A stretch of 64,000 bases of DNA from an uncultured Gammaproteobacteria bacterium (GTDB lineage Bacteria; Patescibacteriota; Patescibacteriia; UBA11705): NCBI GenBank assembly GCA_964413735.1, contig CAYPSS010000004.1, positions 39,538 through 103,537 of the forward strand, read 5' to 3'. The position numbers and the translations under genes are program-made. The notes beneath the pieces were generated by a model. That model was given only the letters and a program-made list of their open reading frames with translations. It was not told the origin of the DNA and did no database searches. Positions 1 through 64,000 of the stretch are shown here, in pieces (within the stretch, counting starts at the first letter, position 1; each line of letters begins with the position of its first letter).

Positions 1-558
1 TTTTTAATTCTTGAAAAATTTTTCTTAAGGGTGTGGTTTTGTCAATGAATTTGTTGTTATAAAAATCTTGTTTGGTGCCGATGGCATATTCATGATTGCC
101 GGTGACCGCGTAAGTGGGAAAAATTTTTGTAGCCGATGCAAGACCTTTTAAATAATAAACATTATTTTCATCGCCTAAAATATAATCGCCGGTTAGCACA
201 ATAATATCTGGGTTTAAATCAATGATTTTTTGGGCCACTTTTTCAAAATAAGAGATTTTTTTATAGCCTCCGGCATGTAGATCGGATAATTGAACTATTT
301 TTAATTGTTCGGTCGTGGATGTTTGGTTAAAATTGAGTTTTATGTTAGTGGTTTTAATTAAATGTGGTTCAATCAAACTGCCGTAAACCAATATAATTAA
401 AGCTATGATTAAAAAAGCCCCGAGGATCAGCTTGAGGTTTGTTTTTTGGCGATTGTTCTTCGACCAATTTTTGATTAAACTTTTAAAGTTTAAGTAAATG
501 GCCAAGGAAATAATAAACGCCAATGATATGATTTGGTAGTCCCAAAATAAATTGGACA
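1..558 (-). CDS. Calcineurin-like metallophosphoesterase, membrane-anchored (3' end truncated by window edge)
   Basis: Own translation of the minus strand from the ATG at 556-558 gives MSNLFWDYQIISLAFIISLAIYLNF... with an N-terminal TM helix. Motifs LSDLHAGG, ITGDYILGD and GNHEYA are typical of metallophosphoesterases. It is absent from the ORF track because it runs off the window. Confidence 0.6.
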
Positions 559-569
559 TGTGTTTAATT

Positions 570-646
570 TGGTAGCAGGGGTGGGGATCGAACCCACGGC
601 CTAGGGGTTATGATTCCCTCGCTCTAACCAACTGAGCTACCCTGCC
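570..646 (-). tRNA. tRNA with CAU anticodon (elongator Met or Ile2-lysidine type)
   Basis: The minus strand reads GGCAGGGTAGCTCAGTTGGTTAGAGCGAGGGAATCATAACCCCTAGGCCGTGGGTTCGATCCCCACCCCTGCTACCA. It has a 7-bp acceptor stem, a GTTCGATCC T-arm, a U33-CAU-A37 anticodon loop and an encoded CCA. Confidence 0.7.
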
Positions 647-799
647 ATAATAAATTATAAAGTAAAAATTCTAATCCCATACTTTTACAAAGTAAATAGT
701 GGGGGTTAACCTGACATAAAAAAATTCTAAATTCTAAATTTTAAATTCCAAGTTATACTTAGGTTTAGAATTTATAATTTAAAATTTAGAATTTATTTT

Positions 800-1054
800 T
801 GGTTGCGGAGGCCGGATTCCTTTCGCGCGACTCGATTTTTCATTAAGGTGCTCAGGATAAACTTCTCATCCGGCACGATTAGTTTGGTTGCGGAGGCCGG
901 ATTTCCTTCGCGCGATTCGATTTTTCATTAAGGTGCTCAGGATAAACTTCTCATCCGACACGATTAGTTTGGTTGCGGAGGCCGGATTCCCTTCGCGCGA
1001 CTCGATTTTTCATTAAGGTGCTCAGGATAAACTTCTCATCCGGCACGATTAGTT
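800..1054. repeat. Tandem array of three 85-bp direct repeats, each holding a copy of the last ~21 nt of the adjacent tRNA-fMet plus 64 nt of its downstream flank
   Basis: Units run 800-884, 885-969 and 970-1054 and begin with tggttgcggaggccggatt, the reverse complement of the tRNA 3' end ...AATCCGGCCTCCGCAACCA. Units are over 95% identical and lie head-to-tail directly against the intact tRNA at 1055. Confidence 0.85.
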
Positions 1055-1129
1055 TGGTTGCGGAGGCCGGATTCGAACCGGCGACCTTCTGGTTATGAGC
1101 CAGACGAGCTGCCTCTGCTCTACCCCGCG
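1055..1129 (-). tRNA. Initiator tRNA-fMet (CAU)
   Basis: The minus strand reads CGCGGGGTAGAGCAGAGGCAGCTCGTCTGGCTCATAACCAGAAGGTCGCCGGTTCGAATCCGGCCTCCGCAACCA, near-identical in layout to E. coli tRNAfMet. It has the hallmark C1:A72 mismatch, CAU anticodon, G:C pairs at the base of the anticodon stem and an encoded CCA. Confidence 0.8.
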
Positions 1130-1222
1130 TCAGAATTATACTATAAAAGTTTATTTTTTGCAAGAGTTGATGAAAATAAAACTCCTGATGAAAAAATCAG
1201 AAGTTTTAGTGGTATATTTAGG

Positions 1223-1948
1223 TTATTGGATTATCCAGCCACCATCGACGGTAATTATTTGACCGGTAATGTAATCAGCATCCGCTGAAGCCAAAAAGGC
1301 GACCGCGCCGGCAATATCGGCTGGTTGCCCCATTCTTTTCAGCGGGATGATATTGATTGTTTGTTTGGTTTCTTCTTCAGAAGATCCTTGGCTGGCGCCC
1401 GGAGTTTCAATGGCACCAGGAGCTACGGCATTAACCGTAATTTTTTGCGGTGCCAGCTCCAAGGCTAAGGCTCGAACAAAACCATTCATCCCGCTTTTTG
1501 AAGCGCAATAATGTGTTAAAGAGGGAAAACCAACCATGGAAGCAATTGAAGATATATTAATTATTTTTCCGCCTTTTGTCATAACTTTGGCGGCTGCTTG
1601 AGAAGTGAAAAAAATACTTTTCAGATTAACATTCATCACTTTATTCCAATCTGATTCTTGCATTTGCATAAAAGGCACAAAAGGAAAAATCCCGGCGTTG
1701 TTAACTAAAATATCCAGTTTGCCGAACTTATTAATCGTATGTTTAATTAGTTTGTTAACTTGAACTTGATTGGAAACATCACATTTGATGAATATTGCTT
1801 TGTTTTTAAATTTTTTTACTAACGCTTCACTACCTTTGATATCAGAGAAAATTACTTTAGCTCCTTCATTTAATAATTTTTCCGCGATACCGTAGCCAAT
1901 TCCCATGGCTGCCCCAGTGACAATGGCCACTTTGTTTTTTAGGCGCAT
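1223..1948 (-). CDS. Short-chain dehydrogenase/reductase (FabG-like SDR oxidoreductase)
   Basis: 241 aa. Rossmann motif TGAAMGIGYGIA, NNAGI, and catalytic YCASKSG (YxxxK). Confidence 0.8.
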   Translation of the reverse strand: MRLKNKVAIVTGAAMGIGYGIAEKLLNEGAKVIFSDIKGSEALVKKFKNKAIFIKCDVSNQVQVNKLIKHTINKFGKLDILVNNAGIFPFVPFMQMQESDWNKVMNVNLKSIFFTSQAAAKVMTKGGKIINISSIASMVGFPSLTHYCASKSGMNGFVRALALELAPQKITVNAVAPGAIETPGASQGSSEEETKQTINIIPLKRMGQPADIAGAVAFLASADADYITGQIITVDGGWIIQ

Positions 1949-2041
1949 ATTTTTTTTATTTTATTAATTATTTGTAATATTTATTATACCATATTTTGTT
2001 TGGTAATAAAACAAAAAATACCAGTTAACTGGTATTATTAA

Positions 2042-2126
2042 TGGTGCCGAAGGAGAGAATCGAACTCTCATGAGCAAAGCCCACACGATTTTGAGTCGTG
2101 CGCGTCTACCAATTCCGCCACTTCGG
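2042..2126 (-). tRNA. tRNA-Leu (CAA)
   Basis: The minus strand reads GCCGAAGTGGCGGAATTGGTAGACGCGCACGACTCAAAATCGTGTGGGCTTTGCTCATGAGAGTTCGATTCTCTCCTTCGGCACCA. It has a long variable arm (class II), a CAA anticodon flanked by U33/A37, and a GTTCGATTC T-arm. Confidence 0.8.
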
Positions 2127-2254
2127 CAAGGTATAAAAAACAAGTTTAACAACCATATAATAGCAAGGTTTTTTATTATTGTCAAAACCGGTTAAATACA
2201 GTATAATGAAACTGATAAAATCTCACTAGGAGATCATTTATTGAATTTAAAAAT

Positions 2255-3037
2255 ATGGCTCATATAATCAGTATTGTTAATCAAAAGGGCGGGGTAGGGA
2301 AAACCACGACAGCTGTGAATTTGGGTGCTTATTTGGCTGAACATGGTAAATATGTTTTATTGGTGGATTTGGATCCGCAAGCCAATGCTTCTTCCGGTTT
2401 GGGAATCGAATATCAAACTTTGGACAGAGGGATATATGAAGCTTTAGCCGGGAGTCATTTGGTCCGAGAAATTGTGATGCCCAGTGGTATTCATGGTTTT
2501 CGCGTCGCTCCATCAACTCCTGCTTTGGCTGGAGCTAATGTGGAATTGGTTGATTTACCGCGTCGAGAATTCAGATTGTCTGATGCTTTGCTGGAAGTGA
2601 AAAGTGATTATGATGTTATTCTAATTGATTGTCCGCCTTCACTTGGCATTTTGACTATTAATGGTTTGGTGGCGGCCGATAATATTTTAATTCCGGTGCA
2701 AGCGGAATATTATGCTTTGGAGGGTTTAGGACAATTATTAAATACGATTTCATTAGTTAAAGAGAATATTAAAGCAGAACTCGAAGTTTTAGGGGCGGTG
2801 ATTACCATGTTTGATAAAAGAACCAGATTATCTTCTCAAGTGATGGAAGAACTATACCGCTATTTCCCGGACAAAATTTTTCGATCAGTAATTCCGCGTA
2901 GCGTTCGATTGTCAGAAGCGCCGAGTCACGGTAAGGCGATTTCACATTATGACCCGGAATCAAAAGGCGCTCGAGCATACTCAAAGTTAGCACGTGAATT
3001 GATTGATTTGTTAGATGAACGGTCGGGAAAAATTTAA
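2255..3037 (+). CDS. parA: Chromosome partitioning ATPase ParA/Soj
   Basis: 260 aa. Deviant Walker A KGGVGKTTTAVNL, and overall ParA pattern (DLDPQAN, IDCPPSLG). Confidence 0.9.
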   Translation: MAHIISIVNQKGGVGKTTTAVNLGAYLAEHGKYVLLVDLDPQANASSGLGIEYQTLDRGIYEALAGSHLVREIVMPSGIHGFRVAPSTPALAGANVELVDLPRREFRLSDALLEVKSDYDVILIDCPPSLGILTINGLVAADNILIPVQAEYYALEGLGQLLNTISLVKENIKAELEVLGAVITMFDKRTRLSSQVMEELYRYFPDKIFRSVIPRSVRLSEAPSHGKAISHYDPESKGARAYSKLARELIDLLDERSGKI

Positions 3038-3057
3038 TTAAATAAAAATAAAATATT

Positions 3058-3930
3058 ATGAGCGGATTAGGTCGTGGCTTGGGATCGTTGATTCCCAATA
3101 AAAAGGTGATTGATCAAGCAATTAGTGAAGAATATAAACCATTATTAGTTGATGACAATAAACAAGTTATAGAATTACCGGTGGAGAAAATTGATGTTAA
3201 TCCTCATCAACCGCGTCAAGTTTTCAATCATGCTGATTTGGAAGATTTGATAAATTCAATTCGTGATTATGGGATTATTCAACCATTAATCGTGACCAAG
3301 CAAGATAATCGTTATGAATTGATTGCCGGAGAAAGACGATTACGTGCCGCTAAAATTTTGGCTTTGAAAACCGTTCCTTGCTTGATTCGCGAAGCTGATG
3401 AACAGCAAAAATTGGAATTGGCAATTATTGAAAATGTGCAACGGGCAAATTTAAATCCCATTGAAGAAGCGATTGCTTATCAAAGATTAATGGATCAATT
3501 TAATTTAAATCAAGAACAGGTGGCGGATCGGGTGGGGAAATCTCGTTCTGCTATTGCCAATACGATTCGTTTACTTAATTTACCAGAACAGGTGCAAAAA
3601 GCCTTGGTGGACAAGAAAATCACCGAGGGCCATGCACGGGTGATTGCCGGAATTGACGATGAAAATGAACAGTTGACATTTTTAGCCAAAATATTAGAAT
3701 ATAATTTCACGGTTCGTGATGCGGAGCGAGAAAGCCGAAAATTGCAACCAGTGGTCAAGAGATCGGCGCGTGCCCCATTTGATCCGACTTTGGAATCAAT
3801 AAAGGAACGCTTGCGTTCCAGTTTGGCTACCAAGGTGGAAATAAAGAAAAAATCCGGTAAAGGGCAAATTATTATTAATTTTTATTCAGAGGAGGAATTT
3901 AATGATCTAGTAAATAAGATTTCCGATTAA
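3058..3930 (+). CDS. parB: Chromosome partitioning protein ParB/Spo0J
   Basis: 290 aa. ParB box GIIQPLIV...GERRLRAAK and an HTH region; immediately downstream of parA. Confidence 0.9.
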   Translation: MSGLGRGLGSLIPNKKVIDQAISEEYKPLLVDDNKQVIELPVEKIDVNPHQPRQVFNHADLEDLINSIRDYGIIQPLIVTKQDNRYELIAGERRLRAAKILALKTVPCLIREADEQQKLELAIIENVQRANLNPIEEAIAYQRLMDQFNLNQEQVADRVGKSRSAIANTIRLLNLPEQVQKALVDKKITEGHARVIAGIDDENEQLTFLAKILEYNFTVRDAERESRKLQPVVKRSARAPFDPTLESIKERLRSSLATKVEIKKKSGKGQIIINFYSEEEFNDLVNKISD

Positions 3931-3931
3931 T

Positions 3932-4504
3932 ATGAAAAAAGCAATTTTATTAAGTTTATTGTTAGTGGGGGTGATGATTTTTTCCGGCTGTGTGAAAAAT
4001 AATGTTCCGGAAGATTATGGTCAACCAACGGTCCAATCTTCTTTGATTTTGGATCAAGAAAAAGTTAAGGAAAATGTTGATGGATGGGTGGTTTTTACCA
4101 ATCCGCAATTTCGTTATGAATTGCGTTATCCGAAAAATTGGACTTACAGTTTGGATGATGAAGGAGCTAAGATCTCGGTTCTTTATCCCAAAAATAAACA
4201 GTTGAGTGAAGAATATTTTGGCGCCATGATTGTTCAGGGAATTGTTAATTGGAAGAACAGTTATTCAATTCCGGAATATTATGCTATGGAAGCTTTAAAT
4301 AATTACTATGAGCTTGGTTTTGAGGCGAGATCCTTTATACTCAATGATTACAAGGCTGTGTGGTTTCCCAATGTGGATGGTTTGTATGGAGAATTGCCGG
4401 TACAAGTGGTAGCCATTGATCTTAATGATCGTTTGCTGGAGATTCATTTATTTACCACTGACGAAGAAACTTTGACGGTATTGAACAGTTTAAAATTTTA
4501 TTAG
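3932..4504 (+). CDS. Hypothetical lipoprotein
   Basis: 190 aa. N-terminal signal peptide with lipobox FSGC; no recognisable catalytic motifs. Confidence 0.5.
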   Translation: MKKAILLSLLLVGVMIFSGCVKNNVPEDYGQPTVQSSLILDQEKVKENVDGWVVFTNPQFRYELRYPKNWTYSLDDEGAKISVLYPKNKQLSEEYFGAMIVQGIVNWKNSYSIPEYYAMEALNNYYELGFEARSFILNDYKAVWFPNVDGLYGELPVQVVAIDLNDRLLEIHLFTTDEETLTVLNSLKFY

Positions 4505-4526
4505 AGCTTAAATATTTTTTAAAGTG

Positions 4527-4558
4527 AAAAACGATACGCATTGCGTATCGTTTTTTCT
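4527..4558. terminator. Bidirectional rho-independent terminator
   Basis: Perfect hairpin acgatacg-cattg-cgtatcgt, flanked by an A-run on the 5' side and a T-run on the 3' side. It lies between the convergent genes 3932..4504(+) and 4560..5288(-). Confidence 0.7.
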
Positions 4559-4559
4559 T

Positions 4560-5288
4560 TCAGCGCGGGAGAATGACCACCCGCACCATCTGTGCCTCGG
4601 CGTTTTCCAGCATTTGCAGTTGGAGCATGCCAGAGGCAAAAGCGGCGCGTGGTCGGCCACAGAACTTAGGATGGATTGTTGACCAGCCGATCGGTTCCGT
4701 AGCGTCCGGGTCATTCACACGGTCCTTTAGGATCGGCTTGTCACAGGTTTCCCACAACACCACGAACTGCGTGGCATCGTCTCGGGATCCCGTGACCTCG
4801 GCCAGGTCAACCCGCTGACCCGGCTCAACGCGCCCGTGGAAAATTTCAGTTCCCCCGAATTGCTCGAGGGAACCGGTCGGGATTTGGCCCACGGTGCCAA
4901 ATCCCTGAATGGAGGTGGCTGTTGGAGTCAGTGGCTGGCTGGCCACGTCGACAAAATGTCGACAGCCATCCACCACCATCCCCGCAATAATCACGATTGC
5001 CGTGATCATCACGAGGAAAGCGATCAGCCCCCCTATCATTCCCACCTTTTCCCATGTGGTCATGGGGGCGGGGGGTGTTCCGGCGGGCGGGGTGCCGGCC
5101 GGAGGGCAGGCACCCCCACCAGTGGGTGGGGTCGTCGTTCCACGACTCGCCCGCTGAATCAGCCTGGCGATGCTGATTACCAATACCATCCCCAGCACAA
5201 TACCTACGGACCAGTGGATCCACCAGCCGGCGAGGACCGCGCCCGCGATCCCCAGCAGGAACAGGACAACGATCATGACTGAGCCCAT
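4560..5288 (-). CDS. Hypothetical membrane protein encoded by a GC-rich, GC3-rich island (2-3 TM helices, Pro/Thr/Gly linker, about 130-aa C-terminal domain)
   Basis: The 242-aa ORF spans the whole high-GC patch. A canonical SD AAGGAGG sits 7 nt upstream of the ATG, followed by a terminator. Other-frame ORFs here are artifacts of high GC, which leaves few stop codons. Confidence 0.6.
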   Translation of the reverse strand: MGSVMIVVLFLLGIAGAVLAGWWIHWSVGIVLGMVLVISIARLIQRASRGTTTPPTGGGACPPAGTPPAGTPPAPMTTWEKVGMIGGLIAFLVMITAIVIIAGMVVDGCRHFVDVASQPLTPTATSIQGFGTVGQIPTGSLEQFGGTEIFHGRVEPGQRVDLAEVTGSRDDATQFVVLWETCDKPILKDRVNDPDATEPIGWSTIHPKFCGRPRAAFASGMLQLQMLENAEAQMVRVVILPR

Positions 5289-5375
5289 TTGGGCCTCCTT
5301 GTTTAAAAGAACTTGTTATTATAGCACACTTTGGAATAAAAATCAAGGAGTATGGCTCTTTTTGCTTTATTTTAA

Positions 5376-5408
5376 GCAAAAAAAATAACCTCAGATTTAC
5401 TGAGGTTT
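5376..5408 (-). terminator. Rho-independent terminator for the SPFH gene
   Basis: Minus-strand hairpin aacctcag-taaat-ctgaggtt followed by a U-run (complement of the A8 run at 5378-5386). Confidence 0.6.
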
Positions 5409-5416
5409 AATTAGTA

Positions 5417-6562
5417 TTACTTTTTCTTGGGGTGCCTGGAACCGGCCTCGGGCGCCACGCTATCCATTACTCTGTCAACCGCTCTTTGGCTTAATCCACG
5501 GCCCAGGTTATGAGCCACGATTGCCCAAGGGCTCACACCTTGTTTAGTCAAGTCTTTCATCTGATCAGTGAAAACTTGTTCTCGTTGGGCGGTCCCTTCC
5601 GCTTCCGCTTGCCGAATTTGTCTGGTCGCATCAGCTTGGGCCGCACCTTTCTTGCGAATGGCTTCGGCTTCACCGTCAGCGCGAATTTTCATTGCTTCTG
5701 ATTCAGCGCTTGCTTTCTTGGTTTCTACTTGCAGTCTTTGTTCGGCTTCAATGACATCAGCATTGGGTTGAATATCAATTACGGTAACCAGCGAAGCTTG
5801 ACAGCCGGTTTGATCAATGAATGATTTATTCAACAGCAAACGGCGAGCACCATCAGAAAAATGACATTCAGCCAACAAGTTAGCCAGTCGTTGATTTGCA
5901 CCTTGGATAATATAGGTATTTCCAAAGGATACTACCATGTTGGGGTCATCAATATCTTCGTTGAAAAGCAATTCCAAGCGCGCTTTGAGTTCCTTCATTT
6001 TTTGATCTTTGTTATTTCGGAGATCTTCATATGTGTATTTGCTGATCATTTCTCTGGCAATATCTAGAGCGCGTTGTCGCGTTAGGCCTTCAAGCTGTTC
6101 TCTGGTTTCTAAATATCGTGACATTCTCATCACTCGGGTTTCCTGATCTTCGTCTAAAACAATTTGATGGTTAACTTCCATTTTTACGGTTACTTGAATT
6201 TCATCTTTACTGGAAAACTCGCCTACGATATCTTTTACAATTACGGGTGCCAAGCTGACTTCTTCGCCTTCTTGAATACCAGGAACAATCAGGCTGGGTC
6301 CGGCATCGCGGACTTCCTTCAGTTTCCCAAATACTTTTACCAGCAAAATGTTTGGCTGTTTGACATCACGCACAAAGGCGGAGAAAAACAAATACACCAG
6401 TGATCCAAGAAAACCGATAATCAGCAAAGCGCCAAGGCCGGCTTCCCATCCACCAATCAACCATGAAATTAAGGAAATGACGATGGTAGCGGTAACTCCG
6501 ATTATCCATGTCAAAGGTTTAGTTAAATAGTCAATCAATTTTTGTAAATTGGTATTGGCCAT
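5417..6562 (-). CDS. SPFH/band-7 (flotillin/YqiK-like) membrane protein
   Basis: 381 aa. N-terminal TM helices, a PHB-like core, and an Ala/Glu/Gln-rich coiled-coil C-terminus (EAEAIRKKGAAQADATRQIRQAEAEG) typical of flotillin-like proteins. Confidence 0.65.
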   Translation of the reverse strand: MANTNLQKLIDYLTKPLTWIIGVTATIVISLISWLIGGWEAGLGALLIIGFLGSLVYLFFSAFVRDVKQPNILLVKVFGKLKEVRDAGPSLIVPGIQEGEEVSLAPVIVKDIVGEFSSKDEIQVTVKMEVNHQIVLDEDQETRVMRMSRYLETREQLEGLTRQRALDIAREMISKYTYEDLRNNKDQKMKELKARLELLFNEDIDDPNMVVSFGNTYIIQGANQRLANLLAECHFSDGARRLLLNKSFIDQTGCQASLVTVIDIQPNADVIEAEQRLQVETKKASAESEAMKIRADGEAEAIRKKGAAQADATRQIRQAEAEGTAQREQVFTDQMKDLTKQGVSPWAIVAHNLGRGLSQRAVDRVMDSVAPEAGSRHPKKK

Positions 6563-6685
6563 TTTTCCCTCCCTTAGGGATTAAGAGCTAAGTCAAGGAA
6601 CATTCGCACCTTTTAAATTAACATAAATTATAAAAAAAGTCAATGGCAAAAACCACTGACTGATTATTTGGGATTAAAATGAATA

Positions 6686-7543
6686 TTAGTCAATACTTTG
6701 AGCCGCATCAATGATAAAGCGAATTATAATATAACTGCTGAAAATAATTGCTAGTCCAATGATCGCTGATATCATGGCGGCTCGGCCTTTTTTCACATAA
6801 TCTGGTCGACCAGCTGAGATCATCCACATTGCTCCTCCAATAATAAATACCACCAGTGCCACTGAGCCAGAAATGCCAATAATATATTTCACAATTCGAC
6901 CAAGAATAATATTAATGTTGGTTTCTCCTAAAGGATTGGGCAAAGATTGAGTAGTGGGGGCCCCAGTATTGGTATTGGGGTCACCGGTGTTGGTATTGGG
7001 GTCACCGGTGTTGGTATTGGGGTCTCCGGTATTGGTTAATGGGCTGTTAGGATCAGCAATACAAAAGTCTTGAGAACAAATATTACTGATACATTCATAA
7101 TTTTCTGTGCATGGACTACCGTCGGATTCTTTGGGATTACAAATTGACGGGCTTAGTGATAAGTTACAAAATTGATTATCAGGGCAAGCAGTTTGAGAAG
7201 TACAGCTGACAGTACCGGTTCCGGCAACTAACTCGCATTTTTGTGTTTGAGAATTACATTCACCTTGCAAACATTGGCCATCACCATCACAAGTACCACC
7301 TAAAGGAATTTTAAGGGTACATGATTGAGAAAAATCAGTAGGATTTAATTTGCAAAAATAACCATTTGGACATTGTGAGTCATATTCACATGAGGCACTA
7401 CCACAATAACCCAAACTAGTACAAAATTCCCCTGTTGAACAATCAGCATTGGTCGAACAAGGAGTTTGTTGAGCAAAAATAGTTGTAGGAATGATAAGAA
7501 GTGAAAATAGAATAAAGAAGAGAAAAAAGTGTTTGATTTTCAT
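6686..7543 (-). CDS. Secreted cysteine-rich repeat protein with C-terminal pilin-like (VirB2/TrbC-like) two-helix membrane module
   Basis: 285 aa. Signal peptide; at least five C-x-C-rich modules; internal 21-nt tandem repeat encoding TGDPNTN x4. The C-terminus ...VALVVFIIGGAMWMISAGRPDYVKKGRAAMISAIIGLAIIF is paralogous to the N-termini of ORFs 23264 and 25472. Confidence 0.6.
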   Translation of the reverse strand: MKIKHFFLFFILFSLLIIPTTIFAQQTPCSTNADCSTGEFCTSLGYCGSASCEYDSQCPNGYFCKLNPTDFSQSCTLKIPLGGTCDGDGQCLQGECNSQTQKCELVAGTGTVSCTSQTACPDNQFCNLSLSPSICNPKESDGSPCTENYECISNICSQDFCIADPNSPLTNTGDPNTNTGDPNTNTGDPNTNTGAPTTQSLPNPLGETNINIILGRIVKYIIGISGSVALVVFIIGGAMWMISAGRPDYVKKGRAAMISAIIGLAIIFSSYIIIRFIIDAAQSID

Positions 7544-7545
7544 AT

Positions 7546-9009
7546 TTATTTTTTAGTGAACTTGGTTAAAATATCTTTCCAAGTTTTATTTTTAAAAGCT
7601 GATATTCGTTGTTTGGCAGCGCGCGTTTTTACAAAGTTGAGCCATTCGGGGTTTGGTCCTTTACGATTTTTGTCCGGAATAATTTGAATTACATCACCGT
7701 TTTTCAGTATAGTATCCAGGCTGACATGTTGGTTGTTCACGAGCGCGCGATGACATTGATCGCCTAAGTTGGTATGAATATGATATGCAAAATCTACCGG
7801 TGTTGCGCCTTCCGGTAAATCCAGCACTTCACCTTGTGGCGTGAAAACAAAAATTCGATTTTGGAAAACATCAATTTTCGCACCTTCCAGGAATATATCA
7901 TTATCTTTTATGTCTTTTAACCATTTTACCAGATCTTGAACCCAGGCAACATCTTTTTTCGCTTTGTTTTGGTCTTTTAAGTTTTCTTTGTAACCCCAAT
8001 GAGAGGCAATACCGAATTCCGCTTGTTCATTCATTTCTTTGGTGCGAATTTGGAATTCCACGATTTCATGATTTTCACCAAAAACCGAAGTATGTAGTGA
8101 TTGATAACCATTGGGTTTTGGTTGGGCGATATAATCTTTGATGCGCCCTTTGACCGGTTTCCATAAACTATGGATTATTCCCATGACCGCATAACAATCG
8201 GCTAAATTATTAACAATAACACGAATGGCGACCAAATCATAAATTTGGTTGATATTGCGATTAAATCGTAATAATTTTCGATACAAACTGAAATAATGTT
8301 TATTGCGTCCGTAAATATCTACAATTTCTATTTCTTCATTTTGTAATTTACGAGATAAAGTCTTAATCATGGAGTTCAAAGTTTTCTCTTTACCCGGCGT
8401 TTGTTGTTTGATTAATTGCTCTACCCAGGTATATTCTTCCGGATAGGCATATTTAAACGCCGTATCCTCCAATTGAGCTTGGAGTTCTCCGATACCTAAG
8501 CGATTGGCAATCGGGGCGTAGATTTCCAAGGTTTCCAGGGCAATACGTTGTTGTTTATTGGCCGGAAGGGCATAAAGAGTGGATAGATTATGTAATCGAT
8601 CAGCAAACTTAATGATAATTACACGAATATCCTCGGCCATGGCAACAAACATTTTTCGTAAGTTTTCAATATAACGATCCATGCCTCGATATTTGATATT
8701 GCTTAACTTCGTGATACCACGAACAATTTGGGCGACTTCAGTGCCAAATTGATTTTCAATTTCTTCTAAGGTAATAGCGGTATCTTCCGGTACATCGTGA
8801 AGTAATCCGGCGATAATCATGTTGGTCGGTAAGCGCATTTCCGCCAAAGTTTGAGCGGTGGCTACTGAGTGAGTAATATAATTTTCACCGGTGGCGCGTT
8901 TTTGTCCTTGATGTGCTTTTTCCGCAAAATCATAAGCTAGCCTGATCATATCCAGATCAGCTTTGGGATTATTATTTTTGACTGTATTGAGTAATTGATT
9001 CAAGGACAT
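7546..9009 (-). CDS. rel: (p)ppGpp synthetase/hydrolase Rel (short form: HD + synthetase + TGS, no ACT/RRM domain)
   Basis: 487 aa. HD motif HDVPEDT, synthetase motifs (DLVAIRVIV, RIKDYIAQPKPNGYQSLHT), and a TGS domain FVFTPQGEVLDLPEGATPVDFAYHIH. Confidence 0.85.
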   Translation of the reverse strand: MSLNQLLNTVKNNNPKADLDMIRLAYDFAEKAHQGQKRATGENYITHSVATAQTLAEMRLPTNMIIAGLLHDVPEDTAITLEEIENQFGTEVAQIVRGITKLSNIKYRGMDRYIENLRKMFVAMAEDIRVIIIKFADRLHNLSTLYALPANKQQRIALETLEIYAPIANRLGIGELQAQLEDTAFKYAYPEEYTWVEQLIKQQTPGKEKTLNSMIKTLSRKLQNEEIEIVDIYGRNKHYFSLYRKLLRFNRNINQIYDLVAIRVIVNNLADCYAVMGIIHSLWKPVKGRIKDYIAQPKPNGYQSLHTSVFGENHEIVEFQIRTKEMNEQAEFGIASHWGYKENLKDQNKAKKDVAWVQDLVKWLKDIKDNDIFLEGAKIDVFQNRIFVFTPQGEVLDLPEGATPVDFAYHIHTNLGDQCHRALVNNQHVSLDTILKNGDVIQIIPDKNRKGPNPEWLNFVKTRAAKQRISAFKNKTWKDILTKFTKK

Positions 9010-9149
9010 GTATTTTTCTTAATGTTTATATTATAACATTATTTGTAATTTTAGCAATTTTAAGGAAATTTACAAATAAAAATGGTTATTTTAAAACCAA
9101 TATATTTTTAAAAAATTAATGATAAATATGAAGATTAATATTCTAAAGG

Positions 9150-9178
9150 TTGACAAAACAAAATATTTTTGCTATAAT
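9150..9178 (+). promoter_or_regulatory. Perfect sigma70 consensus promoter (TTGACA-17-TATAAT)
   Basis: ttgacaaaacaaaatatttttgctataat has an exact -35 and -10 with a 17-nt spacer. No protein-coding ORF lies downstream on the plus strand. Confidence 0.6.
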
Positions 9179-9184
9179 GGCGAT

Positions 9185-9250
9185 GTTGATGATAGGGACG
9201 AAAGTCTCAATTACCAGAAAGGCCTTGGGTTTCCGAGGTTTTTCTGTTTT
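9185..9250 (+). ncRNA. Candidate small RNA (about 66 nt) between the consensus promoter and an intrinsic terminator
   Basis: Predicted TSS is about 7 nt after the -10. Hairpin ccttgg-gttt-ccgagg is followed by uuuuucuguuuu at 9222-9250. Identity unknown; no match to tRNA, SRP, 6S or RNase P patterns that I can recognise. Confidence 0.2.
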
Positions 9251-9528
9251 AAACAAGAATTTTGATATAATAGTTCATAGTTTGTTGAAAATTATTTGAC
9301 ATTTTATTTATTATTATTTACATTTAAATTAAGATAGGTAAGACTTTTAACCTTACCGCACCAATAATCCGACAGTAATGTCGGATTTTGGTTTGGTGAT
9401 TGCTTTTTTATATAATAATGTTATGTTGTATTGGTAGGGTCCAGTGATACCCTATCATCAACAATGTAATTGGGGTTTCAATCCTGGCCCTACAAAAACA
9501 GTCCGTTGCGGATTGTTTTTTTGTAAGT

Positions 9529-9557
9529 AAAAAAATAGCCCGAAGGCTATTTTTTCG
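9529..9557 (-). terminator. Bidirectional terminator downstream of topA
   Basis: Hairpin atagcc-cgaa-ggctat flanked by an A7 run upstream and a T6 run downstream, immediately 3' of the topA stop (9566). Confidence 0.65.
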
Positions 9558-9565
9558 AAGATCTT

Positions 9566-11761
9566 TTATTGGCAATCAGGATTGGAGCATTTGGTTTTAT
9601 CTTTGCCGGCGACCATTAAAAGCGAATTACACTTCGGACATTTGTCCCCGGTGGGACGATTCCAGAGAACAAATTTACATTTGGGATAATTATTGCAAGC
9701 ATAAAATTGTTTGCGGGCTTTGGAAAAACGAGAAACAATTTCGCCGGTGCCACATTGCGGACAAGTTACGCCGGTACCATATTCTTTTTTCTTGATATAT
9801 TTACATTCCGGATAATTAGAACAACCAATGAATTTACCATAGCGTCCGGATTTTTCTACCAGACCGGCGCCACAATCAGGACACTTTTCATCCAAGGTAG
9901 TGGGCGGAATGATTTCGCCATTTTCATTTTTGGTTTCTTCGGCGAGGTTACGGGTATTTTTACAATCCGGATAATTTGAACAAGCTAGGAAGCGACCATA
10001 GCGTCCGGTTTTAATGACCATCGGTGATTGACATTTATCACAAATTTCATCGGTTGCTTCTTCGGTCAATTCTTTTTTTGTTAGTGATTTGGTTTTTTCT
10101 TCTAGGTTTTTAATAAATGGCGTATAAAATTCTTTGATTATGGGTTGCCATTTTTTCTCACCGTCTTCAATGCGGTCCAAGTCGCGTTCCATTTCCGCCG
10201 TAAAATCATAATCAACAATATCCGGGAAATGTTCCACTAAAATGTCATTAACCAGCATGCCCATTTCCGTGGGTTTGAGCGCCTTGCCTTCTTTGGTAAC
10301 ATAATCGCGTTCTTGAATCGTGGCAATGGTCGGCGCATAAGTGGAGGGTCGCCCAATGCCTTTTTCTTCCATGGCTTTGACCAATGTGGCTTCCGTATAT
10401 CGTGCCGGTGGTTCGGTAAAATGTTGGTTTGGTGTAATGGAATTATTTTTCACGGCATCGTTTTCTTTTAATTCCGGTAAATAATTTTCTTTTGTTGCGC
10501 TATAAACTTTTTGGAAACCATCAAATTTAACTGTTTGGCCGGTGGCGCGGAAAATATATTTATTTGAATTATCAACAATATCAACCGCGGTGGCCGCAAT
10601 AATGGCCGGAGTCATCTGACAAGCCAAAGTGCGTGACCAAATTAATTTGTAAAGTTTATATTGTTTTTCATCTAAATAGGGTTTAACCGATTCCGGTGTT
10701 TTTTCAATATGCGTGGGTCGAATGGCTTCATGAGCTTCTTGCGCACCCTTGGATTTGGTTTTATAAAAAATCGGTTTTGCCGGAGCATATTGGTCACCGT
10801 AAGTTTGTTTAATGAAATCATGAGTGGCACTCAAAAATTGAGCGGACAAATTCATGGAATCAGTTCGCATGTAGGTAATTAAACCAACAGCTTCACCGCC
10901 CAGTTTAATACCTTCATACAATTGCTGGGCCACCATCATGGTTTGTTTGGCGCCCATGTTTAATTTATTGTTAGCCGCTTGTTGTAAAGTGGAAGTGGTA
11001 AAAGGTGTAGGAGGGTTTTTCTTTTGATCTTTAATTTCAATTTGAGAAATTTTATAAGTGGCAGATTTTAAATCAGTTAAAATTTTATCAGCTTGTTCTT
11101 GATTTTTAATGGATAGTTTTTTCAAAGTTTTTCCATCAACCGCATGAAGTTTAGCTTCAAAAGTCGCTTCATCCTTGGCGAAAAGCGCATCAATGGTCCA
11201 ATACTCATCTTTTTTAAAAGTCTCGCGTTCGCGTTCACGTTCAACAATTAAGCGCACGGCTACACTTTGAACACGTCCGGCTGACAATCCTTTGGCCACT
11301 TTTTTCCAGAGAAAAGGCGAAAGTTTATAACCAACCAAGCGATCCAAAATGCGACGCGCTTGTTGAGCGTCAATTAAATTCATATCCAAATCACGAGGAT
11401 TACTCAGCGCTTTCTCGATTGCACTTTTGGTGATTTCGTGAAAAGTAATGCGTTGATATTTTTTTGGTTTCAAAACCTCTCGTAAATGCCAAGAAATCGC
11501 TTCTCCTTCGCGGTCTTCGTCAGTGGCAAGAATGATATTATCAGCTTTGCTGGCGAGTGATTTTAATTTCATTACTTGTTTTTTGGCTTTAACTGGGATG
11601 ACATATTTTGGCTCAAAGTTATTATCCACATCAACGCCCAGTTCCTTTTGTGGTAAATCCGAAATATGGCCGAATGATGATTCGACTTTATAATCACGAC
11701 CGAGAAACTTAGTAATGGTCTTGGCTTTGGTGGGTGACTCAACAATGACGAGATTATACAT
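9566..11761 (-). CDS. topA: DNA topoisomerase I
   Basis: 731 aa. N-terminal TOPRIM (IVESPTKAKTI), the topo IA core, and multiple C-terminal C4 zinc ribbons (CxxC...CxxC repeated). Confidence 0.9.
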   Translation of the reverse strand: MYNLVIVESPTKAKTITKFLGRDYKVESSFGHISDLPQKELGVDVDNNFEPKYVIPVKAKKQVMKLKSLASKADNIILATDEDREGEAISWHLREVLKPKKYQRITFHEITKSAIEKALSNPRDLDMNLIDAQQARRILDRLVGYKLSPFLWKKVAKGLSAGRVQSVAVRLIVERERERETFKKDEYWTIDALFAKDEATFEAKLHAVDGKTLKKLSIKNQEQADKILTDLKSATYKISQIEIKDQKKNPPTPFTTSTLQQAANNKLNMGAKQTMMVAQQLYEGIKLGGEAVGLITYMRTDSMNLSAQFLSATHDFIKQTYGDQYAPAKPIFYKTKSKGAQEAHEAIRPTHIEKTPESVKPYLDEKQYKLYKLIWSRTLACQMTPAIIAATAVDIVDNSNKYIFRATGQTVKFDGFQKVYSATKENYLPELKENDAVKNNSITPNQHFTEPPARYTEATLVKAMEEKGIGRPSTYAPTIATIQERDYVTKEGKALKPTEMGMLVNDILVEHFPDIVDYDFTAEMERDLDRIEDGEKKWQPIIKEFYTPFIKNLEEKTKSLTKKELTEEATDEICDKCQSPMVIKTGRYGRFLACSNYPDCKNTRNLAEETKNENGEIIPPTTLDEKCPDCGAGLVEKSGRYGKFIGCSNYPECKYIKKKEYGTGVTCPQCGTGEIVSRFSKARKQFYACNNYPKCKFVLWNRPTGDKCPKCNSLLMVAGKDKTKCSNPDCQ

Positions 11762-11982
11762 AATAGATAAATAAATTTAATTAATTTAATTTTTGTTTTT
11801 GAGTGTAAAATATAAAACTAACAAAATTATACAATAGTGTCAACTTATTGACAAATATTTAGTAAAATGATAATTTGTAATTCCTGACTTGGTGGATGCC
11901 AAGAATGGGAGCGTTTTTGGAACGTGAGGTCAAGAGGAGAATTTTGGTATTCAACAAAAACCCTTTTTAAGTGGAGGCGATT

Positions 11983-12465
11983 ATGGAATTTGTTGAACTG
12001 TGCGTGGTTGAAGATGCTGGTGTTAAATCTTTTCATTTGAAAGACGATTGGGGCCGTGAGATCAATTTAACTAGATTTTATCCGTATGAAGACTGTGATT
12101 TTGGTTGTATCTTGTTTCGTCGTGGTGCTGAAAATTTTGGCTACGTCGGTGTTGGTGAAAACGAATGGACTGCCCGAGTTTTTATCCTATATGGTCCTGA
12201 GAGGTTATGTCAATATGATTTAATCAGCGTTGATATGTTTGAGGTTGGTGATCGTGTTATCTTCTGGTTTCACAATTATTCGGAGGGAAATCCCTTGTCA
12301 TTTTTTGAGACTTACGCGGATATTGAAGTCCAGATTTTGAAACAGCGTGCGGTGGATCCTGATAATTTACAAATGAAAACTTTTCTTAAATATCTTGTCG
12401 ATAATATTGATGCTCGATTTGGTCAGCGTGAATCTAAAATCGAAGATGAGAAAGATGGGAATTAA
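11983..12465 (+). CDS. Hypothetical protein
   Basis: 160 aa from the ATG at 11983. The track ORF begins at GTG 11971, but GGAGG at 11974-11978 gives good SD spacing to 11983. No recognisable motifs. Confidence 0.45.
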   Translation: MEFVELCVVEDAGVKSFHLKDDWGREINLTRFYPYEDCDFGCILFRRGAENFGYVGVGENEWTARVFILYGPERLCQYDLISVDMFEVGDRVIFWFHNYSEGNPLSFFETYADIEVQILKQRAVDPDNLQMKTFLKYLVDNIDARFGQRESKIEDEKDGN

Positions 12466-12580
12466 GTCTTTGATATTTGGGAATCAATTTTTCATTTGAT
12501 TATGTTGATACTGTCGATGGTTTCTGTGATGCGGTGATGCAGTTGCTGAAGAATAACGGATTGTCGGTTAAGAAATCATA

Positions 12581-12613
12581 AAAAAATAACACAGCCAACG
12601 GCTGTGCTTTTTT
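12581..12613. terminator. Bidirectional rho-independent terminator
   Basis: Hairpin cacagcc-aacg-gctgtg with an A-run before and a T-run after; it lies between convergent genes. Confidence 0.65.
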
Positions 12614-12625
12614 AATAGGGGAAAA

Positions 12626-13876
12626 TTATTTTTTGGGGAAGTTGGTTTGCTTTTCCAATTGAGAGATTTCCGGAATCCAGTGCGAACGCAAATCCGAACA
12701 CAAGAAAAATGAGCCGGTAATTAAAATCAGGTCATTTTTCTTTGGTTTGTTGAGAGCAACGCGAAGCGCATCATGAGGGTCGATAAAAACATTTTTTGTT
12801 TTAAAATAATTAGCCAATTTTTGTGGCGCGAGCGCAGCCCGAAAAGGATTGAGAAAGCGGGTACAATAAACTTCTTGGGCCAGTGGTTTTAATGGTTTGA
12901 AAATTTCCTTGGGGTCACGATTTTCCGTTAAAGCGCAAATTAATTTCAAATTATATTTTGACAAGTCAAATGTTTCCTTTAATTTTTGTGTTAAAAATTT
13001 TATTTTATCAATATTATGCGCGCCATCAAGAATCACGATAGGTTTATTTTGCATGATTTCAAAGCGAGCGGGAATTGATAATGGTTGCTGCAAACTTTTG
13101 ATAATGGTTTTGTCGTTAATCCCCAAATGCTGAGCAAGATGCGTGGCAATCGCTTGATTAGGATCATCGGTAGTGAAAATCATTTCCAGCGATGCTTGGC
13201 GGCGATCAGCGACGCGTTGAATTATTTTTAAGGCATCGGGGTTACAAGTGGTGGTGATAACTGTCCCATGGGGTGGAATGATGCCCGCTTTTTCAAAAGC
13301 GATTTCCTCAATTGTGTCGCCTAAAATATGTTGATGATCAAGGCCAATATCAGTGATAATGGTAAACTCTTTTTTGCTAATGGCATTGGTGGCATCAAAG
13401 CGACCACCACAACCGGTTTCCAGAACTACCCAATCAACTTTTTGTTCTTTGAAGTAGAGTAAAGCGGCCATGGCCCAAGTTTCCGAATAAGCCGGCGCTC
13501 CATATTTTTGAGCCAATTTTTCGATCGTTGGTTTTAATTTTTCGGTTAAAGAAATAAATTGATTTACTGAAATGAATTTGGAATTAATTTGAATTTTTTC
13601 CGTTGGTACGGAAACAAAAGGGGAATAGTGCGTTCCGACTTTGAAACCAGCATTTTGTAAGATAGTGGAAATGTATTTGGCGGTTGAACCTTTGCCACTG
13701 GTGCCGGCAATATGAATTATATTGTAGGCTTGATCGGGATGGCCCAGCAGTTGTAAAAATTTTTTGGCGCGTTTGAAAGATTGGTGCGGATGGCGATTGA
13801 TATTTGGTGAAATATTGCTTAATGATTCGTAGAAATGAGTGGCATCTAAATATTTTTGATATAAATTTAAATTCAT
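12626..13876 (-). CDS. folC: Mur-ligase family folylpolyglutamate synthase/dihydrofolate synthase-like
   Basis: 416 aa. P-loop HIAGTSGKGST, Mur-ligase central and C-terminal pattern (DGAHN). Confidence 0.75.
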   Translation of the reverse strand: MNLNLYQKYLDATHFYESLSNISPNINRHPHQSFKRAKKFLQLLGHPDQAYNIIHIAGTSGKGSTAKYISTILQNAGFKVGTHYSPFVSVPTEKIQINSKFISVNQFISLTEKLKPTIEKLAQKYGAPAYSETWAMAALLYFKEQKVDWVVLETGCGGRFDATNAISKKEFTIITDIGLDHQHILGDTIEEIAFEKAGIIPPHGTVITTTCNPDALKIIQRVADRRQASLEMIFTTDDPNQAIATHLAQHLGINDKTIIKSLQQPLSIPARFEIMQNKPIVILDGAHNIDKIKFLTQKLKETFDLSKYNLKLICALTENRDPKEIFKPLKPLAQEVYCTRFLNPFRAALAPQKLANYFKTKNVFIDPHDALRVALNKPKKNDLILITGSFFLCSDLRSHWIPEISQLEKQTNFPKK

Positions 13877-15027
13877 ATTGATTTTTGGTGAGAATTTTTA
13901 ATAAAGTTCATGTTGCCAACATTGGTGACTTTGTTATTTAATTCCATAATCGTTAAAGTGGCATTAATCGTGGGAGCCGGTAAACCGGATAACGTGACGA
14001 TTTTATCAATGTGAGTCGGAGTATTGGTTAAAATATTTAGAATTTTTGCCTCAATTTCATTGCTCGGTTTGATTTCTTGTTTTGGGGTAAATAAAGTTGG
14101 TGGTGTTAGATTGAAAATTTCCACAATATCTTGAATTGAGGTGACCATTTTTGCCCCTTGTTTGATTAAATTATTGGTCCCAAGTGAATTATAACTGGAA
14201 ATATTACCGGGAATAGCCAAGACTTCACGATTTTGTTCCAAAGCATAATGAGCGGTAATTAAAGCTCCCGATGTTTCTCCGGCTTCGATGACCAAAACGC
14301 CCTTTGATAAACCGGAAATCAAGCGATTACGAATCGGGAAGTGATGTTTGAGGGGAAGAGTACCAATGGGAAATTCGGAAACAAGCAATCCGTTTTTTTC
14401 AATGATATTTTTTGCTAATTGACGATTATTACTGGGATAAATATTTTTTTCATCTAATCCCGAACCTAAAACCGCCACAGTGGTTAATTTGTTTTTTAAA
14501 GCAATAAGATGAGCTTGGGTATCTACTCCCAAAGCTAAGCCACTGATAATGTTAATGTTGTAATTGGTTAAGTCGTTTAGGAGTTCTTCAATTATTTGTT
14601 GTCCGTAAGAAGTCATGTGCCGCGTTCCAACAACGGCCAATGATTGTTCGTGATAGTTATTGAGGTTGCCTTTGATAAATAATACGGCGGGAGCGCCATA
14701 AATTTGTTTTAATAAAAAAGGATAATGGTCATCTTTAATGGTAATGGCTTGAACATTGTTTTGTTGTAATAATTCCAGTTCATGATTTGGATCGATATTT
14801 TTTCTTTTTAACAAAAAATCCTCAGCGAAATTTTCTTCCCAACCCGCTTCGATTAAATCACTGATGGTGGCTTGTTCCCAGGCGGTTTTCATGTCCGGGA
14901 AAAAATTGTACAGTTTTTTGAACCGAACAGCACCAATCTTGGGATTGCGGACAATGGCCAGCCAATATTTTAAATCAGTAGTCATAAATAATATGTTTAT
15001 TTTAGGTTTGATCAACGATTTTGTCAA
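13873..15027 (-). CDS. dprA: DNA processing protein DprA (Smf)
   Basis: 384 aa. Rossmann-like DprA core AVVGTRHMTSYG...ISGLALGVDTQAH...VLGSGLD. Overlaps folC by 4 bp. Confidence 0.85.
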   Translation of the reverse strand: MTKSLIKPKINILFMTTDLKYWLAIVRNPKIGAVRFKKLYNFFPDMKTAWEQATISDLIEAGWEENFAEDFLLKRKNIDPNHELELLQQNNVQAITIKDDHYPFLLKQIYGAPAVLFIKGNLNNYHEQSLAVVGTRHMTSYGQQIIEELLNDLTNYNINIISGLALGVDTQAHLIALKNKLTTVAVLGSGLDEKNIYPSNNRQLAKNIIEKNGLLVSEFPIGTLPLKHHFPIRNRLISGLSKGVLVIEAGETSGALITAHYALEQNREVLAIPGNISSYNSLGTNNLIKQGAKMVTSIQDIVEIFNLTPPTLFTPKQEIKPSNEIEAKILNILTNTPTHIDKIVTLSGLPAPTINATLTIMELNNKVTNVGNMNFIKNSHQKSI

Positions 15028-15100
15028 TGAAAAAGATAGTCGCTTGACATAATTTTTTTATTAAAATAACATTTTAGGGCAAAAGAATGGGGGGCCGTTT

Positions 15101-15487
15101 ATGACTGAGTTGATTGTTCAATCGTTTGAAGCACTGTGTTTCTTGGAGCCAGGGACTTTGGTGGAGTGGAAAAAAGGGACGAAAAGCTTGGGTTTTGCAA
15201 TTGTGATTTCGCCACTTCATTCCGTAGATCAAGATCGGCCGGAAAGTGAAAAACCAAACAAGTGTTTTCATCTGCAACAAAATTTTTGTTCAGCTAATAC
15301 TTTTGTTGAGGGTAGTTTTGTTCAGTTTGGGGTTGTACCAATTGTTCGGACAGTGAAGATCTCTCGTGATAATTTTCTTCAATTGGGAACATTTAAAATC
15401 GTTGGAAATAAGGCAAATATGTTGTCGTCATTTATTTCTTATGGAATTTGTAGATTGGAACATATGAATATAATTGACAATAAATGA
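15101..15487 (+). CDS. Hypothetical protein
   Basis: 128-aa ORF preceded by a TTGACA-17-TAACAT promoter-like sequence at 15041-15069. No motifs; could be spurious. Confidence 0.3.
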   Translation: MTELIVQSFEALCFLEPGTLVEWKKGTKSLGFAIVISPLHSVDQDRPESEKPNKCFHLQQNFCSANTFVEGSFVQFGVVPIVRTVKISRDNFLQLGTFKIVGNKANMLSSFISYGICRLEHMNIIDNK

Positions 15488-15708
15488 GGTGAAATTTTTT
15501 AGAGCATTAACAATGCTCTATTTTTGTATAAAAAATTTGTTCGTTTAGTGCACTTGACATAAATTGGATATTTGTTAAGTTATTAAGGCAATATTGGACA
15601 AGTTAATGCTTATCAGCTGGGAGAGGCTAGTATCCCCCTCCTATGCTAGTCCAGTACCCACAGTCAAACCTTTTGGTTTGCGCTGGTAAGCAGTAATTTG
15701 TTTAATAC

Positions 15709-15741
15709 GAAAAAAAACAGGCGATTTAGCCTGTTTTATAT
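15709..15741. terminator. Rho-independent terminator (serves the minus gene 15742..16071, possibly also plus-strand transcripts)
   Basis: Hairpin aacaggc-gattta-gcctgtt with A8 upstream and a T-run downstream. Confidence 0.6.
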
Positions 15742-16071
15742 TTAAAGATCAAGGTATAAAGTGGTAATACTCATGACGATTAAATAAATAAAAGCCATAA
15801 GCGCATTGAACCAAATGCAATCACGCGAATAAATAATATGATTATGCTTGCCACCCTTGGTAAAAATCAATGCCAGTAGCGAAGTTCCCAAATGCATGCT
15901 GAGTAAGTATGCCCACAAAAAATATTTTAGTTTAATCCATGGGAGATGGAAAATCAAACCAGTAAAAATGCTTGATAAAATTAACAGAGAAATGCTGGCG
16001 ATAAACCAATTGCGATGAGTTGATGATTGAAAATGTATTGTTTCAAAAGTCTTTGCTCTTACTTTAGTCAT
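15742..16071 (-). CDS. Hypothetical small membrane protein (3 TM)
   Basis: 109 aa, three hydrophobic helices; no motifs. Confidence 0.45.
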   Translation of the reverse strand: MTKVRAKTFETIHFQSSTHRNWFIASISLLILSSIFTGLIFHLPWIKLKYFLWAYLLSMHLGTSLLALIFTKGGKHNHIIYSRDCIWFNALMAFIYLIVMSITTLYLDL

Positions 16072-16206
16072 TTTGGCCTCGTTGTAAAAGAATACTAATT
16101 TATAATATTTTTTTATAATTTTGTCAATTGATTTTTGGGGAAATATAAGATAAGGTAACTTTATGATCTTTACAAAATATTTTTTTCCCCAAACAGGAGG
16201 ATTAAT

Positions 16207-16824
16207 ATGAATGTTTTGCTCGGTGTAAGCGGTTCAATGATTGGATTTTATTTAAATGAATTGATTGATATTTTGGATACGGCCGGTCATAATGTTAAGG
16301 TGGTGATGACGGCTGGAGGCGATGCCTTTTCTTTGCGAGAACATTTGTCGATTGATGTTTACAAGGATGAAAATATTTATAAATTGCCTTTTGAGTCGGG
16401 AAATGTTTTATTGCCATTAACTTTGGTTGATTGGGCTGATGTTTTGGTTCTTGTTCCCATGTCCGCCAATACCTTGGCGAAAGTTTCAACCGGTATTGCC
16501 GATAATTTGTTGACTATGGTAGTGCGTGATTGGGATCGGGAAAAACCATTGGTCTTGGTCCCTTGTATGAGTAAAAATGCTTGGAAAAATCCTTTGACCA
16601 GAGAACATCTTGAGGTCATTCGTCGTATTTTCAAAGTTAGAGTAATTGAGCCTCAAATTCATCCTCTGGGCCCCGGTTATATTGTTTTTGGTGATTTACA
16701 AGCGATTGTTTTGGCAATTAAACCGTTTACTTTAGAGGAAGATTGTGCGTTGCATGGTTGTCAGTGGCAAAAAGGCGATGATGGTTATTTTTGCGCTCGT
16801 TGTTTGCGGAAAATGAATTCTTGA
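16207..16824 (+). CDS. Flavoprotein of the HFCD family (CoaC/PPC-decarboxylase-like) with C-terminal Cys4 zinc-ribbon tail
   Basis: 205 aa. Flavin-binding fold with the PMSANTLAK signature (PASANT motif of CoaC/EpiD-type flavoproteins). C-terminal CALHGC...CARC. SD caggagga upstream. Confidence 0.65.
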   Translation: MNVLLGVSGSMIGFYLNELIDILDTAGHNVKVVMTAGGDAFSLREHLSIDVYKDENIYKLPFESGNVLLPLTLVDWADVLVLVPMSANTLAKVSTGIADNLLTMVVRDWDREKPLVLVPCMSKNAWKNPLTREHLEVIRRIFKVRVIEPQIHPLGPGYIVFGDLQAIVLAIKPFTLEEDCALHGCQWQKGDDGYFCARCLRKMNS

Positions 16825-16881
16825 AAAATAAATCCAATCTATAATAGTAGATTGGTTTTTTTATTTTTCTTCAAGTTAGTT

Positions 16882-17421
16882 TTATAAAAGAGTTTTTATT
16901 TGTTCAATGATTTGATTTTTCAGTGAGCGCAGTTTTAATTTTTCCATAATCGAGAAGTTATGCAAAACGAAATTTTCGGTTTTGCCTTGTTTTTCTTTAT
17001 CTTGCTTGCCAATACCGATACGCACCCGATGAAACATTTGAGTACCCAGCAGTTCAATGATTGATTTTATACCATTATGACCGGCGCTACTGATATCTTT
17101 TTGAAATTTATATTTCCCAATTGGCAAATCCAGATCATCATGAATAATAATAATATCGAGTGGAGCTAATTTGTAATAAGCGGCTAGCGCTTGAACGGCG
17201 CGACCCGATTCATTCATAAAGGTCAATGGTTTAGCTAAAATGATTTTATCATCATTAAATGTTCCGGTACTGATTTCCGCTTGGAATTTACTGTTTTTTT
17301 GCCAAGTTGAAAAATCAAAATCAGATTCTTTTTGAATAAGATCAATAATTTGAAAGCCGATATTATGGCGGGTGGTGGAATATTTTTTCCCCGGATTGCC
17401 CAAACCAACAATAAGTTTCAT
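16882..17421 (-). CDS. pth: Peptidyl-tRNA hydrolase
   Basis: 179 aa. N-terminus MKLIVGLGNPGKKYSTTRHNIGF is the canonical Pth signature. Confidence 0.9.
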   Translation of the reverse strand: MKLIVGLGNPGKKYSTTRHNIGFQIIDLIQKESDFDFSTWQKNSKFQAEISTGTFNDDKIILAKPLTFMNESGRAVQALAAYYKLAPLDIIIIHDDLDLPIGKYKFQKDISSAGHNGIKSIIELLGTQMFHRVRIGIGKQDKEKQGKTENFVLHNFSIMEKLKLRSLKNQIIEQIKTLL

Positions 17422-17430
17422 ATGAATAGA

Positions 17431-18810
17431 TTATTTGTTCAAATATACTTTACCTTTGATTTTTGCCACATCGGTAATTACCAATTTAATGCCGACGCCA
17501 GCTAATTGGTAGCGTTCACGTAAATTATTTTTAATAAATCGTAAATAAGAAAAATGAATGTTTTCCGGTTGGTTGGTAATAATTTCAAATGTTTGAGGCG
17601 CAGTATTGATTTGTCTGATTTGATGAATGAACGGTGGTTTAGTGCCTTTGGTTTTTCGGGGTGATTGTCTTTTGATAATGTATTTAAGAAAATCATTTAA
17701 TTCCGTTTGAGCGATTTCCAAGTGTTGTTTGGTATAAACTTCTAGAATCAAATCAACCAGACGATTAATTTTAAATCCTGTTTTGGCCGATAAGAAAACA
17801 ACCGGAGCCCAAGTAAGATAGGGGAAATGAGCATAAACATGATCAATAAATTTTTTGTCACTATGTTCATCTTTGTCTTTTACCAAATCCCACTTATTGA
17901 CGACAAAAATCAAGCTTTGACTTCGTTCCAGAATTTCTCTCGAAATATTTTTGTCTTGCATGGTAATATCTTCGTTGGCATCAAGCATTAGAAGTGTAAG
18001 GTCAGCGCGTCTGATGGCATTTAAGCTTTGTTCGACGCTTTCTTCCTCAATGGCGTTGTCAATTTTTCTTTGTTTGCGAATTCCCGCCGTATCAATGAAA
18101 TTCAATAAAACTTTTTCGCCTTGATAATCGGTTTCAATCCCAAAATCTTGACTATCGCGGGTGGTGTGCGCCACGCTACTGACAATTGATCGTTCTTCGC
18201 CGGCGATTTTATTTAGAAGTGATGATTTGCCAACATTGGGTTTGCCGATTATGGCGATATCGATTTTTTTCAATTTTGATTCCTTGGTTTTTGGTGCTTT
18301 TGTCTTTAGAATCTTTAATATTTTGTCGAGCAAATCACCGGTGCCGGCGCCGGTAACCGCGGAAATCATTTCCCAATCCTTAATCCCCAAAGTTAAAAAG
18401 TCATTAACTTCTGCAATTTGTTTCGGGCCATCTACCTTGTTGATAACCAAGAAAAACGGCACATTAAGTCCGCGAAGCATTTTGGCATATTCTTTGTCTT
18501 GGGGGAGAATCCCTTGTTTGCCGTCCACCACCAAAAGGTTTAAAGCGGAATTTTGGGCGGTTGATTTGGCTGCCCGAACCGCTTCTTTGTCAATTTTTTC
18601 TACTGTGGAAACATCTAGGCCGGCGGTATCGGTAAGCTTGAAAGATCGTCCATTCCAGCGACATTCACCGTCTTTGCGATCGCGAGTGGTGCCGGGAATT
18701 TTTGAGACAATAGCGCCTTTTTCTTCAGTTAAACGATTAAAAATCGTAGATTTTCCGACATTGGTGCGTCCGATCAAAGCTACTTGAGGGAGTTTTTTGT
18801 TTGAAGTCAT
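17431..18810 (-). CDS. der: Ribosome-associated GTPase Der/EngA
   Basis: 459 aa. Two tandem GTPase domains (GRTNVGKST..DTAG; GKPNVGKSS..DTAG) plus a C-terminal KH-like domain. Confidence 0.9.
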   Translation of the reverse strand: MTSNKKLPQVALIGRTNVGKSTIFNRLTEEKGAIVSKIPGTTRDRKDGECRWNGRSFKLTDTAGLDVSTVEKIDKEAVRAAKSTAQNSALNLLVVDGKQGILPQDKEYAKMLRGLNVPFFLVINKVDGPKQIAEVNDFLTLGIKDWEMISAVTGAGTGDLLDKILKILKTKAPKTKESKLKKIDIAIIGKPNVGKSSLLNKIAGEERSIVSSVAHTTRDSQDFGIETDYQGEKVLLNFIDTAGIRKQRKIDNAIEEESVEQSLNAIRRADLTLLMLDANEDITMQDKNISREILERSQSLIFVVNKWDLVKDKDEHSDKKFIDHVYAHFPYLTWAPVVFLSAKTGFKINRLVDLILEVYTKQHLEIAQTELNDFLKYIIKRQSPRKTKGTKPPFIHQIRQINTAPQTFEIITNQPENIHFSYLRFIKNNLRERYQLAGVGIKLVITDVAKIKGKVYLNK

Positions 18811-20222
18811 ATTGATTGATTGATAAAGGGAATGGCGCTTTGTCCCAGAATTATATAATAATCAGTGGTTAATTCCGCGTCGGTCTTTACCCATTCGGGA
18901 ACATCAGTCACAATATCGGCTGGGAAAAGTTTTGATAGTTTCTCCAGTTCCGTTTGATTTTTTTGCGCCGTTAAATCGTAAATTATGGTTTGCGAAAGAT
19001 TTTGTTCCGGTGCATTGCCGATTTTCAAAATTTTATAACCATATTTTTTTAATATTTCCGAACTGCGAAAGGCTAATCCATTTTCCGGCGTACCATTCAT
19101 AATTTCCAGATTTAACGGTTGGGTAACCGTTTCTATTGCCGGGCTAAAGAAAATATTTTTAAGTGAAAATTGAATTTGTGAAAAATCTCCGCCTTTTGGT
19201 TGAAGAACATAGGCACCATTTACAGATCCTGAATATAGGTAACCGTTGGGGCTATCATCTAATACTAGGCTTTTAGCATTTTCCAAATCAATATCTTTAA
19301 TTAAAGTGTAAAATGCCAGAGCTTCGGAAATTTCCATATTGGTTTTTACATGATCATCCATAGCAGCAAGTAGTTTGTTTAATTTTTTGGGATTAAATAA
19401 GGTAGAGTAAGATAGGGCGCGATCTTTGATCGCCATGATAACTTTTTGTTGACGCTCACTGCGGGCGAAATCTGAGCCTTCACCATTGTTGCCATGACGG
19501 GATCGAACATATTTCAATGCGGTATCACCATCCATTGTTTGCCAGCCTTTTTCAAAAGAAATAACTTGATATTTATAATCATCGGTGGGATATTGATAAT
19601 CCACGAAATCTTTTTCAACAAAAATTTTAATACCACCAAGATCATCAATCAATTTCTCAAAACCAGTGAAATCAACGCGGACATAATAGTGGATCGGAAG
19701 ATCTAAAATATTGGCAACCACTTGAGAGGCTAATTCACCGCCGTTACCTTTTTTCTTTAATTCGCCGAAGTGGTTGGCATTGTTAATTTTCCACATTCCT
19801 TGTTCGGGGATATTGACCAATAAATCGCGGGGAATAGAGATGAAAGCGATTTTTTTTGTTGAGGGTTGAATGCTGGCTAAAATTATGGTATCGGTTAAAT
19901 TGGGACCATCATGACCGGCTCCGCCAATGCCCAGAAGTAAGACATTGATGCGATCTTCTTTTATGCCGGCTAAATCTTCATCATTACCCCAAGCTAAATT
20001 GGTCAATTGCTTGAAAATACTGATTTTACCGCCAAATGAATCAACAAAACTGTTTTGAGTGAAAAGCACTTGGTAGGTAAAAATAAAAAAAGTAATGGTT
20101 AAAACTGAAAATAAATAGATAATGAATTTACTGACTTGGAATATTTTTTTGCCTTTGGGACGGAGATTGTCAGTGTGATCCAAGAGATTGATTTTATTGT
20201 CGTGAATATTATTGATAAACAT
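18807..20222 (-). CDS. LytR-CpsA-Psr (LCP) family cell-envelope phosphotransferase with LytR_C domain
   Basis: 471 aa. N-terminal TM helix; LCP core (INVLLLGIGGAGHDGPNLTDTIILASIQP...ISIPRDL). Overlaps der by 4 bp. Confidence 0.8.
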   Translation of the reverse strand: MFINNIHDNKINLLDHTDNLRPKGKKIFQVSKFIIYLFSVLTITFFIFTYQVLFTQNSFVDSFGGKISIFKQLTNLAWGNDEDLAGIKEDRINVLLLGIGGAGHDGPNLTDTIILASIQPSTKKIAFISIPRDLLVNIPEQGMWKINNANHFGELKKKGNGGELASQVVANILDLPIHYYVRVDFTGFEKLIDDLGGIKIFVEKDFVDYQYPTDDYKYQVISFEKGWQTMDGDTALKYVRSRHGNNGEGSDFARSERQQKVIMAIKDRALSYSTLFNPKKLNKLLAAMDDHVKTNMEISEALAFYTLIKDIDLENAKSLVLDDSPNGYLYSGSVNGAYVLQPKGGDFSQIQFSLKNIFFSPAIETVTQPLNLEIMNGTPENGLAFRSSEILKKYGYKILKIGNAPEQNLSQTIIYDLTAQKNQTELEKLSKLFPADIVTDVPEWVKTDAELTTDYYIILGQSAIPFINQSI

Positions 20223-20441
20223 AATGGATAAAAATAAAAATACCGCTATTAAACAAGCTTTAACTTGATTGATTATACAATGAATTTGCGGTTAGAGCAA
20301 GAGGGGGTAAAAAATAAAATATTTGCGTTTGTTTTAGGAAAAAGATATACTGTGCTTATGTTTTATATTTACGTTATTTGATTTTTTGGTGATTTTGTAG
20401 TATAATTTTTTTGATATTTCTGGGGGTTAATTTTTTTATCT

Positions 20442-21071
20442 ATGTTTAATCGTAATTCAGAAAAATACGATTTGATCAATGACCATGAGGATTTGAGTTT
20501 TGGTAAACGAGCGATTTATTTTGTCTGGGATTTGGTCAAGGTGGTCTTTGTTTCTTTGGCGATTATTATCCCGATTCGTTATTTTTTAATTCAACCTTTT
20601 TATGTTAAAGGGGCTTCAATGGAGCCAAGTTTTTATGATCATGAATATTTGATTATCAATGAAATCACTTATCGTTTCGGTCAGCCGGAAAGAGGGGATA
20701 TTGTGGTTTTCAAATATCCCAAGGATCCATCGCAGTTTTTTATCAAGAGAATTATCGGGTTGCCCGGTGAAAAGGTGGAAGTAAAAAACGGATTTGTGTT
20801 TATTTATACGGACAATGGGAAAAAGAAATTTTTATTAGATGAGTATTCTTATTTGGAGGCGGAAGTGAAAACTCAAGGAGAAAAAATTTGGGTTTTGGGT
20901 GAAAATGAGTATTATGTAATGGGTGATAATCGTGAACACAGTTTTGACTCGCGTTCTTTTGGTCCGGTAGATAAGGATTTAATAATTGGAAAAGTATGGT
21001 TTCGTGGTTGGCCACTTAATCGTTTAACTTTATTTAAGGGAATAGATTACGGTTCTATAAATAATCAATAA
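20442..21071 (+). CDS. lepB: Signal peptidase I
   Basis: 209 aa. TM helix, catalytic-Ser box GASMEPSF, Lys box KRIIGLPGE, and GDNREHSFDSR. Confidence 0.85.
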   Translation: MFNRNSEKYDLINDHEDLSFGKRAIYFVWDLVKVVFVSLAIIIPIRYFLIQPFYVKGASMEPSFYDHEYLIINEITYRFGQPERGDIVVFKYPKDPSQFFIKRIIGLPGEKVEVKNGFVFIYTDNGKKKFLLDEYSYLEAEVKTQGEKIWVLGENEYYVMGDNREHSFDSRSFGPVDKDLIIGKVWFRGWPLNRLTLFKGIDYGSINNQ

Positions 21072-21093
21072 TGCAAAATTCAAATAAAAAATT

Positions 21094-22422
21094 ATGCCAA
21101 GAAGAAAAAAAATTGAAGAGCCAATGGAACAAATAAAAAGAATTAAATCTCCGGCTTTGGTTAAAGGGATGAAAGATCTTACCGCCGGGGAAAGTCGTTA
21201 TTGGCAATTTGTTTATGATCGTTTCATGTCCTTGGCCGAAGACTTTGGTTTTGCCAAAATTGATACGCCGATTTTGGAAAAATATGAATTATTTTCTCAT
21301 ACTTTGGGGCGTAATCATTCATTGATCAAAAAGGAAGCCATTGTTTTTCAGGAAAAAAACGAAAAAGTCATTATGCGTCCTGATTATACGCCGGCTGTGG
21401 CTCGTGCTTATGTGGAACATGGCGTATTTAATCAAACACCACCGATAAAATTTTGTTATCATGGATCGGTTTTTTCTCAGGGTGATTTTTATCAATCAAA
21501 ATTCAATGAATTACGTCAATTGGGATTGGAAGTATATAATGTTCCATCTCCGGCGGTGGACGCGGAACTGGTGGTTTTGATGGTCCAAATGTTTGAAGAT
21601 TTAGGATTAGCGCCTCACGTGCGAATTAATAGTAGCGGTTGTTTGTCTTGTCGTACCGAGTATCTAAAGGCATTGTCGATTTATATTAAAAGTAAACGAA
21701 CGGCGGTTTGCGCTTCTTGTCGTGCCTCAGCTACCAAAGATCCAATGAAATTTTTGCAATGTGCTAATCAGAAATGTCAAAAGAATTTTGAAGATGCGCC
21801 ACAAGTGGTTGATTATTTATGTGAAAAATGCCACACCCATTTATTCAAATTTTTGGAAGCTTTGGATGAAGTTAAGGTTGATTATCAGCTTGATGGTTCT
21901 TTGAGTCATGATGCTCATTATTATAATGGTACGATTTATTCCATTTATCATCGATCGGAAGATAAAACTTTGGACTTGGTTCATTTGGCTGATGGTGGTC
22001 GATTTAATTATTTGGTAGAAATGTTGTCCGGACCGGAAACACCGGCGGTTGGTATTAAGTGTATTATGGAAAAGGTAGTGGCCGCGTTAAAAGAAAACAA
22101 AATCGAAGTCCCGCGTTATCGCGCTCCTCATGTTTATTTTGCTCAATTGTCTGAGCAGGCTAAGCGTGAAGCCATGAAATTTGTGGCGGAATTGCGTCGT
22201 GAAGATTTTCGGGTAATGGCTAATTTTTCGAAAGATTCATTACGGTCTCAACTGGAAGTGGCTCAAAAGGCCGGGGCCAAGATAATTTTGATTTTAGGTC
22301 AACGTGAAGTGGTTGACGGTACTATTCTAATGCGTGATGTGGAAAGTGGAATTCAGGAAGTGGTAAATCGTAAGAAGGTGATAAGTGAAATCAAGAAAAG
22401 GTTGCAAGATTCTAAAAAATGA
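21094..22422 (+). CDS. hisS: Histidine--tRNA ligase (class II) carrying an inserted Cys-rich zinc-ribbon segment
   Basis: 442 aa. The N-terminal half aligns by eye to E. coli HisS (GMKD...RPDYTPAVARAY...HGSVFSQGDFY...QLGLEVY), and the C-terminal anticodon-binding domain matches. Insertion with CLSC...CASC...CEKC at about 21640-21840. HisZ cannot be excluded. Confidence 0.7.
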   Translation: MPRRKKIEEPMEQIKRIKSPALVKGMKDLTAGESRYWQFVYDRFMSLAEDFGFAKIDTPILEKYELFSHTLGRNHSLIKKEAIVFQEKNEKVIMRPDYTPAVARAYVEHGVFNQTPPIKFCYHGSVFSQGDFYQSKFNELRQLGLEVYNVPSPAVDAELVVLMVQMFEDLGLAPHVRINSSGCLSCRTEYLKALSIYIKSKRTAVCASCRASATKDPMKFLQCANQKCQKNFEDAPQVVDYLCEKCHTHLFKFLEALDEVKVDYQLDGSLSHDAHYYNGTIYSIYHRSEDKTLDLVHLADGGRFNYLVEMLSGPETPAVGIKCIMEKVVAALKENKIEVPRYRAPHVYFAQLSEQAKREAMKFVAELRREDFRVMANFSKDSLRSQLEVAQKAGAKIILILGQREVVDGTILMRDVESGIQEVVNRKKVISEIKKRLQDSKK

Positions 22423-22491
22423 GTATAATGTAATTTGATCCTTTAAGGAAAGATAAAATAATAGCTAATCTAGAAAGAGAGGTGTTCTTCT

Positions 22492-22731
22492 ATGGTGGAA
22501 TGTAAACGAAAAAAAGGCGAAACATTTGAGTCATTTCTTCGTCGCTTTAATAAGCGAATCATTCAAAGCGGAAAGGTCTTGCAGTTCAAAAAAGTGCAAT
22601 TCCATGCCAAAGATCCTAATAAGAATTTGGTGAAAAAATCCACTTTGAAAAGACAGCAATTAAAGAAACAATACGAATTTTTGACCAAGGTGGGTCGCTT
22701 AAAAGAAGAACCAAAAAAAAGACGGCGCTAG
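22492..22731 (+). CDS. rpsU: 30S ribosomal protein S21
   Basis: 79 aa, basic. It carries the ...SFLRRFNKRI... signature of bS21; a terminator-like hairpin gctag-gcaa-ctagc plus a T-run follows. Confidence 0.85.
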   Translation: MVECKRKKGETFESFLRRFNKRIIQSGKVLQFKKVQFHAKDPNKNLVKKSTLKRQQLKKQYEFLTKVGRLKEEPKKRRR

Positions 22732-22823
22732 GCAACTAGCCCGTTTTTTTATTGTGGGTAAAAAATGCGTAAAAATATTTGGCGATCATAAAAAACAGTG
22801 GTATAATATGAGCATAAAAATAT

Positions 22824-23267
22824 ATGACTCTTCAAGAAAAAATTGAAAAAGATTTTTTGGTTTCTTATCGCACTCGGGAAAAAGATACGGTGGCGGTTTT
22901 AAGGATGTTGAAATCAGCGATCAAGAATCGAGAAATTGATAAAAAAGAACCATTAACCGACGAAGAAGTATTGCAAACGATTCGCGGTGAAATTAAAAAG
23001 CGTAAAGAATCAATTGAAAATTATCAGACTGGTAATCGTCCGGATTTGGTGGCAATTGAACAAAAAGAAATTGAGATTTTGTCTGTTTATTTACCGGCAG
23101 AATTAAGCGAAGTGGAACTGGAGCAAAAAATATTGACGGTTCTGGCTGATTTGGGCGGAAAAGAAAAAGTGAATTACGGACAATTAATGGGTGCCAGTAT
23201 GAAAGCACTAAACGGACAAGTAGACGGCAAAAGAGTGGGGGAGGCAGTAAAAAAAATCTTAAGTTGA
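22824..23267 (+). CDS. GatB/YqeY domain protein
   Basis: 147 aa. C-terminal GatB/YqeY signature ...VNYGQLMGASMKALNGQVDGKRVGEAVKKIL. Confidence 0.8.
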   Translation: MTLQEKIEKDFLVSYRTREKDTVAVLRMLKSAIKNREIDKKEPLTDEEVLQTIRGEIKKRKESIENYQTGNRPDLVAIEQKEIEILSVYLPAELSEVELEQKILTVLADLGGKEKVNYGQLMGASMKALNGQVDGKRVGEAVKKILS

Positions 23268-25435
23268 TTTTATTTTATTATCATAAAAACAAAAAAATGT
23301 TGAAAAATAAATATCGATCTCATAATATTTCCTACTTAATTTACGGATTATTTTTCTCCTTGGTAATTGGTATTATAATTGGAGGATTTTTTGTTTCAGT
23401 GCCGACCGGCTTTGCTCAAGGTTCAGAGATTATTGAAACAACTGATCAAGCCTTGGAAGTAACGCCATTGGGGAAGGAAGATCCTCGGGTGATTGTGGCG
23501 CGAATTATTCAAATTTTCTTAGGTTTTTTGGGTGCGGTGGCTTTGGTCTTGATAATTTATGCCGGATATTTGTACATGACTTCCGGTGGAGATAATACTA
23601 AGGTTGAAAAAGCGAAAAAAATAATAATCAATGCAGTTATTGGTTTGGCGATCATTATGTTGTCATTTGCCATTGTGACTTTTATTCTCAATCAATTGAG
23701 TAAAGCTTTGGGGATCGGTCAGGGTGGAACACAATATGAATATTATCCGCCGGGGTTGGGCAGTGGCAGTTTAGGGCGTGTAATTCAAGATCATTTTCCC
23801 GGGAATAATGCGGTTGTCCCACGTAATACAGTGATTTTGGTGACTTTCATTGAACCGATTTGGCCGGTGAGTGTGATTAAAAGCGATACGATTTCTTGTT
23901 TTGATCAAGATAATAAAAATATTTGTACTGGTGGTGATTGTAAGATTGGGGAAATTAGACCAAATGAAAATATGATTTGTCGGGGACAATTGGATATTCA
24001 AGCCATGAAAGTTTATCGTGCATGTGATTCTGTTTATGCTCCAGGTGTAGTATTGCCGGAAGATTATTCCGAGGCGAATCGTAATACGCCCAATATTTGT
24101 AATGATTGGACCGGTGATCCACCGACCGATGATTTATTGGTGGGTGGTGATGATAATTTGGAAATAACCATTACTCCGGACTTTAAAACAATAGTTTTTA
24201 ATCCTTATGGATTAAGTGAAGACGAACATTTGGGGTCAGCGTTGTTTGATACCGGATATTTGGTGCAATTGACCAATAATATTATTAATTTGAATCGTAA
24301 TGCCGGAGTTTTTTCCAATGAAACTTCCAGATCATATACTTGGCAATTTACAACTGATACGACTTTGGATTTAACCCCGCCTTTTGTGACCGGTGTTTAT
24401 CCAGTGGAATTGGATGCCAACGGTCAACCGATTAACCCTAGTGATAATGTGGCTAATAATGGTTATCCGCGAAATACGCGTGTGCGCGTGGATTTTTCCG
24501 AACCGGTGATTCCACCGATTTATACCAAATTTTCCGCCGGAGCAATTGCCGGTTATGAAAATGCGGAAATATTGGTCTATTATGGCGATACGATGATCGA
24601 GGGCCAATTGCTAACCGGGATAAATAATTATCGTTCAGTGGTTTTTAAATCTTTGAGTCCCTGTGGTGCTGATGTACCTCAATTTAATTCTTGCGGTGAT
24701 TTGCTCACTTGTTTGCCGGCTTTGGAAACTATTGTGGGTCAGGTAAATTCTGTGCCGGTAGAAAATTTAATCAATGGAAATGGTCCGACGGCATCAATTT
24801 TCCCGGCCGGGGGAATTGTGGATGCGGCGTTAAATGCGCTTGATACCAATGGCCGGTTAGGCATAGCAGATGGTATTACCAGTGGAAGAGCGGGTGATAA
24901 TTTTGTTTGGCGGTTTAAAACTTCCAATGAAGTTGATTTGAGTGCTCCATTGGTAGTGAGTAAAACCCCAAGTATTGAAGGTGAGGTTTTAGTGAATGCT
25001 TTAGTGACCGCTACCTTTACCAAATCTTTGGATCCATCAACCACAATAAATAAAAATATGGGAATTATTTCCGATTCGTGGGATGGGTGGTATACCGGGA
25101 GTTTATTATGTCCCGAGCAAATTGGAGCTGATGGTTCAAAGTTTTGTTTTACTAATGATAAAGTGGCGCAAATCAACCATAGTAATTTTTCACCAGCCAA
25201 AGAAGGGGAAGTGCCTTTGTTTTATCCGCTGATTACTTCCGGAGTTCAAGATATGATGGGGAATTGTTTTAATCCCGGTGGAGAAGCAGGTTCGGAATTT
25301 AATCCTTTAGACCCTAACCCTAAAGGATATTGTAATGGACAAGAAATGGATCAAGGGCAATCTTGTTGCGCAATTTATAACGGCGATGGTGCGGGACAAA
25401 TGGAGATTGTTAATCAAGAGACTTGCCCTTATTAA
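23264..25435 (+). CDS. Large surface protein with N-terminal pilin-like (VirB2/TrbC-like) membrane module and Ig-like/beta-rich ectodomain
   Basis: 723 aa. N-terminus ...RVIVARIIQIFLGFLGAVALVLIIYAGYLYMTSGGDNTKVEKAKKIIINAVIGLAIIML is paralogous to that of the next gene. The true start may be the M at 23297. Confidence 0.7.
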   Translation: MILFYYHKNKKMLKNKYRSHNISYLIYGLFFSLVIGIIIGGFFVSVPTGFAQGSEIIETTDQALEVTPLGKEDPRVIVARIIQIFLGFLGAVALVLIIYAGYLYMTSGGDNTKVEKAKKIIINAVIGLAIIMLSFAIVTFILNQLSKALGIGQGGTQYEYYPPGLGSGSLGRVIQDHFPGNNAVVPRNTVILVTFIEPIWPVSVIKSDTISCFDQDNKNICTGGDCKIGEIRPNENMICRGQLDIQAMKVYRACDSVYAPGVVLPEDYSEANRNTPNICNDWTGDPPTDDLLVGGDDNLEITITPDFKTIVFNPYGLSEDEHLGSALFDTGYLVQLTNNIINLNRNAGVFSNETSRSYTWQFTTDTTLDLTPPFVTGVYPVELDANGQPINPSDNVANNGYPRNTRVRVDFSEPVIPPIYTKFSAGAIAGYENAEILVYYGDTMIEGQLLTGINNYRSVVFKSLSPCGADVPQFNSCGDLLTCLPALETIVGQVNSVPVENLINGNGPTASIFPAGGIVDAALNALDTNGRLGIADGITSGRAGDNFVWRFKTSNEVDLSAPLVVSKTPSIEGEVLVNALVTATFTKSLDPSTTINKNMGIISDSWDGWYTGSLLCPEQIGADGSKFCFTNDKVAQINHSNFSPAKEGEVPLFYPLITSGVQDMMGNCFNPGGEAGSEFNPLDPNPKGYCNGQEMDQGQSCCAIYNGDGAGQMEIVNQETCPY

Positions 25436-25471
25436 ACTGATAAATTATAAATTCAACATAAAAATAAAAAA

Positions 25472-28400
25472 ATGATAACCACAAGAACAAATAAGATCGC
25501 TCTCATTCTGTTTGTTTTGATTATAGGCATATTTTTGTATGGGGGTGGTTTGGTTTTAGCTCAAGAAAATAATGTTATTAATGAAGGATTGCAAGCTTTT
25601 GGTAATGAAACTATTTTAGGGCAAGAAGATCCCAGAGTGATAATTGCGCGGGTGATTCGAATTTTACTTGGCTTTTTAGGGACCGTGGCTTTGGCGATTG
25701 TCATGTATGGCGGTTTTTTGTATATGACTTCCGGTGGTTCCGAGGAGCGCGTTGGCAAGGCCAAAAAATGGTTGATTAACGGAATTATCGGAATGGTGAT
25801 TATTATGTCAGCTTTTGCTTTGACTTCTTTTATTATTGGCGCTTTGAGCGATGCGACCGGAATTACCAATGGAAGCGGAACTAATACCGGAACAGGTACC
25901 GGACCGATTGGTGGTGAGAGTGGTTATACGGTTGGAATTTCACCGGTGGGTGAGAATAAACCGGTAAATGTGGTGATCAAAATTCAATTTCCATATGGGC
26001 ATTTGCCGGCATCAGTGGAAAATGCTCAGCAAAGTATCAAGGTTTATCAATTATCAGGGGAAGAAAAAACCGAGGTGGAAGTGCCCGGTACTTTTGGTAT
26101 TTCCGGACGAACGGTTACTTTTACCCCCAGTGGCGCATGTCCGGCCGGTTGTGAAGCGGAAAATTGTTTTGCAATAAATACTGAATATCGAGTTAAAATC
26201 AATGATTTGCAAGATTCTAATAATGAGCGAATTATTTGTCCCAACCCCATGCTTGGTTATTGTAAAATGGTGGAGTTTTCTACTAGTGGGGTTTGTGATT
26301 TGTCCGGTCCGGATATTGCTATTTCTCAGATTGCTCCGCAACCATTAAAACAAAATAATTTGTTTAGTACTTTTGTGGGAGCAAGAGATAATGGTGGAAT
26401 TTTTGCTTTGGAGTTATGTCCCGGTTGGCAGGCGGATGGTCCAAATGTTTGTCGTGAATATTTACCGGAAAACAACCCAACCGCTTTGGATTATGCTTTT
26501 TATAATTTAGATAGCAGTGAAGCGGGATTTAATTTAAGTTTAGGATGGCATGATGTTAAATTGTTTGGTGAGGATGTGGTGGGCTATAAAAGTGAAGTGA
26601 CCAAAAGAATGTTAGTAGCCTCCGAAGCTTGTTTTGATGATAATGATGAATTTAATTGCAGTTTAGCCGGTTGCGAAGTTCCTTGCGATGAATGTCAAGA
26701 TGAGGAAAATTGTGAATATTATTGTGTGGAAAATGAAACCGGAGAAACGGTTTGTTCTCCATGGCCATATCCGATTATTGATTTGATTTTGCCTCATTAT
26801 GGTCCCAGAAATAGTTTTATTACTATTCAGGGAAGAAACTTTGGAGCGTTTGGTCCTAAGAGTAATGTGAAAATGGATAATGTGGTGGCCGGATTGGCCT
26901 GTGGTGGTGGCGCCAATAGTTGGAATAATAATCAGGTGATTGTAAAAGTGCCGGAAGGTGCTAGTGATGGATGGATTCGGTTAACTGATGCGGACGGTTA
27001 TTATAATGATACCAGTGATCCCAATTCTCCGGGGTGGAAGGATAATTTTTTGATTCAACAAGAACTGAGTAATTGGATTGGTTTATGTGCGCTTGATCCA
27101 ACCGAAGGAGCACCAGGAACATTGGTTGATGCTTCCGGTGAAAATTTTGGGGAATCAGGAAGTGTTTATTTTAATCAATATACTGGCACTTCGCCGGACA
27201 GTTGGAGTAGTACTAATATTTCTAATATTCGAGTACCGAATTTGGCTGCCGGTTATGTAAATGTTCAAATCAGTCATAATGGGGTGACGGATAATGTTTT
27301 TAGTAATCCGGTGCGATTTAAAATTTTACCAGTAGAAGATAATTTGGAAATTTTTAGTGTGACGCCGGGAGATGGCCCGCAAAAGCAACTGATTACCATT
27401 AAAGGCCGTAATTTCGGGACTTCAGGAACGGTCAGTTTTATTAGTGGCGCTGATAGTTATTTGGCACAATTTCCTTGTGATGGCAGTTGGAGAGACACGG
27501 AAATTATTGCTCAGGTGCCTGAGGATGCTCCTGATGGTATTTATACTTTACAGGTAACGGGTATTAAAGGTACCGACTCAGTTGATTTTAATATTAATAA
27601 TGATCCTTTGGTTCCGGGGATTTGCAGTATGACCCCCAATAATGGTCAGCCGGGAACAAAAGTTAATTTTATTGGGGCAGCTTTTGGTGATGATTATGGT
27701 ATGGTGAGATTTACCGGTCAAAGTGGCGTGGCTCAAAATATTGAGTCCGGTGCTTTGAAGGTGCAAAAGGTTGATTGGCAAGATACCAAAATTGTTGGTG
27801 TTCAAGTTCCTCCGACAGCGGTTAGTGGTGATGTTAAAGTGATTGTTGATGGTGAGGAAAGTAATCCGGCTTATTTTAAGGTGGGGAAATGTTCATCTGA
27901 TTCTCAGTGTGGTACTGGTGAAATTTGTTGTGAAAAATCTTATTGTTCTACGGTAGATCAATGTAAACCACGAATAACGAGTAGTGCTTATGGTTGGTAT
28001 TTTAGCACCGGTTTAATGCCTCAAATTCCAAAGGTTTTGGAACGTGAATGTGTTTTGGGGGAATATGATGAATCCACTTCGCCAAGTAATAATGAACAAA
28101 TGGCTTGTCCGAACGGTTTAATTAGTTTTACTTTTAACATGAAGATGCAAACCGCTGAATTTTTAGACTTAGAAAATCAAGTGGAGATTAAACATTGTAC
28201 TGATAGTGGGCGACAATGTAATTTAGTGGAATGTACGAGCGAAGGTGGTTGTTTGGCGGAAAATTATACATTTGAATCAATTGGTAATGATTTGGAGGGC
28301 AATCCGATTATTAATGAGATTCAAGATAGTGTTTATAATAACAGGGAAGTAACGCAAGTTGTTTTGTCTGATTATGATTTAACTCCCGATACTTGGTATC

Positions 28401-31400
28401 AGGTGGTGGTGCCGGCCGGTTTTCGTGCCAAAGATGATCGCGGTCGTGATGTATATATGCCTGATGAATATGTTTGGACTTTTCATACCGGGACGGAGGA
28501 TTGTGATATAGAAGATGTTTTGGTCAATCCGGCGGAAGGAGTGATTGCCGAGGTTTATGAAACCCAAACTTACAAAGTTAGTGGACAAGCAGCCAATTGT
28601 GCGATTTTGGATGTTTCCGGCTATAGTTGGAATTGGACTTTGAATAAATATACGGATCATTTGGAAAAAGTAAATGATGAAAATGTTAAAGCGGAATTTG
28701 GTTTGAAATCCGCGTCGCAAACCGGGGCGTTTGAAACTCCGATTGATGATCCGGCACTGGTTAACGCCTCTACGGTTATTTCCGGTGCAAACAAAAGTGA
28801 TGAGGCCAAATTAGCGGTTAAGTTTAATAATCCACGGGTGGTTTCATATTGGCCGAATTGTGATGAAGCTTGTCGTAATGCGGAAATCGGGGCGCAATTT
28901 AATACTTACATGAAGAAAACAGAGATTGAAAATTTGGCGGTAAGTAATAGCTTGGCGCAAGTATTTAAATGTGATGATCAGGATTGTTTGTCAGTAGTGG
29001 GGAAACAAAATGTTCTTTCAAACGATTCTCAAGTGGAATGTGTTTCTACTACCGGATTAATCAGTCTGGGGCAAGGAGCAAATGCAATTGATGTTTGTAA
29101 TCAATTACGGATTTTCCCCGATCCGGTTTTGGATCCGTCTTCTTTTTATCGCGTCGTATTAAATGAAAATATTAAAAGTGTTAGCAATAAAACTTTAACT
29201 GGTTTGAATTTTGTCAGTACGGCTCAAACAATTGGGTTTTGCGGAAATGGATTAATTGAAGGGGAGGAACAATGTGAAGCTATTTGTCGGGATAAAAACT
29301 CCGGTTCATTGTGTATTTATGATGAGAATAGTCCAAATTGTGTTTGTAATTTAGCCAATAATCCTTATTGTGATAATGAATGTCAATTTAAGGCCTTCCC
29401 TGTTTGTTCTGCTACGCAAACCATTAATTGTTGTGGTAATGGCGTTGAAGAAACTTATACCGGTAATTACAATGTATCGTTGACGGAACAATGTGAAGCT
29501 GATTGTCGTCGTATAGTTGAAGAAAAGTTTGTGGGTGAAAATGCCAATGCTACTTGTACCACGGCTTTTAATGATTTGACTTTAGAACAACGTGCTTCGA
29601 CCGGTTGTAGTTGTTCAATTCCTCAAACTTGTGAGGCCGGAGAAAAAGTTTGTGCCAGCTATTGTTCCAATGATGTTAATCGAAAGTGTACGCAAGATTC
29701 AGTTGATTGTACTTGTATTGAACCGAAAATTTGCCAGGAAGCATTTAATGCTAACGGTCAAATTAAATATTGTACCGGCAATGAACCGGGCGCTTGTACT
29801 TGTGTACCGGAAAAAGCTTGTTTGTTATTGGATGGTGGGGTAGGTAATTCTTGTTCCGCCAGTACGGAGAATTGTGATTGTCGGGAATCTGGATATTATC
29901 AGTTCGCGCCAACGGAAAAATGTTTTGTGGATGCGGTTAATGATCCAAACACTCCGGAAGATGAAACGCAAACTAAGGGTACTTGTGTGAAAAAGTCTTT
30001 TTGTACGGAAAATCCTACTGAACAATGTACCGCTGATCGTTCGGCTTGCACTTGTGTGCCTTTGACATCAATAGCGACCGCCTCTTGTCCGGCTGGTGAT
30101 TTGGTATGTGAGCAAGTATGTACTTTCCAAAATGTGGAAACTTGTTTATCCGGTGAACCGGGATGTATTTGTTCTATGCCTAACGGTTGTACCAATTGTG
30201 TGGTAAATTCAACTTCAGCTGACGAAGAAGAAACAATTTTTGACGCATTTAGTTGGATTTTCAAGGTTCGTGATGGTGAAGCTTATTGTCGACCGGAAAA
30301 AGTGGAAGTGATGCCGGCAAATTATATTGCCACCATTTCCGGGCAAAAGGTGATTTACAGTGGTGTACCTTATACCAAACCGGATGTTTGCAGTGTAAAT
30401 GGTCAACGATTAAATATTTATGATTATGAATGGGATTGGGATTCTAATCCGGAAGATCGTTCCGTGAAAATAGAATTTGGGACATCTTTAAATTTATTTA
30501 ATTCGGCGCATCAAAAGTTAGTGGCTTTATTCAAGCAAACTTTTGCGGTCAGTAGCCAGCCGGGTTGCGGTGATAATTGTTTGAATTTAGGATCCTTAGT
30601 TTATGGCTCGGTTTGCGGTAATGGGATCGTGGAAAAAGGGGAGGAGTGCGATTCTAACTTATATTGTGATGGCAATTGTTTGCATGCCGGAACGCCGGCT
30701 TGTTTTGGCACTTCGGTTTCCGATGCGGGGGCGATTTGTTGTGGTAATGGGGTGGTAAATTCCGGAGAAGATTGTGATGGTGGTGCCGGTTGCAGTGATC
30801 GATGCTTGAAATTAGGATCAAATGCCAGTGGTTATACTTGTGGTAATGGGATCAAAGAGCCGGGTGAAGATGAAGATTATGGTAACTCGACATTAAATAC
30901 AAAATATGGTTTGAATGCCAATTGTTTATTGGTTGGTAGTGATTATCCCAAGCAAATTGTTAATGGTAACTTGCAGGAAATTGAATCAGCGGTTTGTGGC
31001 AATGGTAAATTGGAAGCCGGAGAAGAATGTGAACCGCGGTTATTAAATTGTCAAAAACCGAATGGTACAAGTTGTAACCCATATTCTGATGAGAATTGTG
31101 TTTGTGAAAAATATGAAGATCAATATTGCAGTAATAAATGTTTATTAAAACCGTTTGTGGCGTGTGGAACGATTAAAGTTTGTCAGGAAGATCAGACAAA
31201 ACAGTGTACCAATACAATTAATAAGTGTACTTGTGAGACTGAGTTTGGAAGTTCTCAGGGAGTTTGTGAGGAAGATGGAGTAACAAAATGTACTGGTGAT
31301 ATTCCGCCTTGTACTTGTATTACAAAAGAAATTAATCAAAATTGTTGTGGTAATGGTATTTTGGAACAAGTTGCGAGTTATGATGTTAATGGTAAACAAA

Positions 31401-34400
31401 TTGCTATTAAAGAAGAGTGTGAAGTTCAATGTGAAAATCCGGTTGGTTATTTTGCCTTTAACGAAGGTTCGGGAACAACAACAAAAAATTCAGTTACCGG
31501 GCAGTTGTTTTCAATTGCTAATCGAGTATGGGCAGAAGGACAAAGCGGTACAGCTTTGCAATATAATAATAATGGATGGATAAACTTGAAAAACACTTTT
31601 GATTGGCAGACTACCGATGGTGCGATTTCTTTGTGGTTTAAGACATCAGATCAAATAACCCGAACCTTGATTTCAAAAATTATTGATTCTTCTTCTTATT
31701 ATCAACCGGGAATGTATACTATAAACTTGGTTAATGGTCAGGTACAACTTCGTTTCATTGATGCTAATAAGGCAGTAGTTACAAATTTTGGGATTAAAAA
31801 TTATAATGATAATAAGTGGCATCATTTAGCGTTAATTTTTGATCGTGATAGTCATTTATCTCTTTATGTAGATGGTAACTTGGAATTACGCAATACAACT
31901 CAAGCCTTGAATATGAAGGATTTGGATTTAAGAAATAATGGCGTTGTTTTATTGGGAGCGAGAGGTTTATTGAACGAACAAGGAGGGAGTATGTTTGTTG
32001 GTTCAATTGATGAATTGAAGTTTTTCCGTAGTGCTTTAACTATTGAAGATATCAATCGTTTGATTAGTGGGGCACCTTGTGCTAATAAATTGCCGGTTGG
32101 TTGTACTCCTGGTTGTTTAAATGCCGGCGTGAATCCCAATTTTTCGGGAGAAAGTTATTGCGGAAATGGAGTAGTAGAACCGGGTGAAGATGCCTTGTGT
32201 GAAGCTAATCGAGGTAGTCAAATGGGTGCTCCATATATGAACTTGCAAGTTTTGGGTTATCTTCAGGGCAGTGTTTTGAGTGAAACGCTAAATGTTGTGG
32301 GTAAAATTAAAAGTAATGTTTCCTTTGCGGAGAGAGATGCCGGAGTAACCGGAGGGACGATGATTAGTGGTAATGGTAAATTTACTTATGTTTATACCGG
32401 AAATGGACCGGTGCCGGCTGGTTGTGATTTGAACAATCCGCCCAAAGGAATTTTGACCAGTCCGACGCAATTTAATGCTTGTCCCAATGGTGCGATTGTG
32501 ATTGATTATGACCAAACTTTGGAGTTTTTTGCTGAGCCGGCTATTCTGAATAATTTGACTTCTTATGTTAAACTGGAATATTTGGAATCGTCCGATAAAT
32601 GCAATTCCGTCGCAATCAATTCAAATTCACTATTTTCTAAATTAGCGCAAAAAGTAAAAGATATTTTCCATAGTTTGACGGGCAATGATGTGGTGGCGCA
32701 ACAATCCAGTCCTACACCAGTTGATTTGGTTTGGTGTTCGGAAACAAACTATTCTGTTAGTATTAGTTCAGGTCAAGGCGAAGGTGATTATAATGGTTCG
32801 CGGATTACCATTTTAACCAATGGAGAATTGTTAAAAACCAAGAATTATCGTGTGCGGTTATTACAAATGAAAAACAATTGTGACATGAATATGGGTGATC
32901 AACAATTCACCTTTAATGTAAAGGCTGATGTTTGTCAGTTGGATGGTATTAAAGTTTTGCAGGAAGACGAAGAAAACAGTGAAAAAGTTTGGGTGCCGGA
33001 TAAAATTGCCACTGAAAGAAATGAAGATTGGGAGACGATTCATTATCCATTGTCCGGATTAACAATTCTCCAGCCGGTTAAAGGTTATAATTGGGAATGG
33101 AAAGCCGGGATTAATGCTTCTACGACGACGGAGTGGTCAACGGCTGATGCTTCGTTAATATCCTTTGATTTGGGGGCAGCAACAACTGATCCGGATCAAG
33201 TGGAAATTAATAATAAAATCGGTCGAACGACCATTACTGCTTATGCGACAATTACCGAAGATTATTTTTACGGTAAAGTAGGAACCGTGATTCAGGGCTC
33301 GGGAACGGTTGATGTTTTCTTGTGTGAAAATCCTTGGTCAATCAGTCCCAGTGCTCTTGGTTGGACGGAAAATCAATATCATATCAGATTAATGTATTGT
33401 CGTGATGCCGGTAATATTAATGCCACAGATGATGATTTGCCGGATTTGCGCGTGGTGGAGGGGCCCTCAGCTTCCGGTTCTTTATTAAAGGAATATTTCT
33501 TCTTGCGCTCTGATTTGGATGCACAAACCGATGGTTCAGGCGATGCGATTGCTTTGCGAGTATATGCCAACCCTAATCATTTATCCGCCGGGGAATGGTT
33601 TATGCAAAATGTTCCTAATATTGAAAATTCAACTTTGTCGCCGATGAAGGTGGCTTGTGATACTCATCCATATTATGGTACGGAAGTTTGTTATTATGGG
33701 GTGCGAGATGGTAATACGATTTATATTGTAGCCGGTAATTTAAATAATAATGTTTTGTACGACAATATTTATATTTTGGCTTATAATTTGGAAGCTAATA
33801 GTACGACGACCGGAATTTATTCACAAATGCTCAATTATTTGACTTTTAATATCAACGTTGGTAATTCTAATGAAAGATGGAAAATTCAACGAGATATGAA
33901 GCGGGTAGTGGATATTTCCATGTTAAAACGCTTCTTAGCTTCTTATTTTCAAGATAAAGGTTCTTTGCCTGAAATTTCAAGCGGTTCGTATTTGCGAGGG
34001 ATGTCACTTAGCAGTTGGTTAAGTTGGAACTCTGTCTTGCAAGTTGATTTACGAGAGTATTTGCAGTCTGACGCCAGTTATCGCGGACAAATTCCCGAAG
34101 ACCCGATCAATTATTTTGAGCAATATGATCCCAGTACTAATTATAGCGGAACCAGATGTGCTGAAGATAGTCGTAGTTGTTTAACTGGTAATCATCAATG
34201 TTTTGCAGCGAAAAATTCATCGGTTTGTTCGGTTTGTGCTCCGGGGTCGGATCCTTTGACTTGTTATGATTCCACCACTTTGCAAGTTACCATTCCACCG
34301 GCCGATATTTTTAGCAGTAATAGTTATTTATATGGTTATCAGTATATGACTTATAATAGTGCTTTATTATATTATAATTTAGAAGGTAATTATTCGGTTA

Positions 34401-34435
34401 ATAATCAGCCGGAAAGTTCCTTATACATTGATTAA
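25472..34435 (+). CDS. Giant (2987 aa) cell-surface adhesin-like protein: pilin-like membrane module, IPT/TIG repeats, LamG/ConA-like domain, multiple CGNG-x3-GEECD cysteine-rich repeats
   Basis: Single uninterrupted ORF; antisense ORFs inside it are spurious. TIG-like ITIQGRNFG/ITIKGRNFG motifs. LamG-like region at about 31440-32050 (LSLYVDGNL...GSIDELKFF). At least six copies of CGNGxxExGEECD, a Myxococcus-type Cys repeat. Confidence 0.8.
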   Translation: MITTRTNKIALILFVLIIGIFLYGGGLVLAQENNVINEGLQAFGNETILGQEDPRVIIARVIRILLGFLGTVALAIVMYGGFLYMTSGGSEERVGKAKKWLINGIIGMVIIMSAFALTSFIIGALSDATGITNGSGTNTGTGTGPIGGESGYTVGISPVGENKPVNVVIKIQFPYGHLPASVENAQQSIKVYQLSGEEKTEVEVPGTFGISGRTVTFTPSGACPAGCEAENCFAINTEYRVKINDLQDSNNERIICPNPMLGYCKMVEFSTSGVCDLSGPDIAISQIAPQPLKQNNLFSTFVGARDNGGIFALELCPGWQADGPNVCREYLPENNPTALDYAFYNLDSSEAGFNLSLGWHDVKLFGEDVVGYKSEVTKRMLVASEACFDDNDEFNCSLAGCEVPCDECQDEENCEYYCVENETGETVCSPWPYPIIDLILPHYGPRNSFITIQGRNFGAFGPKSNVKMDNVVAGLACGGGANSWNNNQVIVKVPEGASDGWIRLTDADGYYNDTSDPNSPGWKDNFLIQQELSNWIGLCALDPTEGAPGTLVDASGENFGESGSVYFNQYTGTSPDSWSSTNISNIRVPNLAAGYVNVQISHNGVTDNVFSNPVRFKILPVEDNLEIFSVTPGDGPQKQLITIKGRNFGTSGTVSFISGADSYLAQFPCDGSWRDTEIIAQVPEDAPDGIYTLQVTGIKGTDSVDFNINNDPLVPGICSMTPNNGQPGTKVNFIGAAFGDDYGMVRFTGQSGVAQNIESGALKVQKVDWQDTKIVGVQVPPTAVSGDVKVIVDGEESNPAYFKVGKCSSDSQCGTGEICCEKSYCSTVDQCKPRITSSAYGWYFSTGLMPQIPKVLERECVLGEYDESTSPSNNEQMACPNGLISFTFNMKMQTAEFLDLENQVEIKHCTDSGRQCNLVECTSEGGCLAENYTFESIGNDLEGNPIINEIQDSVYNNREVTQVVLSDYDLTPDTWYQVVVPAGFRAKDDRGRDVYMPDEYVWTFHTGTEDCDIEDVLVNPAEGVIAEVYETQTYKVSGQAANCAILDVSGYSWNWTLNKYTDHLEKVNDENVKAEFGLKSASQTGAFETPIDDPALVNASTVISGANKSDEAKLAVKFNNPRVVSYWPNCDEACRNAEIGAQFNTYMKKTEIENLAVSNSLAQVFKCDDQDCLSVVGKQNVLSNDSQVECVSTTGLISLGQGANAIDVCNQLRIFPDPVLDPSSFYRVVLNENIKSVSNKTLTGLNFVSTAQTIGFCGNGLIEGEEQCEAICRDKNSGSLCIYDENSPNCVCNLANNPYCDNECQFKAFPVCSATQTINCCGNGVEETYTGNYNVSLTEQCEADCRRIVEEKFVGENANATCTTAFNDLTLEQRASTGCSCSIPQTCEAGEKVCASYCSNDVNRKCTQDSVDCTCIEPKICQEAFNANGQIKYCTGNEPGACTCVPEKACLLLDGGVGNSCSASTENCDCRESGYYQFAPTEKCFVDAVNDPNTPEDETQTKGTCVKKSFCTENPTEQCTADRSACTCVPLTSIATASCPAGDLVCEQVCTFQNVETCLSGEPGCICSMPNGCTNCVVNSTSADEEETIFDAFSWIFKVRDGEAYCRPEKVEVMPANYIATISGQKVIYSGVPYTKPDVCSVNGQRLNIYDYEWDWDSNPEDRSVKIEFGTSLNLFNSAHQKLVALFKQTFAVSSQPGCGDNCLNLGSLVYGSVCGNGIVEKGEECDSNLYCDGNCLHAGTPACFGTSVSDAGAICCGNGVVNSGEDCDGGAGCSDRCLKLGSNASGYTCGNGIKEPGEDEDYGNSTLNTKYGLNANCLLVGSDYPKQIVNGNLQEIESAVCGNGKLEAGEECEPRLLNCQKPNGTSCNPYSDENCVCEKYEDQYCSNKCLLKPFVACGTIKVCQEDQTKQCTNTINKCTCETEFGSSQGVCEEDGVTKCTGDIPPCTCITKEINQNCCGNGILEQVASYDVNGKQIAIKEECEVQCENPVGYFAFNEGSGTTTKNSVTGQLFSIANRVWAEGQSGTALQYNNNGWINLKNTFDWQTTDGAISLWFKTSDQITRTLISKIIDSSSYYQPGMYTINLVNGQVQLRFIDANKAVVTNFGIKNYNDNKWHHLALIFDRDSHLSLYVDGNLELRNTTQALNMKDLDLRNNGVVLLGARGLLNEQGGSMFVGSIDELKFFRSALTIEDINRLISGAPCANKLPVGCTPGCLNAGVNPNFSGESYCGNGVVEPGEDALCEANRGSQMGAPYMNLQVLGYLQGSVLSETLNVVGKIKSNVSFAERDAGVTGGTMISGNGKFTYVYTGNGPVPAGCDLNNPPKGILTSPTQFNACPNGAIVIDYDQTLEFFAEPAILNNLTSYVKLEYLESSDKCNSVAINSNSLFSKLAQKVKDIFHSLTGNDVVAQQSSPTPVDLVWCSETNYSVSISSGQGEGDYNGSRITILTNGELLKTKNYRVRLLQMKNNCDMNMGDQQFTFNVKADVCQLDGIKVLQEDEENSEKVWVPDKIATERNEDWETIHYPLSGLTILQPVKGYNWEWKAGINASTTTEWSTADASLISFDLGAATTDPDQVEINNKIGRTTITAYATITEDYFYGKVGTVIQGSGTVDVFLCENPWSISPSALGWTENQYHIRLMYCRDAGNINATDDDLPDLRVVEGPSASGSLLKEYFFLRSDLDAQTDGSGDAIALRVYANPNHLSAGEWFMQNVPNIENSTLSPMKVACDTHPYYGTEVCYYGVRDGNTIYIVAGNLNNNVLYDNIYILAYNLEANSTTTGIYSQMLNYLTFNINVGNSNERWKIQRDMKRVVDISMLKRFLASYFQDKGSLPEISSGSYLRGMSLSSWLSWNSVLQVDLREYLQSDASYRGQIPEDPINYFEQYDPSTNYSGTRCAEDSRSCLTGNHQCFAAKNSSVCSVCAPGSDPLTCYDSTTLQVTIPPADIFSSNSYLYGYQYMTYNSALLYYNLEGNYSVNNQPESSLYID

Positions 34436-34449
34436 TAACAAAAAAACTT

Positions 34450-35124
34450 ATGTTTGATGATGTGTCAACTGCCAAAAACAATCAAGATCAAGTAAATGAT
34501 GAACCAATTGTCACTATGCCGGGAATGGGGCAACCGGTGCCACCTAATTCAGAGAATAAAGGTAATGCTAATGTTTCTATGCCAAATAACGCAACTGTTT
34601 CCCCCAATATTCCTGATAATAATCCGGCTTTCCCTCCGGTAGGTGGGGTAGAGCATAAAAGTAATGTTTTGTTATATGTTTTGATTGCAGTCTTGGTGGT
34701 TATTGTTTTGGGTGTAGGTGGGTATATTGCTTATAATTATTTTATGACACCACCGGTTGATGAGGAGCTCTTGCCAATTAACAATATGATCAATGAAAAT
34801 CCGGCACCAATCAATCAAGTCCCGGAAGAACCGCAATTACCAATCAATGAACCGGAAGAAATTCCCGGCGCGGTTATTAATTTACCACCTACGGACACGG
34901 ATGCTGATGGTTTGACCGATCAGGAGGAAATAATTTTAGGGACTTCTATTAATTTGGCAGATACTGATCGTGATGGGTTAAATGATTTTGATGAAGTACG
35001 GGTTTATTTAACTGATCCGAACAATCCCGATACCGATGGTGACAGCTTTCTTGATGGTGAAGAAGTAACTCATGGGTATGATCCCAAGGGACCGGGCAAA
35101 TTATTAAATTTACAAATTGAATAA
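34450..35124 (+). CDS. Membrane-anchored protein with thrombospondin type-3-like Asp-rich calcium-binding repeats
   Basis: 224 aa. Internal TM helix, a Pro-rich spacer, then DTDADGLTDQEE / DTDRDGLNDFDE / DPNNPDTDGDSFLDGEE repeats. Confidence 0.6.
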   Translation: MFDDVSTAKNNQDQVNDEPIVTMPGMGQPVPPNSENKGNANVSMPNNATVSPNIPDNNPAFPPVGGVEHKSNVLLYVLIAVLVVIVLGVGGYIAYNYFMTPPVDEELLPINNMINENPAPINQVPEEPQLPINEPEEIPGAVINLPPTDTDADGLTDQEEIILGTSINLADTDRDGLNDFDEVRVYLTDPNNPDTDGDSFLDGEEVTHGYDPKGPGKLLNLQIE

Positions 35125-35130
35125 TGATTC

Positions 35131-36159
35131 ATGACGGAAAATAATAATCAACAAAATTCAAATAATTCCAACGATAATTTGTCGGGTTTTAGTGATCGGG
35201 TGGTTTCGATGCCGGAATCTTTTTATGGTACCAAGGAAAATCTCACTCGTCCGCAAGATTTGAAAGTTCAGTATCAGCCATCTGTTTCTCCGGAAGTGCC
35301 TAAAAAACTAATGAGTCAAAAGCCAACGAAAATTGTTTCCAAAACCACGTATTTGATTATTGGGATTGGGGTTTTGTTATTATTGGGACTGGTTGGTTAT
35401 CTGATATATTTGATGTATTTTTCCAACCCGCAAACACTCGAACAATTACCGGGAACTATTGAAGTGGAAAATTCTTCCGTCCCCCCGATAATAAATGAAC
35501 CTGAAATTGAATTACCATCGGAAACTGAACCGCCGGTCGTGGAAGAGCCACCGATTATTGAAGAACCAATACCTCGAATTTTGAGTTTAATGCATGATAT
35601 CGACACGGATGGTGATTTACTAACTGATAATGAAGAATATGTGTTAAAAACCAATGCGGCGGAAAAAGATACTGATGGTGATGGATATATTGATGGGCAA
35701 GAGTTTATCAATTTTTTCAATCCCATTGCCAGCGAGCCGGCAGAACTGGAGTTTTCCGGTTTGGTGGTGACTTATGTTAATCCGATTTTTGCGTATAATG
35801 TTTTTTATCCGATTGGTTGGTTTGCTCGTTCGGTTGATCAAGCGGCCAGTGAAGTGATTATTACCTCAATTGCCGGTGAATTTGTCAGTATTAAGGTTTT
35901 GGAAAATTCATTGCGTCAGCCGGTCGATGTTTGGTATTTGAGTACTTTTTCGCAAATAACCAGTAATGAAATTAAAATTTATTCCAATCGACAGGGTGAT
36001 AAAGTGGTGCAATCTCCTGATGAATTTACCTCTTACTTGGCAAAAAATGATCTGATTTATGAAATTAAATATGATATTGGAGCGCGAGAAAAGGCCAGTT
36101 ATCCAAATATTTACCAAATGATGGTTAATGGTTTTATTTTTACCAATAACGGTCTTTGA
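35131..36159 (+). CDS. Membrane-anchored TSP3-like Asp-repeat protein with C-terminal globular domain (paralog of the preceding gene)
   Basis: 342 aa. TM helix, a Pro/Glu spacer, DIDTDGDLLTDNEE and DTDGDGYIDGQE repeats. Confidence 0.6.
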   Translation: MTENNNQQNSNNSNDNLSGFSDRVVSMPESFYGTKENLTRPQDLKVQYQPSVSPEVPKKLMSQKPTKIVSKTTYLIIGIGVLLLLGLVGYLIYLMYFSNPQTLEQLPGTIEVENSSVPPIINEPEIELPSETEPPVVEEPPIIEEPIPRILSLMHDIDTDGDLLTDNEEYVLKTNAAEKDTDGDGYIDGQEFINFFNPIASEPAELEFSGLVVTYVNPIFAYNVFYPIGWFARSVDQAASEVIITSIAGEFVSIKVLENSLRQPVDVWYLSTFSQITSNEIKIYSNRQGDKVVQSPDEFTSYLAKNDLIYEIKYDIGAREKASYPNIYQMMVNGFIFTNNGL

Positions 36160-36163
36160 TTTT

Positions 36164-36583
36164 ATGATTAAGTATGATTTAAATAAACAAGTTGCCTTTC
36201 GCTTTCCTCATTTAACAGTGAAAAAATTGTTTGTTCGTTGCCAAAAAATAATGAAACTCTCAGGGGAATATCAAGTATCAATTGTTTTGGTGGGTGAGTC
36301 AGCCATTAAAAAATTAAATCGTATTTATCGGGGGAAAAATAAGGTAACCGATGTTTTGTCTTTTGGGGTTAATGAAAAACAAGGCAAACAAATTTTTTTG
36401 GGAGAGATTATTGTTTGTGTTCCTCAAATGAAACGACAAGCGTTGCAATACAGTCCCAGTGTTAATCGTGAATTATTGTGGCTTTTGACGCATGGTTTTT
36501 TACATTTATTAGGTTTTGATCATGAAAAAAAATCTCAGGCTATGGAAATGGAGATTTTGGAACAGAAAATATTGAACGATTAA
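36164..36583 (+). CDS. ybeY: rRNA maturation endoribonuclease YbeY
   Basis: Zinc-binding motif HGFLHLLGFDHE. Start chosen at the ATG at 36164 (MIKYDLNK), just after the upstream stop; the track ORF extends to 36128 and overlaps the previous gene. Confidence 0.85.
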   Translation: MIKYDLNKQVAFRFPHLTVKKLFVRCQKIMKLSGEYQVSIVLVGESAIKKLNRIYRGKNKVTDVLSFGVNEKQGKQIFLGEIIVCVPQMKRQALQYSPSVNRELLWLLTHGFLHLLGFDHEKKSQAMEMEILEQKILND

Positions 36584-36587
36584 TATT

Positions 36588-36941
36588 ATGTCAATAAAAA
36601 AAATTTTTAACAGTTTTCGTTCCGCTTGGCGGGGGATCATGACCGTATTTAATACAGAAAGAAATTTTCGGTTTCAGATTATTGCGGCCTTGTTTGTTAT
36701 TGTTGCTGGTTTTGTTTTTAATTTGCGATCATGGGAGTGGTTAATTATAATTTTCATGATTTTGTTGGTGCTATTGCTGGAAATGTTGAACACCGCTTTT
36801 GAACGCCTTGTGGATATGTTAAAACCTCGCATCCATTTATTTGTATATGATATAAAAAATATTACCGCCGGCATGGTCTTGATTACCGCAATTTCAGCCA
36901 TTATTATCGGGATAATTATTTTTGGTTCGCGTTTTTGGTAA
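36588..36941 (+). CDS. dgkA: Prokaryotic diacylglycerol kinase / undecaprenol kinase family protein
   Basis: 117 aa, three TM helices; DgkA signature EMLNTAFE. Confidence 0.75.
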   Translation: MSIKKIFNSFRSAWRGIMTVFNTERNFRFQIIAALFVIVAGFVFNLRSWEWLIIIFMILLVLLLEMLNTAFERLVDMLKPRIHLFVYDIKNITAGMVLITAISAIIIGIIIFGSRFW

Positions 36942-37043
36942 TACAATATTTAAATCTTGAAAGTTGAGTTATTTTTTTGTTCACTAGCATTTCAAAACTC
37001 ACCTTTTTATTTTATAATGAATATGAAACTAGTTTCAAAATTT

Positions 37044-38291
37044 ATGTCAGAGACTCTAATAACCGGATTGGATATCGGATCGGCCAACATTCGAATTGTG
37101 GTCGGTCAGTTGGCCAAGAGCCAGGAAAACGAACAACTCAATATTATTGGGGTAATTGAAGTCCCGTCTCAAGGAATCAGCAAAGGTTCGGTGGTTAGTA
37201 TTGAGGATACAGTGTCGAGTATTTCTACGGCTTTGGAAAAAGCGGAACGCATGATTGGAATGAATATTGAAAATGTCTGGATGTCCATTGGCGGAACACA
37301 TATTGGATCCCAGGAAAGCAAAGGCGTGATTGCCATTACCAGAACTATGGGAGAGATCCAAGATGATGATATCGCCCGGGTGGTGGAGGCAGCGCGATCG
37401 GTGGCCGCCCCGGTTAATTATGAAGTTTTGCATGTTATCCCTAAATCTTTTTCCGTAGATGATCAAACCGGAGTAAAAGATCCGGTGGGAATGACTGGTA
37501 TTCGTTTGGAAGTGACCACTCAGGTAATCCGTGGTTTAAGTTCGCAAATTAAAAATTTAACTAAGTGTGTTTATCGTACCGGACTGGATATTAATGATTT
37601 GGTGTTATCAATGCTCGCCGGCGCGGAAACGGTCTTGTCGGTGCGACAAAAGGAATTGGGAGTGGCTTTGGTGGATATTGGTGCGGCGACGACAAATATT
37701 TTGGTTTTTGAAGAGGGAAATGTGATTCATGCCGCGGTTTTACCGCTTGGTTCAAATCATATTACCGCTGATTTGGCTTTGGGATTGCAAACTTCCGTGG
37801 AAGTGGCGGAAAGAGTCAAGTTAGAGTATGGTCATGCCAGTTTGGAAAAGGTGAATAAAGAGGAAACTGTTAATTTGCGTGAATTTGGTGGTGATGATCA
37901 ATCTTTTAGTAAAAAATATATTACGGAAATTATTACCGCGCGTGTGGAAGAAATTTTTGAAAAAGTGGATAATGAATTACAAAAAATTAATCGTTCTGGA
38001 TTGTTACCTGCCGGACTCGTCTTGGTTGGTGGTGGAGCAAAATTACCGGGTATGATTGAGGTGGCGAAAAAAAGAACTCTATTACCGGTGACCATCGGTG
38101 CGGTTCAAAGATTTAATACGGCGGTTGATAAAGTAAATGATATTACTTATGTTAATGCTTTGGGGTTGGTTTTATGGGGTTATCAAGCCATGAGTCAAAA
38201 TAGTAATAAAGTTAATTTGTCCGGTCGTTTGAATGGCGTGAAGGATATGGCGTCCGGAGCAATTAAATGGTTAAAGTCTTTAATATCATAA
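37044..38291 (+). CDS. ftsA: Cell division protein FtsA
   Basis: Actin-like ATPase with LITGLDIGSANIRIVVG and VDIGAATTNILVF. Start placed at the ATG at 37044 (MSETLITGLDIGS); the track ORF starts at 36957, which would add an implausible 29-aa leader. Confidence 0.85.
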   Translation: MSETLITGLDIGSANIRIVVGQLAKSQENEQLNIIGVIEVPSQGISKGSVVSIEDTVSSISTALEKAERMIGMNIENVWMSIGGTHIGSQESKGVIAITRTMGEIQDDDIARVVEAARSVAAPVNYEVLHVIPKSFSVDDQTGVKDPVGMTGIRLEVTTQVIRGLSSQIKNLTKCVYRTGLDINDLVLSMLAGAETVLSVRQKELGVALVDIGAATTNILVFEEGNVIHAAVLPLGSNHITADLALGLQTSVEVAERVKLEYGHASLEKVNKEETVNLREFGGDDQSFSKKYITEIITARVEEIFEKVDNELQKINRSGLLPAGLVLVGGGAKLPGMIEVAKKRTLLPVTIGAVQRFNTAVDKVNDITYVNALGLVLWGYQAMSQNSNKVNLSGRLNGVKDMASGAIKWLKSLIS

Positions 38292-38364
38292 TTAGTGTTA
38301 ATTATTAAACTCTAAAAATAGCGAGGGGGAGAGCTGTCAAATATAACAGTTTAAGATAATAATA

Positions 38365-39591
38365 TTGTATTATATGCCAGAAATAAAACCGGAGATTCAA
38401 ACTTTCGCTAAAATAAAAGTGGTTGGTGTTGGTGGTGGTGGTGGCGCGGCGGTCAATCGAATGATTGAAGCCGGAGTCAAAGGAGTGGAATTTGTTGCCA
38501 TTAATACTGATTTACAAGCTTTACAAAACAGTTTAGCTGATTATAAAATTCATATTGGTCGAACAACCACCAGAGGTTTGGGTGCGGGGATGGATCCTTC
38601 TTTGGGGCGAAAATCAGCCGAGGAATCACAAAATGAATTGCGGGAGATGTTAAAAGGCACTGATCTTTTGTTTATTACCTGCGGTTTGGGTGGTGGAAGC
38701 GGGACCGGTGCTTCACCGATTGTGGCGGAATTGGCCAAGGAAATGGGGATTTTAACCATTGCCGTGGTGACCAAACCATTTCAGTTTGAAGGTGGTCCGC
38801 GTCGTCGAATTGCCGAAGAAGGATTAAAGGATTTGAGCAGTAAAGTGGATACCATGATTACTATTCCCAATGATCGGATTTGGCAAATTATTGATAAAAA
38901 AACACCATTAATCGAAGCTTTTCGAGTTGTAGATGAAGTTTTACGTCAGGGAGTTCAAGGAATTTCCGAGTTAATTACTTTGCCGGGATTGATCAATGTG
39001 GACTTTGCTGATGTAAAGGCGATTATGCGTTCCAGTGGTTCAGCTTTGATGGGTATGGGTATTTCCAGTGGTGATAACCGTGCGGTCGAGGCGGCTAAGG
39101 CGGCGATTTCCAGTCCGCTATTGGAAATTTCCATTGAAGGAGCCAAGGGAATTTTGTTTACCATTGCCGGTGGTCCGAATTTAACCATGTATGAAGTTAG
39201 TGAAGCGGCAAAAATTATTACCGAGTCAACCGATTCGGATGCGAAAATTATTTTTGGTGCGGTGACCGATGAAAAATTAAAAGAAGAAATTAAAATTACA
39301 GTGGTGGCAACCGGATTTGATAATCGTGAAGTTAAAGAGAATTTATTGAAAATAAAACATGAACCGGTAAATTATTTTCAAGCGCCAATCAGACGAGAGG
39401 AACCGGAACCGGTTGTTGTTAATAATAGTTATGAAGAAGATCGAAAAACATCTAATCCTGTTAATCGATCGGTAAACGCTACCGGATTACCAAAAGTGGA
39501 TATTAATCAATCGGTGGTTTCTGATGAGGAAGCGACTATGGACCCTGATGATTTGGATATTCCGACTTTTTTACGTCGAAAAATGATGTAA
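38365..39591 (+). CDS. ftsZ: Cell division GTPase FtsZ
   Basis: 408 aa. Tubulin signature GGGTGSG (here GLGGGSGTGASP), T7 loop, C-terminal conserved peptide DIPTFLRR. Confidence 0.9.
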   Translation: MYYMPEIKPEIQTFAKIKVVGVGGGGGAAVNRMIEAGVKGVEFVAINTDLQALQNSLADYKIHIGRTTTRGLGAGMDPSLGRKSAEESQNELREMLKGTDLLFITCGLGGGSGTGASPIVAELAKEMGILTIAVVTKPFQFEGGPRRRIAEEGLKDLSSKVDTMITIPNDRIWQIIDKKTPLIEAFRVVDEVLRQGVQGISELITLPGLINVDFADVKAIMRSSGSALMGMGISSGDNRAVEAAKAAISSPLLEISIEGAKGILFTIAGGPNLTMYEVSEAAKIITESTDSDAKIIFGAVTDEKLKEEIKITVVATGFDNREVKENLLKIKHEPVNYFQAPIRREEPEPVVVNNSYEEDRKTSNPVNRSVNATGLPKVDINQSVVSDEEATMDPDDLDIPTFLRRKMM

Positions 39592-39692
39592 ATATATTAA
39601 TTAAATATAAAAACAGGGGTTTAAATGCCCCGGTTTTTATTTTATGTTTTATCCATATTTTATGGTATAATTTTAACATTAGATTAAATTAT

Positions 39693-40850
39693 ATGCTCGA
39701 ACTATTCTCCCAAAAATTAAAAGCCAACTTCACCCCTGAACAGCAGGATTATTACTTGCAATTGGAAAATGAATTAAAAGAACTTTTGGGCGGTCAAACG
39801 CAGGAGGAAGTACTTGCCAGTGGCGATCCGGAAATTATCCAACAAATTTTGAAGATCAAGCAAGAAATGCTTAATTTTGTGTTAACCAAGAAGACTAGGG
39901 AAATGGTTAGGCAGGAGGAAGCGATGAACCAAAGATTGTTAAAACAAAACGAAGAACAGCTGGAATATGAACAACAAATAGCAATCTTAGACAACATAGA
40001 AATAAAGCATAATGCCGGACAGCAATTAACAGAAAGTGAATTAAAGTTTTTGTATCGACTTGATGGTTTGGGATTGCCTTTTGATGTTAATGATAAAGAA
40101 CAAAAAAGGTTGGATTCTATTATTTTCAATCGTAATTTTAATCAGGAGGTAGCGAATCTTTTGGGTTGTCGAGAGGATCAGGTATGTCTTCTTCAAAATG
40201 AAGGTTTTGATAATGGAGATATGGTTTATCATCTTGGGGATATTGATCTACCAGATGTGACTCAAGTTGACGATCTTGTTTTGCCGAAAATAATTAATGG
40301 CGGAGTGTTTTTAAGAGATTTAATTTTTCCGGAAGGTTTACAATTACCTCAAACGGTGGTCGGACACTTGGATTTATTTCTATTGGCCAGTGTCGATGAT
40401 TTGAGTTTCCCTGATTTTGTGGCTGGTGATGTGAATTTAAGAAGTTTGCTTAAAGCCAAGGATTTACGTTTGCCTAAAGTAATTGGCATGGATGTTAATT
40501 TAAATGATTTGGAGGAAGTGGACAAGTTGATTTTTCCGGATCAGGTTCCAGGGAATGTTAATTTGTCAAAGTTAAAAAATTTCAAAAATTTAATTTTGCC
40601 ACGAAGTATTGGGGGTAATTTGGATTTAAGATCTTTGTCCAGTCCTGACGGATTGGTTTTACCACGGTTTATTGGTGGTAGTCTTGATTTGAGTGGATTA
40701 CAAACTTTGGAAGGATTGATTATCCCATTGGGAATTAAAAAAGTGGATTTAAGTCATTTTTCTGATGAAGAAATGGAAAAAATAAGAGAGAAATTCCCTC
40801 ATGTGGAATTTGCCAATTATCAAAATTCGTTTTCTTCAAGTATAATTTAA
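39693..40850 (+). CDS. LRR-like repeat protein, paralog A (conserved 75-aa N-domain + coiled coil + ~22-aa L-x-L-P-x-x-I-G-G-x-L-D-L repeats)
   Basis: 385 aa. N-terminal domain MLELFSQKLKANFTPEQQDYYLQLENELKELL... is about 90% nucleotide-identical to genes 47832 and 49030. About 10 degenerate repeats of the type LRLPKVIGMDVNLNDLEEVDKLIF; shared C-terminus EKIREKFPHV. Confidence 0.7.
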   Translation: MLELFSQKLKANFTPEQQDYYLQLENELKELLGGQTQEEVLASGDPEIIQQILKIKQEMLNFVLTKKTREMVRQEEAMNQRLLKQNEEQLEYEQQIAILDNIEIKHNAGQQLTESELKFLYRLDGLGLPFDVNDKEQKRLDSIIFNRNFNQEVANLLGCREDQVCLLQNEGFDNGDMVYHLGDIDLPDVTQVDDLVLPKIINGGVFLRDLIFPEGLQLPQTVVGHLDLFLLASVDDLSFPDFVAGDVNLRSLLKAKDLRLPKVIGMDVNLNDLEEVDKLIFPDQVPGNVNLSKLKNFKNLILPRSIGGNLDLRSLSSPDGLVLPRFIGGSLDLSGLQTLEGLIIPLGIKKVDLSHFSDEEMEKIREKFPHVEFANYQNSFSSSII

Positions 40851-40868
40851 ATTTACAATAATATCATT

Positions 40869-41882
40869 ATGAAAATGCAATTGAAAACCAGAGTTTTGAT
40901 TTTACTGCTGATTTTGGTTTTGGAAATTGCCATTTTAACGGTTTTATTAACTTTGAAAGATTATGGGGAAAATAATAAACCGATTATTGGCGTGACTTTT
41001 TCTAAGGTTTACGTGGAAAATGATTTGGGTTTGGATTGGCGACAAGCTTATTTGGCAATTTTGGATGATTTGCAAATCAAAAATATCAGAATTGCGGTAC
41101 CATGGAATAAAATTGCGCCAACCTTTGGTCAATATGAGTTTCAAGATTATGATTGGATGATGGAGATGGCCGATGAAAGAGGCGTTAAAGTGATTTTAGC
41201 TATTGGACATCGCACCCCACGGTGGCCGGAATGCCATACACCTGATTGGTTAAGAGATTTAACGACGGAAAAAGCGGACCTAGAACAACAACAAATGATT
41301 GCCGATGTAGTGACACATTTTAAAAAATATTCCGCTTTGTGGTGGTGGCAAATTGAAAATGAACCTTTTTTGGATTCATTTGGCGAATGTCCCCCCATGT
41401 CAATTGAACAATTAAAAAAAGAAATTGCCATTGTCAAAAGTTTGGATTCGCGTCCAATCCTGATTACCGATAGTGGTGAGTTAAGTTTTTGGTTCAAAAC
41501 CGGTCATTTGGGAGATAAGTTTGGTCATACTTTGTATCGGGAAGTTTATAATCAATATTTGGGATTTTTCCGTCATGTTTTCCCACCTTCATTTTATTGG
41601 TTAAAGGCGCGAATGGTAAATTTGGCGCCAAGTGATGTGATTGTAGCGGAGTTGCAAGCTGAACCTTGGGTACCCTATGGTTATAATTTAACTTTTGATT
41701 CTGATCAGTTGAAGAAAATGATGACCGCGGAAAAGTTATCCTCTAATTTTGAATTTGCTCGTCGAACCGGTGCACGGGAAATTTATTTTTGGGGGGTGGA
41801 GTGGTGGTATTGGTTAAAGGAAAAACAAAATGATCCATCGTTGTGGCAAGAAGCCAAAAAAATAATAAATCAATATAAATAA
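40869..41882 (+). CDS. Membrane-anchored glycoside hydrolase, clan GH-A-like (GH5/GH113-type)
   Basis: 337 aa. N-terminal TM helix; the WQIENEP motif is the conserved Asn-Glu-Pro acid/base catalytic triplet of clan GH-A TIM-barrel hydrolases; candidate nucleophile region AELQAEPW. Confidence 0.5.
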   Translation: MKMQLKTRVLILLLILVLEIAILTVLLTLKDYGENNKPIIGVTFSKVYVENDLGLDWRQAYLAILDDLQIKNIRIAVPWNKIAPTFGQYEFQDYDWMMEMADERGVKVILAIGHRTPRWPECHTPDWLRDLTTEKADLEQQQMIADVVTHFKKYSALWWWQIENEPFLDSFGECPPMSIEQLKKEIAIVKSLDSRPILITDSGELSFWFKTGHLGDKFGHTLYREVYNQYLGFFRHVFPPSFYWLKARMVNLAPSDVIVAELQAEPWVPYGYNLTFDSDQLKKMMTAEKLSSNFEFARRTGAREIYFWGVEWWYWLKEKQNDPSLWQEAKKIINQYK

Positions 41883-41884
41883 AT

Positions 41885-42436
41885 ATGAAAAAAATTATTT
41901 TGGTCATAATAATGATGGTTATGCTCGCGCCTTTTGTTGTTAATGCTCAAAGCGGATATTTTTTGCGCCCCGGTATTTTGCCGGATTCAAAGGTTTATTG
42001 GTTGGATTTGTGGGGCGAGGAAGTGAGATATTTTTTCACTTTTGGGGAAATAAATAAGGCGGATTACAAAATCAGGGTAGCCAAAGAACGACTAAGTGAA
42101 TTGAAACGACTTTACGAATTGGGTGTAACCAGCTACACTGATATGTTGCTGACAAAATATGAAAATGAAATTGAAATTGCCTTGGCGCTGTATGCTCAAG
42201 CCAAAATCGATTCAGCGGAAAAAATCAAGGAACTGCAAAATTATACGGAAGAGCAAATTATTTTAAATGAGGGTGATGTAAAAAATTATTTGATCAATAC
42301 TGTCCCTGATGAATATGATTCGGCGGTCAATCAAACTATGGGAGCGATCGGTTATGGCTTCCAGCAATTATTAATTCATTTGGAACAGAAAAACAAGGAA
42401 ATTCAACAGAAAAAAGCTGATTTGGGGGTTAAATAA
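41885..42436 (+). CDS. Hypothetical secreted coiled-coil protein
   Basis: 183 aa. Signal peptide ...FVVNAQS; alpha-helical, charged. Confidence 0.45.
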   Translation: MKKIILVIIMMVMLAPFVVNAQSGYFLRPGILPDSKVYWLDLWGEEVRYFFTFGEINKADYKIRVAKERLSELKRLYELGVTSYTDMLLTKYENEIEIALALYAQAKIDSAEKIKELQNYTEEQIILNEGDVKNYLINTVPDEYDSAVNQTMGAIGYGFQQLLIHLEQKNKEIQQKKADLGVK

Positions 42437-42494
42437 AATTTTCAATTGTAGTTAATTTTTGTTATAATGAAATATCAATATTCAATGATTTTAT

Positions 42495-45011
42495 ATGAAT
42501 TTTGAAACGCCCGTAGTTGGGCAAAAAAAATTGGAAGTGGCGGTGGCCAAAAATATTCCCCAAAAACATCAGAAATATTTGGAAAGAGCCAAGCAGTTTT
42601 TGGAACAACGCCAAGCGGTTTTGACTGATATTGCCGGTGATCGATCACTTCGTTATTCCATTGGTAAGGGTTTTTTTATAAATTTAGAGGAGGGGATTAT
42701 CAATGTTGATATTGGGTTTTGGGAAAAGCAAGAAAAATATGGTTGGAGCGATGAACAAATGTTTTGGGCGGTGTGTCATGAAATTGCGCATTTTTGGGAT
42801 TTACGGGAGGATCCGGAAGGGATGCTGGCTAACTTTGAATACATGAAACACAAAGGGATTGAAGTGGCGGAAGTGGTGGAACAAATTTTAAGGCGGAAAT
42901 ATCCCCAATTACCGGAATATTTAACGAAAAAAAAGCACAAGATCAGTAAACGTGATCCACGTCGGTATTCCGGCTTGGAAGTATTTATTATAAAACGATT
43001 TCGAGAATTTTATAATTGTTTGGATGATATTTATGTTAATAAAAGAGTCGGCCGAAAAGTTCTTCCGTTTTTAATTGAAGAAAGTAGTTTAAGTGATCTG
43101 CGCATCAGTTCGGTGGTGGAGGATTTGTATCGTGAACATTTATTTCCTGCTTCAGAAAAAAAGGATAAACCGGGTGAACGAATGGATTTTTATCATTTGG
43201 AAGATAGTGCCAAGCATACTCAGTTAATGTATTATTTATTACGCAAAAGAATGGTGCCTGACCAACCAATTATTGTGGATGATGAAGTTAAGGATATTTT
43301 ACAAAGCACTGATTTGGGTGGCGTGCCATTTGAGACATTTGTGGATTTGTTGGTAACGCCGGGTATTGCAGGTACAAAAAGTGATAGTCGGGCGGGAATC
43401 AGATATCAGAAAATTAGACAGTTTGTTGAACCGGTTTTTATCAAATTATTATTGCAAGATATGGAAAATGAAGAAATTCCTCCGGAATCAGAAACCAAAC
43501 CGGAGGGCGGTGCAGGTGGTGAAGGTGGTGATTCGAGTGGTGAACCTTCTGAACCGCAAGATTCAGATGATTCTTCAGGCGAGCCAGGTTCAAGTGATCA
43601 ATTGCCACAGCCCGATGGTAATAAATCGGAAAAAGATGATGATGAGGATGATGATGGAGAAGATGGCGATGAAGGTAAAGATGGCGATAAGGATAAAGAT
43701 AAAGATGGTAGTGGTGAAGGGAAAGATGGTGATAAAGATCAGGGCAAGGATAAAGATGGCGGTGATGGTAAAGAGGGCGATAAAGATCCCAAAGATGGGA
43801 AAGAACCAAAGAGTGGTAAAGAATCAAAGAGTGGTAAAGAATCATCTGACGGTAAAAAGAAAAAAACCAATCCATGGAAATCACCCGGGAGTAAAGAGCA
43901 ACAACAGATTAATGAAGATACGGTTCGTGATTTCCTTGATTCCAAAAGAAAAAAAGAAAGTCAAGAAAAACGAGACAAGAAAAAGGCCCGAAGACTTGAT
44001 ACCCCGCAAGCGCGTCAACGTGAAATGCTCGAAGTAGCGGATCAAGAATTTTCTCAAACGCATAATGTTCCGGTTGAGGCGATTAAAAAGTATCGTTCAA
44101 TTGCCAATGAAGTTTGGCCGTTTCAAATGGAAATGGCACAGGTTTTTGAATTAATCAGTCGAAAAATTCGCAGTCAAGTTTCCATGGTTTGGGATCGTTA
44201 TTATCATAGTGGTCGCTTGGATGTGCAAAAGTTTATTCGTAAGTACGGTCATTTCTTGCAAGAAGGAGCGGTGGACTTTATTCCGTTTGATGCGTTATCT
44301 TCTTATGAAAAAAAACAATTTTTGGAAAAACTGATCATTAAACCGGATGAATTTCGTTTGCGTTTGGTGATTGACAGTTCAGGGTCAACTAATGGTGCGG
44401 TGATGGAAACAATGTTGCGCGTGATTGTATTGTATTTGGAATCACTGGCAACTTTTGAAGACAAAATTACCCGAATGTTCAAGGAAGAATCGCTGACTAT
44501 TCCGCCCTTAAAAATTAACACGCAGTTGATTCAGTTTGGTGATACGGCCAAAGTTTTGAAGCCTTTGCATTTAACACGGGTTATTCCTCAGGCGCAAGAA
44601 CGAGCGGAACGAATTAACGGGGTTTATTCCATTGCTGTTGGTGGAAGTACTTATGATGATACGGCTTGGGCGGAGGTTTTGAGAACTCGTAACCCGGGTG
44701 ATGAGGAAAAGATCAAACAGGGTGATTTGTTGGATTTGGCGATTGAAATTACCGATGGTGCTTCATCTAATCCCGAAGGTACGGCGCAAATGGTGGATCA
44801 GGTGCATGAATCCGGAATTTTGGCGCGGGCGATTCAGATTAATTTAGGCGATGGCCCAGAGGCTCAAAATGCTCAACAAATATTTGAGGGCATTTGGGGG
44901 GAAGAGGGTGAAAGTATTCGTACTCTTAGTGATTTGGTGCCGGCTATGTATAATTTATTAAAACAAGCCATTGAGCAAATTGATTTTGTGGTGGAAATGG
45001 TGGATGAATAA
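42495..45011 (+). CDS. Zincin-like (HExxH) domain - acidic disordered linker - von Willebrand factor A (vWA, MIDAS) domain fusion protein
   Basis: 838 aa. N-terminal HEIAHFWD (HExxH). A 170-aa D/E/K/G low-complexity linker; frame-shifted ORFs inside it are artifacts. C-terminal vWA with MIDAS LVIDSSGSTNG (DxSxS) and ITDG motifs. Confidence 0.7.
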   Translation: MNFETPVVGQKKLEVAVAKNIPQKHQKYLERAKQFLEQRQAVLTDIAGDRSLRYSIGKGFFINLEEGIINVDIGFWEKQEKYGWSDEQMFWAVCHEIAHFWDLREDPEGMLANFEYMKHKGIEVAEVVEQILRRKYPQLPEYLTKKKHKISKRDPRRYSGLEVFIIKRFREFYNCLDDIYVNKRVGRKVLPFLIEESSLSDLRISSVVEDLYREHLFPASEKKDKPGERMDFYHLEDSAKHTQLMYYLLRKRMVPDQPIIVDDEVKDILQSTDLGGVPFETFVDLLVTPGIAGTKSDSRAGIRYQKIRQFVEPVFIKLLLQDMENEEIPPESETKPEGGAGGEGGDSSGEPSEPQDSDDSSGEPGSSDQLPQPDGNKSEKDDDEDDDGEDGDEGKDGDKDKDKDGSGEGKDGDKDQGKDKDGGDGKEGDKDPKDGKEPKSGKESKSGKESSDGKKKKTNPWKSPGSKEQQQINEDTVRDFLDSKRKKESQEKRDKKKARRLDTPQARQREMLEVADQEFSQTHNVPVEAIKKYRSIANEVWPFQMEMAQVFELISRKIRSQVSMVWDRYYHSGRLDVQKFIRKYGHFLQEGAVDFIPFDALSSYEKKQFLEKLIIKPDEFRLRLVIDSSGSTNGAVMETMLRVIVLYLESLATFEDKITRMFKEESLTIPPLKINTQLIQFGDTAKVLKPLHLTRVIPQAQERAERINGVYSIAVGGSTYDDTAWAEVLRTRNPGDEEKIKQGDLLDLAIEITDGASSNPEGTAQMVDQVHESGILARAIQINLGDGPEAQNAQQIFEGIWGEEGESIRTLSDLVPAMYNLLKQAIEQIDFVVEMVDE

Positions 45012-45039
45012 AATTAAATAAATAATTTAATATAACAAT

Positions 45040-47811
45040 ATGACAAAAGAGCAAATGCCTCGAAGAATTTATACCAAGGTTGAGGATCTATCAGCCCAAG
45101 AAAAATCAACTTTGGATTTACAAGAAAATGAAGTGAAAGAAATTTATCGTCGGCGAGAAGAACTTTTCACGCGTTGGCGTAATATTTCGAAATTTTTTCG
45201 AAAAAAAGTGGAACAACAAGTTAGAACCAAACTCGGCAAAGGAAAAAAATCCGAAAAAGCAGGAATGGAAATTATAGAAAGACCTTTGCGTTTAATGGGG
45301 CTTGATGAAATGGGGTTGGAGGCTATTATGGCTTGTGTTGATCGTGAAGCGGTTTTGAAAGATCAGCAAAAAAATAATCCGCATAGCCGTAATTGGGAAC
45401 AAGATGCGGATCGTTTTATTACTCGCAATTTAACCATGGATGTTAAAGGTATTTTACAGGATTTACGAGCTTTGAAACAAGGTGATGAAGATGCTGATTT
45501 TCATCCGGAGCGTTCGGCGGATTTTTATGAAGAAAACTTGCACGATTTACATGTTGCCCGAGAAAAATTGAAAAAATTTCAACAAGAATTGGATGCTTTG
45601 CTCTTGGATATTAATATGGCGAAAAAAGCCGGACAAAAGCGCTTGGTGAAAAGATTTGGTGAGGAGTATCATGAAAAAGAGCGAGAATATTTGGATTATA
45701 TTAGAACTGATCGACTAGCTTTTTTGGTTGTTCAAGCTAAGCGATTGCGACAAATGAAGGAAACTTTTGATAAAAATGGTCGCATTGTGGAAACCCCATA
45801 TGTTCAACAAATGATGGCGCGTATTGAAGATGTGATTGATGGTAATCGGCCGGTTTTTATTCATGGTGAATTGGGGAGCGGTAAAACCGCTTTGGCTAAA
45901 CATTTGTGTGTGTCTAGAATATCCAGTGAATATTTGGATCGTTGGGAGCAGGGTAATGAAGAGTTGGGCTTAAAACCGCATCCGCGACCGGTTCGTGGTT
46001 CTTTGTCGCGTTTGGAATATGAAAAACAAATGGAAGAATGGGAAAATCTGCGACGAAATGCAGCGGAACCGATTTTAATTTCCGGGCACAAAGAAATTGA
46101 AGTGGAAACATTTATTGGTGGGTTTAAGATTGAACGAATGAAAAAAATGACACCCCAAGAACAGGTGGAATTTATTAAGGAAGAAAAAAGAAAATACCAA
46201 GAAAAATATAAGACTGAATCTGATCCCGATCAATTAAAGAAAGATTTGCAATTATTGGAACGAAGTTTAATGCAGTCTTTTGATACGGCGGTGGAAACAA
46301 CCGCTTATTTGGGAAAGTTTTATCGGGCCATGTATGAAGGTCGTCCGATAATTATTGATGAAGTTAATGCGATCCCACACCATGTTTTGATTATGCTTAA
46401 TGAGTTGTTGACTCTAAAACCGGGGGATACGGTCAATCCGGCGGTGGATAATTTGCCGTCTTTCAAGGTGGCTAAAGGTTTTTCGGTGATATTGACCGGT
46501 AACTGGCGTCCGGGTAGTAATAAATTATATGTTGGCCGTCAACAAATGGACGCCGCCTTTTTGTCTCGTTTGGCGATTATTCCTTATGATTTCTTGCCTA
46601 ATGCCACTGATGCCAGTGCTTTTATCAATGAACCGACAACGCCGGAAGAAGAACAGGAGAGACGAGAGCAGTTGGCTGGTAATGAATTAACGCAAATGTT
46701 GGTTGTTCGTTTAATGGATAGTCCCGGATCCGGATTTGAAGCGCCGGAAGATGCTTTTCAGAAAATCAATCGTTTAGCGATTGTTGCTCGTGGTATAGAA
46801 AATGTTTTGTCCAAAAATGACGTGGATCGCGAATTTTTCCCGGCTAATGCCAATGTGACCACTAATCCTAAGGATATTTTAAGTGAAAACGTTTTGTCTT
46901 TGCGTCATTTGATTCCCATTATTGAAGAATGGCGAGCTAACGGTTATTCGCGTGATTTGGATGAATATTTATTTTTGCATTATGTTGAACGATCACAACA
47001 GCGGCCGGAAGAGTTTGCTTACCTATATGAAATTTTGCAACGCGTTGGTGGTTTTTTCCCAACTTCAAAAGGTTGGCCAACAGCCGGGGCGTCTGATCTT
47101 TTGAAATTACTTGAAGAATTTAATGTTTCTAAGAAAATGTATGGTGCGATGGAATCAGGCGATCGTCGACAATCAGCTTTGTCAGCCGTTGATACGGAAG
47201 TGGCTCCACTCAAACATTATTCCATGGTGGAGGTGGTGGAACAATTATTCGGTAAATTGCCGGAACGTAAACGCGTGGGGAAATTAATTAAGCCAATAAA
47301 ACCCGAAGAAGTGGAAATTGATCCTTTGGTAGAAGCTCAGCGGAGATTATTAGCCGAGCAAATAGCGGAAATCGATCGTAAACTCTTTGAAAATTTAGAG
47401 GGAGATAGAGAGGCTATTACCAAAAAAGATTTGGCTCAATTTCATAAATGTCGTGAAGATCAGGTGAGTTTAACAAAAGAAGAATTTTTGGCCGGAAGAG
47501 ATATTGTCTTTCATTATGGAAATCTTGATTTGGGAGAATTTGTTAATCCGGAAGGATTGATTTTACCAAGTCAAATTGCCGGTGATCTGGATTTAAGTGG
47601 TTTGCAAACCATCGAAGGTTTGAAATGGCCTGATAGCGTGATAGGAGTGGTGTACTTGAATAATATAACTTCGGCTAAGGGATTGTTTGAATTACCGGTG
47701 GGTATTCGAACTATAGTTTTTGGAAAAGATATGCCAGATTCAGAGATTGAAAAACTACAAAAACATTATTCCGAAGATCTTAAGAAAACTTTTAAAAAGG
47801 CTACAGCTTAA
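45040..47811 (+). CDS. MoxR-like AAA+ ATPase with N-terminal coiled-coil region and C-terminal LRR-like module shared with the adjacent paralog family
   Basis: 923 aa. Walker A HGELGSGKTALAKH; MoxR-type Walker B/box IIIDEVNAIPHHVLIMLNELL (cf. DEINRAPPKTQSALLEAMQE); sensor-1 VILTGN; Arg-finger-region FLSRL. The C-terminus CREDQVSLTKEEFLAGRDIVFHYGNLDLGEF... matches the LRR paralogs. Confidence 0.75.
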   Translation: MTKEQMPRRIYTKVEDLSAQEKSTLDLQENEVKEIYRRREELFTRWRNISKFFRKKVEQQVRTKLGKGKKSEKAGMEIIERPLRLMGLDEMGLEAIMACVDREAVLKDQQKNNPHSRNWEQDADRFITRNLTMDVKGILQDLRALKQGDEDADFHPERSADFYEENLHDLHVAREKLKKFQQELDALLLDINMAKKAGQKRLVKRFGEEYHEKEREYLDYIRTDRLAFLVVQAKRLRQMKETFDKNGRIVETPYVQQMMARIEDVIDGNRPVFIHGELGSGKTALAKHLCVSRISSEYLDRWEQGNEELGLKPHPRPVRGSLSRLEYEKQMEEWENLRRNAAEPILISGHKEIEVETFIGGFKIERMKKMTPQEQVEFIKEEKRKYQEKYKTESDPDQLKKDLQLLERSLMQSFDTAVETTAYLGKFYRAMYEGRPIIIDEVNAIPHHVLIMLNELLTLKPGDTVNPAVDNLPSFKVAKGFSVILTGNWRPGSNKLYVGRQQMDAAFLSRLAIIPYDFLPNATDASAFINEPTTPEEEQERREQLAGNELTQMLVVRLMDSPGSGFEAPEDAFQKINRLAIVARGIENVLSKNDVDREFFPANANVTTNPKDILSENVLSLRHLIPIIEEWRANGYSRDLDEYLFLHYVERSQQRPEEFAYLYEILQRVGGFFPTSKGWPTAGASDLLKLLEEFNVSKKMYGAMESGDRRQSALSAVDTEVAPLKHYSMVEVVEQLFGKLPERKRVGKLIKPIKPEEVEIDPLVEAQRRLLAEQIAEIDRKLFENLEGDREAITKKDLAQFHKCREDQVSLTKEEFLAGRDIVFHYGNLDLGEFVNPEGLILPSQIAGDLDLSGLQTIEGLKWPDSVIGVVYLNNITSAKGLFELPVGIRTIVFGKDMPDSEIEKLQKHYSEDLKKTFKKATA

Positions 47812-47831
47812 TATTTGATTTGTAGAATAAA

Positions 47832-49028
47832 ATGCCCGAACTATTTCCCCAAAAACTAAAAGCCAATTTCCCCCCTGAACAGCAGGATTATTATTTACGA
47901 TTGGCAAATGAATTAAAAGAACTTTTGAATGGTCAAACGCAGGAGGAAGTGCTGGCCAGTGGCGATCCGAAAATTATCCAAAAAATTTTGAAGATCAAGC
48001 AAGAAATGCTGAATTTTGTGTTAACCAAGAAAACTAGGGAAATGGTAAAACAAGAAGAAAAAGAACAAGAAGAAAGAATATTGAGACAAAGAAAAGAGCA
48101 ATTGGAAAAAGAAAGACAAACAGTAGGTTTAGATGAAATTGAAAGAAAACAAAAGGCGGGTGAAGAATTAACTGATAATGAATTGAAGTTTTTGTATCGG
48201 ATTGATGGACTTGGTTTGTCTTTTTCATCTAGTAATGAAGATAAAAAACGAGTAGAAGATATTATAAATCAACGAAATATTAAGGAAGATGTTTCTTATG
48301 TTTTAGGTTGTTCAGAAGATCAAGTGAGTTTAACAACACAAGAGTTTTTAGCTGGGACAGACATTGTTTATCATTTTGGATTTCTTGATTTAAGAAGTTT
48401 AACGAACATTGAAGGAGTAAAATTACCGCAAATTATTGGTGGGGGTCTTTATTTAGGCAGTCTAACGAGCGCTGAAGGATTACAATTACCGCAAAGTATT
48501 GCAGGAAGTCTTTATTTAAGCCGTCTAACGAGCGCTGAAGGATTACAATTACCGCAAATTATTGGTGGAAGTCTTGATTTAGAAAGTATAACGAGCGCTG
48601 AAGGATTACAATTACCGCAAAGTATTGGAGGGTGGCTTGATTTAAGTAGTATAACGAGCGCTAAAGGATTACAATTACCACAAAGTATTGGCGAAGATCT
48701 TTATTTAAACAGTTTAACGAGCGCTGAAGGATTACAATTACCGCAAATTATTGCAGGAAGTATTTATTTAGGCAGTCTAACGAGCGCTGAAGGCTTACAA
48801 TTACCGCAAAGTATTGGTGGAAATCTTGATTTAAGCAGTCTAACGAGCGCTGAAGGATTACAATTACCGCAAAGTGTGGGAGGAAATCTTAATTTAAACA
48901 GTCTAACGAGCGTTGAAGGATTAGAAATCCCTTTGGGTATTAAATCACTTTGTTTTGAAAAAATGTCAGATAATGAAATTGAAAAATTAAAACAAAAATA
49001 TCCGCATATAACAGTAACAAAAGAATAA
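47832..49028 (+). CDS. LRR-like repeat protein, paralog B, with 9 near-identical 21-aa repeats (LTSAEGLQLPQSIGGNLDLSS)
   Basis: 398 aa. Same N-terminal domain as paralogs A and C; the repeat block is encoded by 63-bp tandem DNA repeats. Confidence 0.75.
   Translation: MPELFPQKLKANFPPEQQDYYLRLANELKELLNGQTQEEVLASGDPKIIQKILKIKQEMLNFVLTKKTREMVKQEEKEQEERILRQRKEQLEKERQTVGLDEIERKQKAGEELTDNELKFLYRIDGLGLSFSSSNEDKKRVEDIINQRNIKEDVSYVLGCSEDQVSLTTQEFLAGTDIVYHFGFLDLRSLTNIEGVKLPQIIGGGLYLGSLTSAEGLQLPQSIAGSLYLSRLTSAEGLQLPQIIGGSLDLESITSAEGLQLPQSIGGWLDLSSITSAKGLQLPQSIGEDLYLNSLTSAEGLQLPQIIAGSIYLGSLTSAEGLQLPQSIGGNLDLSSLTSAEGLQLPQSVGGNLNLNSLTSVEGLEIPLGIKSLCFEKMSDNEIEKLKQKYPHITVTKE
48386..48930 (+). repeat. About 8.6 copies of a 63-bp in-frame tandem repeat (VNTR) inside LRR paralog B
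   Basis: Unit ctaacgagcgctgaaggattacaattaccgcaaagtattggtggaaatcttgatttaagcagt is repeated head-to-tail with only a few substitutions per copy. Confidence 0.85.
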
Positions 49029-49029
49029 T

Positions 49030-49809
49030 ATGCCCGAACTTTTTTCCCAAAAATTAAAAGCCAACTTCACCCCTGAACAGCAGGATTATTATTTACAATT
49101 GGAAAATGAATTAAAAGAACTTTTGGGCGGTCAAACGCAAGAGGAAGTACTTGCTAGTGGCGATCCGGCAATTATCCAACAAATTTTGAAGATCAAGCAA
49201 GAAATGCTGAATTTTGTGTTAACCAAAAAGACTAGAGAAATGACTAGACAAGAGGAGAAAGAAAGATTGAAACAAGAAAAACGATCAATTAGTTTGGATG
49301 AAATTGAGAGAAAACAAAAAGCCGGAGAAGAATTAACAGATAATGAATTGAGGTTTTTGTATCGGATTGATGGGTTTGGATATTTTTACTCTGAATATTC
49401 AAATGAAAGGAGAGTGTTAGATATAATAAAAAAAAGAAATGTTAAACAAGATGTCTCGTATCTTTTGGATTGTGATGAAGAGCAGGTAAGTTTAACTGAA
49501 GAAGAATTTTTAAATAACAAAGATATTTTGTATCATTGTAATAATCTTATTCTTCCTACTACTAATATGGCACAATTGAAATTACCTAAATATGTGCGGG
49601 GTATTCTTCAATTACCTGGAGTGACAAATGCCACTGGATTAATATTTCCTGAGGTTTTTCAAGTTCATTTACCAAATTTACAATCTACAGTAGGTTTGGA
49701 ATTTCCTGATTCCATTAAATTTGTGGCGGTGGATGCAAGAATGCCAGATAAGGAATTCAATAATTTGAGAATCAAATATCCTCAGATTCTTTTTACAAAG
49801 TTTACATAA
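49030..49809 (+). CDS. LRR-like repeat protein, paralog C (short; few degenerate repeats)
   Basis: 259 aa. The N-terminal 75 aa is nearly identical to paralogs A and B; the start is 2 bp after the stop of paralog B. Confidence 0.7.
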   Translation: MPELFSQKLKANFTPEQQDYYLQLENELKELLGGQTQEEVLASGDPAIIQQILKIKQEMLNFVLTKKTREMTRQEEKERLKQEKRSISLDEIERKQKAGEELTDNELRFLYRIDGFGYFYSEYSNERRVLDIIKKRNVKQDVSYLLDCDEEQVSLTEEEFLNNKDILYHCNNLILPTTNMAQLKLPKYVRGILQLPGVTNATGLIFPEVFQVHLPNLQSTVGLEFPDSIKFVAVDARMPDKEFNNLRIKYPQILFTKFT

Positions 49810-49925
49810 ATTAATAAAATTAAGACTTGAGTTTTTTCTATAGTTACTAGGAGTCATGATTGACTTTTTTTTGTTAATATATTAAATTAATTGCACTAGT
49901 ATGAGTCCTTTTTACCGGAGGAGCT

Positions 49926-50723
49926 ATGAATTTCGAGGGTGTTCTTTTTACGGATATTGATGGAACTTTTAAACGGCGCAGTATGTTTCTGGATATTTTG
50001 GAAGCTTTGATTGCCGGTGGGTTGATTGATTTGACGGTAAAACAGGAAATTGATTGTTTGGAAAGTTTGTGGCAAAAACGTCAAGGTTCTTTTGATGAGT
50101 ATATTGGTCGGGCGGTGAAATTGTTTGAAAAATCATTGGCCGGATTGCCGGAGCAAGAAGTTAACTCCATTATTGAACAAACGGTTGATGAAAAATGTTC
50201 GCAGGTTTATGCTTTCACGCGTGAGTTGATTAAGAAAAAGCGAGATCAAGGTTGGCTGGTTTGTGCGATCAGCGCTTCGCCTTATTTGGGCGTACAGCGA
50301 TTTTGCCAGTATTGGGGAATTTCGTTTTTTATTGGTACGCACATGGAAGTACGGGATGGTTATTTCACCGGTAAACGCGATGTGGTAGATGGTAAGAGGA
50401 AAGTTGATTTTATGCAGGATTTGCTTACTCGGCCGGATTTGGCTCGTTTACCTATTGGTAATGTTTGGGCGATTGGCGATACTTTGGGTGACATGCCGAT
50501 GTTGCAAAATGCAGGAACACCAATTGCTTTTAACCCGTCGGCGGACTTGCTGAGTGCTTGTCGTAAAGAATTGCCCGGTACCACGGTGGTTGTGGAAAGA
50601 AAAGATGTGGTGGTGGAAATGTATCATGCGGAGATTTGTTTGTGGCGCGTGTTGTCTGACGGTTCATTACAGTTTCTGAATAGTTCCGCTAAACCGAATT
50701 TCGTTAGTATTTTGGATTATTGA
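49926..50723 (+). CDS. HAD-superfamily hydrolase (HAD-IB/phosphoserine-phosphatase-like)
   Basis: 265 aa. Motif I FTDIDGTF (DxDxT); motif IV GDTLGDMPM. Confidence 0.7.
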   Translation: MNFEGVLFTDIDGTFKRRSMFLDILEALIAGGLIDLTVKQEIDCLESLWQKRQGSFDEYIGRAVKLFEKSLAGLPEQEVNSIIEQTVDEKCSQVYAFTRELIKKKRDQGWLVCAISASPYLGVQRFCQYWGISFFIGTHMEVRDGYFTGKRDVVDGKRKVDFMQDLLTRPDLARLPIGNVWAIGDTLGDMPMLQNAGTPIAFNPSADLLSACRKELPGTTVVVERKDVVVEMYHAEICLWRVLSDGSLQFLNSSAKPNFVSILDY

Positions 50724-50755
50724 AAATTGACCGAGGAAATAGGCCTCGGTTTTTT
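50696..50755 (+). repeat. Direct repeat copy A (3' end of the HAD gene + terminator), partner at 53941-54000
   Basis: 60 bp with 55/60 identity to copy B; it includes ...SILDY* and the hairpin accgagg-aaatagg-cctcggt plus a T-run. Confidence 0.85.
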
Positions 50756-50756
50756 C
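50728..50756 (+). terminator. Rho-independent terminator of the HAD gene
   Basis: Hairpin accgaggaaataggcctcggt followed by TTTTTT. Confidence 0.7.
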
Positions 50757-50880
50757 TTAGAAAGAGATATCTTAATGAGCAAAAATTAATGTTGGAATTG
50801 TTTGACATTAATTGTTGTTTTTGGTAAATTAGTTTGTTGGTGTTCTTTACAATTTAATTTTCTCACAACAGGAGGAACAG

Positions 50881-51414
50881 ATGAATAATGTGGATGTTTT
50901 TAATGATATGGATCATGATATTAGCCATAAGGCAAGGGAAATAGTTGATTTCTTGAAATCTCAAGGGATAAATTTCACTTCCGGTGTCCCGTGTGGTGTT
51001 TTGCGTGATTTAATTCGTTGTTTAACAAATGATTCTGAAATAATGTTTGTTCCAGCGACAAGGGAGTCAGAGGTTGTTGGTTTAGCTGCAGGAGCGACTT
51101 TTGCAGGTAAAAAGGTGGTTGTCTTTATGCAAAATTCTGGCTTATTTTTAGCTTCGAATGATATTGCCTCTTTACTCCTCCCATATGAATTACCGGTATA
51201 TTTTTTGGTCACTTATAGAGGGTGTCCGGATGAAGATGCTATTCAACATAAATACACAGGTCAAGCCACTGAAGCACTTCTTAAATCTTTAGATATTGAA
51301 TATCTTATTTATAATTCAAAAAATGGTTTAAATGATGTTCAATATTTATATTCACGAATGGTGGATACTGGTTTGCCGGTTGTTCTATTGTTAAAACGGG
51401 GGTGGGATAAATGA
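50881..51414 (+). CDS. TPP-dependent decarboxylase, alpha (Pyr-domain) subunit - sulfopyruvate/phosphonopyruvate decarboxylase family
   Basis: 177 aa. Size and pattern match ComD-like alpha subunits (GVPCGVL...VPATRESEVVGLAAGATFAGKK). Confidence 0.6.
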   Translation: MNNVDVFNDMDHDISHKAREIVDFLKSQGINFTSGVPCGVLRDLIRCLTNDSEIMFVPATRESEVVGLAAGATFAGKKVVVFMQNSGLFLASNDIASLLLPYELPVYFLVTYRGCPDEDAIQHKYTGQATEALLKSLDIEYLIYNSKNGLNDVQYLYSRMVDTGLPVVLLLKRGWDK

Positions 51415-51989
51415 AAAGAGCGGACTCATTACAGGAGATTTTCGATCTATTTGATAACAATGACATTGTTGTTTCCACGACGGGTTTGATAAGTAGAGAA
51501 ATTTTTGAGAAATTTGATTCAGAACGCAATTTGTATTTTCCTGGGTCTATGGGTTTAGTTGCGTCTGTTGGTTTGGGATTATCCTTATGTCGGACCGATA
51601 GAAGAGTTATTGTTATCGATGGTGATGCAAGTTTATTAATGAACTTGAATTCTCTTATGTTGATTGGGACGCAGTTACCACCTAATTTAATCCATTTTGT
51701 GTTGGATAATGAAGCGTATGGTTCGTGCAGTGAAGAAAAATCATTGTCAGATCAAGTAAACTTGGAAGGACTGGCAAAATTTTTTGGTTATCGATATACT
51801 TATGTTGTTACAGAAAGCGGTATTTTAAGATCGATTTATGGGCAAATAAAAGATGGTCCAGCATTAATAGTAGTAAAAATTCAACTTGGCGGACGGCGTG
51901 ATTTTGTCAGACCAAATAATTTACCACAAATCAAAAACCGTTTTTATCGATTTTTATCAATAACCCCAAAAGAAAGGAGAAAATTATGA
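51411..51989 (+). CDS. TPP-dependent decarboxylase, beta (PP-domain) subunit - sulfopyruvate/phosphonopyruvate decarboxylase family
   Basis: 192 aa. TPP-binding motif IDGDASLLMNLNSL...LDNEAYGS (GDG-x24-27-N). 4-bp overlap with the alpha subunit. Confidence 0.65.
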   Translation: MKRADSLQEIFDLFDNNDIVVSTTGLISREIFEKFDSERNLYFPGSMGLVASVGLGLSLCRTDRRVIVIDGDASLLMNLNSLMLIGTQLPPNLIHFVLDNEAYGSCSEEKSLSDQVNLEGLAKFFGYRYTYVVTESGILRSIYGQIKDGPALIVVKIQLGGRRDFVRPNNLPQIKNRFYRFLSITPKERRKL

Positions 51990-52810
51990 TGTTCAAAGGT
52001 CAAAAAATTTTTAATGCTTCGTTTGACATTTATGCAAAGAATTATCATAGCGCTCGTCCATCATATCCACAACAATTGTTTATTGATCTACATGATATTT
52101 GTGGTTTGACACCAGAAAGTTCTATTTTGGAATTGGGAGCTGGAAGTGGTATAGCAACGCGCGAACTGGGGAAATTTGGATGTCGTGTCGTAGGAATTGA
52201 GCCAGGGGCAAATTTGGTTAGTATTGCCAAGGAACAAACTGCTGATCAGCCTCATGTTGAAGTTTTAGAGGCAACATTTGAAAACTTGGAAACAAGGGAA
52301 AAATTTGATGCTGTGACGGCTTTTACTATGTTTCATTGGTTAAAAGATGATGATAAATACAGTAAGTTGGTTGATTTATTGAAAGATGATGGAAATTTAG
52401 TTATTGTTTGGAATAGTTTTTTTCAAAGTCAAGATCCGGTTGTGGCTGAGATTAATGCGCTTTATTCGAGAATTTTAAGCGAAGTATATGAAACAAGTAG
52501 TGGAGTAAATGAGGCAGTCTTGGCAAAGTTACGTAATCGTGAAATTGAATTGATGCAGAATGAGCATTTTGTTGTTTATGATTTACGGCGCTATGTTGTT
52601 GTTTATCACTATGATAGTGAGACATATCCCAATTTGCTTAACACTTTTCCTAAGATCATTAATCTTGAAGATGTAAAACGGCAAGAATTTTTATCTCAAG
52701 TGGCGGATGTTGTGAAGCGACACGGAACAATTTCAGTGCCAGTAATGACCACGTTATTGGTCTGCAAAAAAAGAGGTTTTTTTCTTTCGGCAATGGCGAC
52801 AACCAAATAA
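51986..52810 (+). CDS. Class I SAM-dependent methyltransferase
   Basis: 274 aa. Motif I ILELGAGSGIATREL; an acidic residue at the end of beta2 (VVGIEP). Confidence 0.7.
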   Translation: MMFKGQKIFNASFDIYAKNYHSARPSYPQQLFIDLHDICGLTPESSILELGAGSGIATRELGKFGCRVVGIEPGANLVSIAKEQTADQPHVEVLEATFENLETREKFDAVTAFTMFHWLKDDDKYSKLVDLLKDDGNLVIVWNSFFQSQDPVVAEINALYSRILSEVYETSSGVNEAVLAKLRNREIELMQNEHFVVYDLRRYVVVYHYDSETYPNLLNTFPKIINLEDVKRQEFLSQVADVVKRHGTISVPVMTTLLVCKKRGFFLSAMATTK

Positions 52811-52822
52811 AAGAGGTGGGGC

Positions 52823-53917
52823 ATGATTAATAAACAAAGAATTGAAGCTTTAGTGGAAAAATATAATATTCCTTTCGAAGACATTTTGTTTATTGCTTTG
52901 AATTATTATGGGATAGATTTTTATTGTTCATTTAACCGAATGAGGATGGGTTTATTATTAAGTGAAGATCCGTTATTTAGTTTTGCCCACAGCTTGGGAG
53001 AAAATAATTATTATTTTGCTTTGGCTGTGAATTGTTTAAGCCCATTTAGAATTGAAGGAAAATTTTTGACATTTGATCATTTGGTTGTCGGGCAAGTAAT
53101 TGAGCCTTCGGAAGATTTTTGTGATTCGAATTATCCAAGAAGAAATGGAACAGTCTTAAATTTTAACCCGAATTCACGAACATCTTGTCGTGGTTGTAAG
53201 TTTTGTTATACTGGATATCAAGTATCGCGAGACAGGAAAAAAGTTGCTTGTCGTGAGGAAATGCGCGTGTTTATAGAAAAATGGATGGAATTGAGTAGCT
53301 TTGATGATTTGTCTCATTTGATTCAAGTTGCTGTTGTGACGGGATGTTATGATAACGAATCTGAATTATTAAATTTTTTGTTGGTTTTTAATGAAGTTTT
53401 ATCCGTTTATAATTTTAGTGGAGAATTGTTTTATTTAGGATCTCAAATTACTAAATTAGATTCATTGCAAATATTACGAGAAATTAAAAATTTTGCTTAT
53501 TGTGTTTCTCTTGAGTGTTTTGATCGAAGAGAAGAACTTTTGCGTGAAAATAAGAGCAGTTTTTCACTTAACCAGGCACGGCAATTAATGATAGCAGCAA
53601 AAGACATGGGGTTTAGAATAAACTTTTCTTATATTGTTGGATTGGAATCCTTAGAAACGATTGCGCGAGGTTTTGGCGAAATGTTAGGTTGTACCAACAG
53701 TTTCCCAGTCGTGAATATTATGCAAAGACACGTTTATCATTCTAAAGAAATTTTGGATCCACTGGCTAATGATATAGAATATTTTTTACAGGCACGGAAG
53801 ATACTTGAAAGTGTTTTTGTTGAACAGTTATGGCGTCCTAGGGTTTGGGAGAATTATCGAAGCTTATGGTATCTAAAATTTGGCGAAGAAGTGTTAACGG
53901 GAATTAGAACCCCTTAA
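52823..53917 (+). CDS. Hypothetical protein with Cx2Cx2C cluster, possibly a non-canonical radical-SAM-like enzyme
   Basis: 364 aa. The TSCRGCKFCYTG triad has the spacing Cx2Cx2C rather than the canonical Cx3Cx2C; a later YIVGLESLET resembles the radical-SAM GxIxGxxE motif. Assignment uncertain. Confidence 0.45.
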   Translation: MINKQRIEALVEKYNIPFEDILFIALNYYGIDFYCSFNRMRMGLLLSEDPLFSFAHSLGENNYYFALAVNCLSPFRIEGKFLTFDHLVVGQVIEPSEDFCDSNYPRRNGTVLNFNPNSRTSCRGCKFCYTGYQVSRDRKKVACREEMRVFIEKWMELSSFDDLSHLIQVAVVTGCYDNESELLNFLLVFNEVLSVYNFSGELFYLGSQITKLDSLQILREIKNFAYCVSLECFDRREELLRENKSSFSLNQARQLMIAAKDMGFRINFSYIVGLESLETIARGFGEMLGCTNSFPVVNIMQRHVYHSKEILDPLANDIEYFLQARKILESVFVEQLWRPRVWENYRSLWYLKFGEEVLTGIRTP

Positions 53918-53940
53918 ACATGTTGTTACATAGCTGGGTC

Positions 53941-54000
53941 GGATTTTGTCAGTATCTTGGATTATTAAAAATTGACCGAGGAAATAGGCCTCGGTTTTTT
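53941..54000 (+). repeat. Direct repeat copy B (degenerate duplicate of the HAD 3' end + terminator)
   Basis: 55/60 identical to 50696-50755. It still encodes ...SILDY-stop in frame, but without an upstream gene body; the track ORF 53920..54117 is a remnant, not a gene. Confidence 0.85.
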
Positions 54001-54191
54001 TATTTTTTGAAAAAGTATAATGTTTCACGTATAACGTATAACGTATATATCTATAGCCTTATATTTTCATACCTAATACGTTATACGAATTCCAGATGTT
54101 ATCCACAAGTGAGGTGAAAAAAACGGTTTGATAATTTACGACGCTTTTGTTTTCCCAAATTTTAGAGTAAAAAAAACAAAATTATGAATAT

Positions 54192-54251
54192 TTGCTCGTG
54201 CGTAGATATAGTGGTATAATTAAGTCATATTATACTATATATTGTATTTTG
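54192..54251 (+). promoter_or_regulatory. Putative nrdR-nrdDG promoter (TTGCTC-17-TATAAT, extended TG) overlapped by two AT-rich 16-bp palindrome-like NrdR-box candidates
   Basis: -35 at 54192-54197 and -10 at 54215-54220. Box candidates are gtagatatagtggtat (54203-54218) and atactatatattgtat (54232-54247), about 29 bp apart. Confidence 0.35.
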
Positions 54252-54267
54252 CCAATAAAAGCATATT

Positions 54268-54753
54268 ATGAAATGTCCAGTTTGTTACCATGAAGATACC
54301 AAAGTATTGGATTCTCGTCCGGCCGCCGATGGTTTTGCGATCAGACGGCGTCGAGAATGCAATAAATGCGGTTTTCGTTTTTCCACTTATGAGGAAGTGG
54401 AAATTTTAGAGCTGATGGTGGTGAAAAGAGATGAACGACGCGAATCATATGACCGGGAAAAGTTGGAATCAGGATTGAAAAAAGCCTTAGAAAAACGACC
54501 GGTTGATCATGATCGTTTCCGTCAATTGGTGAATAATATTGAACGAGATATTCAGGTGGAGGTGAAAAATCAAAAAAGCGGTAATGAAATTGCCAGTGAT
54601 AAAATCGGACAATTGGCAATGGAAAATTTGAAAAAGGTTGATAAGGTGGCGTATATTCGTTTTGCTTCGGTTTACAAGGCTTTTGAAGATGCGGAAGAGT
54701 TTATGAAAGAAATACAGGAGTTGGTAAAGAAGCGCAATGGCGGTGATAAATAA
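54268..54753 (+). CDS. nrdR: Transcriptional repressor NrdR (zinc ribbon + ATP-cone)
   Basis: 161 aa. MKCPVCYHEDTKVLDSRPA...RRRECNKCGFRFSTYE is the canonical NrdR N-terminus. Confidence 0.9.
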   Translation: MKCPVCYHEDTKVLDSRPAADGFAIRRRRECNKCGFRFSTYEEVEILELMVVKRDERRESYDREKLESGLKKALEKRPVDHDRFRQLVNNIERDIQVEVKNQKSGNEIASDKIGQLAMENLKKVDKVAYIRFASVYKAFEDAEEFMKEIQELVKKRNGGDK

Positions 54754-54790
54754 AAAATAAATAATAATTAAGCGGTTTAGCTTTTAATCT

Positions 54791-56848
54791 ATGTTTGCAG
54801 GCAACAAACTGATCCAAATTCGCAAGCGTGATGGTCGTATTGTTGATTTTACTCAAGAGAAAATCAATACGGCGATTTTCAAGGCGCTTCAAGCAACCAA
54901 TTCCGGAAGTAAAGAAGATGCGGAAAAATTGGGAGACTTAGTGGTCAAAAAATTAAATGAAAAATTTCATGAACGAACCATTCCGGCGGTGGAAGAAATT
55001 CAAGATATGGTGGAAGACGCCATGATTGAAAATCACTTTATCAAAGCGGCCAAGTCTTATATAATTTATCGCGATCAACATGCGAAAATGCGTGACATTG
55101 ATGCGATGATCAATTCCGATCAATTAATGGAAAGTTATTTGAATAGTACCGATTGGCGTGTCAAAGAAAATTCCAACATGGATTATTCTTTGCAAGGTTT
55201 GAATAACTATGTGGCGTCTACGATTAGTTCTCATTATTGGCTTAATAAAGTTTATCCGCCAAATATCAAAGAAGCGCATGTGGAAGGTGATATTCATATT
55301 CATGATTTGCAATTATTATCCGCTTATTGTTGCGGTTGGGATTTGCACGATATTTTATTGCGCGGTTTTGGTGGTGTGCGTGGCAAGGTAACCAGTAAAC
55401 CACCGAAACATTTTCGTACCGCACTCGGACAATTGGTAAATTTTTTCTATACTTTGCAGGGTGAATCAGCCGGGGCGCAAGCGGTTTCCAGTTTAGATAC
55501 TTATTTAGCGCCATTTATTCGTTATGACAAATTGGAATACAAAGAGGTCAAACAAGCATTGCAAGAATTTCTTTTTAATATGAATGTTCCGACTCGCGTC
55601 GGGTTCCAAACTCCGTTTACCAATGTGACTTTGGATTTGTTTGTACCGGAAAATGTGAAGAACGAAGCGGTGATCATCGGTGGTCAACCGCAACCGGAAA
55701 AATATGGTGAATTTCAAAAAGAAATGGATATTTTTAATGAAGCGTTTGTGGATGTGATGCTCGATGGTGATAGTCATGGTCGCGTTTTCGGTTTTCCCAT
55801 TCCTACTTATAATGTAACGCCGGATTGGAATTGGGATGATCATATTATTATGAAAATTATGGAAATGACCGCCAAATATGGTATTCCGTATTTTTCCAAT
55901 TTTATTAATTCTGACATGAAGCCCGAGGACGCACGCAGTATGTGTTGTCGCTTACGTTTGGATAATCGTGAATTGCGCAAACGCGGGGGAGGATTATTTG
56001 GTGCTAACCCGTTGACCGGTTCAATCGGCGTGGTGACTTTGAATTTACCGCGAATCGGATTTTTGGCCAAAGATAAAGATGAGTTTTTTAAGCGGGTTGC
56101 CGATTTAATGGATATTGCCAGGCAATCACTTGATATTAAACGTAAAGTATTGGAAGAATTTACGGAATCAGGGTTATATCCATATTCTCGATTTTACTTA
56201 AGTACTATCAAGGAAAGATTTGGTGAATTTTGGAAGAATCATTTTAATACCATTGGATTAAATGGGATGAATGAAGCGGCGTTGAATTTATTGGGGCAAG
56301 ATATTACTACGGTGGAGGGTCATAAATTTGCGCGTCAAACTCTTGATTTTATGCGTGATCGATTGATGGATTATCAAAATGAAACCAATCAGCTTTTTAA
56401 CTTGGAAGCAACGCCGGCCGAAGGGACCTCATATCGTTTTGCGCGTCTTGATAAAAAGAAATTTCCGGATATTATTGTGGCTAATGAAAAACAAGTTCAG
56501 GAAAACGGTGCCGAACCTTACTATACCAATTCATCACAATTACCGGTGGGTTATACCGATGATGTGTTTGAAGCCTTGAAATTGCAAGATGATTTACAAA
56601 CCAGATATACGGGCGGTACGGTATTGCATGGTTTTATTGGGGAGAAAATGCCCTCGGCGGAAAGTACCAAATCTTTGGTCAAGAAAATAGCGGAAAATTT
56701 CCGTTTGCCGTATTTTACCATTACTCCGACCTTTAGTATTTGTCCCAAACATGGTTATATTGCCGGTGAACATGAATATTGCCCTCGTTGTGATGAGGAG
56801 ATGGGTTATGTGTCCGGTTCTTCTTTGGAACAGCAACTTCAGGGATAG
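54791..56848 (+). CDS. nrdD: Anaerobic ribonucleoside-triphosphate reductase NrdD (class III), body lacking the canonical C-terminal glycyl-radical segment
   Basis: 685 aa. N-terminal ATP-cone (KRDGRIVDF); the class III RNR core; C-terminus CPKHGY...CPRCDEEMGYVSG ends before the usual RVxGY...NxGKxxE tail. Confidence 0.85.
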   Translation: MFAGNKLIQIRKRDGRIVDFTQEKINTAIFKALQATNSGSKEDAEKLGDLVVKKLNEKFHERTIPAVEEIQDMVEDAMIENHFIKAAKSYIIYRDQHAKMRDIDAMINSDQLMESYLNSTDWRVKENSNMDYSLQGLNNYVASTISSHYWLNKVYPPNIKEAHVEGDIHIHDLQLLSAYCCGWDLHDILLRGFGGVRGKVTSKPPKHFRTALGQLVNFFYTLQGESAGAQAVSSLDTYLAPFIRYDKLEYKEVKQALQEFLFNMNVPTRVGFQTPFTNVTLDLFVPENVKNEAVIIGGQPQPEKYGEFQKEMDIFNEAFVDVMLDGDSHGRVFGFPIPTYNVTPDWNWDDHIIMKIMEMTAKYGIPYFSNFINSDMKPEDARSMCCRLRLDNRELRKRGGGLFGANPLTGSIGVVTLNLPRIGFLAKDKDEFFKRVADLMDIARQSLDIKRKVLEEFTESGLYPYSRFYLSTIKERFGEFWKNHFNTIGLNGMNEAALNLLGQDITTVEGHKFARQTLDFMRDRLMDYQNETNQLFNLEATPAEGTSYRFARLDKKKFPDIIVANEKQVQENGAEPYYTNSSQLPVGYTDDVFEALKLQDDLQTRYTGGTVLHGFIGEKMPSAESTKSLVKKIAENFRLPYFTITPTFSICPKHGYIAGEHEYCPRCDEEMGYVSGSSLEQQLQG

Positions 56849-56940
56849 TTTGTGGATAAATCAAGGGTTTAAATCTTATTTAAAAAGTAATAAAATATAA
56901 ATAACAAATAATATTTATTCATATAATCGCGTTTGATTAC

Positions 56941-57126
56941 ATGAATAAAAAAAAGAAAAATAAAAGTATGTCATCAAAACAACTGGAAAGACAGAAGTGC
57001 GAAATTTACTCCCGCGTGGTAGGGTATTTAAGTCCGGTTAATCGTTGGAATAAGGGTAAACAAGCGGAATTCGGTGACCGTCGCGAATTTGATAAAATGT
57101 TGACCGTTAGCGGTGATAATCTTTAA
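56941..57126 (+). CDS. Stand-alone NrdD C-terminal glycyl-radical segment (61 aa)
   Basis: The peptide ...CEIYSRVVGYLSPVNRWNKGKQAEFGDRREF matches the NrdD glycyl-radical motif (RVCGYLGSP...NAGKQEE in E. coli). It is separated from the nrdD body by about 90 bp with stops in all frames. Confidence 0.55.
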   Translation: MNKKKKNKSMSSKQLERQKCEIYSRVVGYLSPVNRWNKGKQAEFGDRREFDKMLTVSGDNL

Positions 57127-57189
57127 TCTTATTTAATTACAGCTTAACATATCGAACCCCGATTTCGGGGTTCTTTAATCAAGAGAAAT

Positions 57190-57888
57190 ATGATGATTGG
57201 CGGTTTACAAAAAACAACTTTACTTGATTATCCGGGCAAAGTGGCGGCCACGGTTTTTACCGCCGGTTGCGGTTTCCGTTGTCATTTTTGCCATAATCCG
57301 GAATTGGTTTTGCCGGAAATGGTAAAAAAAGCCAAGTTAATTGCCGAAGAAAAGTTCTTTGAATTTTTGAAATCACGCCATAAGTTATTGGATGCGGTTT
57401 GCATTACCGGTGGTGAACCGACTTTGCATAAAGATTTGGAAGAGTTTATCATTAAAATTAAAAGTTTTGGATTATTGGTAAAATTGGATACCAATGGTAC
57501 GGCACCGCAAATTATTGAAGGATTATTGGCTAAAAATTTATTGGATTATTTGGCCATGGATATCAAAGCTCCTTGGGGAAAATATCATACGGTGGTTGGA
57601 CTTAACCCTGATTTGGCGAAGTTGCAACAAAGTGTTAAAATAATAATAGAAAGTGGAATTGATCATGAGTTTCGTTCAACGGTTTTGCCATCTTTGCATT
57701 CGCGCGAGGATATTATGACGATGGCTGAGCAGGTGATAGGTGCGCGTGCTTATTATTTGCAACAATTTCGTCCTACGGCTAAGCTGGTTAATGGTCAGTA
57801 TGTTAGAGAGAAAAAATATTCCGTGCGTGAATTGGAAGAAATTTGTCAAAGTTTAAGTTCCATATTTAAAATTTGTAAAGTGCGATAA
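57190..57888 (+). CDS. nrdG: Anaerobic RNR activating enzyme NrdG (radical SAM)
   Basis: 232 aa. Canonical Cx3Cx2C CGFRCHFCHNPE. Confidence 0.85.
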   Translation: MMIGGLQKTTLLDYPGKVAATVFTAGCGFRCHFCHNPELVLPEMVKKAKLIAEEKFFEFLKSRHKLLDAVCITGGEPTLHKDLEEFIIKIKSFGLLVKLDTNGTAPQIIEGLLAKNLLDYLAMDIKAPWGKYHTVVGLNPDLAKLQQSVKIIIESGIDHEFRSTVLPSLHSREDIMTMAEQVIGARAYYLQQFRPTAKLVNGQYVREKKYSVRELEEICQSLSSIFKICKVR

Positions 57889-57895
57889 AAATTTT

Positions 57896-58204
57896 ATGAT
57901 GTCACAAGGAGGTGAGGAATTAAAAAATATCGAACAAATTGTTCGTCAAAATTTAAGTTTAACGCGAGAAATTTTGGAAAGCGTAGAAAAAACACGAAAA
58001 TATATTTTGTGGTTGCGCATTTTGAGTATTGTAAAGCTGGTGGTGATTTTATTACCGATTGTTTTGGCTCTAATTTATTTACCACCGATTTTCACCCGCG
58101 CTTTTCAGCAATATAGTGATATTTTCGGTCAAATGCAAAGTTTACAGCAGGGCAATATCGGTGATATGGACCCGAATTTGATGAAGGGCATTTTAAATCG
58201 TTGA
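57896..58204 (+). CDS. Hypothetical small membrane protein
   Basis: 102 aa, one TM helix; no motifs. Confidence 0.4.
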   Translation: MMSQGGEELKNIEQIVRQNLSLTREILESVEKTRKYILWLRILSIVKLVVILLPIVLALIYLPPIFTRAFQQYSDIFGQMQSLQQGNIGDMDPNLMKGILNR

Positions 58205-58268
58205 AATACGAAAAACAAGTCCGTGGGCTTGTTTTTTATTGGAAAAAATATTATGATGATACCGCTAT

Positions 58269-59363
58269 ATGAATGATTTGAAATCACAATTGGTGGAATT
58301 GCAAGAACGCTTTGAAAAAGCGTATTTTTTGTTAAATTTACCGGAAATTAAAAGTGAAATAATTGAAAAAGAAAATCAGATGACCCAGCCTGATTTTTGG
58401 CAGGATCAACAACGCGCCAAGCAAATCGCGCAAGAATTAAGTGATTTGAAGCGCGAAGTGACGCAGTGGGAAGATTTCAAAAAACAATTGTTTGATATGA
58501 GTGAAATACTGGAATTGGATTTGGATGATCAAAGTGTTAATTTGCGAGAAGATTTTATGACCCAATTGCAAACCTTGGAAAAACAATTTAATCAAATGGA
58601 ATTGGATTTGCTTTTGGGCGGAGAATATGACAAACAATCGGCGGTTATCAGTATTTATGCCGGAACCGGTGGAACCGACGCGCAGGATTGGGCGGAAATG
58701 CTCTTACGTATGTATTTGCGTTTTTGTGAACAAAGAAATTGGAAAACGGAAATTATCAATATTTCCGAAGGTAATGAAGCGGGTATCAAAAGTGTACAAA
58801 TTGAAGTGGTCGGTCGTTATGCTTACGGTTATTTGAAATCCGAAGCCGGAGTGCATCGTTTGGTTCGTATTTCACCGTTTGATGCGGAAAAGATGCGTCA
58901 CACTTCGTTTGCCATGGTGGAAGTTTTGCCTTTGTTTGATGCCGAAGTGGTAATTGATATTAATCCGGAAGATTTGAAAATTGATACTTTTCGGGCTGGT
59001 GGTCATGGCGGTCAAAGTGTGAATACTACAGATTCGGCGGTACGCATTAAACATGAACCAACTGGTATTGTGGTGCAATGCCAAAATGAGCGATCGCAAA
59101 TGCAAAACAAGGAAAAAGCTTTGAAAATTTTGCAGGCTAAACTTAAACAATATTATGAAACTGAAGTGGAAGAAGAACGTCAAAAACTGCGCGGAGAATT
59201 TACCGAAGCGGCTTGGGGTAATCAAGCGCGTTCTTATGTCTTGCATCCTTATAAAATGGTAAAAGATCATCGCACCGATGCGCAAACCGCGGATGTGGAA
59301 CGAGTTTTAGACGGAGATTTGATTTTATTTATCGAGGCTTACTTGAGGCAATTGCAAAAATAG
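58269..59363 (+). CDS. prfB: Peptide chain release factor 2 (contiguous frame, no +1 frameshift site)
   Basis: 364 aa. SPF tripeptide (RISPFDA) and GGQ (GGHGGQSVN). The N-terminal region is in the same frame, so no programmed frameshift is needed. Confidence 0.85.
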   Translation: MNDLKSQLVELQERFEKAYFLLNLPEIKSEIIEKENQMTQPDFWQDQQRAKQIAQELSDLKREVTQWEDFKKQLFDMSEILELDLDDQSVNLREDFMTQLQTLEKQFNQMELDLLLGGEYDKQSAVISIYAGTGGTDAQDWAEMLLRMYLRFCEQRNWKTEIINISEGNEAGIKSVQIEVVGRYAYGYLKSEAGVHRLVRISPFDAEKMRHTSFAMVEVLPLFDAEVVIDINPEDLKIDTFRAGGHGGQSVNTTDSAVRIKHEPTGIVVQCQNERSQMQNKEKALKILQAKLKQYYETEVEEERQKLRGEFTEAAWGNQARSYVLHPYKMVKDHRTDAQTADVERVLDGDLILFIEAYLRQLQK

Positions 59364-59364
59364 T

Positions 59365-60471
59365 ATGTGGAAAAAAATTCTTTTAATTTTCTTGCTGGCT
59401 TTTATGAGTGTGGGGGCGGCTTCGGCCTTGGCTTTTTGGTTTACGCAAGAAAAAACTTTGGAAATTGTTCCAAATGATATGGAGGTTGAATTATCAACCG
59501 TGGATTTTTCTGTGTGGCGGGAAAAGGAACAAGAGCAAATTTTGCAAATGCAATTAAAGGCGCGTCAAATCGCCACGGTTTTCATGGTGGGGGATATAAT
59601 GTTATCTCGCGCGGTGGAAAGAACCATGATCGCCAAAAATGATTTTATGTATTGTTTGGCGGATATGCGGAAGACAGTTCAAGGTGCGGATTTGGCTTTC
59701 GGAAATTTGGAAAGTCCGATAATTGCCGGTCAACCGGTAGAAGATGATTCGTTTGTTTTTCGTGCTCATCCTGAATCTGCTAAAGCTTTGCAATTGACCG
59801 GTTTTGATATTTTGGGGTTAGCCAATAATCATATTGGTAATTATGGGACGGCCGGTTTGAATAAGACTTTTGAATATTTGAGGGCCCAAGGGATTGATTG
59901 GGTGGGGGCGGGGGAAAATATGGCCCAAATGGTTAATCCTTTAATTAAACAAGTACGAGATTTGAAAATCGCTTTTTTGGCATATGCCTATGGACCGACC
60001 GGTTATGGCGCGACAAATACGCGACCGGGAATGGCGTTAATCAATTCAGAACAGTTATTGGTGGACATTCAAGAAGCTAAAGATTTGGGAGCGCAAGTAA
60101 TAATTATGACTATGCATGCCGGGGTGGAATATGAAATTGAGCCGACGAATCAACAACGAGAATTGGCGCATTTAGCCATTGATAATGGAGTTGATTTGGT
60201 GGTTGGTCATCACCCTCATGTGGTGCAACGACGAGAAGTTTATCAGGGTAAACCGATTTATTACAGTTTGGGAAATTTTGTTTTCGATCAAATGTGGAGT
60301 TTGGAAACTCGTCAAGGTTTGGGTGTGATGTTTACCATCGATCAAAGCGGTGTGATTGATACGCAATTGGTTCCGGTGATGATTGAGAATTATTGTCGTC
60401 CGCGAATCGCCATGGATGATGAGGCTAATGAAATAATTGCGCGTTTGGATAAAGAAAAAATATCAAATTAA
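59365..60471 (+). CDS. CapA/PGA_cap family metallophosphatase-like protein
   Basis: 368 aa. N-terminal TM helix, and GDIMLSR...GNLESP...LANNHIGNYG...VGHHPHVVQ motifs of the CapA family. Confidence 0.8.
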   Translation: MWKKILLIFLLAFMSVGAASALAFWFTQEKTLEIVPNDMEVELSTVDFSVWREKEQEQILQMQLKARQIATVFMVGDIMLSRAVERTMIAKNDFMYCLADMRKTVQGADLAFGNLESPIIAGQPVEDDSFVFRAHPESAKALQLTGFDILGLANNHIGNYGTAGLNKTFEYLRAQGIDWVGAGENMAQMVNPLIKQVRDLKIAFLAYAYGPTGYGATNTRPGMALINSEQLLVDIQEAKDLGAQVIIMTMHAGVEYEIEPTNQQRELAHLAIDNGVDLVVGHHPHVVQRREVYQGKPIYYSLGNFVFDQMWSLETRQGLGVMFTIDQSGVIDTQLVPVMIENYCRPRIAMDDEANEIIARLDKEKISN

Positions 60472-60479
60472 TATAATGT

Positions 60480-61301
60480 ATGATTGATGTTTTAGCGATT
60501 GTAAAAAAATACGGATTATCGCCTCGTCGTGAAGTGGGTCAAAATTTTTTAATTGATCATCAAGTTTTGCAAAATATTATTAAGGTAGCTGATTTAACGG
60601 GGCGGGAAAATGTTTTGGAAGTGGGGCCGGGTCCAGGAGTATTAACCGCGGAATTGGTGAAACAGGCGAAAAAGGTGATGGCGGTGGAATTGGATTCAAC
60701 CATGCTTTATGCTTTAAAAAAAGAATTTCGTACGGTCAATAATTTATTGTTGGTCAAAGATGATATTCTAAAATTAGGTTTTGATTTTATTTCGGAACAT
60801 TTTGACAATCAACCTTATCAAGTGATCGCCAATTTGCCGTATAATATTACCAGTCATTTTATTCGTCGTTTTTCTGAGGCGGATTATGCCCCAACGCGGA
60901 TGATTTTGATGATTCAAAAGGAAGTGGCGGAGCGTATTACCGCCACTCCGGGGGAAATGAGTTTGTTGGCTTTAGCGACCCAATTTTATTTTGAAGCGCA
61001 CATTGTTTTCCCGGTTGGCAAAAAATCTTTTTTTCCGTCTCCAAAAGTTGATAGTGCGGTTATTGAACTGGTACGCCGAAAAAAATTACCGACGATTGAT
61101 CAAAAAGAATTTTTCCGTTTATTGAAAATCGGATTTTCCGCCAAACGCAAACAACTGCAAAATAATTTGGCCAATGGTTATCATGTCCCACGAATTAAAT
61201 CTATTGAATGGTTGGAAAAGGCGGGAATTTCAATTGAGGCGCGCGCTCAAGAATTAAGTCAAACAGATTGGGAGAAATTATTAGCTCAAGTGGAAAAATA
61301 A
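60480..61301 (+). CDS. rsmA: 16S rRNA (adenine1518/1519-N6)-dimethyltransferase RsmA/KsgA
   Basis: 273 aa. GQNFLID and SAM motif VLEVGPGPGVLT. Confidence 0.9.
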   Translation: MIDVLAIVKKYGLSPRREVGQNFLIDHQVLQNIIKVADLTGRENVLEVGPGPGVLTAELVKQAKKVMAVELDSTMLYALKKEFRTVNNLLLVKDDILKLGFDFISEHFDNQPYQVIANLPYNITSHFIRRFSEADYAPTRMILMIQKEVAERITATPGEMSLLALATQFYFEAHIVFPVGKKSFFPSPKVDSAVIELVRRKKLPTIDQKEFFRLLKIGFSAKRKQLQNNLANGYHVPRIKSIEWLEKAGISIEARAQELSQTDWEKLLAQVEK

Positions 61302-61591
61302 ATTATATATAAAAGATATTGCTTTTGGCAGTATTTTTTTATTTTCTTAGAAGATTATGGCTTAGGTAATAAAGCTGTAATATGTAACAAAAAACTATGC
61401 TTTCACTCTGAATTTATTTCAGAGTCTGAGCTGTAGAATTAAGAAAGTGATAAGCAAGACAGGGGGGGGATTGGCTAGTATTTAAGTGAAAAGTAAAATA
61501 TAAAATACGTAATACGTTGGACATTATTATAAATGTGTATAAAAACCTTGGGCATTGGTGATGGTTTATGGTATAATTAAAAAAAATAACC

Positions 61592-62395
61592 ATGAATTTC
61601 ATGGATCAAGATCGCCAATCATTTGAACCGCGATCCTCTTTTGACAGTAAGTTAAAAGAGAGTTTTAGCGTTGAAAAAAATAATCATCAAACAGATGGTT
61701 TGTCCGGCTTAAATCGTCAGCAAAAATTTTTAATTTTTGTGCTTTTGTTTTTGTTTGGTTTTGTCGTGATTTTTGTTTTGGTTTCTCTTGATGACTTCTT
61801 ATATGTACCGGTTCCGCAGAATAATGAACCGTCAATGGTTGACAGTTCAACAACTACGCAACAAACACGAACCGAGGAAGATTTGCGTTCTTCTGATACG
61901 GACAAGGATGGCTTAAGTGATTATGATGAATTATATATTTGGAAAACCAGCCCATATTTACCAGATACTGACAGTGATAGTTTGTCGGATTTTGTGGAAG
62001 TTTCATCCGGCACTGATCCCAATTGTCCCCAAGGAAAGCAGTGTTTTGGTTTAACGCCCACCACGCCTGAGACAGGTGATTCCAGTTTAACTGATCAAAC
62101 GGTTATGCCCACCGCCCCGGAAATTCGTGCTTTAATTTTATCTCAAGGATTATTAACTTCCGAAGAATTAGCGTCCTTGACCGATGAGCAATTATTAACT
62201 TTGTATATTGAGGTTTCCGCCAAGCAAAATCAAAATCCAGATACCACGCAACCGCCAACTTTGGAAGCCGAATATACGCCGGAAAAAATTCGAGCATTGT
62301 TGATTGAATCCGGGATTCCGGCTCAAGACTTACAAGATTTAACTGATGATGAGTTAATGACTTTTTTCCGTGAAGCAATTAAAACCATTCAATAA
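61592..62395 (+). CDS. Membrane-anchored TSP3-like Asp-repeat protein with duplicated C-terminal 35-aa helical repeat
   Basis: 267 aa. TM helix; DTDKDGLSDYDE / DTDSDSLSDFVE repeats; two copies of ..IRALIL..G....DL..LTDDEL.T.. in the C-terminal half. Confidence 0.6.
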   Translation: MNFMDQDRQSFEPRSSFDSKLKESFSVEKNNHQTDGLSGLNRQQKFLIFVLLFLFGFVVIFVLVSLDDFLYVPVPQNNEPSMVDSSTTTQQTRTEEDLRSSDTDKDGLSDYDELYIWKTSPYLPDTDSDSLSDFVEVSSGTDPNCPQGKQCFGLTPTTPETGDSSLTDQTVMPTAPEIRALILSQGLLTSEELASLTDEQLLTLYIEVSAKQNQNPDTTQPPTLEAEYTPEKIRALLIESGIPAQDLQDLTDDELMTFFREAIKTIQ

Positions 62396-62419
62396 TAAAA
62401 TTTCTAAATACCAATATTT

Positions 62420-64000
62420 ATGATGATCAATCCACTTGGTCCCAAACGAAAAATATTTATTTTTTTCATTATTTTTTGGTTGACTTTTTCCGGATTTTTA
62501 ATTACTTTGGGCATCCCTCGGGTCGCGCAGGCAACTTTGCCGGTGGCTGACGCTCCATCTTTGGGGGCTTATATTGGTATGGAAACCAAAGCGGCGGTGA
62601 CCAAACAAGTTTCAGAAGTTAAAACCACGATTTTAAATCGAATAATGAAAAGTTTGACTTTGATTGGAGCGCAAGCTTTGAAAAGTTTATCGCTGAAATT
62701 AACGCAATATATCAGTTCGGGCGTGATGAATTTAATGCAGTCCGGTTCTTGGGGGCAGGAAGCCATGTGGGAAACCGCTACTTGGGAAGAGTGGGGCAAA
62801 CAATTGGGTGGCACGGTTTTGTCAGAAGTAATGTCGGAAATCAGTACTGGTGGTCCATGGGCCAATTATTTTGATATTTGTGAACCGAGTGCGGAATTGA
62901 AATTAAATATTTTGGCTACATTGGAAACAGGTGCATTGCGCGATTCATTAATGACTGATCAAATGAAGAATAGTCGTTGTTCTTGGGATCGAGTGAAAAA
63001 TAATTGGGAAGGATTTATTGAAGATCAAATTGATTATTTTTCCGGGCAAGCGGAGTTGGCTTCTTATGTGACCATGAATGTGGCGATTCGCGGTTTTGAA
63101 CCGCAACAAAGTGAAATCGGTCAATTTTTGTGGGCGGTAGACCTGGCCAAATCAGAAGCAAAAAAATTGGAAGAATTGAAGAAAGAACAACGAGTAGAAG
63201 GTGAAGGTTATAAACCGGATGGTGAAAATATTACCGGGACTGAGCAACAAAATCCACCGGGAACAGCCAAGTCCATTCAAGAAGAAAATTTACGTAAACA
63301 AACTAATCAACAACAATCCGAGCAAGATCAAGCTTTGGCCGTGTTAACGGAAATTCCCGAGCAAATTGCGGTGACATTTTTGAAATCAGTGGTTTCTCAA
63401 CAATTTGTCACTTCATTGTTTGATTTGGTGAAAAAAGGTTTTAGTCGCAGTCCGTCGGCGTATAATCCATCACAACAAGTTTTTGATTATCAAGCGCAAA
63501 CAGCCGGTCAGATTGCCAAAATCAATGAAATTAAAGTTTCGTTTAATCAAAAAGAAGTGGATTTTTTGACCGATTTTGTGAATTGTCCCAATATTAATAA
63601 TAATATTCAGCAAAATAATATAAATAATTGCGTGATTTATAAGGAATTTGCCGATGCGGTGCGTGAAGCTGATTATGGTAATCCTTTGACGGTGCAACAA
63701 GCTTTGGAAACCGGACAAATCAAAGATTTGATTTTTATTGATGATACGGTAACCAGTGATCAAGTGGATTGTTTGAATGGTGCTTATTGTTATTCCAATT
63801 TAGTGAAATTACGCAAAGCGCGAATTATTCCGATTGGTTGGGAATTGGCAGCCAAACAAGTGGGTAGTGCGCAAAATGTGAAATTGTCTACCTTGTTGTC
63901 TTGTTTTGTGAACCCATATGAGGCGGGAAGTGCGGATTATCAAATGTTCCAAAATCAATGTGTGGTTGATGATAAAAAATATGAAGGGTTGGTTGATCCT
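62420..64000 (+). CDS. Hypothetical secreted protein (5' partial; continues past window end)
   Basis: Own translation from the ATG at 62420 gives MMINPLGPKRKIFIFFIIFWLTFSGFLITLGIPRVAQA..., a signal peptide; it stays open for at least 526 codons to the window edge. It is absent from the ORF track because it has no stop in the window. Confidence 0.5.
   Translation, partial: MMINPLGPKRKIFIFFIIFWLTFSGFLITLGIPRVAQATLPVADAPSLGAYIGMETKAAVTKQVSEVKTTILNRIMKSLTLIGAQALKSLSLKLTQYISSGVMNLMQSGSWGQEAMWETATWEEWGKQLGGTVLSEVMSEISTGGPWANYFDICEPSAELKLNILATLETGALRDSLMTDQMKNSRCSWDRVKNNWEGFIEDQIDYFSGQAELASYVTMNVAIRGFEPQQSEIGQFLWAVDLAKSEAKKLEELKKEQRVEGEGYKPDGENITGTEQQNPPGTAKSIQEENLRKQTNQQQSEQDQALAVLTEIPEQIAVTFLKSVVSQQFVTSLFDLVKKGFSRSPSAYNPSQQVFDYQAQTAGQIAKINEIKVSFNQKEVDFLTDFVNCPNINNNIQQNNINNCVIYKEFADAVREADYGNPLTVQQALETGQIKDLIFIDDTVTSDQVDCLNGAYCYSNLVKLRKARIIPIGWELAAKQVGSAQNVKLSTLLSCFVNPYEAGSADYQMFQNQCVVDDKKYEGLVDP

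Follow-up and report, generated by a model that had tools for sequence, protein, structure and literature searches.

The locus described here very probably encodes a functional class III (anaerobic) ribonucleotide reductase (RNR), the oxygen-sensitive enzyme supplying DNA precursors, built, as its sequence suggests, from two separately translated polypeptides, a large catalytic subunit and a small peptide bearing the radical site. Such a genuine two-piece enzyme, one of the three options raised in a preliminary description of this DNA, is strongly supported by two pieces that complement each other, a split kept throughout a large clade and recurring in several phyla, purifying selection, independent translation signals including ribosome-binding sites, a variable gene order and orphan copies of the small gene in phages. 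Glycyl-radical enzymes are textbook single-chain carriers of their radical. The two-piece layout of NrdD is conserved in a wide range of microbes, with the small gene found alone in phages, and appears to be undescribed so far. The features of the locus are given below, with positions counted in the window, i.e. the whole analysed stretch of 64,000 nucleotides.

54099-54107, + strand: perfect DnaA-box 9-mer, TTATCCACA, 160 nt upstream of nrdR
54268-54753, + strand: nrdR, transcriptional repressor of nrd genes, 161 aa (Pfam Zn_ribbon_NrdR plus ATP-cone)
54791-56848, + strand: nrdD-large, 685 aa (Pfam NRDD 1-532 of 562, plus ATP-cone)
55940-55951, + strand: finger-loop motif M384-C385-C386-R387 (atg tgt tgt cgc)
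56741-56791, + strand: zinc ribbon C651-x2-H654...C664-x2-C667, the final conserved element of the large subunit
56792-56848, + strand: acidic C-terminal tail DEEMGYVSGSSLEQQLQG and TAG stop, net charge -4
56849-56940, + strand: AT-rich intergenic spacer, 92 nt, reaching 56967 if the conserved start of the small gene is used
56851-56859, - strand: perfect DnaA-box 9-mer, TGTGGATAA as read on the + strand, directly after the nrdD-large stop
56868-56896, + strand: promoter-like site TTTAAA-17-TAAAAT, from a consensus scan and alignment with relatives
56941-57126, + strand: nrdD-small, putative glycyl-radical subunit, 61 aa if translated from ATG 56941, 52 aa if from the conserved ATG 56968
57022-57024, + strand: GGG codon of the predicted radical site in RVVGY, Gly28 of the 61-aa form (Gly19 of the 52-aa form)
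57154-57173, + strand: GC-rich stem-loop GAACCCCG-AUUU-CGGGGUUC, then UUUAAU (-15.1 kcal/mol, z = -3.05)
57190-57888, + strand: nrdG, radical-SAM activase, 232 aa (TIGR02495 NrdG2, Pfam Radical_SAM and Fer4_12)

In the nrdD-large product, an ATP-cone, the catalytic barrel, a finger loop with the MCCR motif and a zinc ribbon are present, and the glycyl-radical loop is absent. It scores 619 bits against Pfam NRDD (PF13597, cut-off 26) and 1057 bits against NCBIfam NF006126 (cut-off 548, positions 3-651 of 684), and aligns with residues 101-610 of the T. maritima NrdD structure 4COI. The preliminary description had this ORF ending just past its zinc-site cysteines, and it does so: the stop follows ...CPRCDEEMGYVSGSSLEQQLQG, 18 residues after the zinc ribbon. 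The RVxGY glycyl-radical loop was not found on nrdD-large, where the Pfam NRDD match breaks off at position 532 of 562. Its MCCR motif, belonging to the double-cysteine class of NrdD described in PMC9669993, is invariant among 48 homologues, and the finger-loop cysteine is predicted to be the thiyl-radical site that takes the radical from the glycine. The Cys/His ligands of the zinc ribbon, a metal site predicted from sequence, are kept in both split and fused NrdD homologues, and the 'CDEEMGY' of the acidic tail is conserved across the split clade.

The glycyl-radical motif lies on the separate ORF 56941-57126, as previously proposed. This 61-aa ORF contains CEIYSRVVGYLSPVNRWNKGKQAEFGDRREF, with the loop RVVGY...WNKGK, and the two ORFs taken as a pair do possess the RVxGY feature of the family. 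The suggested correspondence of the peptide to the NrdD C-terminus is confirmed by its matches to positions 531-562 of the 562 of Pfam NRDD (E 1e-9) and 649-682 of the 684 of NF006126, and by its alignment with residues 611-649 of 4COI; the large and small ORFs thereby tile the NrdD models and the solved structure with neither gap nor overlap. At E<=0.01, NRDD was the only Pfam family matched by the 61-aa ORF, its NCBIfam matches were all NrdD models, and no homology to Pfam Gly_radical, the C-terminal domain of pyruvate formate-lyase (PFL), was found at this threshold. Judged by these alignments, the nrdD-small product (52-61 aa) is the glycyl-radical loop plus the C-terminal tail of a normal NrdD, and the break falls exactly at the hinge that joins the zinc ribbon to the glycine loop. 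The RVVGY glycine is invariant among 42 small proteins, and we infer radical formation at Gly28 from what is known of the NrdD family.

The true start of nrdD-small is ambiguous, since the start shared by homologues corresponds to ATG 56968 (MSSKQLERQKC..., 52 aa) and the additional residues gained by starting at ATG 56941 differ in sequence among them. The Lys-rich N-terminus noticed earlier is present from ATG 56941 but does not belong to the conserved part of the protein; basic in-frame extensions are nevertheless found in several close relatives. No Shine-Dalgarno sequence is recognisable for nrdD-small in the window, and many small ORFs are preceded by a GGAGG ribosome-binding site of their own. 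Compared with 16 relatives, nrdD-small displays a pN of 0.05-0.34 against a pS of 0.60-0.99, with dN/dS of 0.12-0.20 where dS could be estimated, and is under purifying selection. Its homologues are all short among the matches listed (120/120), and an exhaustive profile search returned 5083 matches, of which 149 of the best 150 are short stand-alone proteins of 48-149 aa with start codons.

The exact 61-aa protein was retrieved with an identical layout in eight contigs from independent sequencing runs and assemblies, so that neither chance nor an artefact can account for the split. The 120 closest homologues of the large subunit (69-100% identity) come from Falkow-, Kuenen-, Uhr-, Buchananbacteria and others, and 119 of them lack RVxGY and end 10-30 aa past the CPxC. 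The comparison of fused and split forms in related genomes, as initially recommended, was carried out on 81 NrdD loci, the window's own plus 80 retrieved from genomes that each represent a species: 36 of them break at the same hinge, including all loci of at least 65% identity, 44 are fused and one is without a small gene, its contig ending there. The split loci are distributed among CPR bacteria, DPANN archaea, Halanaerobiales, Synergistota and Endomicrobia, and a neighbour-joining tree implies about five independent fissions. The distance between the large and small genes ranges from -20 (overlap) to +411 nt. In several lineages the small ORF comes after nrdG, 700-970 nt away; Synergistota have this large-nrdG-small order, and so do Halanaerobiales, one of them the cultured Halanaerobium saccharolyticum DSM 6643, whose genes are those for NrdD-large and NrdG and HSACCH_01599. 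The tails of the large subunits are acidic in 31 of the 36 split pairs and the N-termini of the small subunits basic in 29 of the 36, with the polarity reversed in locus L074. Inteins are present elsewhere in the large subunits of some relatives (P0159, P0185 and L174), not at the split junction.

Small genes also occur in viral sequences. In IMG/VR, 66 of the best 80 matches are stand-alone small ORFs, about 64 of which have no NrdD-large or NrdG nearby (mostly within the +/-4 kb inspected), and only 13 of the best 80 loci have any NrdD-large ORF within 4 kb. One phage small gene, L139:3956-4159, encodes a product of 67 aa. Neighbours of the phage small genes include terminase/portal, tail lysozyme and HNH genes, and a 20-kb phage contig, 91% covered, holds the small gene with neither NrdD-large nor NrdG. 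A tblastn search of a cultured-phage collection gave three matches only, two annotated as nrdD and one unannotated.

Direct reading of the sequence bears out the earlier statement that the 92-nt spacer has stops in all frames, each of the three forward frames holding one or more. A scan of 54000-58200 against Rfam (E<=10) revealed no ribozyme or intron family, with four chance-level matches only, and the fold of the spacer is not significant (z = -2.0; 7 of 200 shuffled sequences fold equally well). Relatives share neither its length nor its sequence, two short motifs excepted. One is the DnaA-box 9-mer, which the preliminary description had rightly recognised but placed at 56853-56861, two nucleotides off its actual location: TGTGGATAAAT is invariant at 56851-56859 in the window and at the corresponding position in four relatives (L007-L010), in which the remaining spacer diverges. 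In 15 of 17 loci of the window's CPR clade (the window and L007-L022), the first nrd gene is also preceded, at a distance of 140-350 nt, by a perfect DnaA box. The other is the -10 region of the promoter-like site, AAAAAGT(T/A)ATAAAATA, kept in the alignment of relatives, and 56868-56896 is a candidate internal promoter for the small gene. Downstream, in the gap separating nrdD-small from nrdG, the stem-loop at 57154-57173 may terminate or attenuate transcription; it was seen by folding only and was not called by the strict terminator scan, and the strict terminator and promoter scans gave counts not above those in shuffled sequence. The activase gene adjoining the split NrdD is a dedicated one (210 bits against TIGR02495 NrdG2, cut-off 131).

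A mechanism can be proposed, in which we infer docking of the peptide, its activation by NrdG, its exchange after damage and a selective benefit. The peptide would bind the large subunit non-covalently, its RVVGY hairpin entering the barrel beside Cys385/386, and its basic N-terminus (ERQK, together with the Lys-rich extension if translation starts at 56941) would pair with the acidic large-subunit tail (DEEMGY...). NrdG and S-adenosylmethionine would take a hydrogen from Gly28, and the radical would move to the finger-loop cysteine at each turnover, as with one-piece NrdD; the small gene may be expressed from its own promoter beside the conserved DnaA box. Since the large subunit itself lacks a radical loop, the peptide would be an obligate subunit and not a backup; it would act in trans and may be replaceable. 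On contact with O2, a glycyl radical cleaves its own backbone, so the peptide probably serves as an inexpensive part open to exchange. The detachable version is made plausible by cryo-EM of one-piece NrdD, in which the glycyl-radical domain moves as a rigid body (PMC11226230). An AlphaFold model of the concatenated chains, from a shallow alignment of 48 close large-subunit homologues, reached a mean pLDDT of 71.8, with about 30 in the peptide region, too low to be informative there.

More tentatively, and with somewhat less than an even chance in our estimation, the glycyl-radical subunit could be a consumable cartridge for class III RNR, of which phages carry an orphan copy to recharge or take over the dNTP synthesis of their host. 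After destruction by O2 or under higher demand, expression from the DnaA-linked promoter would supply a new 6-kDa peptide, which NrdG would activate and which would then be exchanged into the long-lived large subunit, and phages would carry only the small gene of about 150-200 nt as an orphan auxiliary gene. The benefit of such replaceability is suggested by analogy with GrcA and by the phage orphans.

The same two-piece enzyme could also result from neutral gene fission, split without benefit, the peptide remaining bound for the lifetime of the complex and never exchanged, which we consider possible but less likely than not. One hinge broken about five times independently, with unrelated tails each time, fits this explanation, and such repeated fission could just mean that the hinge is structurally tolerant. 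Fused and split forms are moreover interleaved among close relatives, the fused L023 and P0232 standing inside or beside the split clade, and the split class II NrdJa/NrdJb provides a precedent that has no known adaptive role. Neutrality nevertheless accounts poorly for a split kept through saturation of synonymous sites in a large clade and for a conserved regulatory motif preceding the small gene. The small genes standing alone in phages, with neither large subunit nor activase nearby, are difficult to account for unless their product can associate with a large subunit supplied from elsewhere. A different division of roles would make the large subunit self-sufficient, its radical residing on Gly672 of the tail (...CDEEMGY) and the small ORF serving only as a GrcA-like spare part. 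MAFFT does repeatedly place the tail DEE-MGYV on the E-x-E-V-Y-S-R-V-V-G-Y-L of fused enzymes, and 'EEMGY' is conserved across the split forms of CPR, Synergistota and some archaea. This tail, however, has neither the R-V residues nor the flanking hairpin nor any of the WNxGKxxE segment, the NrdD profile matches end before it, and the tails of the split forms of Halanaerobiales, DPANN, Endomicrobia and Spirochaetia are devoid of Gly-Tyr. A self-sufficient large subunit is in our view very unlikely, and the 'EEMGY' tail was likewise judged unlikely to be a relic or an alternative radical site.

The two other options of the preliminary description fared less well than the two-piece enzyme. An intervening element (a small intron, a translational bypass or a programmed frameshift) whose removal restores a one-piece NrdD is brought to mind by the short AT-rich spacer and by the group I introns in nrdD of T4 and Lactococcus phage 949 (PMC3653736), but it finds no support in the Rfam scan up to E 10 or in the fold of the spacer. 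It is also at odds with the stops in all frames, with a spacer varying from an overlap to 411 nt around no conserved core, with small ORFs that come with start codons and ribosome-binding sites of their own and in several lineages follow nrdG, and with the orphan genes of phages; we rate it as highly improbable. A T4-type group I intron was specifically rejected, there being no ribozyme core (Rfam) and the downstream piece being self-starting at a variable distance and position relative to nrdG, as was an intein-interrupted NrdD, since no in-frame intein occurs at the junction and stop codons in all frames part the pieces. In one lone sequence, a 92-nt AT-rich insertion in an essential gene would resemble damage, and nrdD could be taken for a broken, non-functional pseudogene or for an assembly or indel artefact of this genome. 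This is refuted, with hardly any probability left to it, by the identical layout in eight independent assemblies, by the truncation at the same place in 119 of 120 close homologues, and by strong purifying selection on both pieces, the large subunits being 69-100% identical with invariant catalytic motifs.

Compared with known systems, the two-piece NrdD shares most of its composition with the one-piece NrdD-NrdG of phage T4, E. coli, T. maritima and Prevotella copri, i.e. the same domains, catalytic motifs, zinc ribbon, glycine motif, activase and NrdR control, and its chemistry is presumably identical; the radical loop is covalently tethered in the canonical enzyme and a separate gene product in the split one. 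GrcA/YfiD of E. coli and Y06I of phage T4 are likewise small stand-alone proteins consisting essentially of a glycyl-radical loop, and a phage-encoded version of GrcA also exists. GrcA is activated by the activase of its parent enzyme and gives its radical in trans to a large protein, a role to which that proposed for the NrdD peptide may be likened. The analogy with GrcA/YfiD drawn in the preliminary description therefore holds for how the peptide would work and fails for its family: GrcA derives from PFL (Pfam Gly_radical), whereas the window's peptide is derived from NrdD (Pfam NRDD). Moreover, GrcA is a backup for a parent enzyme having its own radical domain, whereas the large NrdD here has none and its peptide would be obligatory. 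In split class II RNR (NrdJa/NrdJb of Pseudomonas aeruginosa and Thermus phage phiYS40), two consecutive genes likewise place a C-terminal module on a second chain. This system differs by its class, its B12 cofactor and its split site, and NrdJb carries reductant-shuttling cysteine and zinc domains where the small NrdD piece carries the radical site; we know of no orphan phage copies of NrdJb alone. NrdJa/NrdJb is cited in PMC9669993 and PMC3653736 as biochemically active in two pieces. In Aeromonas phage Aeh1, NrdA-a/NrdA-b is an RNR large subunit translated in two pieces and reassembled into an active enzyme (PMC3653736); in contrast, the split in the window has no endonuclease between the pieces, is ancient and widespread, and detaches the radical site. 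Finally, phage nrdD genes of the same family are in several segments (the I-TevII group I intron of T4, the intron of Lactococcus phage 949, the intein of Clostridium phage c-st and the fragments of Aeromonas phage phiAS4). Each of these interruptions is either taken out of the RNA or the protein, or is a recent break elsewhere in the gene that has no explanation, whereas the junction in the window holds no ribozyme or intein and its two products remain separate.

To our knowledge, GrcA for pyruvate formate-lyase is the sole detachable radical module described. A 2026 review (PMC13450708) counts formate lyases as the only class of glycyl-radical enzymes for which spare-part proteins are known. 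In the open full-text literature and in curated families, we found no account of an NrdD glycyl-radical subunit encoded by a gene of its own; the full texts report phage nrdD split by introns, inteins or fragmentation, as well as split NrdJ, and no split of the radical subunit was found among them. The consequences for annotation are direct: hundreds of large subunits labelled as complete NrdD are without a radical site, and their small partner is now called 'hypothetical' or missed entirely. Split NrdD is a natural system for studying the recognition by an activase of a minimal substrate of about 50 residues and the docking of a radical loop in the barrel, and, with Halanaerobium saccharolyticum DSM 6643 as a carrier in culture, the idea can be put to a direct test. 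For organisms whose genomes are tiny, such as CPR bacteria, DPANN archaea and endosymbionts, split NrdD suggests a way of repairing O2 damage, and in phages it points to very small auxiliary genes as a new class. If the glycyl-radical subunit does prove to be a consumable cartridge, it would represent the first spare-part system for ribonucleotide reductase, and its phage copies the smallest known viral metabolic gene supplying a protein radical cofactor.

The nrd operon of the window, all of whose genes lie on the + strand, encodes NrdD in two pieces, and its features are the following.

54268-54753, + strand: nrdR, first gene of the operon
54791-56848, + strand: nrdD-large, NrdD ORF of 685 aa
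between nrdD-large and nrdD-small, + strand: AT-rich spacer of 92 nt, stop codon in every forward frame
56941-57126, + strand: nrdD-small, glycyl-radical ORF of 61 aa
57154-57173, between nrdD-small and nrdG: GC-rich stem-loop (folding: -15.1 kcal/mol, z = -3.05)
57190-57888, + strand: nrdG, adjoining nrdD-small

The large product ends in CPRCDEEMGYVSGSSLEQQLQG, its stop lying 18 residues past the second CxxC of the zinc ribbon. Inspection of the nrdD-large ORF found no RVxGY motif, and CEIYSRVVGYLSPVNRWNKGKQAEFGDRREF is encoded within nrdD-small. Profile and structure coverage indicates that the two predicted products are exactly complementary.

Coverage of NrdD references by the two products
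Pfam NRDD (562 positions): nrdD-large 1-532; nrdD-small 531-562
NCBIfam NF006126 (684 positions): nrdD-large 3-651; nrdD-small 649-682
T. maritima NrdD structure 4COI: nrdD-large, residues 101-610; nrdD-small, residues 611-649

This bears out the split proposed in the preliminary description, which had also correctly read stops in all forward frames of the spacer. The ORF it placed at 56941-57126 stands, though translation may begin later than at 56941: the start conserved in homologues is ATG 56968, giving 52 aa with the N-terminus MSSKQLERQKC, and the choice is ambiguous because several close relatives carry basic in-frame N-terminal extensions. The hairpin at 57154-57173, with just three U residues after the stem, may be an attenuator setting the ratio of the two nrdD genes to nrdG. 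The window also carries, at 58269-59363, a release-factor gene, a single uninterrupted 364-aa ORF without frameshift site, whose identical product in L001 matched Pfam PCRF and RF-1 and which we take to be RF2 from the SPF motif in its translation.

Besides a two-piece enzyme, the preliminary description had considered a pseudogene or assembly insertion and an intervening element. The identical 61-aa protein is encoded on eight contigs from independent sequencing runs; nrdG directly follows the small gene in all six contigs examined, and nrdR and a complete large gene lie upstream in five of them, L003 starting within the large gene. The nrdD-large search listed at least 120 close homologues (69-100% identity) from Falkowbacteria, Kuenenbacteria, Uhrbacteria, Buchananbacteria and other Patescibacteria. 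The continuous nrdD to be looked for in relatives was found once among the 120 listed (P0232), the other 119 lacking RVxGY and ending 10-30 residues past a conserved CPxCDEEMGY, while the nrdD-small homologues listed (at least 120) are all short (35-102 aa). Over a 42-codon core compared with 16 relatives, nrdD-small displays a purifying pattern, with pS of 0.60-0.99 (saturated or nearly), pN of 0.05-0.34 and dN/dS of 0.12-0.20 where dS is estimable. The eight contigs, the conserved truncation point and the low pN exclude an assembly artefact or pseudogene. The intervening element fared no better: an Rfam scan gave no intron or ribozyme match, even at E<=10, and folding of the spacer (56849-56940) revealed no significant structure, which speaks against an intron at the split, and both spacer and gene order are variable among relatives.

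The small gene indeed behaves as an independent cistron. Many copies are preceded by a GGAGG ribosome-binding site, the distance from the large gene varies between an overlap of 20 nt and a gap of 411 nt, and the order is large-nrdG-small in Synergistota and Halanaerobiales, as in the cultured Halanaerobium saccharolyticum DSM 6643, where an intein-containing large gene and nrdG are followed by a 57-aa "hypothetical protein" (HSACCH_01599). Its ribosome-binding sites, the spacer range and its position after nrdG rule out that splicing or translational bypass operates generally. The long spacers of two relatives (L011:6065-6475; L019:6077-6387) hold unrelated repeats, one being filled with a tandem repeat of about 22 nt, (gcgttgtgagcagtgtggc)n, and the other containing a repeated aattagaataatt-like, MITE-like sequence. 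Large subunits about 320 aa longer are common in split and fused clades (P0159, P0185 and P0186, about 1015 aa; L174:2096-5212, 1038 aa; P0405, P0427-P0434, P0437, P0442, P0447); some carry recorded intein or LAGLIDADG Pfam matches, so inteins are frequent in the NrdD family, though not at the split site.

A profile HMM built from 42 small proteins was searched exhaustively against 1.84 billion cluster representatives and had 5083 matches at E<=1e-3; 149 of the best 150 are proteins of 48-149 aa. All 147 newly returned sequences among these 150 begin with a start codon and 146 are short; the full-length exception, P0361, comes from a Paceibacterota clade whose NrdD is fused, so that Patescibacteria hold both architectures. 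The small subunits fall into several subfamilies.

Small-subunit subfamilies
window type: M-T/S-S-x-K-L-E-R-Q-K-C-E
second type: N-terminal ENGDLxLxDGxIIP motif
Endomicrobia type: large tail and small N-terminus resembling amphipathic helices
type of 100-146 aa: own zinc ribbon

The own ribbon, CxxC...CxxC before the radical loop, was seen in L074, in L106, L112, L135, L148, L156 and L164, and in P0352 and P0381. In Endomicrobia and two more lineages (L050, L052, L053, L056, L043, L038), the large tail (e.g. KNEKVEEIDSQIKILENMLYAN) and the small N-terminus (MTVNEIQEKIHELKTQKDSVEGTK) are both amphipathic-helix-like, possibly pairing as a heterodimeric coiled coil that tethers the subunits.

A single scan across species-representative genomes yielded 80 NrdD loci, which were classed by tblastn and ORF tracing; with that of the window, 36 of the 81 are split and 44 fused, the last being cut off at the end of its contig, and all those at least 65% identical to the window's protein are split. 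Split NrdD also occurs in Halothermothrix, Halanaerobiaceae, Synergistota (Aminiphilus), Endomicrobia, Desulfurellales, Spirochaetia, Nealsonbacteria, and DPANN and other archaea, and every split locus is broken at the same hinge, past the zinc ribbon and immediately before (C/T)E(V/I)YSRVVGY. In a neighbour-joining tree of large subunits, CPR, Halanaerobiales, Synergistota and archaea form one big split clade, and at least four more split lineages stand isolated among fused ones, a topology implying that NrdD was split about five times independently, or that fission was followed by re-fusion. Records L007, L011, L012, L015, L016 and L019 are titled "uncultured Gammaproteobacteria bacterium" despite CPR/Falkowbacteria-type nrd loci, the source assemblies probably being taxonomically mislabelled.

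Scanning IMG/VR with the small-protein alignment gave 343 matching stretches, and the best 80 (L087-L166) comprise 66 stand-alone small ORFs and 11 fused NrdD. The large-subunit HMM detected an NrdD-large-like ORF within +/-4 kb at 13 of these 80 loci: 11 are the fused genes, and two are split but adjacent (L092, large-nrdG-small; L100, small directly upstream of large). About 64 of the 80 are orphans, without NrdD-large or NrdG within 4 kb, in surroundings such as these.

L121, about 3920-4110: between terminase and portal
L106, 3680-4120: adjoining tail lysozyme
L123: adjoining HNH endonuclease
L090: adjoining M23 peptidase

L139:3956-4159 is another example. Two related viral contigs were extended beyond the +/-4 kb inspected for the other orphans. 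One of them, IMGVR_UViG_3300025524_000001 (20.4 kb, 91% covered), encodes a terminase large subunit, DnaD/DnaC-like loaders and a 67-aa small gene tightly packed with an ATGA overlap on each side; neither NrdD-large nor NrdG was found in the covered 91% at E<=1. Judged from gene content, the phage orphans are independent evidence for a peptide acting in trans together with a large subunit whose gene lies elsewhere, presumably in the host genome.

NrdD-large retains all catalytic hallmarks, namely the ATP-cone, the zinc ribbon and an MCCR finger loop (55940-55951) that is invariant among homologues and of the double-cysteine class (PMC9669993), and the peptide retains all invariant radical-loop residues (E, Y, R, V, G, W, N, G, K, E, R). 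The peptide would insert its RVVGY hairpin into the barrel of the large subunit, NrdG would form the radical on Gly28 (codon 57022-57024), and, as in the one-piece enzymes, the finger-loop cysteine would then receive the radical. Past the zinc ribbon, the large tail carries acidic charge in 31 of the 36 split pairs (mean -3.1; window -4), and in 29 of them the N-terminus of the peptide is basic (+2 in the window, or +7 including the Lys-rich extension), charges that suggest a tethering interface between tail and N-terminus; polarity is reversed in L074, and Endomicrobia have helix-helix pairs instead. MAFFT repeatedly pairs the large tail "DEE-MGYV" (56792-56812 and homologues) with the fused-enzyme sequence "xE(x)EVYSRVVGYL"; this tail could be a relic of the radical loop duplicated at fission, or a docking strand.

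Cryo-EM of P. copri NrdD revealed a glycyl-radical domain that is a mobile rigid body able to exit the barrel (PMC11226230). This mobility makes a detachable version physically plausible. In O2 a glycyl radical cuts its own chain, so that with the radical on a peptide of 6 kDa repair would cost little, a benefit that may account for the split. The main alternative to such an exchangeable part is neutral fission at a tolerant hinge, conferring no benefit; the phage orphans are compatible with the exchangeable part.

Immediately past the nrdD-large stop, the window and L007-L010 share an unchanged TGTGGATAAAT, the remaining spacer having diverged. The spacer does contain the perfect DnaA box previously reported, at 56851-56859 and not at 56853-56861, and L007-L010 have one in this position as well. 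A conserved -10-like AAAAAGT(T/A)ATAAAATA lies about 25 nt downstream of TGTGGATAAAT, its counterpart in the window being TTTAAA-17-TAAAAT (56868-56896), which suggests an internal promoter for the small gene. A second perfect DnaA box precedes the first nrd gene by 140-350 nt in 15 of 17 clade loci (window and L007-L022; 54099-54107 in the window), suggesting DnaA control of the nrd operon and dNTP synthesis in Patescibacteria. AT-rich palindromes upstream of nrdR (about 54204-54250, e.g. ATACTATATATTGTAT) presumably resemble NrdR boxes.

The peptide has a functional likeness to GrcA/YfiD and T4 Y06I but, unlike them, derives from NrdD and is obligatory; a review of June 2026 knows spare-part proteins among glycyl-radical enzymes only for formate lyases (PMC13450708). 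Neither the known split RNRs, class II NrdJa/NrdJb (PMC9669993) and Aeh1 NrdA-a/b (PMC3653736), nor the phage nrdD genes that are fragmented or carry introns or inteins (PMC3653736) represent a conserved hinge split freeing the radical site, in contrast to the window's NrdD, and the open-access full text searched held no precedent for one. Pfam, NCBIfam and PHROGs contain no dedicated model of the small protein, which matches just the C-terminal end of full-length NrdD models, well under NCBIfam cut-offs, and is named "hypothetical" or after the full enzyme in databases; large RNR phylogenies, having dropped sequences <400 aa, would have missed it. On the sequence evidence the split NrdD is real, and its first interpretation as a two-piece class III RNR was right, the split being conserved and recurrent and the small gene an independent cistron found as an orphan in phages. 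It represents a new architectural form of a familiar enzyme, and its occurrence in phages is unexpected.
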